A DNA stretch of 61,707 nucleotides, filler included. It is 3 parts of 3 records of this genome, joined end to end, with 100 filler letters (N's around TTAATTAATTAA, not from the genome) between each part and the next. Parts side by side here need not be neighbours in the genome. Positions count along the whole stretch, not along the records: positions 20,526 to 33,422 come from SRR31156797_4972; 2 more parts are not named here. One strand, 5' to 3'. Shown one piece after another: positions 1 through 61,707 of this stretch (position 1 is the stretch's first letter; every line of letters starts with the position of its first letter). Made by a program: the position numbers and the translations under genes. The notes beneath the pieces are model-generated. The model ran no database searches. It saw nothing but the letters and a program-made list of their open reading frames with translations, and was not told where the DNA came from.

Positions 1-187
1 CATAGCGGTGCTATGCCTCGTTTCAGTAAGTTCTTGTTTTATTGCATTTTCAATACTCATTAAGAATCTTTAAAACATAATCCGGGTTTAATTTGGAATC
101 AAAGCGATTCTATAGCTGTTGTCTACAAAAGCTTCTTGTGCGTTAACTACCATTTCTTTTTGACAACAGAAGACTTTTCATATTCAC

Positions 188-227
188 AAAAAAAAGCGTA
201 AAGTATTATTATAACACTTTACGCTTT
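188..227 (-). terminator. Intrinsic terminator of sucA-sucB
   Basis: Inverted repeat AAAGCGTAAAGT/ACTTTACGCTTT with an A-run on its left (U-tract on minus strand), 20 nt past the sucB stop. Confidence 0.75.
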
Positions 228-247
228 CCCAGAAATATTTAATTGAA

Positions 248-1498
248 TTATAAATCCAGTACCAGTTTTTCTAATTCGTCACCTCCTGAAAGCATTAATT
301 CTGGATTTTCAAGCATCTTTTTAAGGGTTACTAAAAACCCTACAGAATCCTTTCCATCAATAATTCGGTGATCATAAGAAAGTGCTGTGTACATTATTGG
401 TCTGATTTCTACCTTTCCGTTCACAGCCATTGGACGCTCCACTATGTTGTGCATTCCCAATATTGCCGATTGTGGCGGATTAATTAAGGGAGTAGATAAC
501 ATAGATCCAAATACACCACCATTCGTTACCGTAAAAGTACCTCCAGTCATTTCATCCAGACTAATTTTACCTTTACGCGCTTTTTCTGCCAACTGCTTTA
601 AACTACTTTCAATATCTGCCAGACTCATCGATTCTGTGTTGCGAATAACAGGAACCATTAACCCTTTAGGCGTTTGAACAGCTACAGATACGTCTACATA
701 ATTTGGTGTTACAATTTCATCCCCGTCAATCATAGAATTAACCATTGGGTGCTTTTGCATTGCTAAAGCAGAGGCTTTGATAAAGAAAGACATAAAACCA
801 AGCTTAACGCCATGCTTTTCTACAAACACACTTTGATACTTTTTACGCATGTTCATAACCTGGCTCATATCAACCTCGTTAAAAGTAGTCAACATAGCCG
901 TTTCCTGTTTTACGGCCACTAAACGCTGACTCAACTTTTTACGCAGAGAACTCATTTTTTGACGGTCAATCTCTCTTTCCTTTGGAGCAGAAGCTAATCC
1001 CTGTGGCACAGAAGCGGAGTCTGCTCCCCCACTTTCTTTAATAGCGTTGATTTCCTTTTTAGAAATACGATGAAGGCCATTTACCACATCTTCAACCGAC
1101 CAGCCTTCTTCTTCCATCAGTTTTTGAGCAACTGGAGTAATTTTAACCTTAGCATATTCTTCTGAAGTAGGTTTCTTTTCAACCGGCTTTTCTGCTGCTT
1201 TAGGCTCTTCTTTTACTTCCTCCTTTTCTTTGGCTGGAGGCGCTGCTTCTTCACTTGATGCAACAGAGGTATCAATTGTACACGCTATTTCACCAACCGC
1301 TACCGTTTGCTCTGCTTCAACCAATATTTTTATTTTACCTGCTTTATCCGCATTTAAGGTTAAAGTGGCTTTATCTGATTCTATTTCTGCTAATTCCTGA
1401 TCCTGATGAACAACATCTCCATCGTTGACTAACCAACTGGCTATTTCAACTTCGGTAATAGATTCGCCTGGAGATGGTACTTTTACTTCTATAATCAT
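248..1498 (-). CDS. sucB: 2-oxoglutarate dehydrogenase E2, dihydrolipoyllysine succinyltransferase
   Basis: Lipoyl domain (EIESDKA), Ala/Pro/Glu/Lys linker, [11 protein letters not shown], catalytic SYDHRIIDG; directly downstream of sucA. Confidence 0.96.
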
Positions 1499-1594
1499 TT
1501 CTTACATTTTAGTCGTTCGTATAATTCATTAGGTATAAAATTTCCTCCCCTCACTCAACTCCATGTTTTATACATTAAAAATAGCTTATACCTG

Positions 1595-4417
1595 CTAAAT
1601 TAAAAATCTGGATTTTTCTGCAAAATAAGCGTGCTGCTTCAGTATCTCTTTTCGGTCTTTTCCTTCAACGCATTGTAGTCCGCAATATTTGTTTTGCAAC
1701 TCACAATTACATTTTTTAAATATCTTGTCTATAATTTCTTTCTGACCTACCACATGCAAGCCGTTTAATCCGGTAGCCGGACTTCCACTAGCTAAACGTG
1801 CAACCGGAATCAGGCTAACTCCTTTAAACATACCTCGGATATATTTCCAGGGTCCCATATTCTCGGGTTCTTCCTGAGCCCAAATATGTAGAATCGTGTT
1901 TTTATACTTACTTAAAACAGCCTGCAATTGATCTTTAGGAAATGGATGCATTTGTTCAATACGTACCAAGGCAATATCACGAGCATCCAACTCTTCTTTA
2001 CGCGCTAGTAAATCATAATAAACTTTTCCGGAACAGAACACAACTCTTCTTACTTTATCCACATCTACATTTTCGTCATCTATTACTTCCTGGAATTTAC
2101 CAGTAGCTAATTCATCCATTTTTGAAACACATTTAGGATGACGCAACAAACTTTTAGGTGTAAAAATAACCAAAGGCAGACGAATGTCGCGGTGAATCTG
2201 ACGACGTAAAACATGGAAAATATTAGCAGGTGTGGTACAGTTTACCACCTGCATATTGTTGTTGGCAGCTAAAGACAAAAAGCGTTCGATCCTTGCACTG
2301 GAATGTTCCGGTCCCTGACCTTCGAAACCATGCGGAAGGTAAAGTACCAAACCATTCATCAATCCCCATTTTTCTTCTGCCGAACTTAAGTACTGATCTA
2401 TAATTACCTGAGCTACATTGTAAAAATCACCAAACTGAGCTTCCCAAATGGTTAAACCCTGTGGTGTGGCCAATGCATAACCATAATCAAAACCCATTAC
2501 CCCATACTCCGACAGATGGGAATTATAAACATTAAAACGAGCCTGTTCTTTGGATAAATGTTTTAATGGGAAATACAGCTTCTCGGTATCTTCGATGGTT
2601 AAACCAGCGTGACGATGGGCAAAAGTTCCTCGTACAGCATCCTGTCCGCTCAAACGCACCTGATGGCCTTCTGTTACCAGCGTTGCATAAGCCAATTGCT
2701 CACCCATAGCCCAATCTAAACGATCTTCCTTAACCATTTTTTTTCTATCGTCCATAATCTTATGAACCTTTCTAAAAAATGGCAAACCATCCGGCAAGGC
2801 AGTCAATTTATCACTTAAGTCAAGTAATTTATTTTTATCAACTCCTGTTTCTACTGATTCTACAAAATCTTTAGGTTCAGAGTATCTGAATCCTTCCCAC
2901 TCATCCTCTAAAAATCTTTGAATAACTACTTTATCAATTTTAGAAGAATCATCCAACTTTTTATCTAAATAGGTATTATAACCATTTTGTAAAGCGGTTA
3001 ACTCTTCCTGTTTATATACTTTTTCTTCTAAAAGTCGTTGTCCATAAACATCCCTTGGGTTTGGATGTTTGGCGATCGCTTTATACAAGGTTGGTTGTGT
3101 AAAACGAGGTTCATCACCTTCGTTATGTCCATATTTACGATACGACAACACATCAATAAATACATCGGCATTAAAGGTCTGCCTAAACTCCACAGCTAAT
3201 TCCAATGCATACACAATGGCCTCAGCATCATCTCCATTCACATGAAAAACAGGGCTTCTTGTAACTTTACCTACATCAGTACAATACGTACTGGAACGAG
3301 CATCCAGGTAGTTGGTGGTAAAACCAACTTGATTGTTAATCACAATATGAATGGTACCTCCAGTTTTATATCCTTTCAGCTGGCTCATTTGAATCACTTC
3401 GTAAACCACACCCTGACCGGCAATTGCCGCATCCCCATGAATTAAAACAGGAATAGCCTTGCTATAATCTTCGTGATATTTATTATTGATTTTAGATCGC
3501 GTAATTCCCTCAATAACCGGCCCAACTGCTTCCAGATGCGAAGGGTTTGGAGCCAAATTTACTCTCACCTTGTTTCCATCTTCGGTTATGATGTCATTCT
3601 GATAACCCAGGTGATATTTTACATCTCCCAAAGAAATCCCTTCGGCATAATCATCGGCTACGAATTCCTTAAATATATTCTCATAAGGTTTTTTCAAGAT
3701 ATTGGCCAACACATTTAACCTTCCTCGGTGAGCCATCCCGATCATTACCTCTTTTACTCCCATGGCAGCACCTTTTCTAATCAAAGCATGCAAGCCGGGA
3801 ATCATCACCTCACTACCTTCGAGAGAAAAGCGTTTTTGCCCCACAAATTTTTTATGAATAAAAGATTCAAACCCGGCAGCCACGTTTAACTCATCGTAAA
3901 TAAGCTTTTTCCTTTCCACCGAAAAATTTGGAGTATTCCGAACCGATTCCATCTTGCGCCTTAACCACTTTACTACCTCCGGATGGCGGATATATAAATA
4001 TTCCACCGCTACAGATTCGCAATAAGTTTGCTGCAAGTGACCAATGATATCTTTGAGTTTTGCCTTTCCTAAGCCTAATTTATGACCTGCTTCAAATTCC
4101 GTCTCCAGATCGGCTTTCTCCAAACCAAAATTTTCAATATCTAAAGTAGGAAAATACTCTCGGCGATTACGAACCGGGTTAGTTTTGGTAAATAAGTGTC
4201 CCCTTTGGCGATAACTATGAATCAGGTTCACTACATTAAACTCCTTACCTACCACACCTCCGGAAGATGGGGCGTCATAATTTTTTCGGGCAAATTCAAA
4301 TCCTTTAAAAAAATGTCTGAAGCTTTCATCAACAGACTCCGGATCTTCTAAATAGTTCTGGTATAGCTCTTCTATTGCTTCAATTTCGCTATTCCCAACA
4401 AATGAAAATTCTTCCAT
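1595..4417 (-). CDS. sucA: 2-oxoglutarate dehydrogenase E1
   Basis: KRFSLEG, GMAHRGRLN, GDVKYHLG, TPP motif HGDAAIAGQG, WEAQFGDF, GQGPEHSSAR. Confidence 0.97.
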   Translation of the reverse strand: MEEFSFVGNSEIEAIEELYQNYLEDPESVDESFRHFFKGFEFARKNYDAPSSGGVVGKEFNVVNLIHSYRQRGHLFTKTNPVRNRREYFPTLDIENFGLEKADLETEFEAGHKLGLGKAKLKDIIGHLQQTYCESVAVEYLYIRHPEVVKWLRRKMESVRNTPNFSVERKKLIYDELNVAAGFESFIHKKFVGQKRFSLEGSEVMIPGLHALIRKGAAMGVKEVMIGMAHRGRLNVLANILKKPYENIFKEFVADDYAEGISLGDVKYHLGYQNDIITEDGNKVRVNLAPNPSHLEAVGPVIEGITRSKINNKYHEDYSKAIPVLIHGDAAIAGQGVVYEVIQMSQLKGYKTGGTIHIVINNQVGFTTNYLDARSSTYCTDVGKVTRSPVFHVNGDDAEAIVYALELAVEFRQTFNADVFIDVLSYRKYGHNEGDEPRFTQPTLYKAIAKHPNPRDVYGQRLLEEKVYKQEELTALQNGYNTYLDKKLDDSSKIDKVVIQRFLEDEWEGFRYSEPKDFVESVETGVDKNKLLDLSDKLTALPDGLPFFRKVHKIMDDRKKMVKEDRLDWAMGEQLAYATLVTEGHQVRLSGQDAVRGTFAHRHAGLTIEDTEKLYFPLKHLSKEQARFNVYNSHLSEYGVMGFDYGYALATPQGLTIWEAQFGDFYNVAQVIIDQYLSSAEEKWGLMNGLVLYLPHGFEGQGPEHSSARIERFLSLAANNNMQVVNCTTPANIFHVLRRQIHRDIRLPLVIFTPKSLLRHPKCVSKMDELATGKFQEVIDDENVDVDKVRRVVFCSGKVYYDLLARKEELDARDIALVRIEQMHPFPKDQLQAVLSKYKNTILHIWAQEEPENMGPWKYIRGMFKGVSLIPVARLASGSPATGLNGLHVVGQKEIIDKIFKKCNCELQNKYCGLQCVEGKDRKEILKQHAYFAEKSRFLI

Positions 4418-4598
4418 AGATTAGTTCCTTATCGATACTTTTTTTCTGTAGATTTTCTTTTTATAGTTGACATGCAAGATATGTATTAAAAAATATGAAC
4501 TCTTTGATATGCATCATAAATTCTACAATTTATAATACTTTAATGCACAATTCGTATTTATTTTTATTTTTTTGCAGTCTCCTAAATATAACATTTAC

Positions 4599-7490
4599 AT
4601 GACCAACTTCTTAAAACATCTGGCCGAATATTATTTTAATAAATATCAAACCAATATATCTGACTTTTGTTTTGTTTTTCCGGGTAGAAGAGCAGGACTT
4701 TTTTTTCAGCAACACTTGAGCAAATTGTTAAAAAAGCCCTTATGGTCGCCTACAACCCTTACAATTAATGAGTTTATTCAGGAGTTCTCGATTCATCCCA
4801 TTGCAGATAAAATCACTTTAGTTTTTGAATTATACCAGGTTTACGAGGAGATTTACAAAACAGGAAATACATTTGATGAGTTTTTACCCTGGGGTGAAAT
4901 CATACTGAACGACATTGATGACATAGATAAATACTATGCCAATCCTAAACAGGTTTTCTCGAACCTTTTATCGATTAAAGAAATTGAAGATGATTACAGC
5001 TTTTTAAATGAAGAGCAAATTGAAACCATACAAAGTTTCTGGCATTCTTTCAATCCCAATAAACTTTCAGAACATCAGGAGGAATTCATTCGAATTTGGG
5101 AACGACTATATGAGGTTTACCAATTATTTAATCAGCGCTTGCAGGATAAAAACATGACATACGAAGGTGCTGTTTATCGTTCTATTGCTGAAAAAATTCA
5201 CACCAAGGAACCTCTGGACATTAAATATCCGAAAATCATTTTTGTAGGTTTTAATGCCTTAAATAAATGCGAAAAAGATCTATTTCATCATTTAATGATT
5301 GGCAACAAAGCTGAGTTTATCTGGGATTATACGCCGTGGCTAATTCCGGAAGACCGTTTAAATAAAAATCCATTTGAACGGATAAAAGAAAACGAAGCCG
5401 TACGTTTTATGCTGGATAACCTGGATCATTACCCTTCGCCACGCGACTGGCATTACCCGGCCAATAAAGAATTACCCCATATTACCATTACGTCGGTTGC
5501 GTCAGATACAGCTCAAACGCAAGTGGTACATCAATACTTAAGCGATTTACCCAAAGAAAATACAAAACCAGGTCTTGATTCGGCTTTAAAAACGGCGGTG
5601 GTATTAACCGACGAAAATATGCTTTTACCGGTGTTACATAGTATTCCGGAAAATTATGATAAGGTAAATATTACCATGGGTTACCCTATTAAAAATACAC
5701 CTGCTTATGGTTTATTGGAATTGATATTCGACTTGCAGAAACATGGCCGTCAGACTAAGGCCGGAAAAACATGGTATTACTTCAGAAATGTAATCCCTAT
5801 TCTCACGCATCAGTATATCGAACCCTTAAATACCGAGCTTCACAAGGAACTGGCGCATAGCATTACCAAAGAAAACAAAACCTATATCGAAGGTCATGAA
5901 TTACAAAAAAGCGAGCTACTAAGCGCCATCTTTAAAATAGTAGATAAGAGCGAAAACTTTTCAAAATACCTGATTCATCTGCTGCAACAGGTTTATACAG
6001 GACTGCAGAACAGCGATAGCACACAAAGCATTGAAAAGGAATTTATTTACCAGCTACATCTTACCATAACCCAATTGGCCGGATTAATTTCTAAACTTAA
6101 AGTTGAAATTACACCGGACACCTGGATGAAACTGTTTAAACGTGCCGTTGACCTCAAAAGCATTCCTTTTAGAGGAGAACCGCTTAAAGGTCTTCAGGTA
6201 ATGGGAATATTAGAAACTCGTGCGCTTGACTTTGAAAACCTGATTGTTCTAAATATGAATGAAGGCGTATTTCCTCAAACCGGAGCTACCAATTCCTTAA
6301 TTCCATACAATCTGCGTAAAGCTTTTAACTTGCCAACCATTGAACATCAGGATGCTATTTTTGCTTACTATTTTTATCGATTAATTCATCGTGCGAAAAA
6401 GGTTCAATTGCTTTATAATTCTTCGGCACAAGGGATGCAAACCGGCGAAATGAGCCGATTCCTTTTTCAGTTAAAATATGAATATCCCAAAGACAAATTA
6501 AGCTTTTCAACGGCTGTTGAGAATATCAACATTGCTTCTCCTCAAAGTTTTTATGTAGATAAAAATGAGCAGGTCATGAAGGTGCTGGAACAATACCTTG
6601 AAGGAGGAAAGAAAAAGCTCTCGCCTAGCGCACTCAGCACCTATTTTGAATGCCCCATACGCTTTTATTATAAATATGTGCTCAAAGCCTACGAGCCGGA
6701 GGAAATAACCGAAGATATTGATCCGCGTATTTTTGGAACACTCTTTCACGAAACGGTTGAAACCATCTATCAACCATTTATCAATAAAGAAGTGTTACCC
6801 GAAGATATTGATCTGATTTTAAAAGATAAAAACAGGATAAGTAAAGCATTGTATAGTAGTTTCAACACCTATTTTAATCATGAATTAACCGAAGAAGATT
6901 TTAAAGATATTCAAGGAAAAAATGTATTGGTATTCGATATTATCCTGAAGTATGTTTACCAATTCTTAAAAGTAGAAAAACAACATGCACCTTTCTTTTT
7001 AACCGGGTTGGAAAAGGAAGTAGATGCCGTTTTACAGGTGGAAGATAAAAACATTCACCTGGGTGGAACCATTGACCGTTTGGATGAAAAAGAAAGAGTG
7101 GTGAGGGTAATTGACTATAAAACAGGTGCCGGAGATGACTTCTTTTCTGATGTGGAAGAATTATTCAGCCAAAAGAAACACAAAAGCAAAAAAGCGATCT
7201 TTCAAACCTTGCTATACAGCTATATTTTAAAAAGTAAAGATTCAAACATTCCTGCATTTCATCCCGGTGTAGTATGGATTAAAAAAATATTTACCTCGCC
7301 TAACTACACGCTAAAAAAAGGGACAGCTACCAATAACGAAACCCTAACCCTGCAAATGGTTGAAGAGGAATATATGGCAGAACTTAAAAAGCACCTGGGC
7401 GATTTATTTAATCCCAACATTCCTTTTTCCCAAACTGAATATGCCGACAGTTGCGAATCGTGCAGTTATAAAGGTGTTTGTGGGAAGTAA
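4599..7490 (+). CDS. AddB/RexB-like protein: inactive helicase-like region plus C-terminal PD-(D/E)XK nuclease
   Basis: FVFPGRRAG start, GLQVMGILETRALDF, LSPSAL..Y.ECP, GTIDRLD..VIDYKTG, terminal CESCSYKGVC; ATG 4599 preferred to TTG 4572. Confidence 0.85.
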   Translation: MTNFLKHLAEYYFNKYQTNISDFCFVFPGRRAGLFFQQHLSKLLKKPLWSPTTLTINEFIQEFSIHPIADKITLVFELYQVYEEIYKTGNTFDEFLPWGEIILNDIDDIDKYYANPKQVFSNLLSIKEIEDDYSFLNEEQIETIQSFWHSFNPNKLSEHQEEFIRIWERLYEVYQLFNQRLQDKNMTYEGAVYRSIAEKIHTKEPLDIKYPKIIFVGFNALNKCEKDLFHHLMIGNKAEFIWDYTPWLIPEDRLNKNPFERIKENEAVRFMLDNLDHYPSPRDWHYPANKELPHITITSVASDTAQTQVVHQYLSDLPKENTKPGLDSALKTAVVLTDENMLLPVLHSIPENYDKVNITMGYPIKNTPAYGLLELIFDLQKHGRQTKAGKTWYYFRNVIPILTHQYIEPLNTELHKELAHSITKENKTYIEGHELQKSELLSAIFKIVDKSENFSKYLIHLLQQVYTGLQNSDSTQSIEKEFIYQLHLTITQLAGLISKLKVEITPDTWMKLFKRAVDLKSIPFRGEPLKGLQVMGILETRALDFENLIVLNMNEGVFPQTGATNSLIPYNLRKAFNLPTIEHQDAIFAYYFYRLIHRAKKVQLLYNSSAQGMQTGEMSRFLFQLKYEYPKDKLSFSTAVENINIASPQSFYVDKNEQVMKVLEQYLEGGKKKLSPSALSTYFECPIRFYYKYVLKAYEPEEITEDIDPRIFGTLFHETVETIYQPFINKEVLPEDIDLILKDKNRISKALYSSFNTYFNHELTEEDFKDIQGKNVLVFDIILKYVYQFLKVEKQHAPFFLTGLEKEVDAVLQVEDKNIHLGGTIDRLDEKERVVRVIDYKTGAGDDFFSDVEELFSQKKHKSKKAIFQTLLYSYILKSKDSNIPAFHPGVVWIKKIFTSPNYTLKKGTATNNETLTLQMVEEEYMAELKKHLGDLFNPNIPFSQTEYADSCESCSYKGVCGK

Positions 7491-7512
7491 CATGAATTTT
7501 GAATACCGTTAA

Positions 7513-7815
7513 TTATTTTGGCAATTTTTCCGGGTTTTGTCTATTATCGAAAAGTGTAATTATTCGAATCTCATCATTTTCTATTCGGTAATAAATAGTA
7601 GTTTGTTTGGACAGTACAGATTTTCTTATGCCTCTTGACTTTTCACTTATGGCAAATAAATGAGGGTTATTTCTAATCAGCTTCAATTGCTTATCGAGTA
7701 ATCTCGCAAACTTTTTTATTTCTCGTTTAGTCCATCTTTTTTCAAGATATTCGATTATTCCTTTCAGATTGTTTAAAGCCTCATCTGACCATATGAGCTT
7801 ATAAATATTTTCCAT
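7513..7815 (-). CDS. RelE/ParE-family type II toxin
   Basis: YKLIWSDEALNNL..IIEYL and IYYRIENDEIRIITLFDNRQNP; ATG 7815 overlaps the antitoxin 3' end. Confidence 0.85.
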   Translation of the reverse strand: MENIYKLIWSDEALNNLKGIIEYLEKRWTKREIKKFARLLDKQLKLIRNNPHLFAISEKSRGIRKSVLSKQTTIYYRIENDEIRIITLFDNRQNPEKLPK

Positions 7816-8032
7816 AGATATTTTGCGCAGCCTCGTGAGAATGTACCCTACCTTCTTCAAAATCTTTCAAACCTCTTTCAATAGATTCTATTTCTTCCTT
7901 TTTTAGCGTATCCCACCAATCCTTCGATTTAGAATAATCATCTTTTATTTTGCTTAGTCTTTCAATAATAGAAGAATCATTTAATTTCGAGATCCACTCT
8001 ATTAAATCCAATTTTTCTGTTTGAATACTCAT
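7799..8032 (-). CDS. Putative antitoxin (addiction module component)
   Basis: 77 aa, directly upstream of and overlapping the toxin; DWWDTL..EE..SIERGLKDFEEGRV pattern. Confidence 0.75.
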   Translation of the reverse strand: MSIQTEKLDLIEWISKLNDSSIIERLSKIKDDYSKSKDWWDTLKKEEIESIERGLKDFEEGRVHSHEAAQNIYGKYL

Positions 8033-8048
8033 AATTAAACTTTTTGAC

Positions 8049-8062
8049 TTTGTACAAAATTA
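8049..8062 (-). promoter_or_regulatory. Bacteroidota-type -7 promoter element (TAATTTTG) overlapping palindrome TTTGTACAAA
   Basis: TAnnTTTG on minus strand at 8055-8062, 22 nt upstream of the antitoxin ATG; perfect 10-bp palindrome at 8049-8058. Confidence 0.45.
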
Positions 8063-8122
8063 ATCAATATCAAATTAATTAACTATAGTCCATTTGTCGT
8101 ATTTAAGAAACCTGCTAATCTT

Positions 8123-8146
8123 GCTCAGCGAAGCGTCCCGCTTCGT
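8123..8146 (+). repeat. REP-like palindromic element, variant copy
   Basis: GCTCAGCGAAGCG-TCC-CGCTTCGT; its reverse complement matches 8231-8254 at 18/24 positions with compensatory stem changes. Confidence 0.7.
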
Positions 8147-8230
8147 TGCTGGAACTATGGCCTCTGGCCTAAATTGATAAATAGTTATACTTTTCTCTAT
8201 CATTATACTTAATGTGGCAAGATTTATCCG

Positions 8231-8254
8231 ACATAGCGAGACGCTATGCCGAGC
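8231..8254 (-). repeat. REP-like palindromic element
   Basis: ACATAGCGAGACGCTATGCCGAGC on plus strand (stem CATAGCG/CGCTATG); identical to 8974-8997. Confidence 0.8.
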
Positions 8255-8294
8255 TTAGAGTCTAAGATCAAAACCAATTCTCTTTATTGGCAAG

Positions 8295-8927
8295 CTATTT
8301 TATTATTTGTTGAATAAATGGTTTTAACCCGGCAAAAAAGAATTCCACGGCAATCACCATCACTATGAGTCCCATCAATCTCATCATAACATTGATTCCC
8401 GTTTGACCTAAAAACTTAATAATCCTTGACGAACTGTACAAAATAAGGAAAGTCAAAATCATCACTAAGCCAACAGATAGTATTAAAGCTACTTTCTTTC
8501 CAAATGAAGTAGCATCTTCCATCATAATGATAGCATTGGTTAGTGCACCTGGACCGCAAATCATAGGAATGGCTAATGGTGTTACAGAAATATCATTGAC
8601 ATAGGTCTTAATTTCCGTGTCTTTTATCTTTACTTTTCCCAACCTAGCCTGTAACATATCCATTCCCATTATAAAGAAAATAACGCCACCAACTACACGA
8701 AAACTATGCACTGAGATTCCAAAAAAATTAAATAATAACTGTCCCAGGAATGCAAATAGGATAATGGTAATTAACGAAACAATAGATGCTTTTTTTGCGG
8801 TCTTCGTTCTGTCTTGCTGATCCAGATCAGCAGTCATTGTCATAAATATGGGCATGGTTCCCAATGGATTGATCAATGTAAAAAACGACGTAAATGACAG
8901 AAGTCCAAATGTTAATATTTCATCCAT
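8295..8927 (-). CDS. MarC family inner-membrane protein
   Basis: INPLG, FRVVGG, VTPLAIPMICGPGA, RLMGLI; about 6 hydrophobic segments. Confidence 0.92.
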   Translation of the reverse strand: MDEILTFGLLSFTSFFTLINPLGTMPIFMTMTADLDQQDRTKTAKKASIVSLITIILFAFLGQLLFNFFGISVHSFRVVGGVIFFIMGMDMLQARLGKVKIKDTEIKTYVNDISVTPLAIPMICGPGALTNAIIMMEDATSFGKKVALILSVGLVMILTFLILYSSSRIIKFLGQTGINVMMRLMGLIVMVIAVEFFFAGLKPFIQQIIK

Positions 8928-8973
8928 ATTTAGTTATTATTACTTGATACGGCAAGATGCCGAGGTTTAATCA

Positions 8974-8997
8974 ACATAGCGAGACGCTATGCCGAGC
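8974..8997 (-). repeat. REP-like palindromic element
   Basis: Identical 24-mer to 8231-8254 in the same orientation. Confidence 0.8.
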
Positions 8998-9072
8998 CTA
9001 TGTTCTATAACTTATTTCCTTTTTTATTACCAAACAAAGGTTTCTCAAATTTTTCTGGAAATATAAGCTTGG

Positions 9073-9738
9073 CTAACATGAATAAAAAACCAAATCCAAA
9101 AAAATGATTCCTCCCCATGCTTCTTCTTCTCCATTCATTTTTACAAACAATCCAATAACAGTAAATCCTAAACAACCCATCATCACAGAAAAGTCTTTAC
9201 CTTTTCGCTTACCTTTTTTTTGGTCTTTATTTTCCTTTTTTCGAATTATGGTAGGAGATATAGTTTGAACAAGGACATAATCAGTCTCCTTAAAAGGCTT
9301 TAAATCGAAACTTATTTCAGAATATTCTATTTTTTTTGTTTTTCCACTAAAATCAAATACATAAGTTTCATTTTTATCTGTTACAAAATTCACATTGTCG
9401 TAGTCCCTATCATCCCTTGAAATATAAACCATTTTCCTGCTTCCTGCGCTTGGTTTATATTTATCAGTCTTAAAATCTAAAGTAGTATAGCCTCTCAAAA
9501 ATGGAGAAAACCTTCTAAATCCCTCTGGATATTTAATATAGTTTACTAAATAACAAAAGATTTCAAAATCCGGTTGATTAGTAAACTTAACGATAAAAGA
9601 ATTAGAGGTTCCTTTGTTTTTATAGAATTGAATTCCTTCAACAAAGACATTGTCTGAATATTTATTCGTAAAATCTACAATAACTTTTAGTAGATCCTTT
9701 TCTATTACATTTTCTACTATTATAAAATTCTCGTCCAT
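9073..9738 (-). CDS. Hypothetical protein with C-terminal membrane segment(s); probably frameshifted near the 3' end
   Basis: 221-aa ORF; adding 1 nt in the A7 run at 9098-9104 extends a hydrophobic helix to a stop at 9005. Confidence 0.6.
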   Translation of the reverse strand: MDENFIIVENVIEKDLLKVIVDFTNKYSDNVFVEGIQFYKNKGTSNSFIVKFTNQPDFEIFCYLVNYIKYPEGFRRFSPFLRGYTTLDFKTDKYKPSAGSRKMVYISRDDRDYDNVNFVTDKNETYVFDFSGKTKKIEYSEISFDLKPFKETDYVLVQTISPTIIRKKENKDQKKGKRKGKDFSVMMGCLGFTVIGLFVKMNGEEEAWGGIIFLDLVFYSC

Positions 9739-9834
9739 AAAAGCCTTTAGGTGTTTCTGTTAAAATCAACAACTCTCTTTTATTATGTAAGATGCAAACA
9801 TACATATTAATTTAGGATCACAGTTATTTTAATA

Positions 9835-9842
9835 TAATTTTG
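9835..9842 (+). promoter_or_regulatory. Bacteroidota-type -7 promoter element (TAATTTTG)
   Basis: TAnnTTTG 80 nt upstream of the 9923 ATG. Confidence 0.35.
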
Positions 9843-9922
9843 TAACAACAAGCAAAAGCACCATGCTTTAGGCACATTTGTCAAGAATAAAACTTACTGA
9901 ATACATTAAATAGTAGATAGAG

Positions 9923-11347
9923 ATGAATCCATATAAACTCGAACTCCTAAAAGAAATGTTTACCCGAAATACGGGAGAAGCTGTTGAAACTACCGATATT
10001 CTTCCACCGTCCGGCTCGTATCGTGAGTACGTTCGTATTACGGCTGGTGATAAAAGCGCTTTGGGGGTTTACAATGCCGATAAAAAAGAAAACGATGCCT
10101 TTATTGGATTCTCCAATCATTTCCACTTGAAAGGATTAAAAGTACCGCAGATATTTGATAACGATATTGAAAACGATATTTACCTGATTGAAGACTTGGG
10201 GAACACTACCCTGTTCGATTACCTGCAGGAAAACAGAAACCACGATGAGTTCTCAGATAACCTGGTTAACATCTATAAAAAAACAATTGAAGAACTGGTA
10301 CTATTTCAACTCAATGGTTCCGAAGGCTTAAACTTTGATTTATGTTATCCGCGCAAGGCTTTCGACCGACAATCGATGCAATGGGATTTGCATTATTTTA
10401 AATACTACTTTTTAAAGCTGGCCCAGGTGCCTTTTGATGAGCAGGCGCTTGAAGAAGATTTTCAAACCCTGATGGATTTTCTGCTCGAAGCCGAACACCA
10501 TTACTTTTTATATCGCGATTTCCAGTCGCGCAATATAATGCTTAAAAACGGCGAGCCTTGGTTTATCGATTATCAAGGTGGTCGAAAAGGCGCACTACAA
10601 TACGATTTAGCTTCGCTCCTGTACGATGGTAAAGCTGATATTCCTGTTGAAATACGCGAGATGCTTTTTGAATACTACATCACGACCCTTAAAAAGTATA
10701 AGCAGGTGGATGAAGTTTCCTTTCAAAACCATTATACCGGCTATGTATATATTCGCATTATGCAGGCGATGGGAGCTTATGGTTTCAGAGGTTTTTACGA
10801 AAAGAAAGAGCACTTTTTAAAGAGTATTCCTTTTGCTTTAAAAAACATCAATTATCTATTGTCGAATCATCCGCTTCCTATTGAAATACCGGAATTGAAC
10901 AAGGTTTTGGCAGCGCTTACTACCAACGAAAAACTCTTAAAAATAAATGCACTTACGGTGACCATCAATAGTTTTTCGTACAAGCGAGGAATCCCTTACG
11001 ATATGAGCGGAAATGGCGGTGGTTTTGTTTTCGATTGCCGCGCTATTCATAATCCGGGAAGATATCCGGAGTACAAAGAAGTAACCGGAAAAGATCAATC
11101 GGTTATCGATTTCTTCGCTAACGAACCTGAGATGGATGCCTTTTTAAGCGATGTATTTTCCATGGTGTCTAAATCCGTAGAAAAATATATTTCGCGCAAC
11201 TTTAAACATTTAATGGTCAATTTTGGTTGTACAGGTGGACAACATCGCTCGGTATACAGTGCAGAAAAACTGGCAGCATTTATTTCAGGTAAATACCCTG
11301 TAACTGTGAAGCTGCGCCATATCGAACAAGAAATAAAAAAAGGTTGA
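9923..11347 (+). CDS. AmgK-like (aminoglycoside phosphotransferase family) sugar kinase fused to a RapZ C-terminal domain
   Basis: SGSYREY, EDLG, YRDFQSRN, IDYQG, YDLASLL kinase motifs; C-terminal SFSYKRGIP..FDCR..NP..GCTGGQHRSV. Confidence 0.85.
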   Translation: MNPYKLELLKEMFTRNTGEAVETTDILPPSGSYREYVRITAGDKSALGVYNADKKENDAFIGFSNHFHLKGLKVPQIFDNDIENDIYLIEDLGNTTLFDYLQENRNHDEFSDNLVNIYKKTIEELVLFQLNGSEGLNFDLCYPRKAFDRQSMQWDLHYFKYYFLKLAQVPFDEQALEEDFQTLMDFLLEAEHHYFLYRDFQSRNIMLKNGEPWFIDYQGGRKGALQYDLASLLYDGKADIPVEIREMLFEYYITTLKKYKQVDEVSFQNHYTGYVYIRIMQAMGAYGFRGFYEKKEHFLKSIPFALKNINYLLSNHPLPIEIPELNKVLAALTTNEKLLKINALTVTINSFSYKRGIPYDMSGNGGGFVFDCRAIHNPGRYPEYKEVTGKDQSVIDFFANEPEMDAFLSDVFSMVSKSVEKYISRNFKHLMVNFGCTGGQHRSVYSAEKLAAFISGKYPVTVKLRHIEQEIKKG

Positions 11348-11354
11348 ATGCGTC

Positions 11355-11492
11355 ATGGGAAGCAAGAAATGCAAGAGTAAAAAGAAAGGTGATTTAGATC
11401 CTATTAAGGAAGAGAAGAAATATACATGTAAGAAGTGTAATAAAACATCTAATAAAGAAGGTAAACTGTGTAAACCTTCTAAAAATAAATAA
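11355..11492 (+). CDS. Small basic Cys4 protein (45 aa), absent from the ORF track
   Basis: Hand translation MGSKKCKSKKKGDLDPIKEEKKYTCKKCNKTSNKEGKLCKPSKNK*; 7 nt after the kinase stop and upstream of the terminator. Confidence 0.7.
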   Translation: MGSKKCKSKKKGDLDPIKEEKKYTCKKCNKTSNKEGKLCKPSKNK

Positions 11493-11514
11493 CTCGAATC
11501 ACTAGAACCAGAAA

Positions 11515-11551
11515 AACCCCGTTAGTCAATAGGCTAACGGGGTTCTTTTTT
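11515..11551 (+). terminator. Intrinsic terminator
   Basis: AACCCCGTTAG...CTAACGGGGTT stem followed by CTTTTTT. Confidence 0.85.
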
Positions 11552-12240
11552 ATGGTAATGCTTGTCTTAATATTTATTTATATATTCTGTTATTTAAATG
11601 TACCTATATCATTTTATATTTGGCTTTTCTTATTATTTATATACTTTCTCTTTTCTTTTTTTACACTTTTCTGTTTTTCATTTGCACCTTACTTATTTTC
11701 TATTGCTTTTTCCTGTTTTATCATATAATGACATTAAATCATTATTAGATATTATTATTTTTAATACTGACTATTAATTAGTAATATATACACGGTTATT
11801 TAAAATATCAGAAGAGTTTTTTATTTATTAATTAAATAATTATATTAATAGATAACTTCTTTATGTTGATACAACATTTATAAATTTATTAAAAGAATCA
11901 TATGAATTTAAATTATATCGCTCTTGTATCAAAAAATGTAAGCTTGCATTCGGAAAACACACAACCTGCCATGAAGAAATATAGTCTCTGTTTATTTTAT
12001 TAGAAAATTCATTAAAAAATCCCTTCCTGTCGATCATTCTTACCTACTCCTCTCTCCTTTTATGCTATCCTTTAAGATTAAAAAGCTAATCATCAGGCTC
12101 AATTATTCAACCTCCGGCACCAAACCTCATATGAAATAGTATAACATATGTAATTATTTCAATATTTACATGTTAATTATCGAAACAATCCGTTTAATTT
12201 TTAGTATAATTGCACCTTGTATTAGCAAAAAAACAAAAAG

Positions 12241-12972
12241 ATGAACGCTTTGATTTATGCAGCCGGTTTGGGTACCCGACTGGCACAAATCACTCAGAAT
12301 AAACCAAAGGCTCTGGTCGAAGTAGCCGGAAAGCCAATGTTGCTGCATGCTATTGAAAAGCTAATTGAAGCAGGTGTTTCCCGTATTGTTGTCAACGTTC
12401 ATCATTTTGCCGATCAAATTACCGACTACCTTGCACAACTTGATTTCCCTCAAGTAGAAATCCTTATTTCTGATGAAAGAAATGAACTCCTAGAAACAGG
12501 TGGTGGTTTATTAAAAGCTGTGCCTTTGTTTATCCCCAATAAACCTATCATACTTTATAACGCCGATGTTTTAACTGGTATTCGTCTTAAAGATATGGTG
12601 AGTTACCATCAGCAAAAAGGTGGTATAGCTACGCTTATGGTAAAGGACCGTCCTACTTCACGTTATTTCTTATTTGATGAAAACATGCGTTTATCAGGCT
12701 GGGAAAACCGAACTAAGGAACAGGAACGCATCACCAGACAAGTTAATCCTTTAACATCCCTTGCTTTTTCGGGTATTCATATTATTGAACCGGAATTAAT
12801 GACTCTTTTAGGAGAAATTCGTAAATTTTCAATTACAAATGGCTACCTTGATATTTCCGACTCAAATGCAATTTATGGCTGGTCAGATTGGAAAGAGTAC
12901 TGGTTTGATATAGGTACTCCGGAAAAATTAGCGATTGCCGAAAACTATCTTCAAAAAACAGACTATAAATAA
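12241..12972 (+). CDS. Nucleotidyltransferase, MurU-like (MurNAc-1-P uridylyltransferase candidate)
   Basis: AAGLGTRL..T..KPKAL, LLETGGGL, NADVL, FSGIH, WFDIGTPE; next to an AmgK-like kinase. Confidence 0.8.
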   Translation: MNALIYAAGLGTRLAQITQNKPKALVEVAGKPMLLHAIEKLIEAGVSRIVVNVHHFADQITDYLAQLDFPQVEILISDERNELLETGGGLLKAVPLFIPNKPIILYNADVLTGIRLKDMVSYHQQKGGIATLMVKDRPTSRYFLFDENMRLSGWENRTKEQERITRQVNPLTSLAFSGIHIIEPELMTLLGEIRKFSITNGYLDISDSNAIYGWSDWKEYWFDIGTPEKLAIAENYLQKTDYK

Positions 12973-12979
12973 TTATAAA

Positions 12980-14350
12980 ATGACAAAGACTGACAATCAG
13001 AAAGATTTAAGTTATTTTCAGCGCTTTTACAAAGGCGTTACCAGCGGCAGTTCGCTGTTAATGTTAGCTACTTTTGCAGCCGTTGTTTGGGCCAATTTAG
13101 ATCATCACTCATTTGAACATGTGTGGCACGATAAATTGACAATTGATGTAAACGCTTTCCATTTAAAAATGAGCTGGCACCATTGGATCAACGATGGTTT
13201 AATGGCCATCTTCTTCTTTGTGGTAGGCCTCGAAATTAAAAGGGAATTTCTAGCCGGAGAGCTAAGTTCTTTTAAACAAGCTTCATTACCGATATTTGCA
13301 GCCATAGGAGGTATGGTAGTGCCAATTATTCTTTTCTTTAGTTTTGGAATAAAAGGTGATGCAAACAGTGGTTGGGGTATTCCAATGGCTACTGACATTG
13401 CTTTTTCACTTGGTATTTTGAGCTTATTGGGAAAGAAAGTGCCATTAAGTTTAAAAGTATTTTTAACTGCCTTGGCCATCGTCGATGACTTGGGTGCTGT
13501 TTTGGTTATCGCTGTATTCTACGGAGGTGAATTACAATGGACTTATTTAATTATTGCGGCCGTTTTACTAGGGATATTAGCTATTGCAAACTTCCGTAAC
13601 GTTCAGGATTTACGCCTATACACTTTCTTAGGTTTTATTATATGGTATTTATTCCTGGAGTCAGGAGTAGAAGGCCCTGGTTCTGGTTTACATGCCACCA
13701 TTGCCGGTGTATTAATTGCCTTTACAATACCTGCCAGGCCAAAGGTTCATGTCGATCGATTTCTTCCTCGTATCAGTGATGGATTAAAGCACTTTGGTAG
13801 CATCCAAAAAAACACACATGATATCGTATTAAGCGATGAACAACTTCATGCTGTTGACGAGATAGAATATGCTGTAAAAAAAGTACGTAGCCCTCTACAA
13901 TATATTGAGCACCAATTTCATGGTTTTATCAGTGTCTTCGTTCTTCCTATTTTTGCTTTAGCAAATGCAGGAGTTGTTTTGACTGCAGGCCCGGAAGGTG
14001 GAGAAGTATTAGGTATGGTATCAATTGCCATTGCCATTAGCCTGGTATTTGGTAAAGTGATTGGAATTACGTTCTTTTCATGGTTAGCTGTCCGTTTGGG
14101 TATATCTATCAAACCCAAAGGCTCATCATGGTTATCTTTTGCTGGCTTAGGTTTATTAGGAGGAATTGGTTTTACCATGTCTATTTTTATTGCCAGTTTG
14201 GCATACACCAATGCTCCTGAAATATTAAATCAGGCTAAAATCGGTATTTTTATAGGTTCTATTGTTGCTGGTCTTGCCGGATTCTTCCTTCTTAAATATT
14301 CATTAAAAAGAGATGAAGAGTTAATGCATAGAGGCGAAAAAGTGAAATAG
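12980..14350 (+). CDS. nhaA: Na+/H+ antiporter NhaA
   Basis: WINDGLMAIFFFVVGLEIKRE, GIPMATDIAF, ALAIVDDLGA, GIGFTMSIFIA; ATG 12980 chosen. Confidence 0.95.
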   Translation: MTKTDNQKDLSYFQRFYKGVTSGSSLLMLATFAAVVWANLDHHSFEHVWHDKLTIDVNAFHLKMSWHHWINDGLMAIFFFVVGLEIKREFLAGELSSFKQASLPIFAAIGGMVVPIILFFSFGIKGDANSGWGIPMATDIAFSLGILSLLGKKVPLSLKVFLTALAIVDDLGAVLVIAVFYGGELQWTYLIIAAVLLGILAIANFRNVQDLRLYTFLGFIIWYLFLESGVEGPGSGLHATIAGVLIAFTIPARPKVHVDRFLPRISDGLKHFGSIQKNTHDIVLSDEQLHAVDEIEYAVKKVRSPLQYIEHQFHGFISVFVLPIFALANAGVVLTAGPEGGEVLGMVSIAIAISLVFGKVIGITFFSWLAVRLGISIKPKGSSWLSFAGLGLLGGIGFTMSIFIASLAYTNAPEILNQAKIGIFIGSIVAGLAGFFLLKYSLKRDEELMHRGEKVK

Positions 14351-14367
14351 TAAAAATATGACAACAC

Positions 14368-14400
14368 AAAAAAAGGTGCCTTAATAAAGCACCTTTTTTT
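14368..14400. terminator. Bidirectional intrinsic terminator
   Basis: AAAAAAAGGTGC...GCACCTTTTTTT between convergent genes. Confidence 0.8.
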
Positions 14401-14417
14401 GTTATTCCATTCTATCA

Positions 14418-14687
14418 TTAGTTATACTCATGAACCTCCTTTTTTCCATCAAGGATTTCTTTAGCATACTCTAATATAGTTGTATCGTCAAGTTCTACAA
14501 TTCCACCATCTGGTCCCGGTTCAATATGAAAACCAACACTTTTACCTCTAATGTAGTTTTTACCGCCAAAATAATTTCGAACTGTTTCTACATTAAGCTC
14601 AAGGTCTTCTGCGATAGTTCTCATGCTGCCGTCTGGCAAACTGTCTTTCAGCTTTCTTAGCTGATTGAATGTGATTGTAGTACTCAT
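14418..14687 (-). CDS. Small conserved Bacteroidota putative DNA-binding protein
   Basis: ITFNQLRKLKDSLPDGSM..IAEDL..VETVRNYFGG (HTH-like) and HIEPGPDGGIV. Confidence 0.7.
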   Translation of the reverse strand: MSTTITFNQLRKLKDSLPDGSMRTIAEDLELNVETVRNYFGGKNYIRGKSVGFHIEPGPDGGIVELDDTTILEYAKEILDGKKEVHEYN

Positions 14688-14814
14688 AAGCCACATATTT
14701 AAAATTTGAAGTGTTTTAAATATAGTTAAATAAATTTAAAATTTAAAATTCATTTAACCTTAAGATTATGATTTTCTAATAGTTATTTGACATGATTTTA
14801 TCTATATACCCAAT

Positions 14815-14844
14815 AAAAAAGACCTTGCTAACAATAACAAGGCC
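14815..14844 (-). terminator. Probable intrinsic terminator of the PAP2 gene
   Basis: Minus strand reads GGCCTTGTTA-loop-TAGCAAGGTC-TTTTTT. Confidence 0.55.
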
Positions 14845-14872
14845 TTCATATTCATAAGTAAAAAACTATGTC

Positions 14873-15565
14873 TTAAGCAAGCGCTTTTCCTGCAAGTAAT
14901 AATATTACTATCGTCAGGATTCCGGTAAATACAATTTGTAATACCTGTGCGCGATTAAACTGTTCTGCTATCCCTCTGCTTAAACCCTTTTTATTAAAAT
15001 AGGTTAAACGAACAAATCTAGGTAAAACCAAAGCATATATTTTATAAACTATAAACGCTAATAAAGCACCTAAAATAAAACCTCCTAGCACATCCCCTGG
15101 ATAATGAACACCCAAATAAACTCGTGAATATCCAACTGCGACTGACCAAAGGATGATAAATACAGAAAATGCTTTATTTCTAAAAAGCAATGAGGTAAAA
15201 ACAGCCAGCCCCATTGTGTTTGCCGCATGCGACGATACAAAGCCAAATTTCCCTCCTGTATAATCTTTAACCGTTTTAATAAAATCCTTTAATTCCGGAT
15301 CGTGAGTTGGCCGTAATCTTTCAAAACCATATTTAAAAACATCGGTAGATATTCTATCACATAAAACAACCAGAACAATCAAGGCCAGTATTGTGATCCA
15401 ACTCTGTAATTTTTGCCCTCTTACAATTGTATAAATCATCATTAAATACAAAGGTATCCATATCTGAATACTTGAGGTTAACCATAAAACAACATCCCAA
15501 AATTCGTTGTGAAAGTAATTAAATAGAAGTAGTAGTTGACTGTCTAATTGTAAAAGTGACTCCAT
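14873..15565 (-). CDS. PAP2-family membrane phosphatase
   Basis: K..FERLRP, FVSSHAAN, SRVYLGVHYPGDV. Confidence 0.92.
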   Translation of the reverse strand: MESLLQLDSQLLLLFNYFHNEFWDVVLWLTSSIQIWIPLYLMMIYTIVRGQKLQSWITILALIVLVVLCDRISTDVFKYGFERLRPTHDPELKDFIKTVKDYTGGKFGFVSSHAANTMGLAVFTSLLFRNKAFSVFIILWSVAVGYSRVYLGVHYPGDVLGGFILGALLAFIVYKIYALVLPRFVRLTYFNKKGLSRGIAEQFNRAQVLQIVFTGILTIVILLLAGKALA

Positions 15566-15652
15566 AAATATGTTTTGAAATATATTCCGTTTAAAAGTAA
15601 AAGTTTTTTAATACTTTAAAAAACTTACTGATAATTTAGCTGAATACTTTTA

Positions 15653-15660
15653 TAGATTTG
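15653..15660 (+). promoter_or_regulatory. Bacteroidota-type -7 promoter element (TAGATTTG)
   Basis: TAnnTTTG 26 nt upstream of the lipid kinase ATG. Confidence 0.45.
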
Positions 15661-15686
15661 TAATAACTCTAATACCATACGCAAGA

Positions 15687-16679
15687 ATGTCAAAAAAGAT
15701 ACTTTTTCTTATAAATCCTATATCGGGAATAGGAAAACAAAAAACAATTGAGCGTTATATCGAAAGCGAATTGGACTTGAAAAAGCTTGATATTAACATT
15801 CAATACACCGAATATAAAGGACATGCCAGAGAGTTAGCAGCAAAATCTATAGGTGTGTATGATGCGGTGGTGGCAGTAGGAGGTGACGGCACGGTAAATG
15901 AAGTAGCTTCCAGGTTAGTTGATACAGACACGGCTCTTGCAATTGTTCCTACCGGTTCGGGAAATGGATTAGCCAGATACCTGAATATCCCCATGCGAAT
16001 CCATAAAGCCATACAAAGTCTCAATTATTTTGTAGAAAAAAGAATTGACACGATGAAGGTGAACCAGTTTTGTTCGGTAAACGTGGCCGGCATTGGTTTC
16101 GATGCACATATCAGCCATAATTTTGAAGGCAAAAAACTGAGAGGCCCTTTGGGTTATTTACAATTAATTACTACTGAATTCGCCAACTATCAATCCGAAA
16201 ACTATCAACTTACCATAGATAATAAAAACTTTAGCAGAAAAGCATTTTTAATCAGCTTTGCCAATTCATCTCAATATGGAAATAATATTCATATTGCGCC
16301 CAATGCTCAAATTGATGATGGATGGATTGATGTAAGCATAATTCATGATTTTCCGAAAATTAATGCGCCAGCTATGGTTTTTAGCTTACTGGACAAATCC
16401 ATTAATAAAAATGACAATGACGAGGTGGTAAGAGCCAAAGAAATACAAATAGAACACCCATCTGAATTAAAAGCACATATTGATGGTGAGCCGGTATTTT
16501 TGGGAACGAAGGCTATTATTAAAATAAAACCTCTATCCTTAAGAGTAATCGTTCCTCCTAAGCATTTAATTGAGAATTCAATTTTAGATCCTATTAAAGA
16601 AATAATTCCAAATCTGGCGGAAAACCTTAATCTTGAAAATATATGGAAACTAAAATTTGCTGAAAGCATAAGAATATAA
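15687..16679 (+). CDS. Diacylglycerol kinase family (YegS/DagK-like) lipid kinase
   Basis: INPISG, GGDGTVNEV, PTGSGNGLAR, AGIGFDA, HIDGE. Confidence 0.9.
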   Translation: MSKKILFLINPISGIGKQKTIERYIESELDLKKLDINIQYTEYKGHARELAAKSIGVYDAVVAVGGDGTVNEVASRLVDTDTALAIVPTGSGNGLARYLNIPMRIHKAIQSLNYFVEKRIDTMKVNQFCSVNVAGIGFDAHISHNFEGKKLRGPLGYLQLITTEFANYQSENYQLTIDNKNFSRKAFLISFANSSQYGNNIHIAPNAQIDDGWIDVSIIHDFPKINAPAMVFSLLDKSINKNDNDEVVRAKEIQIEHPSELKAHIDGEPVFLGTKAIIKIKPLSLRVIVPPKHLIENSILDPIKEIIPNLAENLNLENIWKLKFAESIRI

Positions 16680-16707
16680 GGTCAAGGACTGAACAGAATT
16701 CTTAAAT

Positions 16708-16760
16708 AAAAAAGGTTGAAAGCTAAGGATTTTTAGTAATCCATATCGCTTTCAACCTTT
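16708..16760. terminator. Stem-loop/terminator between the convergent lipid kinase and yidC
   Basis: AAAGGTTGAAAGC/GCTTTCAACCTTT arms with an inner GGATT/AATCC stem. Confidence 0.6.
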
Positions 16761-16782
16761 GAAATATCATTTTAAAGAGAGC

Positions 16783-18660
16783 TTATTTTCTCTTCTTATT
16801 TTTTTGCTGTTGTTGCAATTGTTGTTGCTTAGCCATTTGCTCTATTCGAGCTTGAAAACCAGATTTTTTCTTCGGTTTCTTTTGATTCGCATTTAGCTTG
16901 GCTAAAATAGCTTTTTCATCAATAAAGAACTTTCTAATAGCTACAGTTTGAATAATAGTTATTAATGTTGAAATGAAATAATAATAACTCAAACCGGAAG
17001 CGTAATTATTAAAGAAAACCAAGAACATAACAGGCATCAAATACATCATTCCTTTCATACCAGGCATTTGATTGGTTGACTGCGTCATCTCCTGGTTCAT
17101 TCTGGTATAAATCAGGTTAGTTGCACCCATTAATAAAGTAAATAAACTGATATGATTACCGTAGTATTTACTTAAGATAGGAATATTAGTTGTCCATGTT
17201 ACAATCGCATCATAGCTAGATAAGTCGGTTGCCCACAAAAAGCTTTCATGACGGAGCTCAATTGAAGCAGGAAAAAAGCGGAACATAGCGAACAGAATTG
17301 GCATCTGTAATAGCATTGGCAAACACCCTCCTAAAGGACTCACTCCTGCTTTCTGATACAAGGCCATGGTGGCTTTTTGACGCTCCATTGCCTTTTCCTT
17401 AGGTATACGTTCGTTAATCTCTTCAATTTGAGGTTTCAGAACTTTCATTTTTGCCGTTGACAAATATGACTTATAAGTTAGTGGGAACAATACTAATTTA
17501 ATAATCAGCGTCAATAGTAAAATGATAATACCATAACTTGCTATTCCTCCTTCTAACCAGTTAAAAATCGGAATAACAGCTATTTTATTAATCCATCCAA
17601 AAATTCCCCAACCTAATGGAATAATTTCCTTAAGATTAAGATCTTTAAACTTCTTTAAAATCTTATACTTGTTTGGACCAAAGTAAAACTGAAAAGATTT
17701 TACACTTTGCTTACCTCCATCATCTGGAATAACCAAAGATGCTGTATTCGTACTTAACAAAGGAGAATTATCTTCTGCAGGATATACATTGGCATCGACT
17801 TTACCTCCTGCGAATTTATCCTTTGCAATAAGTATAGATGAAAAGAATTGATCTTTATAAGCTAACCATTTAACAGGCGTTCTAAAATCCTCTGAACCTG
17901 ATTTACCAGAAATATCATCTACTTCATCCTGGTCATACTTAAAGTAAACACCTGAATACTGAATCTCGAACTTACGTCCTTTTTCCTGAGCAACTACATC
18001 CAATTTCCAATCTAAATCAAAGCCACCTCTGTTTGATTGAATGATGTCATTAATATTGTTTTGTACAATATTATAGTCTAAAGTATAAGCATCTGCTGGC
18101 AAGTAATAATCAAATGCCATGAATTGCTCATCTCCAAGTACTATCTGAAATCTTAAGATAGAGTCATTACTAGCTGTTTCATCTACCTCGAAAAATAAAT
18201 TATTGGTATTTAAAATACGGTTGTTATGAAAGAAATTAAAACCAAAAACATTCGTATCACCATCAAATAATACTAGAGGCTCCTCTTTATAATTGGTATA
18301 ATTTTTTACTTCAACAGAGTAAACTTTAGCACCTTTACTTGCAAGCTTAACCTTGATTAAATCATTTTCAAGGGTATAAAATTTATTTTCGCCTTCAACC
18401 GCACCTGCAAATAAACCATACTTATCTTCATTTTGCTTTTGTATGATACTATCAGGTATACTTGCTTGTTTTTCTTCCTGTAAAGCTTTTGCTGCATCTC
18501 TGGCTGCTGCTTCCTGGGCTTGAGCCATTTCAACTTTAGCCAAAGAGTCCTGCATTCTTTTTTGTGCCTCTAATTCTTCGGCACTTGGTTTGGAAAACCA
18601 TACAAACACCCCAATAATCAGGGCGATTAGGACCATACCAGTAACGGAATTTTTATCCAT
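16783..18660 (-). CDS. yidC: Membrane protein insertase YidC
   Basis: N-terminal TM, large periplasmic domain, FGP, GGCLPMLLQMP, FLWATDLS. Confidence 0.95.
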   Translation of the reverse strand: MDKNSVTGMVLIALIIGVFVWFSKPSAEELEAQKRMQDSLAKVEMAQAQEAAARDAAKALQEEKQASIPDSIIQKQNEDKYGLFAGAVEGENKFYTLENDLIKVKLASKGAKVYSVEVKNYTNYKEEPLVLFDGDTNVFGFNFFHNNRILNTNNLFFEVDETASNDSILRFQIVLGDEQFMAFDYYLPADAYTLDYNIVQNNINDIIQSNRGGFDLDWKLDVVAQEKGRKFEIQYSGVYFKYDQDEVDDISGKSGSEDFRTPVKWLAYKDQFFSSILIAKDKFAGGKVDANVYPAEDNSPLLSTNTASLVIPDDGGKQSVKSFQFYFGPNKYKILKKFKDLNLKEIIPLGWGIFGWINKIAVIPIFNWLEGGIASYGIIILLLTLIIKLVLFPLTYKSYLSTAKMKVLKPQIEEINERIPKEKAMERQKATMALYQKAGVSPLGGCLPMLLQMPILFAMFRFFPASIELRHESFLWATDLSSYDAIVTWTTNIPILSKYYGNHISLFTLLMGATNLIYTRMNQEMTQSTNQMPGMKGMMYLMPVMFLVFFNNYASGLSYYYFISTLITIIQTVAIRKFFIDEKAILAKLNANQKKPKKKSGFQARIEQMAKQQQLQQQQKNKKRK

Positions 18661-18695
18661 TTTAAAATATTGTTTCTATGTTTATGTTTGCTTAA

Positions 18696-20309
<1,614 letters not shown>

Positions 20310-20348
20310 TTAAATTAAACCTAAAAATTTTCAGAAAAAACTAAGCTA

Positions 20349-20356
20349 CAAAGGTA
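20349..20356 (-). promoter_or_regulatory. Bacteroidota-type -7 promoter element (TACCTTTG) for pyrG-yidC
   Basis: TAnnTTTG on minus strand about 50 nt upstream of the pyrG GTG. Confidence 0.45.
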
Positions 20357-20425
20357 TAAATTAATGGTTAATTTAAAAGGTACTAAGATTAAATCATCAC
20401 TAGCCTCCGAAAGTTTTAGAGAAAT

Positions 20426-20525
20426 NNNNNNNNNNNNNNNNNNNNNNNNNNNNNNNNNNNNNNNNNNNNTTAATTAATTAANNNNNNNNNNNNNNNNNNN
20501 NNNNNNNNNNNNNNNNNNNNNNNNN
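20426..20525. other. Artificial contig-joining spacer
   Basis: 44 N + TTAATTAATTAA (stops in all six frames) + 44 N; gene style changes across it. Confidence 0.97.
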
Positions 20526-21728
20526 TGTTCGTATCTCATGGGACATATTTGCTAAGAAAGTTGATTTAGTCATATCTGCTTTTTCTGCTTGAATTTTTGA
20601 TTCAACTATCTCTGAGATATCAAGCCTAATAGCTAAAAACTCCTCTATCTCATTTTTTGCATTGGTAAGTGGAACAATCGTTGAAGCAACATAATAACTT
20701 GTACCATCTTTTGCCCTATTTTTAATCTGTCCTTTCCATGTCTTTTTTGATTTGATAGTACTCCACAAGTCTTTAAACACTTCATCTGGCATATCAGGAT
20801 GACGGATAAGATTATGATTTTTACCAATCAATTCTTCTTCTAAATACCCCGATATTTTTACAAATTCCTCATTGACATACGTAATCTTTCCATTGGCATC
20901 TGTTTTTGAAACAATCGCACTTGAATCTACTGCCCGTTTATACTCATTAAGCATTTTTGTTCTTGATGCAATCTCATTTTCAAGTTTCTCTTTTGTATTT
21001 TTATAAAGATGTTTTTGTCTATAAGCCACATAGGTATAGTGTATTCCTAAAATAGCAATTAAAATAATAAAAAGAGTTACAATATAAATAGTTTGGTTTG
21101 AACTTAATACTATCTCATCTTCAAATGGTATGGTAACCTCTAAAGCCCCTCTCACATCTCCTAGTTTCCAATCATTTTTAGGAGTATCTGCTCGAGTATT
21201 ATGACAATTCACACATGCTTGATCATAAAAAATATCAGAAACAGTCACTTTTAAAAGCTTTTGATTATTTTCTTCAGCTACCTTTATATAAGTATCATGA
21301 GGATTTTTTTCAATAAAATTTAAAGCTTCTTCTTGATCTTTATTTAAAACTCTATCAGCCCTATTTGGAAAAGGATAATGGCTATACATCTTGATCTTGA
21401 TCCCATTATCAGGAAGAATTTCACTTAAATTATGCAGAAGTGTTGCAGGAAGTGGGATAGTATCCTCTTTTTGACTATGATCATAGTTTATTTTGATCCC
21501 TGTTGCATGGTTTTTTACACCATTGATCACATTGCTAGTATAATAACTTCGAATCTTCTTGAGTTTATTCACAGAAGAGACTGCACTAGTTTTTAAACGA
21601 TCTAACTGATTCTCTTTTGAGATCTCTGGTATATAAAAAACAATCAATCCAACCACAATAATCGAAGTAACAATAATTGGTCCTATAAACTGATTTGTAA
21701 ATGGACTCACCAAATCTTTAAATTTCAC
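20526..21728 (-). CDS. Sensor histidine kinase (3'-truncated): TM, DUF3365/Tll0287-like c-type heme domain, TM, PAS, HisKA
   Basis: ACVNCH..WKLGDVRGAL, PAS NHNLIRHPD..WKGQIKNRAKDG, H-box FLANMSHEIRT at the contig end; GTG 21728 follows AGGAGG. Confidence 0.85.
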
Positions 21729-21737
21729 CAACTCCTC

Positions 21738-22781
21738 CTACTCTTGCGAAAATTCATCATATATTTTTTTGATCTCATCAATATTTTCTACAAATATATC
21801 AACTATTTTAGGATCAAAGTGTTTTTCTTTTTCCTCTTTTAAAAGCTCTAATGCATCATCAAAACTCCATGCCTTCTTATAAGGTCTATGGGAAGTTAAG
21901 GCATCAAAGACATCTACAATAGCAACAATCCTTCCAAAGATAGGGATATCTTCCCCTTTAAGCTTATTTGGATATCCACTCCCATCAAATCTCTCATGAT
22001 GAGAAATAGCAATAGTAGCTCCTGCTTGTAAAAACTTACTTGTTGCATCTTTTAAGATATCATATCCTATTGCCGCATGCTGCTTCATTATTTCAAACTC
22101 ATCTTGTTCTAATCTTGCTGGTTTTAAAAGAATTGCATCTTCTATTCCAACTTTTCCTAGATCATGAAAAGGGGAAGCATAAAATATCACCTCTTGATCC
22201 TCTTCACTCAAACCATACATTTTTGCTAATAAACGGGAATAATGTGCTACCCTTGCCACATGTGAAGCGGTTTCTGGATCTTTATACTCAGCTGTTTTTC
22301 CTAAGATTCTAAGAGCTTCATGTTCTCTATCTATTAATTCAATAGTTGCTAACTCTACCTCTTTTTCTAAAAGTTTTGCTTTATCTTGAAGTAAAAGTTG
22401 AGAGTGATAGTTATTTAAAAGAGTAGTTATTCTTGCTTTAAATAAAATAGAGTTTATAGGTTTTGCCAAAAAGTCGTTGACCCCTGCTTCAAAAGCATCT
22501 TTATGGATAGTATCATCACTTCCAGCTGCTGTTACCATAACGATTGGTACTAATTTATTACTATTTCTGTACTCTTTGATAAAATCTATTCCATTAAGAT
22601 TTGGCATCATATAATCAATAATAATAATATCAATTTTATTTTGCAGTACAAACATCAAAGCATCAAGTGGATCACTAAAGCTTTGAACACTAGCTCCCAT
22701 CTCTTGACAAATAGCTTCTACAAGCATAAGGTTATTTTCATTATCATCTATTGAAACTATTTTCACTTTAGAGAAGTCCAT
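21738..22781 (-). CDS. Response regulator with HD-GYP c-di-GMP phosphodiesterase domain (RpfG-like)
   Basis: Receiver DD..DYMMP..KP; HDLGK and HHERFDGSGYP; DVFDAL..RPYK. Confidence 0.92.
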   Translation of the reverse strand: MDFSKVKIVSIDDNENNLMLVEAICQEMGASVQSFSDPLDALMFVLQNKIDIIIIDYMMPNLNGIDFIKEYRNSNKLVPIVMVTAAGSDDTIHKDAFEAGVNDFLAKPINSILFKARITTLLNNYHSQLLLQDKAKLLEKEVELATIELIDREHEALRILGKTAEYKDPETASHVARVAHYSRLLAKMYGLSEEDQEVIFYASPFHDLGKVGIEDAILLKPARLEQDEFEIMKQHAAIGYDILKDATSKFLQAGATIAISHHERFDGSGYPNKLKGEDIPIFGRIVAIVDVFDALTSHRPYKKAWSFDDALELLKEEKEKHFDPKIVDIFVENIDEIKKIYDEFSQE

Positions 22782-22798
22782 GGGTGATCCCTTTTTAA

Positions 22799-22827
22799 TT
22801 GTAAATCTAATGTTAATATTGTATAAT
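22799..22827 (+). promoter_or_regulatory. Sigma70-type promoter for the ModA-like gene
   Basis: TTGTAA-17 nt-TATAAT; AAAGGAG RBS before ATG 22860. Confidence 0.55.
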
Positions 22828-22859
22828 CTTCAAACTAAATTGTATCTAAAGGAGCTGTT

Positions 22860-23657
22860 ATGAACTTTGTAAAAAAAATCTTCATCTTATCAACCTTATC
22901 TCTCTTTGCACTCAATAGTTTTGCCAATGAAAAAAAAGAGTTATTGTTTTACATTGGGATCACTATGATAAAACCTGTGAATGAACTCGCTAAAGAGTTT
23001 GAAAAAGAGCACAACTGTACCATAAAGATTTTACAAGGGGGAAGCCAAGATCTCTATGAAAGTATCGTTTCTAGTAAAACTGGTGATCTCTATCTTCCTG
23101 GTTCTGTAAGTTATAGAAATAAACATCTAGAAGATGGTATCTTACTTGATGGTACTTTTGTAGGATATAATAAAGTAGCTCTTGTAGTTAAAAAAGGAAA
23201 CCCTTTAGGTATCAAAGCTGATCTAAATGAACTTAGTAATCCAAAATATCGAGTAGTACTAGGGAATGAAGAGAGTGGAAGTATAGGGAAAAAGACAAAA
23301 AAAGTTTTAGATAACTTTGGAAACTATGAGGATGCAATTTTAAATACAGTCTATTTAGCACCTGATTCTAGAAATCTTACAAAAGCTATTTCAAGTGGTG
23401 AAGCTGATCTTGTATTAAACTGGTATGCTACCACTTTTTGGGATGATAATAAAAACTTTGTAGAACCACTTGTTATAGATGAAAAATATGCAAAGAAAGC
23501 AAAACTGGTATTTAATTTACTGCAAACTTCAAAAAACAAATCTTTGACTAAAAAATTTATGGATTATGCAGCTTCAACAAAAGGAAGAGAAGTTTTTTAT
23601 AAATATGGATTTTTAGATAAAAATGATTTAAAAAACTTCGATAAAGTAACATTTTAA
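22860..23657 (+). CDS. ModA-like periplasmic substrate-binding protein
   Basis: Signal peptide ending SFA; GGS, DLYLPG, LVVKKGNP, SGSIG, GEAD, FYKYGF motifs of the molybdate/tungstate SBP fold. Confidence 0.8.
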   Translation: MNFVKKIFILSTLSLFALNSFANEKKELLFYIGITMIKPVNELAKEFEKEHNCTIKILQGGSQDLYESIVSSKTGDLYLPGSVSYRNKHLEDGILLDGTFVGYNKVALVVKKGNPLGIKADLNELSNPKYRVVLGNEESGSIGKKTKKVLDNFGNYEDAILNTVYLAPDSRNLTKAISSGEADLVLNWYATTFWDDNKNFVEPLVIDEKYAKKAKLVFNLLQTSKNKSLTKKFMDYAASTKGREVFYKYGFLDKNDLKNFDKVTF

Positions 23658-26281
23658 TGAAACTCGTAAAAGATAGTGTTGTTCAAAACCTTGTAGCTCT
23701 TCTTGGGGTATTTATCATAGGATATGCTTCAATTATATCTATCCATTTTGTTTTTGCAAATATTATTAATGGTCTGGATATAAAAGTAAAAAATGAACAA
23801 GCAAGATATCAAATTGGAGAATATATTGTTAATGAGATAAATACTATAGAGAAACAATTTTATCAAATGACTATGGCTTTTCAAATAAGAGAGCTTAAAC
23901 CACTTCAAGAGAAAGTCACTGAAGAGATAAAAGATATAAAACATGCTATTAATATTTTGGAAGTAGGAGGAACTTTAGAAAAACATATTCAGTTAAATCT
24001 AGTTGGGGTAAGTAAAAGTATTGAGTATATAACATACCAACCAGATACAAAACTCAAATATACCTATGAAGCAATAGACCTTATTCCAAAACTTGATCTT
24101 TTAGGAAAAAAGATCTATGAGATGGATGATATCACTGATTTAAAACATGAAATACTCCAAGCAATTGATACTAAAGAAGCAAAGAAAAAGCACTTTAAGA
24201 TCAAACTCTTTTATAAACAGATCCCAGCTATTTTTATTAGAATGAAAGAGAATGCTAGTAGATTATTGTATGAGAGTAAACAAGAGTTACAAACTCTTCA
24301 AAAAAATATTGAAGATCAAAAAGCATATTATAGATCATTAGAGATCACTGTTACTATCTTTGTTGTATTATTTATCTTTTTACTAGGATATATTGTTATA
24401 AGACAAATCTTACAAAAAAGTAAAGAGCTTGCCAAACTTACAAAAGAAGCAAAAGCTGCAGCAAAAGAAGCTGAAGTTGCTAATGAAACAAAATCTAGAT
24501 TCCTAGCAAATATGTCCCATGAGATCAGAACTCCACTTAATGCTATCATAGGATTTTCAGAGATCCTTACAAAAGTTGATATGAAAGATGAAGATAAGGA
24601 AAAAGCTTCCATTATTGTAAAAAGTGCAAAAGCTTTATTAAATATTATCAATGATATTTTAGATATCTCAAAAGTTGAAAGTGGAAAATTTGAGATTACT
24701 CCTGAAAAAGTTGATCTTAAAAAATCACTCTCCCATATAGTAGAACTTTTTGCAGTTAATGCAAAACAAAAAGATATACGGCTTATCTATACCTATGAAG
24801 AGGAACTCCCTACTTATGTAGATATTGATGAAACAAGAGTCAAACAAGTAATATCAAATATTTTAAGTAATGCTATCAAATTTACAAAAGAGAAAGAGAG
24901 TGTGACGTTCCATATAAAAGTACTTGAAAAACAAGACAAAAATGTAAAAGTAAGATTCTCAATCAAAGATAAAGGGATAGGGATATCTCCTGAGAACCAA
25001 AGAAAAATATTTGAACCTTTTTCCCAAGCTGATACTAGTGTCTCAAAACAGTTTGGAGGAACTGGACTTGGACTTGCAATTAGTATGAAACTTATCAGCC
25101 TTATGGGTTCTAGAATCGAGCTTATTAGTAAAGAGGGAGAGGGAAGTACTTTTTATTTTGATCTTACCCTTCCATACTATAAAGAGGAGGAAGAGAAGAA
25201 AAAACCTCATGCATTTTATGTATGTTCAATTATTGATGATGAGGAATCATTACACAAAGGACTAATCCCTATTTTACATGAGTTTGGTGCAGTATATCAA
25301 GCAAATAATGCTATTGAGAGTATTGATTTTATTGATCTTATTTTTTGTTTTGGGGATAAAGAGTATTTTCCAAAACTATTACAAGTCAAAGAGAGGTTTC
25401 ATGCTCCGATTGTTTATGTGGGAAAAGAGGAAAAGATAGAGGAGTTTAGTGACTTTAAAAAAGAGATAAGTTTTTATCTAGATCTTCCTCTACTTGCTTC
25501 TAAGATTTATAATATTATAGCTGAAGCATGTGAGATAGAAAAAATTGATACTTATATGGATGATGAGACTGGTTTCCATGGGAATATCCTTGTAGCAGAA
25601 GACAATAGTAATAATCAGCTTCTTATACAGCTTCTTTTAGAAGGATATGGATTAGATGTGACTATTGTAGAAAATGGTCAACTAGCTGTTGATATGTATA
25701 AAGAAAAATCTTTTGATCTTGTGTTTTTAGATATTAATATGCCTGTTATGGATGGTATCACTGCTTTAAAAGAGATAATAAAACTTGAAACACAAAGTGG
25801 AACAAAAGTTCCAAAAGTTGCACTAACAGCCAATAGTTTAAAAGGGGATAAAGAGAGATTTTTAAATGAAGGGATGGATAACTATCTAGCAAAACCTATA
25901 GATAATACAAAACTTGGAGAGATCCTTGCTTTATACCTAAGAGATAAAAATAAAAAACCCCACACTATAAGACCTACGATCATTGATATAGAACAGATCG
26001 CAAAACAATTTGGAGTAAGTACTCCAACAGCAAAAGCGATGATGGAAAAACTAAAAAAAGATCTTATAAAAAATATTGATGCTTTAGAAGAAGCACTTGG
26101 TAGCAATAATATGGAAGAGATTAAAAAGCTATCAAAAAATCTTCAAACTATCTGTATCAATATCTCTTTTGATGAGGGAAGTAATATCTTACAAGGTCTA
26201 GAATCAAGTGAAGATATTGAAGCTGCACAAGAGAAGTTTAATCTTTTAAAAGAATACCTAGGAGATATCACAAAACTCTAA
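23657..26281 (+). CDS. Hybrid sensor histidine kinase: 2 TM, periplasmic domain, HisKA, HATPase, receiver, degenerate HPt-like tail
   Basis: FLANMSHEIRTPLN, NAIKF, DKGIG, GGTGLGL, AEDN..DINMP..AKP. Confidence 0.92.
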   Translation: MKLVKDSVVQNLVALLGVFIIGYASIISIHFVFANIINGLDIKVKNEQARYQIGEYIVNEINTIEKQFYQMTMAFQIRELKPLQEKVTEEIKDIKHAINILEVGGTLEKHIQLNLVGVSKSIEYITYQPDTKLKYTYEAIDLIPKLDLLGKKIYEMDDITDLKHEILQAIDTKEAKKKHFKIKLFYKQIPAIFIRMKENASRLLYESKQELQTLQKNIEDQKAYYRSLEITVTIFVVLFIFLLGYIVIRQILQKSKELAKLTKEAKAAAKEAEVANETKSRFLANMSHEIRTPLNAIIGFSEILTKVDMKDEDKEKASIIVKSAKALLNIINDILDISKVESGKFEITPEKVDLKKSLSHIVELFAVNAKQKDIRLIYTYEEELPTYVDIDETRVKQVISNILSNAIKFTKEKESVTFHIKVLEKQDKNVKVRFSIKDKGIGISPENQRKIFEPFSQADTSVSKQFGGTGLGLAISMKLISLMGSRIELISKEGEGSTFYFDLTLPYYKEEEEKKKPHAFYVCSIIDDEESLHKGLIPILHEFGAVYQANNAIESIDFIDLIFCFGDKEYFPKLLQVKERFHAPIVYVGKEEKIEEFSDFKKEISFYLDLPLLASKIYNIIAEACEIEKIDTYMDDETGFHGNILVAEDNSNNQLLIQLLLEGYGLDVTIVENGQLAVDMYKEKSFDLVFLDINMPVMDGITALKEIIKLETQSGTKVPKVALTANSLKGDKERFLNEGMDNYLAKPIDNTKLGEILALYLRDKNKKPHTIRPTIIDIEQIAKQFGVSTPTAKAMMEKLKKDLIKNIDALEEALGSNNMEEIKKLSKNLQTICINISFDEGSNILQGLESSEDIEAAQEKFNLLKEYLGDITKL

Positions 26282-27253
26282 AGATGCAATATCTGGTTTT
26301 TCTAAACCATTATTGTTATCTATATAGAGGTTTTTAAGCTTTGTAAGATTTGTAAAGCTTTTTGGAAGAGATGAGATATCATTCTCTTCCACATCAAGCT
26401 CTAAAAGATTTTCAAGGTTACCTATACACTCAGGAAGCTCTTTAAGCTCATTGGCTGAGACACTTAAATGATTGAGCCTTTTCAATTCACAAATTGAGTC
26501 TGGAAGATATTCTAGATTATTATTATCTAAAGTAAGAATTTGAAGATCTTCTAATTGACTAATATCAAAATTTAAACTACTAAGATTATTGTCATTAAGA
26601 TTTAATCGCATCAACATATCATGAGACTCTAAAGATGGAAGATTCTCTATCTCATTTCCCTCTAATAAAAGTGTTTCAAGCTCCTCTATATCACCAATAG
26701 TTGGAGGGAGCGTGTTAAACTCATTATAAGAGATATCAAGATAATAAAGTGATTCCATACTATCAAAAACATCTGGAAGCTCTTTAAGATAATTTGTATC
26801 TAAAGAGAGATATAAAAGCTTTGAAAGGTTTTTAAGCTTATCTGATAAGTTTTCAAGTGAATTTGCTGCTATTGTAAATCGTGTGAGTTTGGTAAGATTA
26901 TAAAACTCATCTGGTAACTCTTTGATTCTATTTCCATTAAGATTTATTACTAATAGTGATTCTAAATCCCCAATGCTACGAGGAAGCTCTTCAAGTAAAT
27001 TATTTTCACACTGTAGATTTTTTAGCTTTTTCAATCTACCGATACTCTTAGGGAGTTTTTTTAAACGGTTTCCTGAAAGCTTTAAGATCTGAAGATTTTC
27101 TAAAGCCCCTATTGATTCAGGAAGTTCACGTATCTTTTTTTTTGAAAGATCTAAAATAGATAAAGCTTTTAATTGATCAGGTTCCAAAGGGGTTGAAAGA
27201 CTAAGATTGCTTGTTTTTGCCCATCTTATAAAATCTTGAATATCGTATTGCAT
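26258..27253 (-). CDS. Leucine-rich repeat protein
   Basis: About 13 tandem 22-23-aa repeats LxxLxLxxNxLxxLPxxI; no signal peptide. Confidence 0.92.
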   Translation of the reverse strand: MQYDIQDFIRWAKTSNLSLSTPLEPDQLKALSILDLSKKKIRELPESIGALENLQILKLSGNRLKKLPKSIGRLKKLKNLQCENNLLEELPRSIGDLESLLVINLNGNRIKELPDEFYNLTKLTRFTIAANSLENLSDKLKNLSKLLYLSLDTNYLKELPDVFDSMESLYYLDISYNEFNTLPPTIGDIEELETLLLEGNEIENLPSLESHDMLMRLNLNDNNLSSLNFDISQLEDLQILTLDNNNLEYLPDSICELKRLNHLSVSANELKELPECIGNLENLLELDVEENDISSLPKSFTNLTKLKNLYIDNNNGLEKPDIASLEFCDIS

Positions 27254-27256
27254 CCC

Positions 27257-27490
27257 TTACCTCTCATTCATTTGATCAATTAAAAAATCTATCTCTTCAT
27301 AATCGATTTCACCAAATTCGATCATTTTAAAGAGTGCCATTAAAGGTCTTCTACAACATGTTTTATTACATTCTGTGACCAGTTTTTTAGCTTTTTTATA
27401 AGGAAGATCAGTCTCTTTAAAAATCTCTACAGCTTGGGCAACATTCTTATTACCACATTCACAAATAATTTTTAAAGTCTTATCTTCCAT
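27257..27490 (-). CDS. BFD-like [2Fe-2S]-binding protein
   Basis: IICECG...CNKTCC (C-x-C-x28-C-x3-CC) in 77 aa. Confidence 0.7.
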   Translation of the reverse strand: MEDKTLKIICECGNKNVAQAVEIFKETDLPYKKAKKLVTECNKTCCRRPLMALFKMIEFGEIDYEEIDFLIDQMNER

Positions 27491-27518
27491 TAGTATATCC
27501 TATTTGGTATTATAAAAT

Positions 27519-27725
27519 CTATTTTAAGAAATCGTGTTTTGCTTTAAACTCTTCAACTGGTTTCATAGCCTCTTCGATTTTTCCAGATAATTCAGCTAAT
27601 CTTGTATAATCAGTCCAAATCGTATCTTCAACAATATCATGCATCTCGCCAGCAAGTTCAGTCACTTTTCTTTTGTATCCTGCATACTCTTTTTTGATCG
27701 CTTTTTCCTCTTCTGTTAATGCCAT
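27519..27725 (-). CDS. CCE_0567/Rop-like nif-associated small metalloprotein
   Basis: 68-aa helical hairpin with AGEMHDIVED..W resembling the family motif; in an operon with nifV. Confidence 0.6.
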   Translation of the reverse strand: MALTEEEKAIKKEYAGYKRKVTELAGEMHDIVEDTIWTDYTRLAELSGKIEEAMKPVEEFKAKHDFLK

Positions 27726-27750
27726 TGTATTCCCCTTTTGTTGTTTTAAT

Positions 27751-27799
27751 AAAGATAGCTTAAATATACCATCATAAATAATATACTTAAGCTATCTTT
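27751..27799. other. Intra-operon inverted repeat (stem-loop)
   Basis: Perfect 13-bp arms AAAGATAGCTTAA / TTAAGCTATCTTT. Confidence 0.6.
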
Positions 27800-27805
27800 T
27801 GAATC

Positions 27806-28621
27806 TTAAAATCCGTATACAGACTCTAGATTGATATCTGGTTTTTTATTTAAGTAAATTAGTCCAAAATTATCTGTTATATCAAACTTATAAGACTCAT
27901 ACAATTCAACGATCTCTTTTACATCTTTTGGGATAAAAGATACTACAGTTTTTAATCCCCTATGGTATAAAACACCACGTAGAAGTTTTTCACTATCTGT
28001 ATATGCTTCATCTTCCATTACCCATGGACTTACTTTTATGATATTGTTATTGACTGCATAGGAGTGTTGAAACCCAAATTGAGTTGAAAGGAAAAGCGAT
28101 GATCCCTTTGATATAGTGTTCGTAATATAATGAAACCTATCTTCATTAAACTCTTTTGAATCAATATTTTTAATAGTCCCTAAATAGTTTGGATTAGAAA
28201 TACTTTTTGCGGTAGTATTTGAAAAGTTAAAAGCAACTGCTCCACCTTTATACACAGCCTTTTTAAAATTTGCATACTTTTTAAAACCAAACTGCTTTAG
28301 TATCTCTTGCTCTTTTAGACTCGCTAAGAACATAATAGTTTTTTTCTGCTCATCAATATTATTTAAAAGCAATTTAAAAAGTCTTACAATCACCTCATCT
28401 TCTATACTCTTTACATAATAAAGGTTATTAATAAGAACTGACTCATTAAATCTATATGCAGTTACCACTGCTAAGAGCTCTCCATCCTCATAAGCTCCAA
28501 AAGCCATACTTTGATCTTCATCAACAGTTTTTGTCACTAAATTTTGATCAATTGTTATCTTCTGGGCTAATGCACTTAAGTCATCATAAAATGACTTTTT
28601 TCTTATCCATCCTATGAACAT
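27806..28621 (-). CDS. GNAT-fold (YitH-like) hypothetical protein
   Basis: AFGAYEDGELLAVVTAY, LKQFGF, LYESYKF suggest tandem degenerate GNAT domains; overlaps the nifV stop by 10 nt. Confidence 0.5.
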   Translation of the reverse strand: MFIGWIRKKSFYDDLSALAQKITIDQNLVTKTVDEDQSMAFGAYEDGELLAVVTAYRFNESVLINNLYYVKSIEDEVIVRLFKLLLNNIDEQKKTIMFLASLKEQEILKQFGFKKYANFKKAVYKGGAVAFNFSNTTAKSISNPNYLGTIKNIDSKEFNEDRFHYITNTISKGSSLFLSTQFGFQHSYAVNNNIIKVSPWVMEDEAYTDSEKLLRGVLYHRGLKTVVSFIPKDVKEIVELYESYKFDITDNFGLIYLNKKPDINLESVYGF

Positions 28622-29718
28622 AAATAAAGATCCTTTAACTCTTCTGGATTAAGCACTTTTTTTCTACTTGTCACAATCTCTCTTACCTTTGGAAGGAGCG
28701 CTTGAACTTTTTCTTTCGATGGAGTGATCCCAATCGCTTGAAGATGGTATAAAAGAGTTGCACTTCCTGAGTGTTTTCCTATTGGAAAATATCGATTAAG
28801 CCCTACCTCTTTTGGATCAAATGCTTCATAAGCATTTTTACTTTTGATCATCCCATTTACATGGATCCCTGATTCATGAGAAAAGATATGCTTTCCAACA
28901 ATTGGAGTATTATTATCTATTTTTTTATTAGCTGCTCGACTCACTGTTCGTACTAGTTTTTTAAGCTTTTTAGAATCAATTTTTCTTGACTCTCCAAACT
29001 GATGAGTCAAACTCATTAAAACCTGTTCAAATGAAGCATTACCAGCACGCTCTCCTAAGCCTATTACAGTTGTGTTTGCTGATTTTGCACCTGCTTCGAT
29101 ACCTGAAATTGCATTGGCTGTTGCCATACCAAAATCATTGTGAGTATGCATCTCTATATCTAAAAGATCAAGTGAACTTAAATAAGAGATATTTTCATAG
29201 GTTCTTTGTGGAGTCAATACTCCTACTGTATCACAATATCGAAATCTATCAGCTCCTAAAGCTTTTCCAAAACTCATGATCTCACTTAAGAGTGCATTAT
29301 CGGCTCGACTGGCATCCTCTCCACCGATACATACAAATAAGCCCTCTTGTTTAGCACTTATTACCACATCTTCAAGATTTTTAAGTAGCTTATCAATCTT
29401 CCCTTTAAATTTTACATCGATTAAAATTTGAGAAACAGGAATAGAAAGGTCTACTGCTTTTACTCCACATTTTAGTGAGCTCTCTAAATCTTCCATAGTT
29501 GCTCTATTCCAACTCATTATTTGGATTGGAAGATCAAGGGAAAGGATCTCTTTAAGCTCCTCTTGCTCTTTTGAACCCATAGCAGGGATCCCTACTTCAA
29601 GCTCATCAGCTCCAGATTCGTATAATAGTTGTGCAATTAAAAGCTTTTCTTCAAGTGTAAAAGAGACATACGGTGCTTGTTCACCATCTCGTAAAGTTGT
29701 ATCGTTTATTAATGCCAT
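28612..29718 (-). CDS. nifV: Homocitrate synthase
   Basis: DTTLRDGEQ, ELEVGIPAMG, EDASRA, RFRYCDTVG, EMHTHNDFGMATAN, HESGIH, GKHSG; lacks the LeuA regulatory domain. Confidence 0.88.
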   Translation of the reverse strand: MALINDTTLRDGEQAPYVSFTLEEKLLIAQLLYESGADELEVGIPAMGSKEQEELKEILSLDLPIQIMSWNRATMEDLESSLKCGVKAVDLSIPVSQILIDVKFKGKIDKLLKNLEDVVISAKQEGLFVCIGGEDASRADNALLSEIMSFGKALGADRFRYCDTVGVLTPQRTYENISYLSSLDLLDIEMHTHNDFGMATANAISGIEAGAKSANTTVIGLGERAGNASFEQVLMSLTHQFGESRKIDSKKLKKLVRTVSRAANKKIDNNTPIVGKHIFSHESGIHVNGMIKSKNAYEAFDPKEVGLNRYFPIGKHSGSATLLYHLQAIGITPSKEKVQALLPKVREIVTSRKKVLNPEELKDLYLCS

Positions 29719-29741
29719 ATCGTTACCTTTAATAAATTGAA

Positions 29742-29757
29742 TGCAAAAACTATTCCT
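29742..29757 (-). promoter_or_regulatory. Sigma54 (-24/-12) promoter of the nifV operon
   Basis: Minus strand AGGAATAGTTTTTGCA = GG-N10-GC, GGAA..TTGC form as in Campylobacterota; AAAGG RBS follows. Confidence 0.6.
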
Positions 29758-29800
29758 TAAAAAAATATCTTTTTAAGTGGGGAATTGGCACAATCTAATT

Positions 29801-30493
29801 ATGAAACTACAGAACTTAATTCACGGTAAACTAATCAAACGATATAAAAGATTTTTGGCAGATATAATTTTAGATAGTCGCGAAGAGATCACTGCTCATG
29901 TACCAAATAGTGGTGCTATGACTTCTACCATAGCAGATAATTGTGATGTATGGGTAAGCTATCATGATAATCCAAAAAGAAAACTCAAATATACCTTGGA
30001 GCTCACAAAACTAGATGATCAATATATTTGTACCAATACAAACCACGCAAATAAAGTAGCTATAGAAGCTATTGAAAATGGTACTATTAAAGAGCTTCAA
30101 AGCTATGATACACTCAAACCTGAGCAAAAATATGGAAAAAATAGTCGAATAGATATCCTCTTAGAAAAAGATGATCAAAAGTGTTATGTGGAGATAAAAA
30201 GTGTTACTCTTAAACTTGGTGACCATCTTGCTTTTCCTGATGCTGTCACTTCAAGAGGAGAAAAACATTTAAGAGAATTAGAGCAAATGGTACAAGATGG
30301 TCATAGAGCTGTGATGTTGTATGTGATCCAAAGGACAGATACACTTCCTTTTAGACTTGCAAATGAGATCGATAAAAAATATTATGAAACCTTTTTAGAG
30401 GTTACTAAAAAAGGGGTTGAAGTGTTAGTCTATCAATCTTCTATAAGTCTTGATGAGATCTCTATAAAAAAACCTATCCCTTTTACAATATAA
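29801..30493 (+). CDS. sfsA: SfsA DNA/RNA nuclease (sugar fermentation stimulation protein)
   Basis: KRYKRFLAD, AHVPNSGAM, SRIDILL, VEIKSVTL, FPDAVTSRGEKHLREL. Confidence 0.93.
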   Translation: MKLQNLIHGKLIKRYKRFLADIILDSREEITAHVPNSGAMTSTIADNCDVWVSYHDNPKRKLKYTLELTKLDDQYICTNTNHANKVAIEAIENGTIKELQSYDTLKPEQKYGKNSRIDILLEKDDQKCYVEIKSVTLKLGDHLAFPDAVTSRGEKHLRELEQMVQDGHRAVMLYVIQRTDTLPFRLANEIDKKYYETFLEVTKKGVEVLVYQSSISLDEISIKKPIPFTI

Positions 30494-30498
30494 GTTTT

Positions 30499-31305
30499 TC
30501 ACACAGGAGTATCAATATAAGCTAATCTATCATTGGTACTTTTTAAAGTCAAATTATATTTTTGTACCACTTTATCTATATCTATAAATGAATCATAATC
30601 AATACTCTTTTTTGAGTACATAAATACCATATCATCTTTATTTCTCATCAATTCAATATGTGGATATTTTGTATCAAGAATATGTTTTAACTCACCCATA
30701 AGCTCAGGTAAAGTTGGTTGATCTTTTGATATCTGTACATAATACTCTTCCACCTGATAATGGATATGATTGATACTAAGTATACTAATAAGATCCATTA
30801 AATTACTATGATGAAATACATCATCTTCAGCATTTAAAATAAATCGAAAGTTTTTTTCATCAAAACTAAAATCATCAAATGATCTTGCTATAATATGAAG
30901 TTTAGTACCTAACTCTCCATCACAATAATTACGTTCACAACGGGAGTCTTTTTTAAATGCTTTTGCTATCTCATTAAGTTTGTAAGGTTTAAAGATTCGA
31001 TAATGATGACGATCTTTTTTACACTCTTCACAACTTTTTTTATCACTACATTGTAGATTGTTATTAATAAATACGATCTTTTGAGAAGAGTTTATTAACT
31101 CTATTTTCTCTTTTAATTGCTTCCCAAACTTTTCATTGAGATCAAGAAAAACAATATCAAAATCATTAGAATATTCTTTATATTGAGTTATAAACTCTTG
31201 TTGGTCATTAAAAGATTCCACAAAAATACTGAGTGGTAATTTTTTTAATAAGTCACAAAAGTGATCTAAAGATTTCGTATGGTGATCAAATATTAGAACT
31301 TTCAT
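30499..31305 (-). CDS. Atypical receiver-domain protein with Cys-rich insertion
   Basis: MKVLIFD..FDIVFLDL..KIVFI..FKP receiver scaffold; CSDKKSCEEC and CERNYC. Confidence 0.55.
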   Translation of the reverse strand: MKVLIFDHHTKSLDHFCDLLKKLPLSIFVESFNDQQEFITQYKEYSNDFDIVFLDLNEKFGKQLKEKIELINSSQKIVFINNNLQCSDKKSCEECKKDRHHYRIFKPYKLNEIAKAFKKDSRCERNYCDGELGTKLHIIARSFDDFSFDEKNFRFILNAEDDVFHHSNLMDLISILSINHIHYQVEEYYVQISKDQPTLPELMGELKHILDTKYPHIELMRNKDDMVFMYSKKSIDYDSFIDIDKVVQKYNLTLKSTNDRLAYIDTPV

Positions 31306-31340
31306 ACTATGAATTTTAATATAAAAAAATGTGATATTTG

Positions 31341-31349
31341 TGTTATAAT
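31341..31349 (+). promoter_or_regulatory. Extended -10 promoter upstream of the MCP
   Basis: TGTTATAAT (TGn-TATAAT); AAGGAG RBS before GTG 31428. Confidence 0.45.
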
Positions 31350-31427
31350 TTTCAATATTACAAAATGCTATGGATTTGCTATATTATTTTAGTAAAATGA
31401 AGTAATTATTATGTAAAGGAGATAGTA

Positions 31428-33422
31428 GTGAAAAACCTATCTATAAAAATGAAACTATTGATAGCTATTGCATTTATTGTATTAGTTATGTCTGCAATAT
31501 TAGTAAGCCTTAGTATCTATGATATCAAACAAACTTCCCAAAATGATATCCAGATATTTAAAGAAAAAGCTTTTAGTGCAAAAAAAGATGAGCTAAAATC
31601 TAATGTTGACATCGTATTAAAAACTATTGAATCTTTTTATACACGGACACTTAAAGAGAAAGTAAAAGTAGAGGTTCAAGAGAAACTAACCACTCAAGCG
31701 ACTATGTTGGAAAATATATTAACTTCATATTATGAGAATAATAAAAACAATCCAAATGTAAAACAGCAACTTATTGAGATCGTTAAAAATAGTAAATATG
31801 GAAAGAGTGGATATTTTTGGATCAATGATCAAGATGCTATGATGGTTATGCACCCTATCAAACCTAGTCTAGATGGAAAACATTTAGCTGATCTTAAAGA
31901 TCCTAACGGGAAAAAGTTTTTTACTGAGATGGTTGAGCTCTCTAAAAAAAGTTCACAAGGTTTTGTGGACTATCAATGGCCAAAGCCAGGCTTTGAAAAA
32001 CCTCAAGACAAGGTTTCATATATCTTCACTTTTAAACCTTATAATTGGATCATAGGAACAGGCGAATATATTGATAATGTAACAGCTAATATGCAAAGAG
32101 ATGCTTTAAAAACAGTAGCACAGATGAAATATGGAAAAGAGAATGCAAAAAACTATTTTTGGATCAATGATAAAACGCCAACTATGATCATGCACCCAAT
32201 AAAACCAAGTCTTAATGGGACAAATATTGCAGGGGTAAAAGATCCTAATGGAAAAGCACTTTTTATCGAGATGGTAAAAGTGATCAACGACAAAGGAGCT
32301 GGATATGTGGATTACCAATGGGCAAAACCTGGATTTAATACTCCTCAAAACAAAATCTCATATGTGGCCTATTTTAAAGAATGGAATTGGATCGTAGGAA
32401 CTGGTGTATATGTAGATGATATTGAAGCTGAAATCGCTAAAATGGAGCAAGAAGCCACTGCAACAGTTACTAAAATTATTTTTACCTTTACAATAGTAAC
32501 TCTTGTATTACTAGGAATTGTTTTAGTTCTTTTATATATTGCTATTATGAAAAGTGTTATCACCCCACTTAACTCTTTAAAAGTAGGTTTTAATAAACTG
32601 CTTACAACCAATGATATTACTACAAGACTAGAGATCACGGAGATGGATGAGATAGGTGAGGCGTCTGAGCTATTTAATAGATATATGGACTCTATTCAAG
32701 AGGGATTAAAACAAGATCAAGTTGTTATTGATGAGATCAAAGAGATCGTTGATCGTGTACGAAGTGGATTCTTTGTCTACAAAGTAAAAAACACTGCAAA
32801 TAATCAAAATATCAATGATCTTAAAAATGTATTAAATGATATGATACAAACCTTTAATATGCAACTCTCAACGATCAATGAAACCTTGATGCAGTTTGGT
32901 AGAGCAAACTTCTCACATAAGCTTGTTTTAGAGAATGTTGGAGGGGAACTTGGAACAGTTATCACTCAAACAAAAGCTATTGGAAATAATATCTCTGAAA
33001 TCTTTGCTATGATCCAAACAAGTGGAGATGAACTCGCAAATAATATTATCTCTTTAAGTAGTTCATCAAATGACCTCTCAACTGCTGCAAATGAACAAGC
33101 AGCCTCTTTAGAAGAAACTGCAGCTGCTTTAGAAGAGATCACAAGTACAATAAGATCTAATAGTGAAAATATTACTAAAATGTCATCAATGGCAAATGAT
33201 CTTACCTCTTCAGCTACTACAGGACAAAAACTAGCCTCTCAAACAGCTGATTCAATGACACAGATCAATGAACAAGTTGCTGCTATTAATGAAGCTATCA
33301 GTGTTATTGATCAGATCGCTTTCCAAACAAATATCTTAAGTCTCAATGCAGCAGTTGAAGCTGCAACTGCTGGAGAGGCTGGAAAAGGATTTGCAGTAGT
33401 TGCACAAGAGGTAAGAAACCTA
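31428..33422 (+). CDS. Methyl-accepting chemotaxis protein with two Cache_2-type domains (3'-truncated)
   Basis: Two copies of [69 protein letters not shown]. Confidence 0.93.
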
Positions 33423-33522
33423 NNNNNNNNNNNNNNNNNNNNNNNNNNNNNNNNNNNNNNNNNNNNTTAATTAATTAANNNNNNNNNNNNNNNNNNNNNN
33501 NNNNNNNNNNNNNNNNNNNNNN
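33423..33522. other. Artificial contig-joining spacer
   Basis: 44 N + TTAATTAATTAA + 44 N, same design as 20426-20525. Confidence 0.97.
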
Positions 33523-33535
33523 TTTCTAGCATCTA

Positions 33536-34345
33536 TTAAAGCTCCATATCTCGACCGTAAACAGTATGAATTATCTCCCTCGCAGTCTCTTCGATAGACT
33601 TGTTAGTCGTGTCTATCATGCTCCACTTACGGTTTTTACGGATAAGCTCATAGCAGAACTCAACTTCAGAAAAAATCTTAGGAAGATTATTATAGTTGCT
33701 GGTGGTTTTATAGTGACGGAGCCTGGCTGAGCGCACTTTCTGTAGCGTTTCAGGATCCATAACAAGAAGAACAACCTTATGCTGTTCCACTGCGAAAACA
33801 TCCTCAGGGATAGGGATCTCCGGTACAAGCGGTATATTCACAACCTTATATCCCTGCTGTGCAAGGAAAAAAGATGTAGGAGTTTTAGACGTTCGGGAGA
33901 GACCAAGTATAACAAGATCAGCCTTATCAAGCCCACGAACAACCTTACCATCGTCATGTGTGAGAGTAAATTCCATCGCTTCAATACGCTTAAAATACTT
34001 CTCATCAACCTTACGCAGAAGTCCCGGTTTCTCTAGCTGAGGCTGACCAAGATACCCCTCAAGAGAGCCGAGAGCATTTCCGAGGAGGTCAACATGATGC
34101 ATCCTGTTCTCGGTACAGAAACGTTTTATAATATCTCTTAATGCTCCGATAACGAGAGTATATGCGACAAAAGAGCCGTCCAGCTTAGCGTGTTCAAGGA
34201 TCGAAACAAGCTGTTCCTCCCTGTCCACCATGGAATACACAGAAAATTTCACATCAGGTTCGCCAAACTGTATCAAACCTGCACGCATCATCCCCATAGC
34301 ATTTTGACCGGTTCCGTCAGAAATAATATAAATACGATCAGACAT
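33536..34345 (-). CDS. ppsR: PEP synthase/pyruvate-phosphate dikinase regulatory kinase/phosphorylase (DUF299)
   Basis: ISDGTG, YFKRIEAMEF..HDDG, GLSRTSKTPTS, DTTNKSIEETA. Confidence 0.9.
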   Translation of the reverse strand: MSDRIYIISDGTGQNAMGMMRAGLIQFGEPDVKFSVYSMVDREEQLVSILEHAKLDGSFVAYTLVIGALRDIIKRFCTENRMHHVDLLGNALGSLEGYLGQPQLEKPGLLRKVDEKYFKRIEAMEFTLTHDDGKVVRGLDKADLVILGLSRTSKTPTSFFLAQQGYKVVNIPLVPEIPIPEDVFAVEQHKVVLLVMDPETLQKVRSARLRHYKTTSNYNNLPKIFSEVEFCYELIRKNRKWSMIDTTNKSIEETAREIIHTVYGRDMEL

Positions 34346-34346
34346 A

Positions 34347-36308
<1,962 letters not shown>

Positions 36309-37505
36309 TTAAAACCTTCTGATCAGGCTGCCTTCAGGTGCGTCCAGCCCCTTCATGAGGTAAAGCATGCCCGGCTTTGTGTTCACCGCTTCGACGCCGT
36401 TCATCTCATAAATATCTCCAGCATCGATCTCAATTTCGTTCATATCAGGAGTCAGAACCAACACTTTATCGCCTTTGGCAAATTTAGCCTTAGACATTAT
36501 CACAACACCGTCTTCAGCTGGCTCCTCCACAACAGCGAGAAATTCTATACCACGCACGTAAGAAGATGTACCGTAGTTCATGCTCGTTTCGTCTGCCATA
36601 CCATTGTATGACGCCTCAGTGTACTCTCTGTGGCTAATGCCTGAAAGCTGTTTCATCCACTCTTCGCTCATCTCATATTCGCCGGAAGCAGCCGCATCTA
36701 TCGCCTGTCTGTACACCCCGACAACAACTGAAACATACATAACAGACTTCATCCGCCCTTCTATCTTAAGAGATTTCACGCCCATATCGGCAAGTTTATC
36801 AACATAAGGGAGCAGGCATAAATCTTTGCTGTTATAGAAGTATGTTCCACGTTCATCTTCCAGAACAGGGAAATGCTGTCCATCACGGGTCTCCTCAACA
36901 AGAGAGTATTTCCAGCGGCAGCTCTGGGCACAGTCGCCAGCGTTAGCATCACGACCAGTCATATAATTACTTATCAAACATCGCCCAGACATAGATATGC
37001 ACATAGCGCCGTGGACAAAAACTTCCACTTCACAATCTGATTTTTCGCAAATTTCAGCCGCCTCTTCACCTGTCACCTCACGGGCTAAAATAACTCGTTC
37101 CGCACCCAGCTCATGCCAGAAATCCACAGCGGAAAGGTTTGTAATATTCGCCTGTGTGCTTATATGAACAGGTATCTCAGGTGCAGTCTGGCGTGCTATT
37201 CTGAAAACTCCCGGATCAGAGATGATCAGCGCATCAGGCTTTATCTCACGGAGCTTTTCTATGTATTCTTTAACACCATCAAGCTCACCATTTTTAAGGA
37301 AAGCGTTGACGGTAACATACCCCTTCTTCCCTCTTTCACGGAGGTAGGCGAAAGCCTCTTTCATCTGTTCGAAATTAAAATTAGACGCACGAACACGGAG
37401 CCCAAAACCATCTCCGGCTAGGTATACAGCATCAGCACCGAATCTCACCGCCGCTTTTAATTTTTCAAAACTTCCTGCGGGTGCAAGCAGTTCCGGCTTA
37501 TTCAT
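36309..37505 (-). CDS. Peptidase U32 family protein (TrhP-like tRNA hydroxylation candidate)
   Basis: PELLAPAG, GADAVY, HISTQAN, HGAMCISMSGRC..CAQSCR, SLKIEGRMK. Confidence 0.88.
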   Translation of the reverse strand: MNKPELLAPAGSFEKLKAAVRFGADAVYLAGDGFGLRVRASNFNFEQMKEAFAYLRERGKKGYVTVNAFLKNGELDGVKEYIEKLREIKPDALIISDPGVFRIARQTAPEIPVHISTQANITNLSAVDFWHELGAERVILAREVTGEEAAEICEKSDCEVEVFVHGAMCISMSGRCLISNYMTGRDANAGDCAQSCRWKYSLVEETRDGQHFPVLEDERGTYFYNSKDLCLLPYVDKLADMGVKSLKIEGRMKSVMYVSVVVGVYRQAIDAAASGEYEMSEEWMKQLSGISHREYTEASYNGMADETSMNYGTSSYVRGIEFLAVVEEPAEDGVVIMSKAKFAKGDKVLVLTPDMNEIEIDAGDIYEMNGVEAVNTKPGMLYLMKGLDAPEGSLIRRF

Positions 37506-37506
37506 T

Positions 37507-38106
37507 CTATTTCCTCACAAGCATCAGCCCGCCGCCGACAGGGAGAAAGCTGTGCTTATATTCATTTTTTACTTTCTGCATGAAAGCACGCATGGTTTTA
37601 ACCACACTAATATACTTTGGAGATATCTCACAGTCCTGACAAAACACCTCGCCATATATGAACATGTCATCAAATATAATCGTACCGCCAGCCTCAAGCA
37701 TCTTATAAACATAATGAAAGACTATCGGGTACTGTTTCTTCATCGAATCTACAAATATCATATCGTAAGCTGACTTATTATCCTCAAGGAATTTAATCAC
37801 TTCTGATGATACAAAATCAACATTCCTGCCCTCACAAGCCTCTTCTGCATGTTTAAGCCTATCACTGTTATAGTCCACAGCAGTTATATGAGCATCCGGC
37901 GCACCGTTAGAGATGTAGCGTGTGGACACACCTATACCGCAACCGAGCTCAAGCACACGGCGAGGTTTTGCAACATATGCAAATGTTTCAAGGAATTTTC
38001 CTGTATCCGGTTCAACCGATGGGGTTCCTGTGAGCTTTGCTTCTGCGTGCATCTCAGATGCGTCCCAAAGTCCACTCACGTAGGGGTTAAGGATATTATT
38101 CTTCAT
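37507..38106 (-). CDS. SAM-dependent O-methyltransferase (TrmR/YrrM-like)
   Basis: RVLELGCGIGVS, YDMIFVD..KKQY, GGTIIFDD; directly upstream of U32. Confidence 0.8.
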   Translation of the reverse strand: MKNNILNPYVSGLWDASEMHAEAKLTGTPSVEPDTGKFLETFAYVAKPRRVLELGCGIGVSTRYISNGAPDAHITAVDYNSDRLKHAEEACEGRNVDFVSSEVIKFLEDNKSAYDMIFVDSMKKQYPIVFHYVYKMLEAGGTIIFDDMFIYGEVFCQDCEISPKYISVVKTMRAFMQKVKNEYKHSFLPVGGGLMLVRK

Positions 38107-38584
38107 CAATGCCCGTTATCTTATCAGGTGTCAGCTTGTTAGAAAGGCGTGCCGCAAAAGCAGGATTACTCTTACCCATAGCGGACATAACCTTACCCGC
38201 TGTCATGGCGTTCATCCGGAGGAAAAGCTGTACAGCCTTATCCATCTGCATCTTAGATATGATTTCAGCAGCGGATTTCGCCTTAGCAGAGCCGTACGCC
38301 TTCGCCAGCGAATCAAGGTTCTCGTCTTCAACCTGCTTAATCTCATCCAGCCTTGTACTTATTGTCTCTTTAAGCTCACGCAGGGCGCTCTCCTTCGCAA
38401 GTAGCTCTTCTTCGAGGGCATTCATACGTTCCTCTTTCCCTTTGAGCGTCTTTTCCCTCTCGTCAAGCTCAAGTTTGCGCTTTTCAAGCTCTTGTGCGAT
38501 AAGCTGTAAATTTGCAAGACTCTCAGCGTAAACTGTTCCGGTAATTACAAATATCATTATAAGCAAAATAGCTTTAATCTTCAT
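38096..38584 (-). CDS. MotE/YlxF-like flagellar accessory protein
   Basis: N-terminal hydrophobic segment, coiled coil, LAKAY..AK.AAEII..M...M....AGKVMSAM; follows fliJ. Confidence 0.75.
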   Translation of the reverse strand: MKIKAILLIMIFVITGTVYAESLANLQLIAQELEKRKLELDEREKTLKGKEERMNALEEELLAKESALRELKETISTRLDEIKQVEDENLDSLAKAYGSAKAKSAAEIISKMQMDKAVQLFLRMNAMTAGKVMSAMGKSNPAFAARLSNKLTPDKITGIDEE

Positions 38585-39002
38585 TCCTAGCACTCCTTGT
38601 CACAGCGAGTTCGTCTATCATCTTCATCTCTTCTTTATTAAGATACGCCCTGTAATCTTCTACATGCTTATCTTTTAATTTCTGCATTATCTTTTGTCTC
38701 TCAATAGCTTCGACAACTTTCTTCTTCTGAAGTTCGATGTTAAGCTCGAGCTGTTTTTTTATCTTATTGAGCTTACTCTTCTCTTTAGTCAGCTTTTCGA
38801 GATACTTATCATACATATTTCGAAAGAGCCCGTCAGCAGTTTCCCTCTCATCAACCTTAAGCTGGATAAGATCCTCAAGCTCTTTTATCTTAATCTTAGC
38901 ACGCTCAAGGTGAGAATTAAGCTCCGCCAGTTTATTCTTCTCAATATCAACAAGCCTCTCCCTGTAGTCGAGAACTTTTTGAAGTCGAAAATTTCTTCTC
39001 AT
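38574..39002 (-). CDS. fliJ: Flagellar export protein FliJ
   Basis: FRLQKVLDYRE start, EEMKMIDE end, coiled coil; coupled to fliI. Confidence 0.88.
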   Translation of the reverse strand: MRRNFRLQKVLDYRERLVDIEKNKLAELNSHLERAKIKIKELEDLIQLKVDERETADGLFRNMYDKYLEKLTKEKSKLNKIKKQLELNIELQKKKVVEAIERQKIMQKLKDKHVEDYRAYLNKEEMKMIDELAVTRSARNED

Positions 39003-40309
39003 CAGGCACTTACAATAGCTTCAAGCAGTTTTGTGCTCTCCTCGAACATGATGGAATCGTCTATCCCCTGCCTGAGAAATTTGTTTATCATATTAATCTT
39101 AGCGATCGACTCATCAATCTTCGGATTACTCCCTTTCACATATGCTCCGATGTTAATAAGGTCTTCCGCCTCGATATAGCTGGCAAGAAGGTCACGCAAA
39201 CGACCGGCATTTGCATACTGCTTATCGTCAACAATCTCTTTCATAAGTCGGCTTGCGCTGTTTAGAACATCTATCGCAGGATAGTGGTTTTTAGCTGCCA
39301 TAGCACGTGAAAGGACAATGTGACCGTCGATAATAGAACGTACGGAATCACCGATAGGGTCGTTCATATCATCAGCTTCCACAAGGACAGTATAAAGACC
39401 GGTGATATTACCTTTACCTTTCTTGGTTCCTGCACGCTCAAGAAGCTTTGGGAGCAGACCAAAAACTGAAGGTGTGTAACCTTTTGTGGTTGGCGGTTCG
39501 CCTACGGTCAGCCCGATCTCACGCTGTGCCATAGCAAAACGTGTAACAGAATCCATCATGAGCATAACGTTTAAGCCTTTACCACGAAAGTATTCCGCTA
39601 TCGCAGTACCGACAAATGCGCCAAGCTTACGGATAAGTGCTGACTGATCTGAAGTAGCGATAACAAGTACACTACGTTTAAGCCCCTCTTCACCGAGGTC
39701 ACGCTCGATAAACTCACGAACCTCACGACCACGCTCACCGATAAGAGCGATGACGTTAACGTCCGCATCTGAGTTTCTGGCGATCATGCCTAGTGTTACG
39801 GATTTACCCACACCTGAACCAGCAAATATACCGACCCTCTGGCCTCGTCCAACTGTGATAAGATTATCTATAGCTTTGATACCTGTTGATACAGGTGTTT
39901 TGATTATCTCTCTGTCGAGTGCCTGCGGAGGGGACTGATAGACATTCACAAGGTCGAAATCCTTGATAGGTCCCTTCCCGTCCATAGGGTTGCCGAGCCC
40001 GTCAAGGACTCTCCCTAGCAGGTTATCTGAAACCTTCACTGTATTACCGTAAGATTCGTTAGTCACCGTACTACCCGGTGCAATACCGTCACTCTCGCCG
40101 TAAGGCATTAGTACAATACGGTCATCTTTGAAACCTACGATCTCAGCGAGTATACTTCTCCCTTCGATGCTTTCGATACTGCATCTGGTTCCGATACCGA
40201 GGAGCGGACCGTCAGCCTCAATGGTGAGACCTACAATCTTTGTCACTTTTCCTTTTATCTGGAGGGAAGCCTTGTGGTCAACCCTCTTCAGTCGGGCTAA
40301 ATTCTTCAT
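39002..40309 (-). CDS. fliI: Flagellar export ATPase FliI
   Basis: AGSGVGKS Walker A, IGERGREV, DSVTRFAMAQREIGL, IDGHIVLSR; ATG 40309 follows AAAGGA. Confidence 0.95.
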   Translation of the reverse strand: MKNLARLKRVDHKASLQIKGKVTKIVGLTIEADGPLLGIGTRCSIESIEGRSILAEIVGFKDDRIVLMPYGESDGIAPGSTVTNESYGNTVKVSDNLLGRVLDGLGNPMDGKGPIKDFDLVNVYQSPPQALDREIIKTPVSTGIKAIDNLITVGRGQRVGIFAGSGVGKSVTLGMIARNSDADVNVIALIGERGREVREFIERDLGEEGLKRSVLVIATSDQSALIRKLGAFVGTAIAEYFRGKGLNVMLMMDSVTRFAMAQREIGLTVGEPPTTKGYTPSVFGLLPKLLERAGTKKGKGNITGLYTVLVEADDMNDPIGDSVRSIIDGHIVLSRAMAAKNHYPAIDVLNSASRLMKEIVDDKQYANAGRLRDLLASYIEAEDLINIGAYVKGSNPKIDESIAKINMINKFLRQGIDDSIMFEESTKLLEAIVSA

Positions 40310-41150
40310 GTATCCTTTCCACAAATTCTTCCAACATTCTTTCTATACTGAAGTTCATCTCACCTATGTTGGTGGAAACCTTCAGGCTGCCTTTTACGAC
40401 ATTGACATCCGGCTCTGTTTCATAGTCCGGAAAAGCCTCTTTCATGCTACTCACATCATCAGGATTAACAAGAAAAATAACTTTTTCAAGTTCCCTAAGG
40501 TGGCTAAGTGATTTAGAAGCTATTGATGCAACTACATTATCATTTATCTTACGCTCTTCGCCAACGATATCAGTGACCATGCTAACGAGTATCTCAGGTA
40601 GAGCTTCATCAAGCTGGTCAACAGCCTTGCTGAATACCCCGAGGCTCTCAATAGCCTGTGTATATGTCCCCTGCAAGCTATCGATATAGTCTTTCTTTTC
40701 AGCTTGGTAATGCTTTTCAGCCTCAGCTTTACCTTCAGCACGACCCCTTTCTAAGCCTTCCTGAAGTCCCTTTGAGTGCCCTTCGGTTCTAGCTGCTTCA
40801 AGGTCAGCCTCGCTTATAGCAGGAAGCTCAGGCTCAGGCTCTTCCTCTGGTTCATCCTCTTCAACCTCAGGTTCTTTCGGAGAATTTACAGGCTCTTCTG
40901 AAAATGCCTGCGGGTCAAACTTCTCAGTTTTTATACCCCTATCCTGAACGATGATAGCTTTCCCATCTTCTATATCTCTATCAAAGCTGAATGTTTTATG
41001 ATCGACCTCGCCCGGCGTATATTCCATTTCGCCGACCTTTTCGAGCTTTTTAGGTTTTTCACCCCTCTCGACAGTCTCATAAACTTTAAGCCCGAAGCTT
41101 TTCAGCTTTTCCGACGGTACAAATTCATCTTTAATGACTTTTTTAGACAT
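40278..41150 (-). CDS. fliH: Flagellar assembly protein FliH
   Basis: GxxxG repeats (EGHSKGLQEGLERGRAEG), VNPDD, position between fliG and fliI. Confidence 0.85.
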   Translation of the reverse strand: MSKKVIKDEFVPSEKLKSFGLKVYETVERGEKPKKLEKVGEMEYTPGEVDHKTFSFDRDIEDGKAIIVQDRGIKTEKFDPQAFSEEPVNSPKEPEVEEDEPEEEPEPELPAISEADLEAARTEGHSKGLQEGLERGRAEGKAEAEKHYQAEKKDYIDSLQGTYTQAIESLGVFSKAVDQLDEALPEILVSMVTDIVGEERKINDNVVASIASKSLSHLRELEKVIFLVNPDDVSSMKEAFPDYETEPDVNVVKGSLKVSTNIGEMNFSIERMLEEFVERIHEEFSPTEEG

Positions 41151-41199
41151 AAGTTACCTTAATGTATGACTAGTTCCAGCAATGACAATATAAACACAC

Positions 41200-41318
41200 T
41201 GATGAGAGATTTTGGTTATTTTAGCAGGAAAAGTGAGTGAAAAAGCGCAGTGTACATAAAAGTACATGAGCATTTTTCCAACGAACTTTGACGCACTAAA
41301 ATGCCAAAAGATCCATCA
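41200..41318. repeat. Nested palindromic (MITE-like) element between fliG and fliH
   Basis: Outer imperfect arms TGATG..TTTTGG..ATTTTAG / CTAAAAT..CCAAAA..CATCA; inner GAAAAAGC..TGTAC-ATAAAA-GTACA..GCATTTTTC. Confidence 0.6.
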
Positions 41319-42314
41319 TACGTATTCGTCCTCTTCGCCGCCGCCGATAGAGATAACTCCTTCTTCGTCCAGTTCACGGACGATAGCAACGATCTCGTGC
41401 TGAGCCTTCTCAACCTCTTTTAGCTTGATAGGTCCCATATATTCCATCTCTTCCTTCATGGTCTCTACGGCACGTGAGGACATATTCTTAAAGAACATCT
41501 CCTGTGTTTCCGTATCCGTACCTTTAAGAGCGAGTGTAAGAGCTTTCTTGTCTGCTTTCTTAAGTATTTCCTGAAGTGCAACATCGCCAAGGGTCTTGAT
41601 GTCGTCGAATACGAACATCATATCTCTGATAGCCTGTACCAGTTCCGGATCTTCCTTCTCGAGCTTTTCGAGGGTGTCTTTGCTGGTAACCCTGTCCATC
41701 CTGTTAAATATTTCAGCGACAGATTTAACACCACCAACCTCGACATTGTAGGATGAGAGTGACTCAAACCTCTCTTCAAGGACTCTCGCAAGTGTCTTAA
41801 CAACTGACGGAGAGATATCCTGAAGGTTTGATATACGCAGGGTAATATCCGGCTTCATCTCTTCGGGAAGCTGAGCGAGTGACTCTGCCGCCTGTGATGG
41901 GTCGAGGTGAGCGAGGATAAGTGCGATTGTCTGCGGATGCTCTGTCTGGATAAATTTTGCGAGCTGTTTCGGGTCGATCTTTGAGAGGAAATCAAAACCG
42001 GATGACTGCTCAAGCATCTTAGTAAGGCGGTCGATAATCTTTCTCGCACGCTCAGGTCCGAGTGATTTTACAAGCACTGACTTAGCGTAGTCCAGACCAC
42101 CCTTTGCGATGAACTTTTTAGCTAGCATCATGTTGTAGAAGTCTTCGATGTACTCGTCCATCTTTTCAGGAGAGACGATCTTAGTCGTAGCTATCTCTTT
42201 GGTAAGCTCACTAACCTCATCTTCATCAAGTGCAGCAAGAACAGGTGAGGTCACATCCTCACCGAGTGCGATCATAATAGCCGCAGCTCGTTTCATTCCT
42301 TCTTCATTCAACAT
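41316..42314 (-). CDS. fliG: Flagellar motor switch protein FliG
   Basis: GGLDYA, EHPQTIALIL, GGVK, MFVFDD, NMSSRA. Confidence 0.96.
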   Translation of the reverse strand: MLNEEGMKRAAAIMIALGEDVTSPVLAALDEDEVSELTKEIATTKIVSPEKMDEYIEDFYNMMLAKKFIAKGGLDYAKSVLVKSLGPERARKIIDRLTKMLEQSSGFDFLSKIDPKQLAKFIQTEHPQTIALILAHLDPSQAAESLAQLPEEMKPDITLRISNLQDISPSVVKTLARVLEERFESLSSYNVEVGGVKSVAEIFNRMDRVTSKDTLEKLEKEDPELVQAIRDMMFVFDDIKTLGDVALQEILKKADKKALTLALKGTDTETQEMFFKNMSSRAVETMKEEMEYMGPIKLKEVEKAQHEIVAIVRELDEEGVISIGGGEEDEYV

Positions 42315-42317
42315 AAG

Positions 42318-43985
42318 TTAATTTTCCCCTCTCATCAGAGTTTTAAGCAGGCTAGCCATAGCGTCTGGGTCTTCCGCTGCGAACTCCTCTATCTTCTTAA
42401 GCATAACTTTTGATTTAACAGTTTCAACATCCATAGGTGAGCTTTCATCAAGCTCTGTCTCGATCTCTTTCTCAAGCTCTTCCAGAGTCTTAGGATAAGT
42501 GTCGTCGAGAGTGATGTCTATGCCGATTTCTCCGTCCACCTGACCAAAGGTGATGGAGCCGTCTTCATTAACAGTAACAGGCTTATCGAGCCTTTTGATA
42601 ATTTTGCGAATTACAAAGAAGTAGAATATCACGACAATGAGTGCCGCCAGCAGATATTTAGATATCACACTAACAAGTTCCATAGTCTCCGCTCTCTTCA
42701 GGGAGTCAAACTCCTGATCCTTTTGAGTGGTGTCAAAGGAGATATTGGTAACCTCTATCTGGTCACCTCTGGTTTCATTATAGCCAACAGCCATAGCAAC
42801 CAGATTTCTGATCGAGCGCATCTCATCGTCTGTTCTGCGCTTATTTACAATGACTGAATCGCCCTCTTCGTTCTCTTCTTTCACTTTACGGTCGTCAACA
42901 ACAACAGCGACAGTAACCCTATCGACCGTACCGAAAGCTTTATGCTCGACTGTGATTGTTTTGTTTATCTCAAAGTTCTGAGTCTCCTCAGCTTTGTTGT
43001 ATTCTGAATTTGTCCCGGTAGCACCTAGGTCTGGTTCTGCGAGGTTAGACTGAACACCTGGAACGCCTGTTGGTCCTTCCGGCTTATTAGAGCTGCTGAT
43101 CTCAAGAGACTGCTGAGAGCGGAGGACAGGCGTATCGCCATACTCTTCCCTTGTGATGTCCTTCTTATTGAAATCAATCTCAGCGGTAACTTTTGCCACC
43201 GCACTGGTCTTACCAAGTGTTGTGCCTAATATTTCATTAACCTTACGCTCAAGGTCACGTTCTATCTTTTTTGTATATTCAAGCTGTGTTTGAGTCATCA
43301 CCAGCGGAGCACCCTCGTCATCGAGAAACTCACTAAGCAGACGACCTTGTGTATCAACTATCTGAACATTTTCAGGACTGAGCCCCTTAACCGAGCCCGA
43401 GACAAGAGATGCAATAGCTCTAACCTGATCACGCCCCAGCCTTGAGCCGCCACGAAGCCTAAGAACAACAGCAGCTTTTGAATGCTCCTGATCAGCTATG
43501 AAAAGTCTGTCTTTAGGAACAGTGAGGTGAACCCTCGCTTCTGAAATCTCTTTAAGTGCAGTGATGGTTCTGGCAAGTTCACCCTGAAGGGCACGCTGAT
43601 AACTTACGTTCTGCATGAATTCGGTCATACCGAAACTTGATTTATCGAAAAGCTCAAGACCAGCACCACCGCCTCTCGGGATGCCCTCTTTCGCCAGATT
43701 TAGTCTGGTTTCATACACAAACTCATTGGGAATGGTGATTTTGGCTCCACCATCTTCAAGCTTGTAAGGGATTCGCTGTTCTTTCAGGTTTTCAACCACA
43801 AGTGCGGCATCATCCTGAGCCATATTAGCGAAAAGTGTTTTATATATAGGTCTGTTTGCCCAATAGACTATGACAGCTACAGATATAAAAACAGCCGCCA
43901 GCGCGGCGGCCACAGAAACTTTCTGCAATAGAGAAAGCTTCAGAAACGTATCTTTAAATTGGGAAGCTATATCACTGAGAGCCAT
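42318..43985 (-). CDS. fliF: Flagellar M-ring protein FliF
   Basis: GLELFD..FGMTEF, YQRALQGELARTI, ARVHL, GVPGVQSN, RGDQIEV; two TM segments. Confidence 0.95.
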   Translation of the reverse strand: MALSDIASQFKDTFLKLSLLQKVSVAAALAAVFISVAVIVYWANRPIYKTLFANMAQDDAALVVENLKEQRIPYKLEDGGAKITIPNEFVYETRLNLAKEGIPRGGGAGLELFDKSSFGMTEFMQNVSYQRALQGELARTITALKEISEARVHLTVPKDRLFIADQEHSKAAVVLRLRGGSRLGRDQVRAIASLVSGSVKGLSPENVQIVDTQGRLLSEFLDDEGAPLVMTQTQLEYTKKIERDLERKVNEILGTTLGKTSAVAKVTAEIDFNKKDITREEYGDTPVLRSQQSLEISSSNKPEGPTGVPGVQSNLAEPDLGATGTNSEYNKAEETQNFEINKTITVEHKAFGTVDRVTVAVVVDDRKVKEENEEGDSVIVNKRRTDDEMRSIRNLVAMAVGYNETRGDQIEVTNISFDTTQKDQEFDSLKRAETMELVSVISKYLLAALIVVIFYFFVIRKIIKRLDKPVTVNEDGSITFGQVDGEIGIDITLDDTYPKTLEELEKEIETELDESSPMDVETVKSKVMLKKIEEFAAEDPDAMASLLKTLMRGEN

Positions 43986-44002
43986 ACAACCTCTCTCTTA
44001 CG

Positions 44003-44308
44003 TTATATTTGCGTTCTCATAACCTCTTGGTAGGCTTCCATTATCTTATTACGAACCTCAAGCATCATCTTGAGTGAAACGTCAGCCTTTTGCAGAGCTA
44101 TCATCGTCGAATGAATGTCTTTTGTCTCACCATTAAGAACTTTCTGAACTGCATCATCTGCTGTAAGCTGCGCATCGTTGACGTCTTTGAGCGCATCCTT
44201 AAGCATAGTTGAAAAATCAACACTAGTCTCTGGCTTTTCAGCCTTCGTAGCGTTTGTAGTGTCCAACCTGTTAGGCAGCAAAAAGTTAATATTGTTGATT
44301 TCAGACAT
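44003..44308 (-). CDS. fliE: Flagellar hook-basal body protein FliE
   Basis: DIHSTMIALQKA..EVRNKIMEAYQEVMRTQI. Confidence 0.95.
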   Translation of the reverse strand: MSEINNINFLLPNRLDTTNATKAEKPETSVDFSTMLKDALKDVNDAQLTADDAVQKVLNGETKDIHSTMIALQKADVSLKMMLEVRNKIMEAYQEVMRTQI

Positions 44309-44400
44309 AACTTTACCCCTGCACCGAGTTTACCTGAGAAAACATGTGTATACTCTCTAGTAATATAATATATTTCACGTGGTTTTTACAACCCATTTAT

Positions 44401-44805
44401 TTAAGCTCTTCCTATTTCAAGCGCTTTCATCGCAAGCTGTTTTGCTGTGGAAAGCACAGTTGTGTTAGCCTCATAGCTTTTTGATGCCTCTAACATATTC
44501 ACCATCTCTTCGATAGGGTTGATGTTAGGATAGGCTACATAGCCCTCTTCATCAGCATCAGGATGCCCAGGCTCATACTTTAATATCGGCGGTTTTTCAT
44601 CTTTGATAACCTCAGAAACTTTAACTCCGCCCGCAAGCTCACCTTCGAGAACCTGCTTAAAAATAACATCACGCCTCTGGTAAGGACCGCCATCTTCTGT
44701 TCTGGTGGTGTTAGCGTTTGCAAGGTTAGCCGATACAGCACTGATTCTAATTCTCTGTGCGCTCATTCCTGTTGCTGCTACTCCGAGTACATCAAAAAAG
44801 CTCAT
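44401..44805 (-). CDS. flgC: Flagellar basal-body rod protein FlgC
   Basis: NLANANTTRT..GGPYQRR, YEPGHPDAD..GYV.YPNIN. Confidence 0.96.
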   Translation of the reverse strand: MSFFDVLGVAATGMSAQRIRISAVSANLANANTTRTEDGGPYQRRDVIFKQVLEGELAGGVKVSEVIKDEKPPILKYEPGHPDADEEGYVAYPNINPIEEMVNMLEASKSYEANTTVLSTAKQLAMKALEIGRA

Positions 44806-44817
44806 GTCCTACTCCCT

Positions 44818-45228
44818 TTATGACCTGCCGGCAATTATGTTTTTAAGTTTAGTAAACTTGCCTGCTGTGATATCTGATATCATATTATAACGTATAGTAT
44901 TTTCTGCCATCTGTGTCATCTCATAATCGATGTTCACGTCGTTACCGTCGTTCCTTACAGATGGGTTGTTCTGCTCATATACGAAGCCTGCCGGATCGAT
45001 GAAGCTTGTTTTAGGCGGAAGATGTTGCGCATCAGTTCTCGCAAGAGGTAATTTTTTCCCTGTTCCGAGCACTTCATCCATAACATCATAGAATTCCAAG
45101 TCCTTAGCTTTATATCCAGGAGTGTCAATATTTGCTATGTTTTCCGCTATAACCCTATTCTTTACTGAAGTCGCCTCCAGTCCGTAAGCTAGGTTAGTTA
45201 GTTTCATCTTGTCAAATACACCCTGCAT
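44818..45228 (-). CDS. flgB: Flagellar basal-body rod protein FlgB
   Basis: IAENIANIDTPGYKA, RNDGNDVNIDYEM; ATG 45228 follows GGAGG. Confidence 0.95.
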   Translation of the reverse strand: MQGVFDKMKLTNLAYGLEATSVKNRVIAENIANIDTPGYKAKDLEFYDVMDEVLGTGKKLPLARTDAQHLPPKTSFIDPAGFVYEQNNPSVRNDGNDVNIDYEMTQMAENTIRYNMISDITAGKFTKLKNIIAGRS

Positions 45229-45253
45229 GTCAGCCTCCGTATGCGGTATATAT

Positions 45254-45270
45254 AACAAGTTACATGCCAA
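45254..45270 (-). promoter_or_regulatory. Sigma54-type promoter upstream of flgB (variant -12)
   Basis: Minus strand TTGGCATGTAACTTGTT: TGGCATG-N4-TTGT. Confidence 0.55.
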
Positions 45271-45401
45271 CAATTATGGGAAAAATTCACCATCTCTCCA
45301 TAAGAAAAACATTGAAACCATGGATTGTATAATGTAATTAATTTATTATATTAACCTATACTTATGGTATTATTATTTAGTTATCATCATACGAGGGATT
45401 T

Positions 45402-45731
45402 ATGGACGATATATGCGGTGCAATGGTACAGATGGATGCTGGCGGTAAAATTATTTTCTGGAATCAGAGCGCAGAGGAGATCCTCGGATACTCTGAAAAC
45501 GACGTTTTAGGAAAAAATGGACTCGAAAGTATCTTCATACAAAATAACGAAGGAGACAACAATCTTCTAAAAGTTGTAGAGACCGGAGAAGTTTACTACA
45601 GCTTTGATTCATGCGTCCTAAACAAAGAAGGTGAGATGCAGCCTGTTGCACTTGTCACTTCTCCCCTTAACGATGACAATCAGGAGATATACGGAATCAC
45701 CATCCTAATCAGTAATGTCCTGATGATCTAA
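45402..45731 (+). CDS. Stand-alone PAS domain protein
   Basis: DAGGKIIFWNQSAEEILGYSENDVLGK, NKEG, SPL..IYG; GAGG RBS. Confidence 0.8.
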   Translation: MDDICGAMVQMDAGGKIIFWNQSAEEILGYSENDVLGKNGLESIFIQNNEGDNNLLKVVETGEVYYSFDSCVLNKEGEMQPVALVTSPLNDDNQEIYGITILISNVLMI

Positions 45732-45825
45732 TCGCCAGCGGCGACGGGCGAAGTTATTAGTATGAGTACTTTCTAAACATCAAGGCTTTACAACTCCCGT
45801 TGGTCGTTTACAAACCTTTATTAAC

Positions 45826-45867
45826 GTCATTCTGAGGAAAACCTGAAAGGTTTGACGTGAGAATCTC
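45826..45867. repeat. REP-like GTCATTCTGAG...GAATCTC hairpin element
   Basis: GTCATTCTGAGG-AAAACCT-GAA-AGGTTT-GACGTGAGAATCTC; single copy in the window. Confidence 0.4.
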
Positions 45868-45933
45868 ATCCTTTAACCCCACTTAAACAAACAAAATAAT
45901 GTACACAATCAAGTGATGTAGTCGCCTATGAAT

Positions 45934-45969
45934 AAAAAAAAGCCCCTGATGCTCACCGCACCAGAGGCT
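45934..45969 (-). terminator. Intrinsic terminator of the lipoprotein gene
   Basis: Minus strand AGCCTCTGGTGC-loop-GCATCAGGGGCT-TTTTTTT. Confidence 0.75.
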
Positions 45970-45995
45970 CTGATTTTAAATTCGTTTAAACCAAC

Positions 45996-47534
45996 CTATT
46001 CAGCATAGCAAGATATAGTTCCGTCATCTTCAAGAACAAAAGTCTCAGACTCACAGTTCATATATCCGCCATAAGCAGGATTAGCTGATGCAACACCACT
46101 CTGGTATTGAGCATTGAGCTGCCCTTTCACCCTTGCAAGGTAGAAAGCAGAGCCCAGCCTGTCCATCATTTCGTTAGTGTTAGTCGTTGTCGTTGCATAT
46201 GTCTCAACAGCAGTTAAGGCAGCAGTAACTTTCTGCTCGTCAGTACCACTTGTTGCATTACATGTTGTATAGCCTATGGATGAAAATTTATCAGCTATCG
46301 CAACAGCGACAGTGACTACATCCTCGAAAGATAAGCTTGGCATTCCCATTGAAAGCAGGCTTGTCATCTGACCTTCAAGGTAAGTCAGCATATTTTCGTT
46401 AAGAACAGAGTTAAGATACGTTGCCATTGTTGAGAGGATAGCGTATACAGCTCCGTTTGTGTCCATTGCGCTTGCGTATATTTCAGATGCAGAGAGCTCT
46501 GATAAAGTTGTTGAACCTTCTATAATTCTCATAAACATATAAGATGCCAGAGAGCTACGAAGCAGTGCAAGATTTTCAGCATCGACAGTTGTTCCTTCCA
46601 GCAGACCGTCCATAGGGTCAGTTAACACTGTCTCTTCTGTCACACCTGTAAGACCTGCAAAGGTGAGCATCTCAGCTATCTGAGCTGCTGAAATACCTTC
46701 GGCATACATTGTCGTCAGAGGTGAAACAATTATTGAGCCGCCTTCGTAAACACCAGCAAGACCATCAAAAGCATAAGGCACGCCGTTATGTTCGCCCGCA
46801 ACCTTCATCAATATGATAGAACCGTCATCAGGCTCCTCTTCAAATGTGAATGAGCCATTCTCATCACTTGCAGTAGAAACCGGCTCGTCAGTGTCGCACT
46901 CGTCATTACTGTTTTCGTCAACACAGAAAACCGCACCCTCGATGTAAGGGTCTACAACAACGCCTGAAACAGATGTTGGAGCATCAGAAGCAGCAGGAAC
47001 AGAAGCCACTATAGTAGTGAGCTCAGCCTCTGCAAGAGTGTCAAATGCGTCAAAGCCGATCTCGTCAGCCTTGTCTATAACAGCGACAACTGCAGATAGT
47101 TCAGTGTCATCAAGACCTGTAATAAGATCTGTGTAAGCACTGAAAATAGTTGTATTGCTACCTCTTAAAGCTGCAAGAGCATCAGCAAGTGTCTCGTAAT
47201 GAGTATAGCTTGCTGTTCCGGCTGTAAACGGATTAACTCTTGAAAGTGAGTCAGTATAAGCGCTCCGTACATCTGAGCTGTCAAGCCCCGCCGAAGCAGC
47301 ATCACTTATAGCAACCATAACATCCTGAGAATCTGCATTATCAGAATTAGTCAGGATTGTTGTAAAAGCTGTTCTTTCATCTGTTTCCAGAGCAGTGTAA
47401 GCAGTGCTCAGGTCAGATGTGGTATCGGTATCCAATGTTGTTGTTGTTCCTGAAGAGCTTCCTCCACCTCCACCACAAGATGCGAGTGTCATAAGCCCTA
47501 CGAGCAGCATCGCTGCAAAAATTAACCTCTTCAT
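45996..47534 (-). CDS. Acidic surface lipoprotein, function unknown
   Basis: Lipobox LASC then GGGGGSSSGTTTT linker; SGVVVDPYIEGAVFCVDENSNDECD..E; ATG 47534 follows GGAGG. Confidence 0.8.
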   Translation of the reverse strand: MKRLIFAAMLLVGLMTLASCGGGGGSSSGTTTTLDTDTTSDLSTAYTALETDERTAFTTILTNSDNADSQDVMVAISDAASAGLDSSDVRSAYTDSLSRVNPFTAGTASYTHYETLADALAALRGSNTTIFSAYTDLITGLDDTELSAVVAVIDKADEIGFDAFDTLAEAELTTIVASVPAASDAPTSVSGVVVDPYIEGAVFCVDENSNDECDTDEPVSTASDENGSFTFEEEPDDGSIILMKVAGEHNGVPYAFDGLAGVYEGGSIIVSPLTTMYAEGISAAQIAEMLTFAGLTGVTEETVLTDPMDGLLEGTTVDAENLALLRSSLASYMFMRIIEGSTTLSELSASEIYASAMDTNGAVYAILSTMATYLNSVLNENMLTYLEGQMTSLLSMGMPSLSFEDVVTVAVAIADKFSSIGYTTCNATSGTDEQKVTAALTAVETYATTTTNTNEMMDRLGSAFYLARVKGQLNAQYQSGVASANPAYGGYMNCESETFVLEDDGTISCYAE

Positions 47535-47617
47535 AGTTTCCTCCAAAAAAATAATTTGAACATAAATAATCCACACATAATTATTTTAGCACAAACTAAT
47601 ACATGGTAAAGTGACTA

Positions 47618-48613
47618 TTACCATAGTTTGTTAATAATTTTCTGGAATGATTCCCATACTAAATCGTACTCAAGATCACTGACATTTGTCCATGTTCCTG
47701 AGCTAAGAGGTATACTAACTTCACTAAAAGGTCTCCAGCATTGGTATGAGTATTCTTTATGAAAACTAAGCGTAGGTGTCCCAACTGCCTCAGCAATGTG
47801 AAGAGTACCAGTTGAATTAACAATGACTAATGATGTTTTTTTAAGAAAAGCTACCGTGGTGGTCAAATTCATAAGACCTGCAAAAATTGCTTTTTCACCA
47901 ATTTGTTCAACCATTTCAAGAATCTCTTGCTCTTCTCCAGGCCCTGTCAGATACACTTGATATATATCAGGATAATTCTCTGCTATCTGTTTGCTAAGGC
48001 GAACAAAATTAGCTTTTGGCCAACAGCAGTCATCTTTCTTAAGATTACCAGGGTGTATACTTATAAATTTAGAATTTTTCAAACCGAGTGAATTGATTTT
48101 GTCTTCGGCATCGCAATAATCCCCGTCTCTAATTCTGAGATGCATTTCTTTGTCATAATCCAAACCTATGAAATCAGCTAAACGTGCATACCGATCAAGC
48201 ATGTGTTCATCTTTCCCTGCTTTATCAACTATATGACTATAAAATGAAGTATCCCTCTCGTTAGCGAAGCCGATCTTATATTTAGCACCTGAAAAGCGTG
48301 TCACACGACCGGATGAACCGGAATATGAAGGGTTCAGATCGATACACATATCCCATCTGGTGAACAAAAGCTTTGAGATAAAGACATGTAGTTCTCTGAA
48401 TGATTTAGCACCTTTAGGGAAGATAATTATATCGTCTACGCCATCAGCTAGAACAGCCAGCTTATCTACTGGTGGTCGAACCATCACAGATATTTTACTA
48501 TCCGGATATTTCTTGCGTACTGCATTTATGAATGGTGTGCTCACAACAAAATCTCCTATCTTCCCAAGCCAGAGAAGAAGGATATTATCAGGTTTAAAAT
48601 CTTTCATATCCAT
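47618..48613 (-). CDS. Glycosyltransferase family 9 (LPS heptosyltransferase-like)
   Basis: LGKIGDFV..TP, IHPG, WP..F, NSTGTLHIAEAVGTP. Confidence 0.88.
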   Translation of the reverse strand: MDMKDFKPDNILLLWLGKIGDFVVSTPFINAVRKKYPDSKISVMVRPPVDKLAVLADGVDDIIIFPKGAKSFRELHVFISKLLFTRWDMCIDLNPSYSGSSGRVTRFSGAKYKIGFANERDTSFYSHIVDKAGKDEHMLDRYARLADFIGLDYDKEMHLRIRDGDYCDAEDKINSLGLKNSKFISIHPGNLKKDDCCWPKANFVRLSKQIAENYPDIYQVYLTGPGEEQEILEMVEQIGEKAIFAGLMNLTTTVAFLKKTSLVIVNSTGTLHIAEAVGTPTLSFHKEYSYQCWRPFSEVSIPLSSGTWTNVSDLEYDLVWESFQKIINKLW

Positions 48614-50034
48614 CAGCTAATTATATCATCCACATTAATACCTGATTCTTTGTATTCGTTCAGTTTATTACGGAGCGTACGGACAGTAATACCAAGCTTT
48701 TCAGCAGCTTTTGTTCTGTTACCTTCCGTCTCTTTGAGTGTCTTAATGATTAGCTCACGTTCCATCTCTGCGATGGTTCCGGCAAACTCAATTCCGTTAT
48801 TTATACTTTCTGTCTCACCCTCTTCCGAAGATGTTTCGCCAACAGATGCAAGCTCGTCGCTGCTCGCCATAAACTGATTAATCGTAATACCGTGCAGAAA
48901 AAGATTACGCTCTGTTATGATACCATCCCGGCAGAGAACAACAGCCCGCTCAATAGTATGTTCAAGCTCACGGACATTGCCCGGCCAGTCGTAATCCTGT
49001 AAAGCCTTTATAGTGTCGTCAGCCATTTTGCACTGACCTTTGCTGTTTATCTGTGCGTACTTCTCTGCAAAGAAAGTAGCAAGCTCCATAATGTCCTCTT
49101 TGCGTTCACGCAGAGGCGGTAGCTCAATAGCGATAACATTCAGACGATAAAAGAGATCCTCACGGAAATTACCCGCATCAACCTCTTTCTTAAGCTCTTT
49201 ATTAGTAGTGGCGAGTATCCGCACATTAATCTTCGTAGCCTTTGTTCCGCCGAGTCTCTCGACCTCTTTCTCCTGCAAAACTCTCAGAAGCTTTGCCTGC
49301 AAATGAAGGGGTATCTCGCCAAGCTCATCAAGGAGGATAGTCCCCCCGTCAGCCAGCTCAAACTTACCCGGTTTGCGGTTAGCAGCACCAGTAAATGCAC
49401 CCTTTTCATAACCGAAAAGCTCACTCTCCATAAGGTTTTCAGGGAGAGCCGCACAGTTTACAGCTATAAATGGTCCGTTAGCACGGCTGGAGTTTTCATG
49501 GATAAATCTGGCGAAAACTTCTTTACCTGTACCTGACTCACCAGTAATGAGGACAGTCGCCTCACTAGCCGCTACATCACGTGCCAGAGCGAAAAGCTGA
49601 GACATAAAAGCGGAGCGGAAGATAGCCGTATTCTTCTTCCTTTTTACAGCCGGAGCCGTCTCTTCTATCTCAAGGACCCTGCGTACAAGTTCCTCAAGTG
49701 TCTCCGGTGCAAAAGGTTTTAATATATAATCGTAAGCGCCTAGCTTCAGCGCATTAACTGCATTATCAACAGTTCCAAAAGCGGTAACAAAACAGAGCGG
49801 AGTCTTTATCCCGGCGGACTGGAGCATGTTCATCATCGTCATACCGTCGACATTAGGCATACGCATATCACTAATTATGAGGTCGTAAGGTTTCTTTGAC
49901 GCCTTCTCAAATCCTTCCTGACCGTCTGTTGCGACCTCAACATCAACACCCATACGGCGCACAGTTTCAAGCATCGCCTCACGCATGTTGTCGTCATCGT
50001 CCACAATAAGTATCTTCTTTGATGATATATCCAT
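48613..50034 (-). CDS. Sigma54-dependent response regulator (FleR/FlrC/FlgR-like)
   Basis: Receiver, GESGTGKE, ESELFG.EKGAFTGA, FREDLFYRL, WPGNVRE, Fis HTH; located in the flagellar region. Confidence 0.9.
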   Translation of the reverse strand: MDISSKKILIVDDDDNMREAMLETVRRMGVDVEVATDGQEGFEKASKKPYDLIISDMRMPNVDGMTMMNMLQSAGIKTPLCFVTAFGTVDNAVNALKLGAYDYILKPFAPETLEELVRRVLEIEETAPAVKRKKNTAIFRSAFMSQLFALARDVAASEATVLITGESGTGKEVFARFIHENSSRANGPFIAVNCAALPENLMESELFGYEKGAFTGAANRKPGKFELADGGTILLDELGEIPLHLQAKLLRVLQEKEVERLGGTKATKINVRILATTNKELKKEVDAGNFREDLFYRLNVIAIELPPLRERKEDIMELATFFAEKYAQINSKGQCKMADDTIKALQDYDWPGNVRELEHTIERAVVLCRDGIITERNLFLHGITINQFMASSDELASVGETSSEEGETESINNGIEFAGTIAEMERELIIKTLKETEGNRTKAAEKLGITVRTLRNKLNEYKESGINVDDIIS

Positions 50035-50061
50035 TTTATCTACCTTTATTACTCTGTCATT

Positions 50062-51189
50062 TTAGACCGGAACTTCCACACGAAACTTAGTAAAGCTCTC
50101 GCCATCGCTATCGACAGTAATGTTACCGTCGTGCGCCTTTATGATCTTATATACAATCGCAAGCCCAAGCCCTGTCCCCTTCGCCTTTGTGGTCTGGAAA
50201 GGGATGAAAAGCTTCTTGCGCATATCTTCGCTAATTCCGCACCCTTTATCAGCTACAGTGAAGCCGCACATGCCTTCCTCAAGGAAAGACTCCATAACTA
50301 TCTCACCTTGCTCACTGCTAGCATCGATAGCGTTATGGACAAGGTTCATCACAACCTGCTTGAAAAGCTCCATATCGCAACGGAGTATGTGTTCTTCATC
50401 TATCTTATTTATAAATTTAACATTCTTATCACGCATTAAGTGCTGCATGTAAAGTATCACATCATCAACGATGTCCGCAACATGATGCTTAGATTTCTCA
50501 AGCTGTATCTCTTTTGTGAAAATAAGTATATTGGAAATAATCGAATTTATTGTACGCACACCCTTCACAATCGAGCGGGTGAGCTTAGTATCCGAATCGT
50601 TCTTTTGCAAATCACGCTCCAGAAGTGATGCGAAAAGCTCTATACTGCCAAGCGGGTTACGAATTTCATGTGCGATATTAGCCGCCATCTCACCCATAAG
50701 CTTAAGCTTCTCATCCCTCTGACGTTCCATCTCAAGGTTACGAAGGTGTGTTATATCATTGATAACATAAACATACCCCTTCTGCTCTGCCATATCGAGC
50801 AGCCCCACAGACAGCCTGAATGTAAGCCCCTCAACCTCGTGATCAAAAACACCTGCACGCCCGTACTCTCTCAGCATATCGTAAAACTTAGATTCGCTAA
50901 TATCTTCGATCAGCTTGTCCGCAACAGGGTTTTTCACCAGCATATTAAAGCTCTGGTCAACAGCGGTCACGCAACTGTTAGAGTTATTAAGCACAGACTC
51001 GAGAAGGCTTGAAAGCTTTGACAGTTCAAGGTTTTTCTCCTGAACTTCCTCCCGAAGTTTCTTCGCCTCATCCTCGATGATAGCGTATTTCTCTTCAAGC
51101 TGAACAGAAGCCTTGTTGAACTGGTCAAAAGCCTCCATAAGCATGGCAAGTTCTCTGGTCTGGTCTATTTTTTCAGATTCTTCCGCCAC
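50062..51189 (-). CDS. Cytoplasmic sensor histidine kinase (FleS/FlrB/FlgS-like)
   Basis: No TM; coiled coil; [24 protein letters not shown]. Confidence 0.88.
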
Positions 51190-53786
51190 TCTATCTCCTC
51201 CAGCTCACTTCTGGCAGCACTGGCGTATACCGAATCCGGTACACTCTCCAGAAGCTCCATAAGCGCATTCATCGATTGCTCTTCTTTATCCTTTATCTTC
51301 AAATATGATTTGCCGAGATAATAGAGACCTTCCGCCCTCTTCTCATCCCTCGGCATATGCTTTAGCTTAAATTTCTCAAGTGCTGTAACAGCATTCTCAA
51401 AATTGTTCCTCTTATAGTATGATATACCTGTATCGAGATAAACCTCAGGATACCCGTCAAACCTGCTCTCCTCGTCCTTATCCAGCCTTTCGTTCAGGTC
51501 GAAAAGGATAGTCTCTCGTTTCAGATCGTCGAAAACACCCTTGCTTATGCTGTATATCTTCTTCATCGCATACTTTTTATCTTTTGTATAATTCTTAAGC
51601 ATCTCAATTATATAGTCCGGTCTTGTCACCTCAAGCTCTTGCACAAGGAAGTCAAACATATCATCGCTAAAGATATTCGGGTCAACCTGCTCAGTTGTCA
51701 GCCCGAGCAAAATAGATGTCATTAGGTAGTACGGATCCATCCTGTTGCTGACATCCTCAATCATCTTCTCCGCTTCGGTATTCATGCCCATTTTATATAG
51801 TGAAAAGGCAGTTAAGCTTCTCACCTTGTCTCTGAATTCAGTAGTGCCGCCACTGTTTACAAAGTCTGAATTCTGGTCATTAAGGCTTATTATCTTTATA
51901 AATTCTTTATTCATATAATATTGGTCAATAGTGCGTGATATAGAATCAGAAAGCATCATATCAGCTTCAGGAACATGTGCTCCATTAGGGAACTGCGCCC
52001 TATACTCAGCTAGAGTTAATATAGTTTCAAGAAGCCTAGCTTCGGCATAAAGCTCTTTACCATAAGCGAATTTCGCTTCCTGAAGCATATCAATCCATTT
52101 ATCAGGGCTTATGAGATCCTGATTCTCAACAAGAAATTTATTAAGGGCATCAACAGTATCTTTGTATCTGCCGTCGTAAAACATATCTTTTATATCGCCG
52201 AATCGAATGTCCTGTAAAATCTCCTGAGCCTCTTTTTTGTAAACAGTATCAGGGAATACATCAAGCATATCCATAATGAGATTTCTCGCTTTCTCGTATT
52301 CAGATTTTTTGTATGCATCCTGAGCTTTTGTAAGGGTTATCTGCTGTCTGATACGATAAACTTCCGGCAGATGCTCTGAGGTAAAACTCTTTTTAAGGAA
52401 ATTTGCTACACGCTCGTCAGCTTTATCATATTTATTCTGTCTGAAATACGCTCTGATAAGCACAAGCTCTGCCTCAGCACGTATATCTATCTCTCTTGAA
52501 GTAATAGCAGGTTCGAGAGCTTTCTCCCACTCCTCTGGCATCTTGTCATCAAGATGTCTGCCAGCGTACATAACTGAGCATAGAAGCCCGCCATTTTTAT
52601 CTTTATATACCTGCTTACAAATCTCAAGCCTCGCATCAGTAGCAGGTCCGTTCCCCTCTTTCTCATACATCTGTGCAGACTCATACATAGCTAAATCAGC
52701 CAGCTTACTAGTTGGGTGCAGAGAGTAAACCTTCTCAAAAGCCTCTCTCGCTATGGTATATTTACCTCTGCTGTTAAATATCTTACCCATAGCATAAAGC
52801 TCATCATCACCCAGAAGTCCTAGCTTATCTTTGTGGTCCATAACCTGAAGGAACGATTTATATGCAAGATCGAAATCTTTACGGTTAGTCTGCAGAAGAC
52901 CTATCTTAGCCTTCTGCTGAGCGTAGCTGTCTTTAAAGTTTTTGATCACGTTCTCGTGTGCATCAATAGCCTTTCTATACTGCCCTGATCCAGCATAAAT
53001 ATCTGCGATGCGCTCGTATGCCATCCGGCGAATCTCTTTATCACGCAGTGACTTGATTACATTATTATATGCGAACACTGCTTCGTTATAGAGCATTGCG
53101 TGCTCTTTCGCCTCGGCAGCCTTAATCAGTACATCTTTTTTACGGAACGAATCAGGATACTCTTTTATAAAATCATCGAAGATTTTCCCTGCGAATACAA
53201 AATTGTCCTGCTCATACTCTCCGAGCTTCATATAAACCATACCAAGTCTGAAGAGTCCTTCCTGCCTGTAGTAACCCGCAACACCAGAGTTTAAGAACTG
53301 CTCCACAAGTGAAAGAGCGTAATCAAGCTCATCATTCGCCATAGCATCATCAATCATCTCAAGGACTTCTTCCGCATTCTTATCGTCCATGATTGTTCCG
53401 GTATCTTTCACCACCGGCTCTTCGATGCCGTAGCCTATCTGAATGTCTTCAGTTTTCTTTTTGCGTGCAGCGGTGATAAGGATGTCGCTCTCGCTTGTGC
53501 CCATTGTATAGTCTGTATCAGGGAAGAAAGTTATAGTAAGCATCCTACCTTCTACGGAGAGAGCTTTGAAAAAAGGGTCGTCAAACCTGCTCGCAGAATC
53601 AGCAGACAGAGGTGTCAGAAGCTCGATCATAAGCTTGCTTTCACCCTCACTCACAGAGAGAACGCTGTTAGCCATGCCGGCTATTATAAATTCAGAGAAA
53701 TGCCCACTGTTACGGACATAAATTCCCGCTGCAAAACTTATCTGAAACACAAAAAAGGTCAAAAATATGAAAAATATCCTAGCCAT
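51165..53786 (-). CDS. Exported tetratricopeptide-repeat protein
   Basis: Signal peptide (ISFAA), beta-rich N-terminal ~110 aa, then many TPR-like helical repeats. Confidence 0.8.
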   Translation of the reverse strand: MARIFFIFLTFFVFQISFAAGIYVRNSGHFSEFIIAGMANSVLSVSEGESKLMIELLTPLSADSASRFDDPFFKALSVEGRMLTITFFPDTDYTMGTSESDILITAARKKKTEDIQIGYGIEEPVVKDTGTIMDDKNAEEVLEMIDDAMANDELDYALSLVEQFLNSGVAGYYRQEGLFRLGMVYMKLGEYEQDNFVFAGKIFDDFIKEYPDSFRKKDVLIKAAEAKEHAMLYNEAVFAYNNVIKSLRDKEIRRMAYERIADIYAGSGQYRKAIDAHENVIKNFKDSYAQQKAKIGLLQTNRKDFDLAYKSFLQVMDHKDKLGLLGDDELYAMGKIFNSRGKYTIAREAFEKVYSLHPTSKLADLAMYESAQMYEKEGNGPATDARLEICKQVYKDKNGGLLCSVMYAGRHLDDKMPEEWEKALEPAITSREIDIRAEAELVLIRAYFRQNKYDKADERVANFLKKSFTSEHLPEVYRIRQQITLTKAQDAYKKSEYEKARNLIMDMLDVFPDTVYKKEAQEILQDIRFGDIKDMFYDGRYKDTVDALNKFLVENQDLISPDKWIDMLQEAKFAYGKELYAEARLLETILTLAEYRAQFPNGAHVPEADMMLSDSISRTIDQYYMNKEFIKIISLNDQNSDFVNSGGTTEFRDKVRSLTAFSLYKMGMNTEAEKMIEDVSNRMDPYYLMTSILLGLTTEQVDPNIFSDDMFDFLVQELEVTRPDYIIEMLKNYTKDKKYAMKKIYSISKGVFDDLKRETILFDLNERLDKDEESRFDGYPEVYLDTGISYYKRNNFENAVTALEKFKLKHMPRDEKRAEGLYYLGKSYLKIKDKEEQSMNALMELLESVPDSVYASAARSELEEIEWRKNLKK

Positions 53787-53895
53787 TGGCTTATTCTACA
53801 ATAAGGTGTTAAACCCTGCAACTATCCTTTATTGATTATTTGTTGAAGAGTGCTTTTATTCATGGTAACTTAAAATACAATTGTGAGGGTAAAAC

Positions 53896-54792
53896 ATGGC
53901 ACTTGATCACGGAATATTACTCGAAACTGGAACCAACGAATTTGAAATCGTTGAATTTATTATCAAATCAGACACTAAAGAGCACCACTTCGGAATAAAC
54001 GTTGCGAAGGTTAGGGAAGTAATCAGATTCCCTGAGATTGTCCAGGTTCCTGATGCACACCCAAGTGTTGTCGGAACAGCGAACATCAGACAAAAGCTCA
54101 TACCTATCATAGATCTGGCTCAATGGCTGGAACTTAAATATGATGATAATTTTGAAGATAAAAAAATCATCGTAACTTTCTTTAACCACCAGTATAACGG
54201 TTTTGTCGTTGACGAAGTCGTTCGTATCCACAGGATCACATGGGCTGACATCAAGGATTACTCATCCATCTCAGACTTCAGCATTGTTGACACAGTGCTC
54301 GGTGTTGTTGATATCGGCGGAAACCTCATTCAGCTTCTCGACTTTGAGAAGATCGTTCTTGAAATGAACCCTGAAACAGGACTCAAAGAGGTGGAAATAG
54401 ATTATTCTAAATCTCACCTGAGAGAAGAAAAGATCGTATTCCTCGCTGAAGACTCCAGCGTTATCAGACGTTTCCTTCATTCTCACTTAGAGGAAGCAGG
54501 ATATCAGGTTCACGCCTTTGAAAACGGAAGACTACTTTTGAATAAACTTAAAGAGATTACACCCGATCTTATAGTAACCGACCTTGAGATGCCGGTCACT
54601 GATGGTGCGTTCGTTGTTAAGACCGTACGCGGTAATCCGGATACAAGTACAATGCCTATCCTCGTCTTCTCCTCTCTCGCTTCCGAGGAGAACGAACGAA
54701 AGGTTATGAGTGTTGGGGCTAACAGGTTCATCGGTAAACCAGATACTGACATACTTGTGGGCGAAGTCGATAATTATCTTATTAATAGTTAG
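53896..54792 (+). CDS. cheV: Chemotaxis protein CheV (CheW plus receiver)
   Basis: ETGTNEFEIVEF, FGINVAKVREVI, LDFEKI, AEDS, TDLEMP. Confidence 0.92.
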   Translation: MALDHGILLETGTNEFEIVEFIIKSDTKEHHFGINVAKVREVIRFPEIVQVPDAHPSVVGTANIRQKLIPIIDLAQWLELKYDDNFEDKKIIVTFFNHQYNGFVVDEVVRIHRITWADIKDYSSISDFSIVDTVLGVVDIGGNLIQLLDFEKIVLEMNPETGLKEVEIDYSKSHLREEKIVFLAEDSSVIRRFLHSHLEEAGYQVHAFENGRLLLNKLKEITPDLIVTDLEMPVTDGAFVVKTVRGNPDTSTMPILVFSSLASEENERKVMSVGANRFIGKPDTDILVGEVDNYLINS

Positions 54793-54802
54793 AGGAGATA
54801 TC

Positions 54803-55561
54803 ATGGTTAAAAAACTAGCAATTGTTATGATCGCAGGGCTTACTCTTACTGCGTGCAGCGGTAATCAGGAGCAGATCCAGCAGAGCCTTAACAATATCAA
54901 GGATGAAATGCTAGGCATTCAGTCCACTATGGGCGACATGCAGGTTCAGATTCAGGAACTTGACAAAGGCATCCGCATGAACACAGAAAGTATTAACAGA
55001 AACTCTGACGCACTTTCGCAACTCCGTGAAGAGATGACAGTTACTAACAGTGACATTATGGAGATCAAAGAGCGTGTGACCGAACTTGAGAAATCAAAGA
55101 TGGAGCTAGCTGAAATGGATAAAGCTCCGGAGGTTGTCAAGGAAGGCGGAGAAGAAGTTATCATTATAGAAGACAGCATTCAGGATAAAATTGGTCTCTA
55201 TACATACGCATACGAGCTCTACAGAAATGGCAAATATGCTGAAAGTGAGACAAAATTTAACGAGTTCCTCATGAACTACCCTGATGTCGAAAGATCAGAT
55301 AACGCTATGTACTGGCTGGGCGAAATCAAATACGCACAGAAAGATTACGAAGGCGCTGTTATGAAATTCCAGGAGCTTGTAGACAAGTATCCAGACGGAA
55401 ACAAAGTACCTGATGCTCTCCTTAAAATGGGATACAGCTACGGCAACCTTTCCGATAAAGATAACGCTATCAAGTCTCTCCAAAAAGTTGTTTCAGAGTA
55501 TGCAGATACTGACGCTGCAAGGCTCGCAGGAAACAAGCTTCGCTTCTGGGGCGTTAACTAA
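54803..55561 (+). CDS. cpoB: CpoB/YbgF-like Tol-Pal associated TPR lipoprotein
   Basis: Lipobox LTAC, coiled coil, NAMYWLGE, YPDGNKVPDALLKMG; ATG 54803 follows GAGGAG. Confidence 0.8.
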   Translation: MVKKLAIVMIAGLTLTACSGNQEQIQQSLNNIKDEMLGIQSTMGDMQVQIQELDKGIRMNTESINRNSDALSQLREEMTVTNSDIMEIKERVTELEKSKMELAEMDKAPEVVKEGGEEVIIIEDSIQDKIGLYTYAYELYRNGKYAESETKFNEFLMNYPDVERSDNAMYWLGEIKYAQKDYEGAVMKFQELVDKYPDGNKVPDALLKMGYSYGNLSDKDNAIKSLQKVVSEYADTDAARLAGNKLRFWGVN

Positions 55562-55588
55562 ACACCAAAGCATACTAAAATAAATATC

Positions 55589-55623
55589 AAAGCCCTGATG
55601 TCAAAAGCGTCGGGGCTTTTTTT
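55589..55623 (+). terminator. Intrinsic terminator after cheV-cpoB
   Basis: AGCCCTGATG-loop-CGTCGGGGCT followed by a T-run. Confidence 0.8.
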
Positions 55624-55723
55624 ATGCGATATAAACGACGTCATATCATTTACGACCATGTCACAGCCTCATCGCTCGTGATGAAAAAATGTGCAAAATT
55701 ACATCGAAACTGCGATCAATCTG

Positions 55724-55752
55724 TTGATTATATTTTAATCATACATTATAGT
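55724..55752 (+). promoter_or_regulatory. Sigma70-type promoter, probably giving a leaderless mRNA
   Basis: TTGATT-17 nt-TATAGT, with ATG 55759 only 6 nt further on. Confidence 0.5.
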
Positions 55753-55758
55753 CTGAAT

Positions 55759-57153
55759 ATGAGAAAAATTAGAGTATTAGCAGTTGACGATGAGGAGAAC
55801 ATCCTCTGGATTTTGAAAGAAGGGCTTTCTGACGAAAAGATCGATGTGCTAACCACAACAGACCCAAACCTTGCCGAAACCTATCTCGCAAAAGGTGTAG
55901 ATATATGCCTTGTGGATATCTTTCTAGGCGAATACAACGGTATCAAACTCACAGAAAAGTGGTCTCCTACATTTAAAGACACACACTTCATTATTATGAC
56001 AGCACAGGACACAGGCTCAAACGTTATCGAGTCTATTAAATCCGGTGCGAAAGATTTCTTTTCGAAACCGTTTGACCTTCAGGAACTTAAAAGCAAAGTG
56101 ATATCGCTCTGCGGAAGCATCCAGCAGACGACAATCTCTGACAGCAAAGAGTACGACTTCGAGACAAAAAACAAAAAAATGCTCGAAATCTATAAACTCA
56201 TAGGTAAAATTTCTAAAACTAATATTAATGTACTCATCCTAGGTGAGTCCGGGACAGGTAAAGAAGTTATCGCAAGGATGATTCATAAACAATCAGCCAG
56301 AAGCGAAAGAGCGTTCATACCTATAAATATGGCAGCTATCCCTAACGAACTGCTGGAAAGTGAGCTGTTCGGTCACGAAAAAGGTTCATTCACAGGGGCG
56401 ATAGGCGATAAAAAAGGTAAATTTGAGGAAGCGAACCACGGTACGATATTTCTTGATGAGATATCTGAGATGGATCTCGGGCTCCAATCGAAGCTCCTGC
56501 GTGTTATTCAGGAGAAAGAAGTCACAAGGATCGGTTCCAGTAAAACCCTCAAACTCGATACGAGAATTATAGCGGCATCAAACAGAAACCTCGAAGAGCT
56601 CGTCTCTACAGGAAAATTCAGAGAAGACTTATACTACAGGCTTAACGTAGTATCGATTGAGCTACCTCCGCTTTACGAGAGAAAAGAGGACACAGCCTAC
56701 CTTACTAACCACTTTCTGCATAAGCACGAAGTAATTAAAGATAAGGTGCTCACTTGCAGCGAAGAGGCACTTGATGTTCTTACAGCTTACCGCTGGCCGG
56801 GAAATATAAGAGAGCTTGAAAACACCATTCAGTATGCTATTGTAAATGCTGAAACTGACGTTATAAAATTAGAAAATCTCCCAACTAAGATCTTCGAGCA
56901 GTCTCCGGGAAGCGGCTCAACGAGCACATCCCACGACTTGTATAAGCTCGCACTGGACATTATCGAATCTGAAATTTTGTCTGACGCAAATAACGCATAC
57001 GACGAGTTTATGAAGATTGTGGAGTACCCGATCATCAAAGCCGTCCTTGACAAAACCGGAAACAATAAGTCTGTATCTGCAAAGATCTTAGGAATTAACA
57101 GAAATACTTTCCGCAAAAAAGTAAAGGAACACGGCTTTGAGCAAGATTCTTAG
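55759..57153 (+). CDS. NtrC-family sigma54-dependent response regulator
   Basis: Receiver (AVDDEE..VDI..KP), GESGTGKE, GSFTGA, WPGNIRE, Fis HTH LGINRNT. Confidence 0.9.
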   Translation: MRKIRVLAVDDEENILWILKEGLSDEKIDVLTTTDPNLAETYLAKGVDICLVDIFLGEYNGIKLTEKWSPTFKDTHFIIMTAQDTGSNVIESIKSGAKDFFSKPFDLQELKSKVISLCGSIQQTTISDSKEYDFETKNKKMLEIYKLIGKISKTNINVLILGESGTGKEVIARMIHKQSARSERAFIPINMAAIPNELLESELFGHEKGSFTGAIGDKKGKFEEANHGTIFLDEISEMDLGLQSKLLRVIQEKEVTRIGSSKTLKLDTRIIAASNRNLEELVSTGKFREDLYYRLNVVSIELPPLYERKEDTAYLTNHFLHKHEVIKDKVLTCSEEALDVLTAYRWPGNIRELENTIQYAIVNAETDVIKLENLPTKIFEQSPGSGSTSTSHDLYKLALDIIESEILSDANNAYDEFMKIVEYPIIKAVLDKTGNNKSVSAKILGINRNTFRKKVKEHGFEQDS

Positions 57154-59185
57154 ATTAATAAAACGAAATAAAAAACCTATGACGTTTAAGCAGCTGCTTC
57201 AGACGTCTGGACTTGATCCAAAATCTCTTAAAAGAGAACTCCGAGACCTGACCAAACAGGGAAAGGTCGAAAAATATCGTAACGGCACATTCGTAGCCAA
57301 AGATAAACCGAGCCACATCACAGGTAAGCTTGACCTGCATCCGGATGGTTACGGGTTCCTCTCCCACGATGGTGAAGGTAAAGATATTTTTATACCAAAA
57401 AATAAGATGAACGGCGCCATGCACGGCGACCGTGTGAAAATAACTCCTGAAACTTTCCGTGGAAAGATGGAAGGGCGCATTGTAGAGATTGTCGAAAGAT
57501 CAGAGCAAACTATCGTCGGGCGTGTTGAAAACCTCGCCGGCATAATTCGTGTTATCCCTATGACAAGAAAGATAAATACTCTCATCTATCTCACATCTAA
57601 TAAGGTGCAGTACGAAAACGACTCGGTTGTCCTTGTTGAGATAACCCACTTCCCTTCTGAAAGATCAGCCGCAAGAGGGCACGTCACCAAGGTGATCGGC
57701 AAACTCAGCGACCCGGGGATAGAGGATGAGATTGTCCTTCACAGATACGACATAGACAAAATTTATCCTGAAAGTGTAATCAAATATGTTGAGAGCACTC
57801 AGAATGACTTCATGGCTGAACCTGGTGCTAGAACTGACCTCAGAGATTTAACAACTGTAACTATTGACGGCGAAACAGCAAAAGATTTCGACGACGCAAT
57901 ATCAATTGAAAACAACGAAAATGACTTTGTGCTATATGTACATATCGCTGATGTAAGCCACTTTGTGCGCCCCGGAACACCGGTTGACAACGAGGCTTAC
58001 CGCCGTGGCACAAGCTTCTATTTTCCGCAGTTTGCCATACCTATGCTGCCGGAAAGCCTGTCAAACGGGCTTTGCAGTCTGCGCCCTAATGAGGACAGGC
58101 TCACACTTACAGCAAAAATCACATATACGAAAGACGGACAGCGTAAAAAATCGCACTTCTACCGCTCTATAATCAATAGCGACAGAAGACTTACATACGA
58201 TTATGTTCAGGATGTTCTTGAGAAGAACTCAATAGAAAAAGACAAAAGCATACTTAAACTTATAAAAGACTCGAAAGAGCTAGCAAAGAAGATTATGGTG
58301 CGCCGTGATAAAAACGGAATGCTCGATTTCGACTTTCCAGAGGCTACATTCCAGTTCGACGACGATGGTGAGATAGCATCCATAACCCCGGCTGAGAGAC
58401 ACATATCTCACAGGATAATTGAACATTTCATGATCGAGGCGAACGAGGTTGTGAGTGAATTCCTGGAGAACCATACTAAGAAATCTGTCTACAGAATCCA
58501 CGATAAGCCTGACCCTATGAAGCTTCAGGACTTTTCAGGATTGGCTGAGACATTCGGTGTCATAGTAACAGTAAGGGATGTGACCTCGAAAGATGTCCGT
58601 ATCATCAACAGGAAAGTTAACGAGTCTGACCACTCAGAGATACTCGGTTCCGCCCTTGTGAGAACAATGGCAAAGGCAGAGTACAACACAACAAACATAG
58701 GTCACTTCGGTCTGGCTTCTGAATCCTACACACATTTCACCAGTCCGATCAGGAGATATCCTGACCTTATGATACACAGACTGATGTGCAATACCCTCTT
58801 CGGAGCTGAATACCATAGTGAAAATGAACTTGATGACGCCTGTAAACTTTCGACAGAGAATGAGCAGAGAGCAGAAAATGCCGAGCGTGACATACATAAG
58901 TTTAAAAAACTTAAATACCTCTCAATGCACATGGAAGATCCTTTCGGAGCTATTGTAATGTCTGTTGGGGCGTTTGGGCTTAATATATATATTGAGTCTA
59001 TAATGCTGAGAGCAACAGTTCCGCTTGAGTCTATCCCTGGTGACGTATATCAATTTGTTAAGAAAGAACAACTAGTCAGAGGACGTGTTACAGGAAAGAT
59101 TTTCCGTGCCTCAGACACCATAGAAGTTCTCGCTGAACGAATAGATATAGATATGCAGGAAGCTTTTTTTTATATCGATAAGTAA
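57137..59185 (+). CDS. rnr: Ribonuclease R (RNB family)
   Basis: N-terminal HTH, HPDGYGF cold-shock domain, TIDGETAKDFDDA, HIADVSH, YTHFTSPIRRYPDL. Confidence 0.9.
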   Translation: MSKILRLIKRNKKPMTFKQLLQTSGLDPKSLKRELRDLTKQGKVEKYRNGTFVAKDKPSHITGKLDLHPDGYGFLSHDGEGKDIFIPKNKMNGAMHGDRVKITPETFRGKMEGRIVEIVERSEQTIVGRVENLAGIIRVIPMTRKINTLIYLTSNKVQYENDSVVLVEITHFPSERSAARGHVTKVIGKLSDPGIEDEIVLHRYDIDKIYPESVIKYVESTQNDFMAEPGARTDLRDLTTVTIDGETAKDFDDAISIENNENDFVLYVHIADVSHFVRPGTPVDNEAYRRGTSFYFPQFAIPMLPESLSNGLCSLRPNEDRLTLTAKITYTKDGQRKKSHFYRSIINSDRRLTYDYVQDVLEKNSIEKDKSILKLIKDSKELAKKIMVRRDKNGMLDFDFPEATFQFDDDGEIASITPAERHISHRIIEHFMIEANEVVSEFLENHTKKSVYRIHDKPDPMKLQDFSGLAETFGVIVTVRDVTSKDVRIINRKVNESDHSEILGSALVRTMAKAEYNTTNIGHFGLASESYTHFTSPIRRYPDLMIHRLMCNTLFGAEYHSENELDDACKLSTENEQRAENAERDIHKFKKLKYLSMHMEDPFGAIVMSVGAFGLNIYIESIMLRATVPLESIPGDVYQFVKKEQLVRGRVTGKIFRASDTIEVLAERIDIDMQEAFFYIDK

Positions 59186-59194
59186 TATCATAGC

Positions 59195-59224
59195 TTGATA
59201 TAACTACCTTAAATGAGTTATAAT
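59195..59224 (+). promoter_or_regulatory. Sigma70-type promoter
   Basis: TTGATA-18 nt-TATAAT upstream of ATG 59256. Confidence 0.5.
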
Positions 59225-59255
59225 TTTTGAAACACTTTATAAATCTGGAACTTTA

Positions 59256-61682
59256 ATGTTTAACAGAATTTTTAATGAAAAAAATATTGGTCGAATAAGC
59301 CTGGTAAATATGCTCGCAATCATACTCGTGTTAACACTTGCTATGATTGTTTTCACTATTAGACAGACAAACTCTGAGTTTGAAGCTGAACGGGCTCACC
59401 TTGTCAAAACCTTCATAGAAGACAAGAAAACAAACCTTAAAGGTGAGATCGACCGTCTCATTGACTTCGCTAAATTCAATACATCTCAAACTAGAAACAA
59501 CATCAAAAAAGTGATGAAAAACAGAGTAGATGAAGCGGTAGCTATGACCAGCGCATTCCATGATGAGATGCTAGAAGAGATGTCACATGACGAAACTGAC
59601 AGATACCTTAAAAAATTCTTTAATATGTTCACATGGGAAGAAGGACGTGGACACCTATATGTCATTGATAAAAAAGGAAATGTAATATATCACCCACACT
59701 ATCCAAAAGGTACAAACCTTCTGGAATTAAAATCTCCTTTCGGTACAATGCCTATTCGTACAGAAATAATTACAGCATTCGAGAATGACGGCGGTTTTGT
59801 CGAAAACATGATGCCTAAGTCACCTGGCTCAAAAGAATTTATCCAAAAAATAAGCTATGTAAAAGCTACAAATATGCACGACTGGTACGTAGGAAGCTCT
59901 TTCGATGAATCAGTGATATCTGACATTATCAAAAAGAAGGTCACGCAAAGAATTGAAAGTGTAACATTTGACAATGACGGGCACTACTTTATCTATAATT
60001 CAGACGGTGTCGGCGTTGTAATGCCAGGAAACTCTTTCCTCGAAGGTGAAAGTCTCACTGATATGTCTGATTCGAGCGGTGTCTACTACTATAAAAACTT
60101 ACTGTCTTACGCCCTGCAGAAAAATGATCTCTTCTCTTTTCATAAGCAGGAATATACGGACTGGGATAAAGCTATGCAGGTTATATCCTATTGTCGCCTG
60201 TACGAACCATGGAACTGGCTGATGTGCGGTTCAGTAGCTATGGATGACCTCACGCCTATCATTGACAACAGGAATAAAGCGCTTAAAAGAAAGCTCTCAG
60301 ATAACAAGCAGTACGCACTTGTACTCTTCCTCATCGCTGCGATAATATCCACCTGTGTTTCGTACCTCTTCTCGGTTAATATCCAGAAGATTTTTTCAAG
60401 ATACAAAGGCGATCTGGACAATAGAAATAAAGAGCTCGAAGAGCTTAATATTGAGCTTACCAATCAGCTCTATACAGACCACCTGACAGGGCTTCCAAAC
60501 AGGAACAAGCTTGTTAATGACCTTAATAATGTTACCACCCCTGCCCTGATACTTCTCAATATCGACTCATTTAAAAAGATAAATGAGACCTACGGTTTTA
60601 TCATCGGTGACTTTGTACTCATAGATGTAGGTGAAAAGATTGCGTCCTTTAACTCATCACACGAAATGCACTCATATAAATTTCACGGCAACGAATACGC
60701 TGTGCTCATAGATGCTGAGATTGAAAAACATGAGCTTGAGGATTTCGCTTCCGCTCTCACTGACTATCTCGATTTTAGCGTTAAGTATGAAGAGCTTGAA
60801 ATAGAAATCGACATCTCTGTCACTGCGGGTATCTCAGCGGACAAGGGTAACATATTTGAAAAAGCGGGAATGGCTCTCAGACATGCAGATAAGCGTAAGC
60901 AGCCATTTACAATATATGATGCAAGTATCGACATTGTAGATGAATACGAAAACGACATCCGCTGGACCAAAATAGTGAAGCGTGCTCTCAACGAAAACAG
61001 CCTGATGCCTTACTTCCAGCCGATTGCAAGTTCTGAATCTGGTGAGATCGAAAAATTTGAGTGTCTGCTTAGGCTAGTAGATAATGGCGAGGTCATTACA
61101 CCTTTCCAGTTCCTGGATATCATCAAAAAGACAAAACTTTATCAGCATATCACTAAACGCATTATCACTAAATCGTTTGAAATATTTGCTGGCAACGACT
61201 TTATGTTCTCCATAAACCTCTCCATTGAGGACGTTATGGATGAATCAACTTCCAAGTTCATACTGGATATGCTTAAAACCAGCGGTATAGCTAACAGAGT
61301 AATCTTTGAGCTCCTCGAATCAGAAGGTATCGAAAGCTTTGAAGTTGTTAATGATTTTATCAAAGAGATCAAAAAAACAGGTGCAATGGTCGCCATCGAC
61401 GACTTCGGTTCAGGTTACTCTAACTTCGTATACCTCTCCGAGCTTCAGGTGGACATTATCAAAATAGACGGCTCACTAATTAAGAATATCGATAAAGATA
61501 CACAGGCACAGATCATTGTTGAGACGATCATCAAGTTCGCAAATCAGCTTAATATCAAGACCGTGGCTGAATTCGTACACTCAGAGAGCGTTAAGCAGAA
61601 AGTTATTGAAATGGGTATCGACTATATTCAGGGCTATCACATCGGTAAGCCTATCGCCAACATCGACGACTATACAATTTAA
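59256..61682 (+). CDS. Membrane Cache-domain GGDEF(degenerate)-EAL protein, probable c-di-GMP phosphodiesterase
   Basis: 2 TM flanking Cache domains; TDHLTGLPNR..FHGNEY; PYFQP..ECLLRL..IDDFGSGYSNF..KIDG..AEFV..QGY. Confidence 0.9.
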   Translation: MFNRIFNEKNIGRISLVNMLAIILVLTLAMIVFTIRQTNSEFEAERAHLVKTFIEDKKTNLKGEIDRLIDFAKFNTSQTRNNIKKVMKNRVDEAVAMTSAFHDEMLEEMSHDETDRYLKKFFNMFTWEEGRGHLYVIDKKGNVIYHPHYPKGTNLLELKSPFGTMPIRTEIITAFENDGGFVENMMPKSPGSKEFIQKISYVKATNMHDWYVGSSFDESVISDIIKKKVTQRIESVTFDNDGHYFIYNSDGVGVVMPGNSFLEGESLTDMSDSSGVYYYKNLLSYALQKNDLFSFHKQEYTDWDKAMQVISYCRLYEPWNWLMCGSVAMDDLTPIIDNRNKALKRKLSDNKQYALVLFLIAAIISTCVSYLFSVNIQKIFSRYKGDLDNRNKELEELNIELTNQLYTDHLTGLPNRNKLVNDLNNVTTPALILLNIDSFKKINETYGFIIGDFVLIDVGEKIASFNSSHEMHSYKFHGNEYAVLIDAEIEKHELEDFASALTDYLDFSVKYEELEIEIDISVTAGISADKGNIFEKAGMALRHADKRKQPFTIYDASIDIVDEYENDIRWTKIVKRALNENSLMPYFQPIASSESGEIEKFECLLRLVDNGEVITPFQFLDIIKKTKLYQHITKRIITKSFEIFAGNDFMFSINLSIEDVMDESTSKFILDMLKTSGIANRVIFELLESEGIESFEVVNDFIKEIKKTGAMVAIDDFGSGYSNFVYLSELQVDIIKIDGSLIKNIDKDTQAQIIVETIIKFANQLNIKTVAEFVHSESVKQKVIEMGIDYIQGYHIGKPIANIDDYTI

Positions 61683-61707
61683 TATCTCAAAAACAACATC
61701 CATGCTG

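Follow-up and report, generated by a model that had tools for sequence, protein, structure and literature searches.

A secreted solute-binding protein (SBP) of the ModA fold and the hybrid sensor histidine kinase encoded directly downstream of it form a conserved pair. Their adjacency far exceeds chance because it is retained in 47 of 48 related loci. In the reading that we favor, and consider reasonably probable, they belong to a binding-protein-dependent two-component sensor made up of an SBP predicted to bind an anion, the kinase, and a response regulator with receiver and HD-GYP domains (REC+HD-GYP), and not to a nif regulatory system.

The window, meaning the whole stretch of 61,707 nucleotides that was analyzed, consists of three contigs joined through N spacers. 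The real contig that carries the pair spans 20526-33422 (12.9 kb). Its features and limits are as follows:

20426..20525, no strand: artificial contig-joining spacer, N44-TTAATTAATTAA-N44, bounding the real contig on the left
20526..21731, minus strand: 5′ part of a second sensor kinase (Tll0287-like and PAS domains, Pfam), cut at the contig end
21738..22781, minus strand: REC+HD-GYP response regulator of the c-di-GMP phosphodiesterase type (REC at residues 8-115, HD_5 at 163-326)
22799..22827, plus strand: sigma-70-like promoter match, TTGTAA-17-TATAAT (consensus scan, 10 of 12 positions)
22860..23657, plus strand: secreted SBP, 265 aa (PF13531 SBP_bac_11, 1e-44; a divergent subfamily with the ModA fold)
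23657..26281, plus strand: hybrid sensor histidine kinase, 874 aa (Pfam HisKA 279-343, HATPase_c 391-505, REC 644-756)
23762..24343, plus strand: periplasmic sensor domain of the kinase, residues ~36-229 (AF2 pLDDT 90.5), a four-helix bundle with an inserted beta-hairpin (105-127)
26024..26278, plus strand: C-terminal Hpt-like helical region of the kinase, without the phospho-accepting histidine
26258-27253, convergent with the kinase: LRR gene, between the pair and nifV
28612-29718: nifV
33423..33522, no strand: second artificial contig-joining spacer, N44-TTAATTAATTAA-N44, bounding the real contig on the right

Two features of this layout agree with the original prediction. The SBP stop overlaps the kinase start in TAATG at 23655-23659 (TAA 23655-23657, ATG 23657-23659), and the pair faces away from the REC+HD-GYP gene, which is divergent and 78 bp off. 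The SBP start lies 32 nt downstream of the promoter match, which comes from a scan that is weak in AT-rich DNA (42 sites found versus 27.9 expected). The second sensor kinase runs in the same direction as the HD-GYP regulator, and its translation reaches the N spacer after FLANMSHEIRT. Its orthologs in three related loci are hybrid kinases: 898-980 aa in L002 and L003, 977 aa or more in L001.

The survey of SBP-subfamily neighborhoods that had been proposed as a check found kinases and not permeases. In the 47 loci the gene directly downstream, on the same strand, encodes a kinase that shares the periplasmic domain; 45 of these were identified by phmmer, and two (L022 and L029) are open-ended ORFs that bear the same motifs. 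The 48th locus (L045) is cut at a contig end and is uninformative. An ABC ATPase motif occurs within ~6 kb at a single locus, L043, in a system complete with an SBP, ATPase, and permease of its own. These counts support the core idea of the original prediction, an orphan ModA-fold protein serving as the putative co-sensor of a hybrid kinase. The 48 loci are labeled Campylobacterota (33), Bacillota (7), Desulfobacterota (3), and Gammaproteobacteria (5). Where the SBP–kinase junction was measured (n = 45), 18 genes overlap, 24 are separated by gaps of 0-20 nt, and 3 by larger ones. The downstream genes are hybrid kinases in 27/27 cases and histidine kinases in 17/17, and the sensor domain is common to the hybrid and non-hybrid classes (alignment A4). 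Searching from the kinase side in 301 Campylobacterota genomes placed the SBP directly upstream in all five strong matches; no SBP lies within 1.5 kb of two distant homologs of the sensor domain (L061 and L062). In the SBP tree, the Arcobacteraceae proteins form two lineages matching kinase class. Kinase-class labels change 4-5 times on this tree, compared with ~16 times after shuffling, and none of 500 shuffles gave a number as low.

The SBP has a signal peptide at about residues 1-22 (…NSFA|NEKK), and lipobox cysteines are present in its Firmicute and some other homologs. Its AF2 model (pLDDT 93.3) is ModA-like. The best Foldseek match is 4kd5 (E 1e-20; TM 0.73/0.83), followed by Lmo1041, E. 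coli ModA, PEB3, and AcfC, and matches to ModA proteins of the same fold range from E 1e-17 to 1e-21. The sequence passes the ModA equivalog model TIGR01256 marginally (66.2 bits, cut-off 62.5), whereas four canonical ModAs of related genomes reach 170-221 bits. In the SBP tree, the canonical ModAs sit beyond a long branch (99% support). The subfamily carries the motifs FYIGITM, QGGSQDLY, GDLYLPGS, SGSxG, DSRN, and NWxAT, the first of which aligns with AAASL, AAAST, or VAANV of the related-genome ModAs (alignment A5), confirming that the usual AAASL segment has been replaced. Further changes turn SSG into GGSQ, VPAG into SGSIG, and IVY into NWY/H/R/K, with AAASL itself becoming GITM, and the SBP differs from ModA in having no ModB/ModC linkage. 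The SBP is probably a signaling paralog, distinct from transport ModA.

The pocket was compared through the ModA alignment and an alignment to molybdate-bound ModA 8zj6, using the anion-binding positions of E. coli ModA (S12, S39, A125, V152, and Y170). The SBP positions that align with them are T35, S62, the SGS-I-G143 loop (I142/G143), S170 (D-S-R), and Y/H/R/K189. These would offer hydroxyl or backbone donors and are plausible as such, although the surrounding motifs differ throughout. In the alignment the subfamily pocket residues depart systematically from ModA. Nine invariant polar or aromatic residues are absent in ModA (Q59, D76, Y78, N104, S139, S141, N187, W188, and W194), and the pocket motifs are near-invariant over four phyla and both kinase classes. 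A ModA-type anion pocket is a plausible prediction from the alignment, a tetrahedral oxyanion is our leading guess for the ligand, and molybdate or tungstate is one possible candidate among several. PEB3 of Campylobacter jejuni and AcfC of Vibrio cholerae, from related bacteria, are likewise periplasmic, have the ModA fold, and lack a transporter; in sequence they are about as far from the SBP as ModA is. They differ in that their bound ligands are organic (phospholactate/3-PG and D-aspartate, respectively) and they do not share the subfamily motifs; to our knowledge neither has a kinase partner.

The kinase retains H288, N405, the G-boxes, D649, D692, and K746, all invariant across 27 homologs. 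As predicted, it has a helical periplasmic domain of about 200 aa, with ~195 aa between two transmembrane helices (~11-35 and ~230-252; AF2 mean pLDDT 90.5). The hairpin within it bears a VLExGG…LNL motif, and IDLxPKL and FIRMKENxSRLLYE are kept elsewhere in the domain (A4, 42 sequences), together with a strongly conserved charged patch of E138, K145, K187, R195, E198, and R202. The domain has no Pfam match even at E ≤ 10 and no Foldseek match at E ≤ 0.001, and its family comprises 588 clusters at E ≤ 1e-3. VIA-align ranks the TorS sensor first (3i9w_A; Z 14.3; 121 residues superposed at an rmsd of 2.2 Å), and LytS-N also matches (Z 11.9). The top value is just above the helical-bundle background, since designed bundles reach Z 13.3. 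The NCBIfam TorS models match the cytoplasmic core of the kinase alone (residues ~250-516), far below their cut-offs. In the Hpt-like region, alignment A2 has LSKNLQTICINISF in the window kinase versus AHYLKNSCLNLSL in relatives, and Pfam Hpt does not match the window kinase while it does match 14 of 27 homologs.

The likely output of the module, as predicted from gene neighborhoods, is the REC+HD-GYP regulator, in which the HDLGK and GSGYP motifs are present. The suggestion that the pair signals to c-di-GMP gains support because such a gene is a conserved neighbor, adjoining 17/48 loci and lying in a single RR-SBP-kinase operon in 7 of them. Of the 20 hybrid-kinase loci whose upstream flank is 1.2 kb or longer, 14 have it. 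No adjacent HD-GYP gene is found at 31/48 loci, including 17 of 18 with a non-hybrid kinase, and at Arcobacter-type loci the HD-GYP regulator has a co-operonic kinase of its own. Of the 14 hybrid-kinase loci with an adjacent HD-GYP gene, 13 retain the Hpt histidine, which the window kinase has lost. In Xanthomonas, RpfC/RpfG pairs a hybrid kinase with receiver and Hpt domains with a c-di-GMP-degrading REC+HD-GYP regulator, RpfC sensing DSF through its membrane domain without an SBP. The window genes resemble this system in the HisKA, HATPase, and REC domains of the kinase and in a REC+HD-GYP partner with both motifs; they differ in that RpfC has an Hpt, whereas the window kinase has no Hpt histidine and is paired with an SBP.

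The closest precedents for the SBP–kinase pair are HptA/HptS and TorT/TorS. In TorT/TorS (TMAO; E. coli, Vibrio) an orphan, transporter-less binding protein is likewise encoded next to a hybrid kinase with an all-helical-bundle sensor. The TorS sensor, however, is a double bundle of ~270 aa, as opposed to a single bundle with a beta-hairpin here; the two sensor-domain sequences have no detectable similarity, and the output is the DNA-binding TorR and not an HD-GYP neighbor. TorT also belongs to Peripla_BP_1 and not to SBP_bac_11, according to a table in PMC8050422. As described in the same paper, the Staphylococcus aureus system HptA/HptS/HptR has an SBP_bac_11 protein, HptA, that signals glucose-6-phosphate (G6P) to the adjacent histidine kinase HptS. 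The sensors of HptS and LuxQ are both described there as dCache-like (PMC8050422), unlike the all-helical four-helix bundle with one hairpin found here. HptS is also not a hybrid kinase, the output of its system is uhpT transcription, and HptA is not among the sequence or fold matches listed for the SBP. XylFII/LytS and LuxP/LuxQ offer a further likeness, a transporter-less SBP that docks on a periplasmic sensor, as we suppose for the present pair, and LytS-N is itself a four-helix bundle; XylFII and LuxP differ in belonging to Peripla_BP_4, and their partner sensor domains have no sequence relationship to this one. The module had been called undescribed. The co-sensor idea behind that claim is supported, but SBP_bac_11-to-kinase signaling has already been published for HptA/HptS (PMC8050422).

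What the SBP binds, and to what end, could be read differently. The proximity of nifV had suggested a molybdate- or tungstate-specific receptor that tunes nitrogenase or FeMo-cofactor supply, and the ModA fold, the marginal pass on the ModA model, the broadly kept anion positions, and nifV 2.3 kb downstream all fit this. So do L043, where the module is beside FdhD and a Mo/W-type ABC transporter, and genome G001, which has nifDK and a NifV 19 kb from the module. The pair does not directly abut nifV, though, being separated from nifV by the convergent LRR gene and a 271-aa ORF; nifV is indeed in the window, as the only nif gene there. The nif link fails because a NifV homolog is found within 6 kb at 0/48 loci, because the LRR-ORF-nifV block (26441-29607) is missing from L001, which is 97% identical in nucleotide sequence and has sfsA after the kinase, and because nifD, whose co-occurrence was to be checked, is in 2 of 5 module-bearing genomes and was not found in the other 3. 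In G001 it is a canonical modE-modA-mop-modB-modC operon, and not the SBP–kinase module, that adjoins nifDK. Cytoplasmic Mo sensing is already served by ModE/Mop regulators in the genomes checked, and the output domain is of the c-di-GMP phosphodiesterase type and not a transcription factor. In our reading the module neither regulates nif genes nor has a genuine link with nitrogen fixation, and we regard this molybdate-for-nitrogenase account as improbable. An organic anion (a phosphorylated metabolite, carboxylate, or sulfonate) is a ligand to which we give a small but real chance; the module would in that case operate in the manner of HptA/HptS or of PEB3-type binders. HptA provides a signaling precedent within SBP_bac_11 (PMC8050422). 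PEB3 (3e-10) and AcfC (2e-5) are sequence relatives in a PDB search as well as structural matches, with L-phospholactate and D-aspartate bound, and the extra invariant polar and aromatic residues would suit such a ligand. Against it, the best matches in both sequence and fold are ModA-type proteins, HptA does not appear among the matches listed, and the near-invariant pocket motifs fit a chemically invariant ion, without proving one.

The division of labor between the two proteins could also be otherwise. The SBP might mainly deliver ligand to an ABC or other importer encoded elsewhere, and lie beside the kinase through co-regulation or because it signals secondarily, in the manner of maltose-binding protein or ChvE. 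SBPs with both roles are well documented (PMC8050422), and the absence of ModB/ModC, correctly foreseen for the window (no ABC ATPase or permease by Pfam on 46 ORFs and a motif scan), applies to a real contig of just 12.9 kb, which covers little DNA. This account is nevertheless highly improbable to us, given that no ABC ATPase motif lies within ~6 kb at 47/48 loci, that in most loci translation of the SBP and the kinase is coupled, that SBP lineages track kinase classes, and that the mod genes have their own ModA in G001-G004. Three of these genomes (G001-G003) have a separate ModA-Mop-ModB-ModC cluster, with an upstream ModE confirmed in G001 alone; G004 has ModA beside ModB in one place and, in another, a permease and an ATPase with a ModA-like SBP of weaker score (76 bits). 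It is very unlikely, too, that the periplasmic domain senses the signal itself with the SBP as an accessory (buffer, chaperone, or inhibitor). Many four-helix-bundle sensors do bind ligands directly, McpS, McpN, and PcaY among the structural matches of this domain, and the conserved charged patch and the SBP-less L061 and L062 point the same way. Yet coupling to the SBP is near-universal whether the search starts from the SBP or, among strong matches, from the kinase; the cleft is conserved; and TorS, the closest structural match, and LytS-N are both SBP-dependent.

In the binding-protein-dependent sensor that we favor, the SBP is exported to the periplasm, as its signal peptide shows, and its ModA-type cleft would capture a small anion. 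Loaded or unloaded, it may then dock on the bundle-and-hairpin domain and set H288 autophosphorylation, by analogy with TorT/TorS and XylFII/LytS. From the kinase receiver (D692) the phosphoryl group would pass to the REC+HD-GYP regulator, altering c-di-GMP hydrolysis, as conserved operon membership suggests. The module thus probably reports a small anion to a c-di-GMP lifestyle switch.

A bolder version, which we put forward only tentatively, is that the SBP subfamily and its Pfam-less partner domain are a pair co-inherited across at least four phyla and constitute the first extracytoplasmic tetrahedral-oxyanion receptor to feed c-di-GMP directly. Molybdate or tungstate would be candidates, as would a sulfur oxyanion, thiosulfate for example. 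If this is true, oxyanion availability would govern how sulfidic and marine microaerophiles and anaerobes decide on motility and biofilm formation, and the oxyanion signal would be integrated with the haem-based redox kinases (Tll0287-like, protoglobin) of the same loci.

The substrate-binding protein (SBP) gene and the hybrid sensor kinase gene that follows it lie on a real contig of 12.9 kb (20526-33422) in the AT-rich window (38% G+C). Spacers of the form N44-TTAATTAATTAA-N44 occupy 20426-20525 and 33423-33522. The window is three contigs pasted together, so gene neighbourhoods that span these positions are not real. The features around the pair are as follows.

20526-21731, minus strand: kinase with Tll0287-like (haem-type sensor) and PAS domains, in an operon with the HD-GYP regulator, ending at the contig end
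21738-22781, minus strand: receiver plus HD-GYP protein, divergent from the SBP gene, HDLGK and GSGYP motifs intact
22860-23657, plus strand: SBP, 265 aa, Sec signal peptide (...LNSFA/NEKK)
23657-26281, plus strand: hybrid kinase, 874 aa, with Pfam HisKA (residues 279-343), HATPase_c (391-505) and receiver (644-756) domains
26024-26278, within the kinase gene: Hpt-like C-terminal helix (residues ~790-874), phospho-histidine lost in the window and in L001, a surveyed relative's locus
26258-27253, convergent to the pair: LRR gene, between the pair and nifV
27806-28621: 271-aa ORF without family, between the LRR gene and nifV
28612-29718: nifV (TIGR02660, 479 bits vs cut-off 463)

The pair is built as originally predicted. 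The SBP stop codon (TAA, 23655-23657) shares its last A with the kinase ATG, giving TAATG, and the pair faces away from the divergent HD-GYP regulator 78 bp upstream. It does not abut nifV, as had been claimed, since the LRR gene and the 271-aa ORF intervene. The proposed absence of ModB and ModC from the contig agrees with an ABC-ATPase motif scan, which found none in the window, but the real contig for which this speaks spans just 12.9 kb. Two candidates were rejected as spacer artefacts. One was pyrG as a neighbour of the module, and the same limit applies to yidC. The other was a "truncated Tll0287 kinase", whose translation enters the spacer after FLANMSHEIRT; this kinase is cut by the contig end. 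Its L001 orthologue has at least 977 aa, and those in loci L002 and L003 are hybrid kinases of 898-980 aa with Hpt. The same real contig is rich in signalling genes further along (30499-33422), with a 268-aa protein that has a weak receiver-like N-terminus (30499-31305, minus strand) and a dCache_2 chemoreceptor interrupted by the end of the contig (31428-33422, plus strand).

The original prediction treated the pair as a receptor-kinase module, and comparative genomics backs this reading. One genome per species was scanned with the SBP subfamily motifs FY[IV]GITM[VI] and QGGS[QK][DE]LY[DEN], which gave 48 loci. Going by record titles, Campylobacterota (mostly Arcobacteraceae and Sulfurospirillum) account for 33 of them, Bacillota for 7, Desulfobacterota for 3 and Gammaproteobacteria for 5. 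A kinase match was a same-strand ORF directly downstream covering at least 70% of the first 260 residues of the kinase, and 45 of the 48 loci have one. In L022 and L029 the same kinase lies directly downstream as an open-ended ORF leaving the contig. In L045 the contig is cut within the SBP gene and carries no information on the kinase. The kinase is thus present in 47/48 loci, the remaining one being uninformative, while an ABC-ATPase motif occurs in 1/48. As a control, the same motif flagged mod-type operon ATPases in four of seven paralogue regions (L050, L051, L053 and L054). Among the 45 junctions, 18 overlap, 24 have a gap of 0-20 nt and 3 a larger one. Downstream kinases are either hybrid (HisKA, HATPase and REC in 27/27, Hpt in 14/27) or plain (~680 aa, HATPase in 17/17). 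The SBP-kinase adjacency is real and conserved well beyond chance. A search for fused SBP-kinase proteins found none among 11 longer matches, which are all tandem SBP proteins at 24-31% identity; this is weak evidence.

The sole locus with an ABC ATPase, L043, holds an FdhD-SBP-ATPase-permease cluster with its own SBP_bac_11 protein, and an opposite-strand gene separates this cluster from the SBP-kinase module. This Mo/W-type transporter with FdhD beside the module (L043, 288-10449) is the sole contextual hint of molybdate or tungstate. Other neighbours are mixed: efflux pumps, RNase R, ilvC, a Na+/H+ antiporter and thiamine genes.

Some of the loci labelled Gammaproteobacteria are MAG bins and may be mis-binned. 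L004, L006 and L010, bins labelled Thiomargarita and Dichelobacter nodosus, contain modules that share 63-68% identity with the Arcobacter-type SBP and group inside Arcobacteraceae on the SBP tree; they are likely mis-binned contigs. In ten Arcobacteraceae/Campylobacterota loci (L027, L028, L030, L034-L037, L039, L040 and L042) a plain-kinase module directly follows an RNase R-like (RNB) gene, assigned by ORF size and position and confirmed by Pfam in L028 and L036 only. No response regulator adjoins the module in these ten. An ORF of ~340 aa lies 3' of the plain kinase in most of the ten as well as in L033 and L041; it is ilvC in the two checked, L028 and L034. The kinase of L037 (6702-8725, Halarcobacter ebronensis) is broken into two ORFs, of 320 and 223 aa, which may reflect a pseudogene or a sequencing error.

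Arcobacteraceae form two distinct lineages on the SBP tree, and these track kinase architecture rather than species. The kinase-class label changes 4-5 times over the tree, compared with ~16 times in shuffles, and 0/500 shuffles were as low. L011, L025 and L043 are exceptions to the match between SBP lineage and kinase class. Because related sequences cluster anyway, this pattern shows co-inheritance of the pair, not physical contact.

The SBP itself matches SBP_bac_11 (PF13531, Pfam) at 1e-44 and passes the NCBI ModA equivalog TIGR01256 just barely, at 66.2 bits against a cut-off of 62.5. Of 1494 candidate relatives, 462 reach E<=1e-3, and the best 120 of these have identities of 58-98%. In several sources they go by the name "molybdate ABC transporter substrate-binding protein". 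Our analysis indicates that the proteins so named in Arcobacteraceae, Sulfurospirillum and several anaerobes are mis-annotated signalling components.

The genomes that carry the module also encode separate ModA-type proteins. Each of five (G001-G005) has 4-6 SBP_bac_11 genes. The three Arcobacteraceae genomes (G001-G003) have a separate modA-mop-modB, with the modC ATPase confirmed in G001 and G003 only and ModE directly upstream of modA confirmed in G001 only. In G004 (Anaerovoracaceae) ModA adjoins ModB at one site, and at a second site a permease and an ATPase accompany a weaker ModA-like SBP (76 bits on TIGR01256). In G005 (Geopsychrobacteraceae; region L054) a weak SBP relative adjoins an ORF with an ABC ATPase motif. 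Counting G001-G003 and the first G004 site, and leaving G005 out, the four canonical ModAs score 170-221 bits on TIGR01256, and their ModBs pass TIGR02141. In the tree, 45 kinase-linked SBPs are split from three canonical ModAs by a long branch (SH-aLRT 99).

The fold is of the ModA type. The SBP model (pLDDT 93.3) best matches 4kd5 (E 1e-20, TM 0.73/0.83), then Lmo1041 and E. coli ModA, with PEB3 bound to phospholactate and AcfC bound to D-aspartate close behind. A PDB sequence search gave the same ranking (ModA-like 9e-15, PEB3 3e-10, AcfC 2e-5). For the pocket, we aligned the SBP to true ModAs and to the molybdate-bound ModA 8zj6. We take the anion contacts of E. coli ModA to be S12, S39, A125, V152 and Y170. 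S12 aligns with SBP T35 and S39 with S62, A125 falls in the S139-G-S141-I-G143 loop, V152 aligns with S170 of a D-S-R motif (D-V-R in ModA), and the counterpart of Y170 is position 189, occupied by Y, H, R or K. These residues could donate hydrogen bonds to an anion, and the alignment keeps them across all phyla and both kinase classes. The motifs around the pocket are systematically unlike those of ModA, with additional invariant residues Q59, D76, Y78, N104, N187, W188 and W194. We read the site as a putative anion pocket, most simply for a tetrahedral oxyanion. That the ligand is molybdate or tungstate seems rather unlikely.

The kinase has its sensor domain between two transmembrane helices (residues ~36-229), and this domain is common to both kinase classes. 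Its AF2 model, built with 42 homologues (mean pLDDT 90.5), shows four long helices plus a beta-hairpin (residues 105-127). Conservation is complete or nearly so at G104, G105, L113, N114, E138, I140, P144, K145, K187, P190, F193, R195, E198, N199, R202 and Y205, and the conserved residues make up the motifs VLExGG, LNL, IDLxPKL and FIRMKENxSRLLYE. Pfam searches with three of the periplasmic domains returned only noise at E<=10, and Foldseek found no PDB match at E<=0.001. An exhaustive structural comparison placed the TorS sensor (3i9w_A) first, with Z 14.3 and an rmsd of 2.2 Å over 121 residues, followed by designed bundles (Z 13.3 and 12.3), McpS (12.0), LytS-N of the XylFII complex (11.9) and QseE (11.8). 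These scores lie near the background for helical bundles, which argues for a four-helix-bundle sensor that is TorS-like in shape, not for homology. The ESM Atlas gave distant four-helix-bundle leads, CHASE3, PilJ and TarH (score 0.92-0.95, 141-164 shared features).

When the sensor region was used in a word-based search, it returned only 16 proteins, each of them a hybrid kinase. A profile run against 1.84 billion representatives found 588 clusters at E<=1e-3 (504 at <=1e-10), with the domain N-terminal in every match. In a set of 54 long representatives, HATPase_c occurs in 48, a receiver in 31, Hpt in 13, GGDEF+EAL in 2 and HD-GYP in 1. Starting from the kinase, the domain was found in 7 of 301 Campylobacterota genomes. 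In all five strong matches (E<=5e-71) the SBP gene immediately precedes the kinase gene; near the two weak matches (E 9e-18 and 2e-12) no SBP lies within 1.5 kb.

The suggested c-di-GMP output gained support from the survey. A receiver+HD-GYP gene adjoins 17/48 loci, and this adjacency is the strongest argument for a link from the module to c-di-GMP hydrolysis. Of 20 hybrid-kinase loci whose upstream DNA reaches 1.2 kb or more, 14 have such a neighbour, as against 1 of 18 plain-kinase loci. In seven loci (L016, L017, L019, L020, L047, L031 and L029) regulator, SBP and kinase follow one another on one strand. Six of the seven have an overlap of SBP stop and kinase start, and also one between the regulator and SBP ORFs; in L031 the SBP-kinase gap is 8 nt. 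The regulator comes after the kinase in L043 and is divergent in seven Arcobacter-type loci, the window included. Two findings qualify this predicted feed into c-di-GMP hydrolysis.

First, where the regulator is divergent, it shares an operon with a kinase of its own, Tll0287-like with PAS in the window, L002 and L003; other hybrid kinases take this place in L015 and L048. The Tll0287-like kinase probably feeds another signal, of redox type, into the same HD-GYP regulator. A Sulfurospirillum operon (L011, 3321-11050) encodes REC+HD-GYP, a single receiver, a PAS kinase, the SBP, the sensor kinase and a protoglobin kinase, an arrangement that suggests several kinases converging on a single c-di-GMP enzyme. 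From the co-operonic kinases and this protoglobin kinase, the regulator probably integrates several kinases. Second, the Hpt-like C-terminal helix of the window's kinase is without its histidine (LSKNLQTICINISF vs AHYLKNSCLNLSL). The histidine is kept in 13 of 14 hybrid-kinase loci with an adjacent regulator, the exception being L001, of the window's own lineage.

The nif link fared differently and is refuted as far as genomics can refute it. In none of the 48 loci is there a NifV homologue closer than 6 kb to the module, and the window has no nif gene besides nifV. L001, at 97% nucleotide identity, matches window positions 20526-26440 and then jumps to 29608-30743. It lacks the LRR-ORF-nifV block (26441-29607), and sfsA comes after its kinase; this reflects an indel between close strains or else a difference in assembly. 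The proposed co-occurrence with nifHDK did not hold either: nifD passes its cut-off in two of the five module genomes (G001 and G005), and NifV passes in the same two. Together, the survey, L001 and the nifD count indicate that the nifV adjacency is a strain-level accident of gene order, and the proposed nitrogenase connection should be dropped. In the Arcobacteraceae region L050 (G001:C1:1726000-1738000) a canonical modE-modA-mop-modB-modC directly follows nifD and nifK, and this is the real Mo-nif linkage of the group.

The review PMC8050422 puts the number of characterised SBP-dependent sensor kinases at only about a dozen, among the established ones TorT/TorS, LuxP/LuxQ, XylFII/LytS, ChvE/VirA, AioX/AioS and HptA/HptS. 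HptA is described there as an SBP_bac_11 protein, so signalling from this family to a kinase has precedent. The module differs from HptA/HptS, as outlined in that source, in that its sensor is a four-helix bundle, not dCache, and its output differs too. SBP_bac_11 members bind mainly metal oxoanions, as stated in a second review, PMC10443332. SulRS of Sulfurimonas (PMC12936845) is EnvZ-type and SBP-independent, unlike the module. TorT/TorS differs in SBP family, and the sensor domains are without sequence similarity. Full-text literature searches returned no description of an SBP_bac_11/hybrid kinase/HD-GYP module. The predicted kinase-to-HD-GYP logic of the module resembles that of RpfC/RpfG.

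The module is probably a further SBP-dependent sensor kinase system with an unannotated sensor-domain family. It adds a large family, uncharacterised so far, that includes a new SBP subfamily, and a sensor domain without a Pfam model. Many members have a predicted enzymatic c-di-GMP output instead of a transcription factor. The identity of the ligand would tell which environmental anion guides the choice of these bacteria between motile and sessile life.
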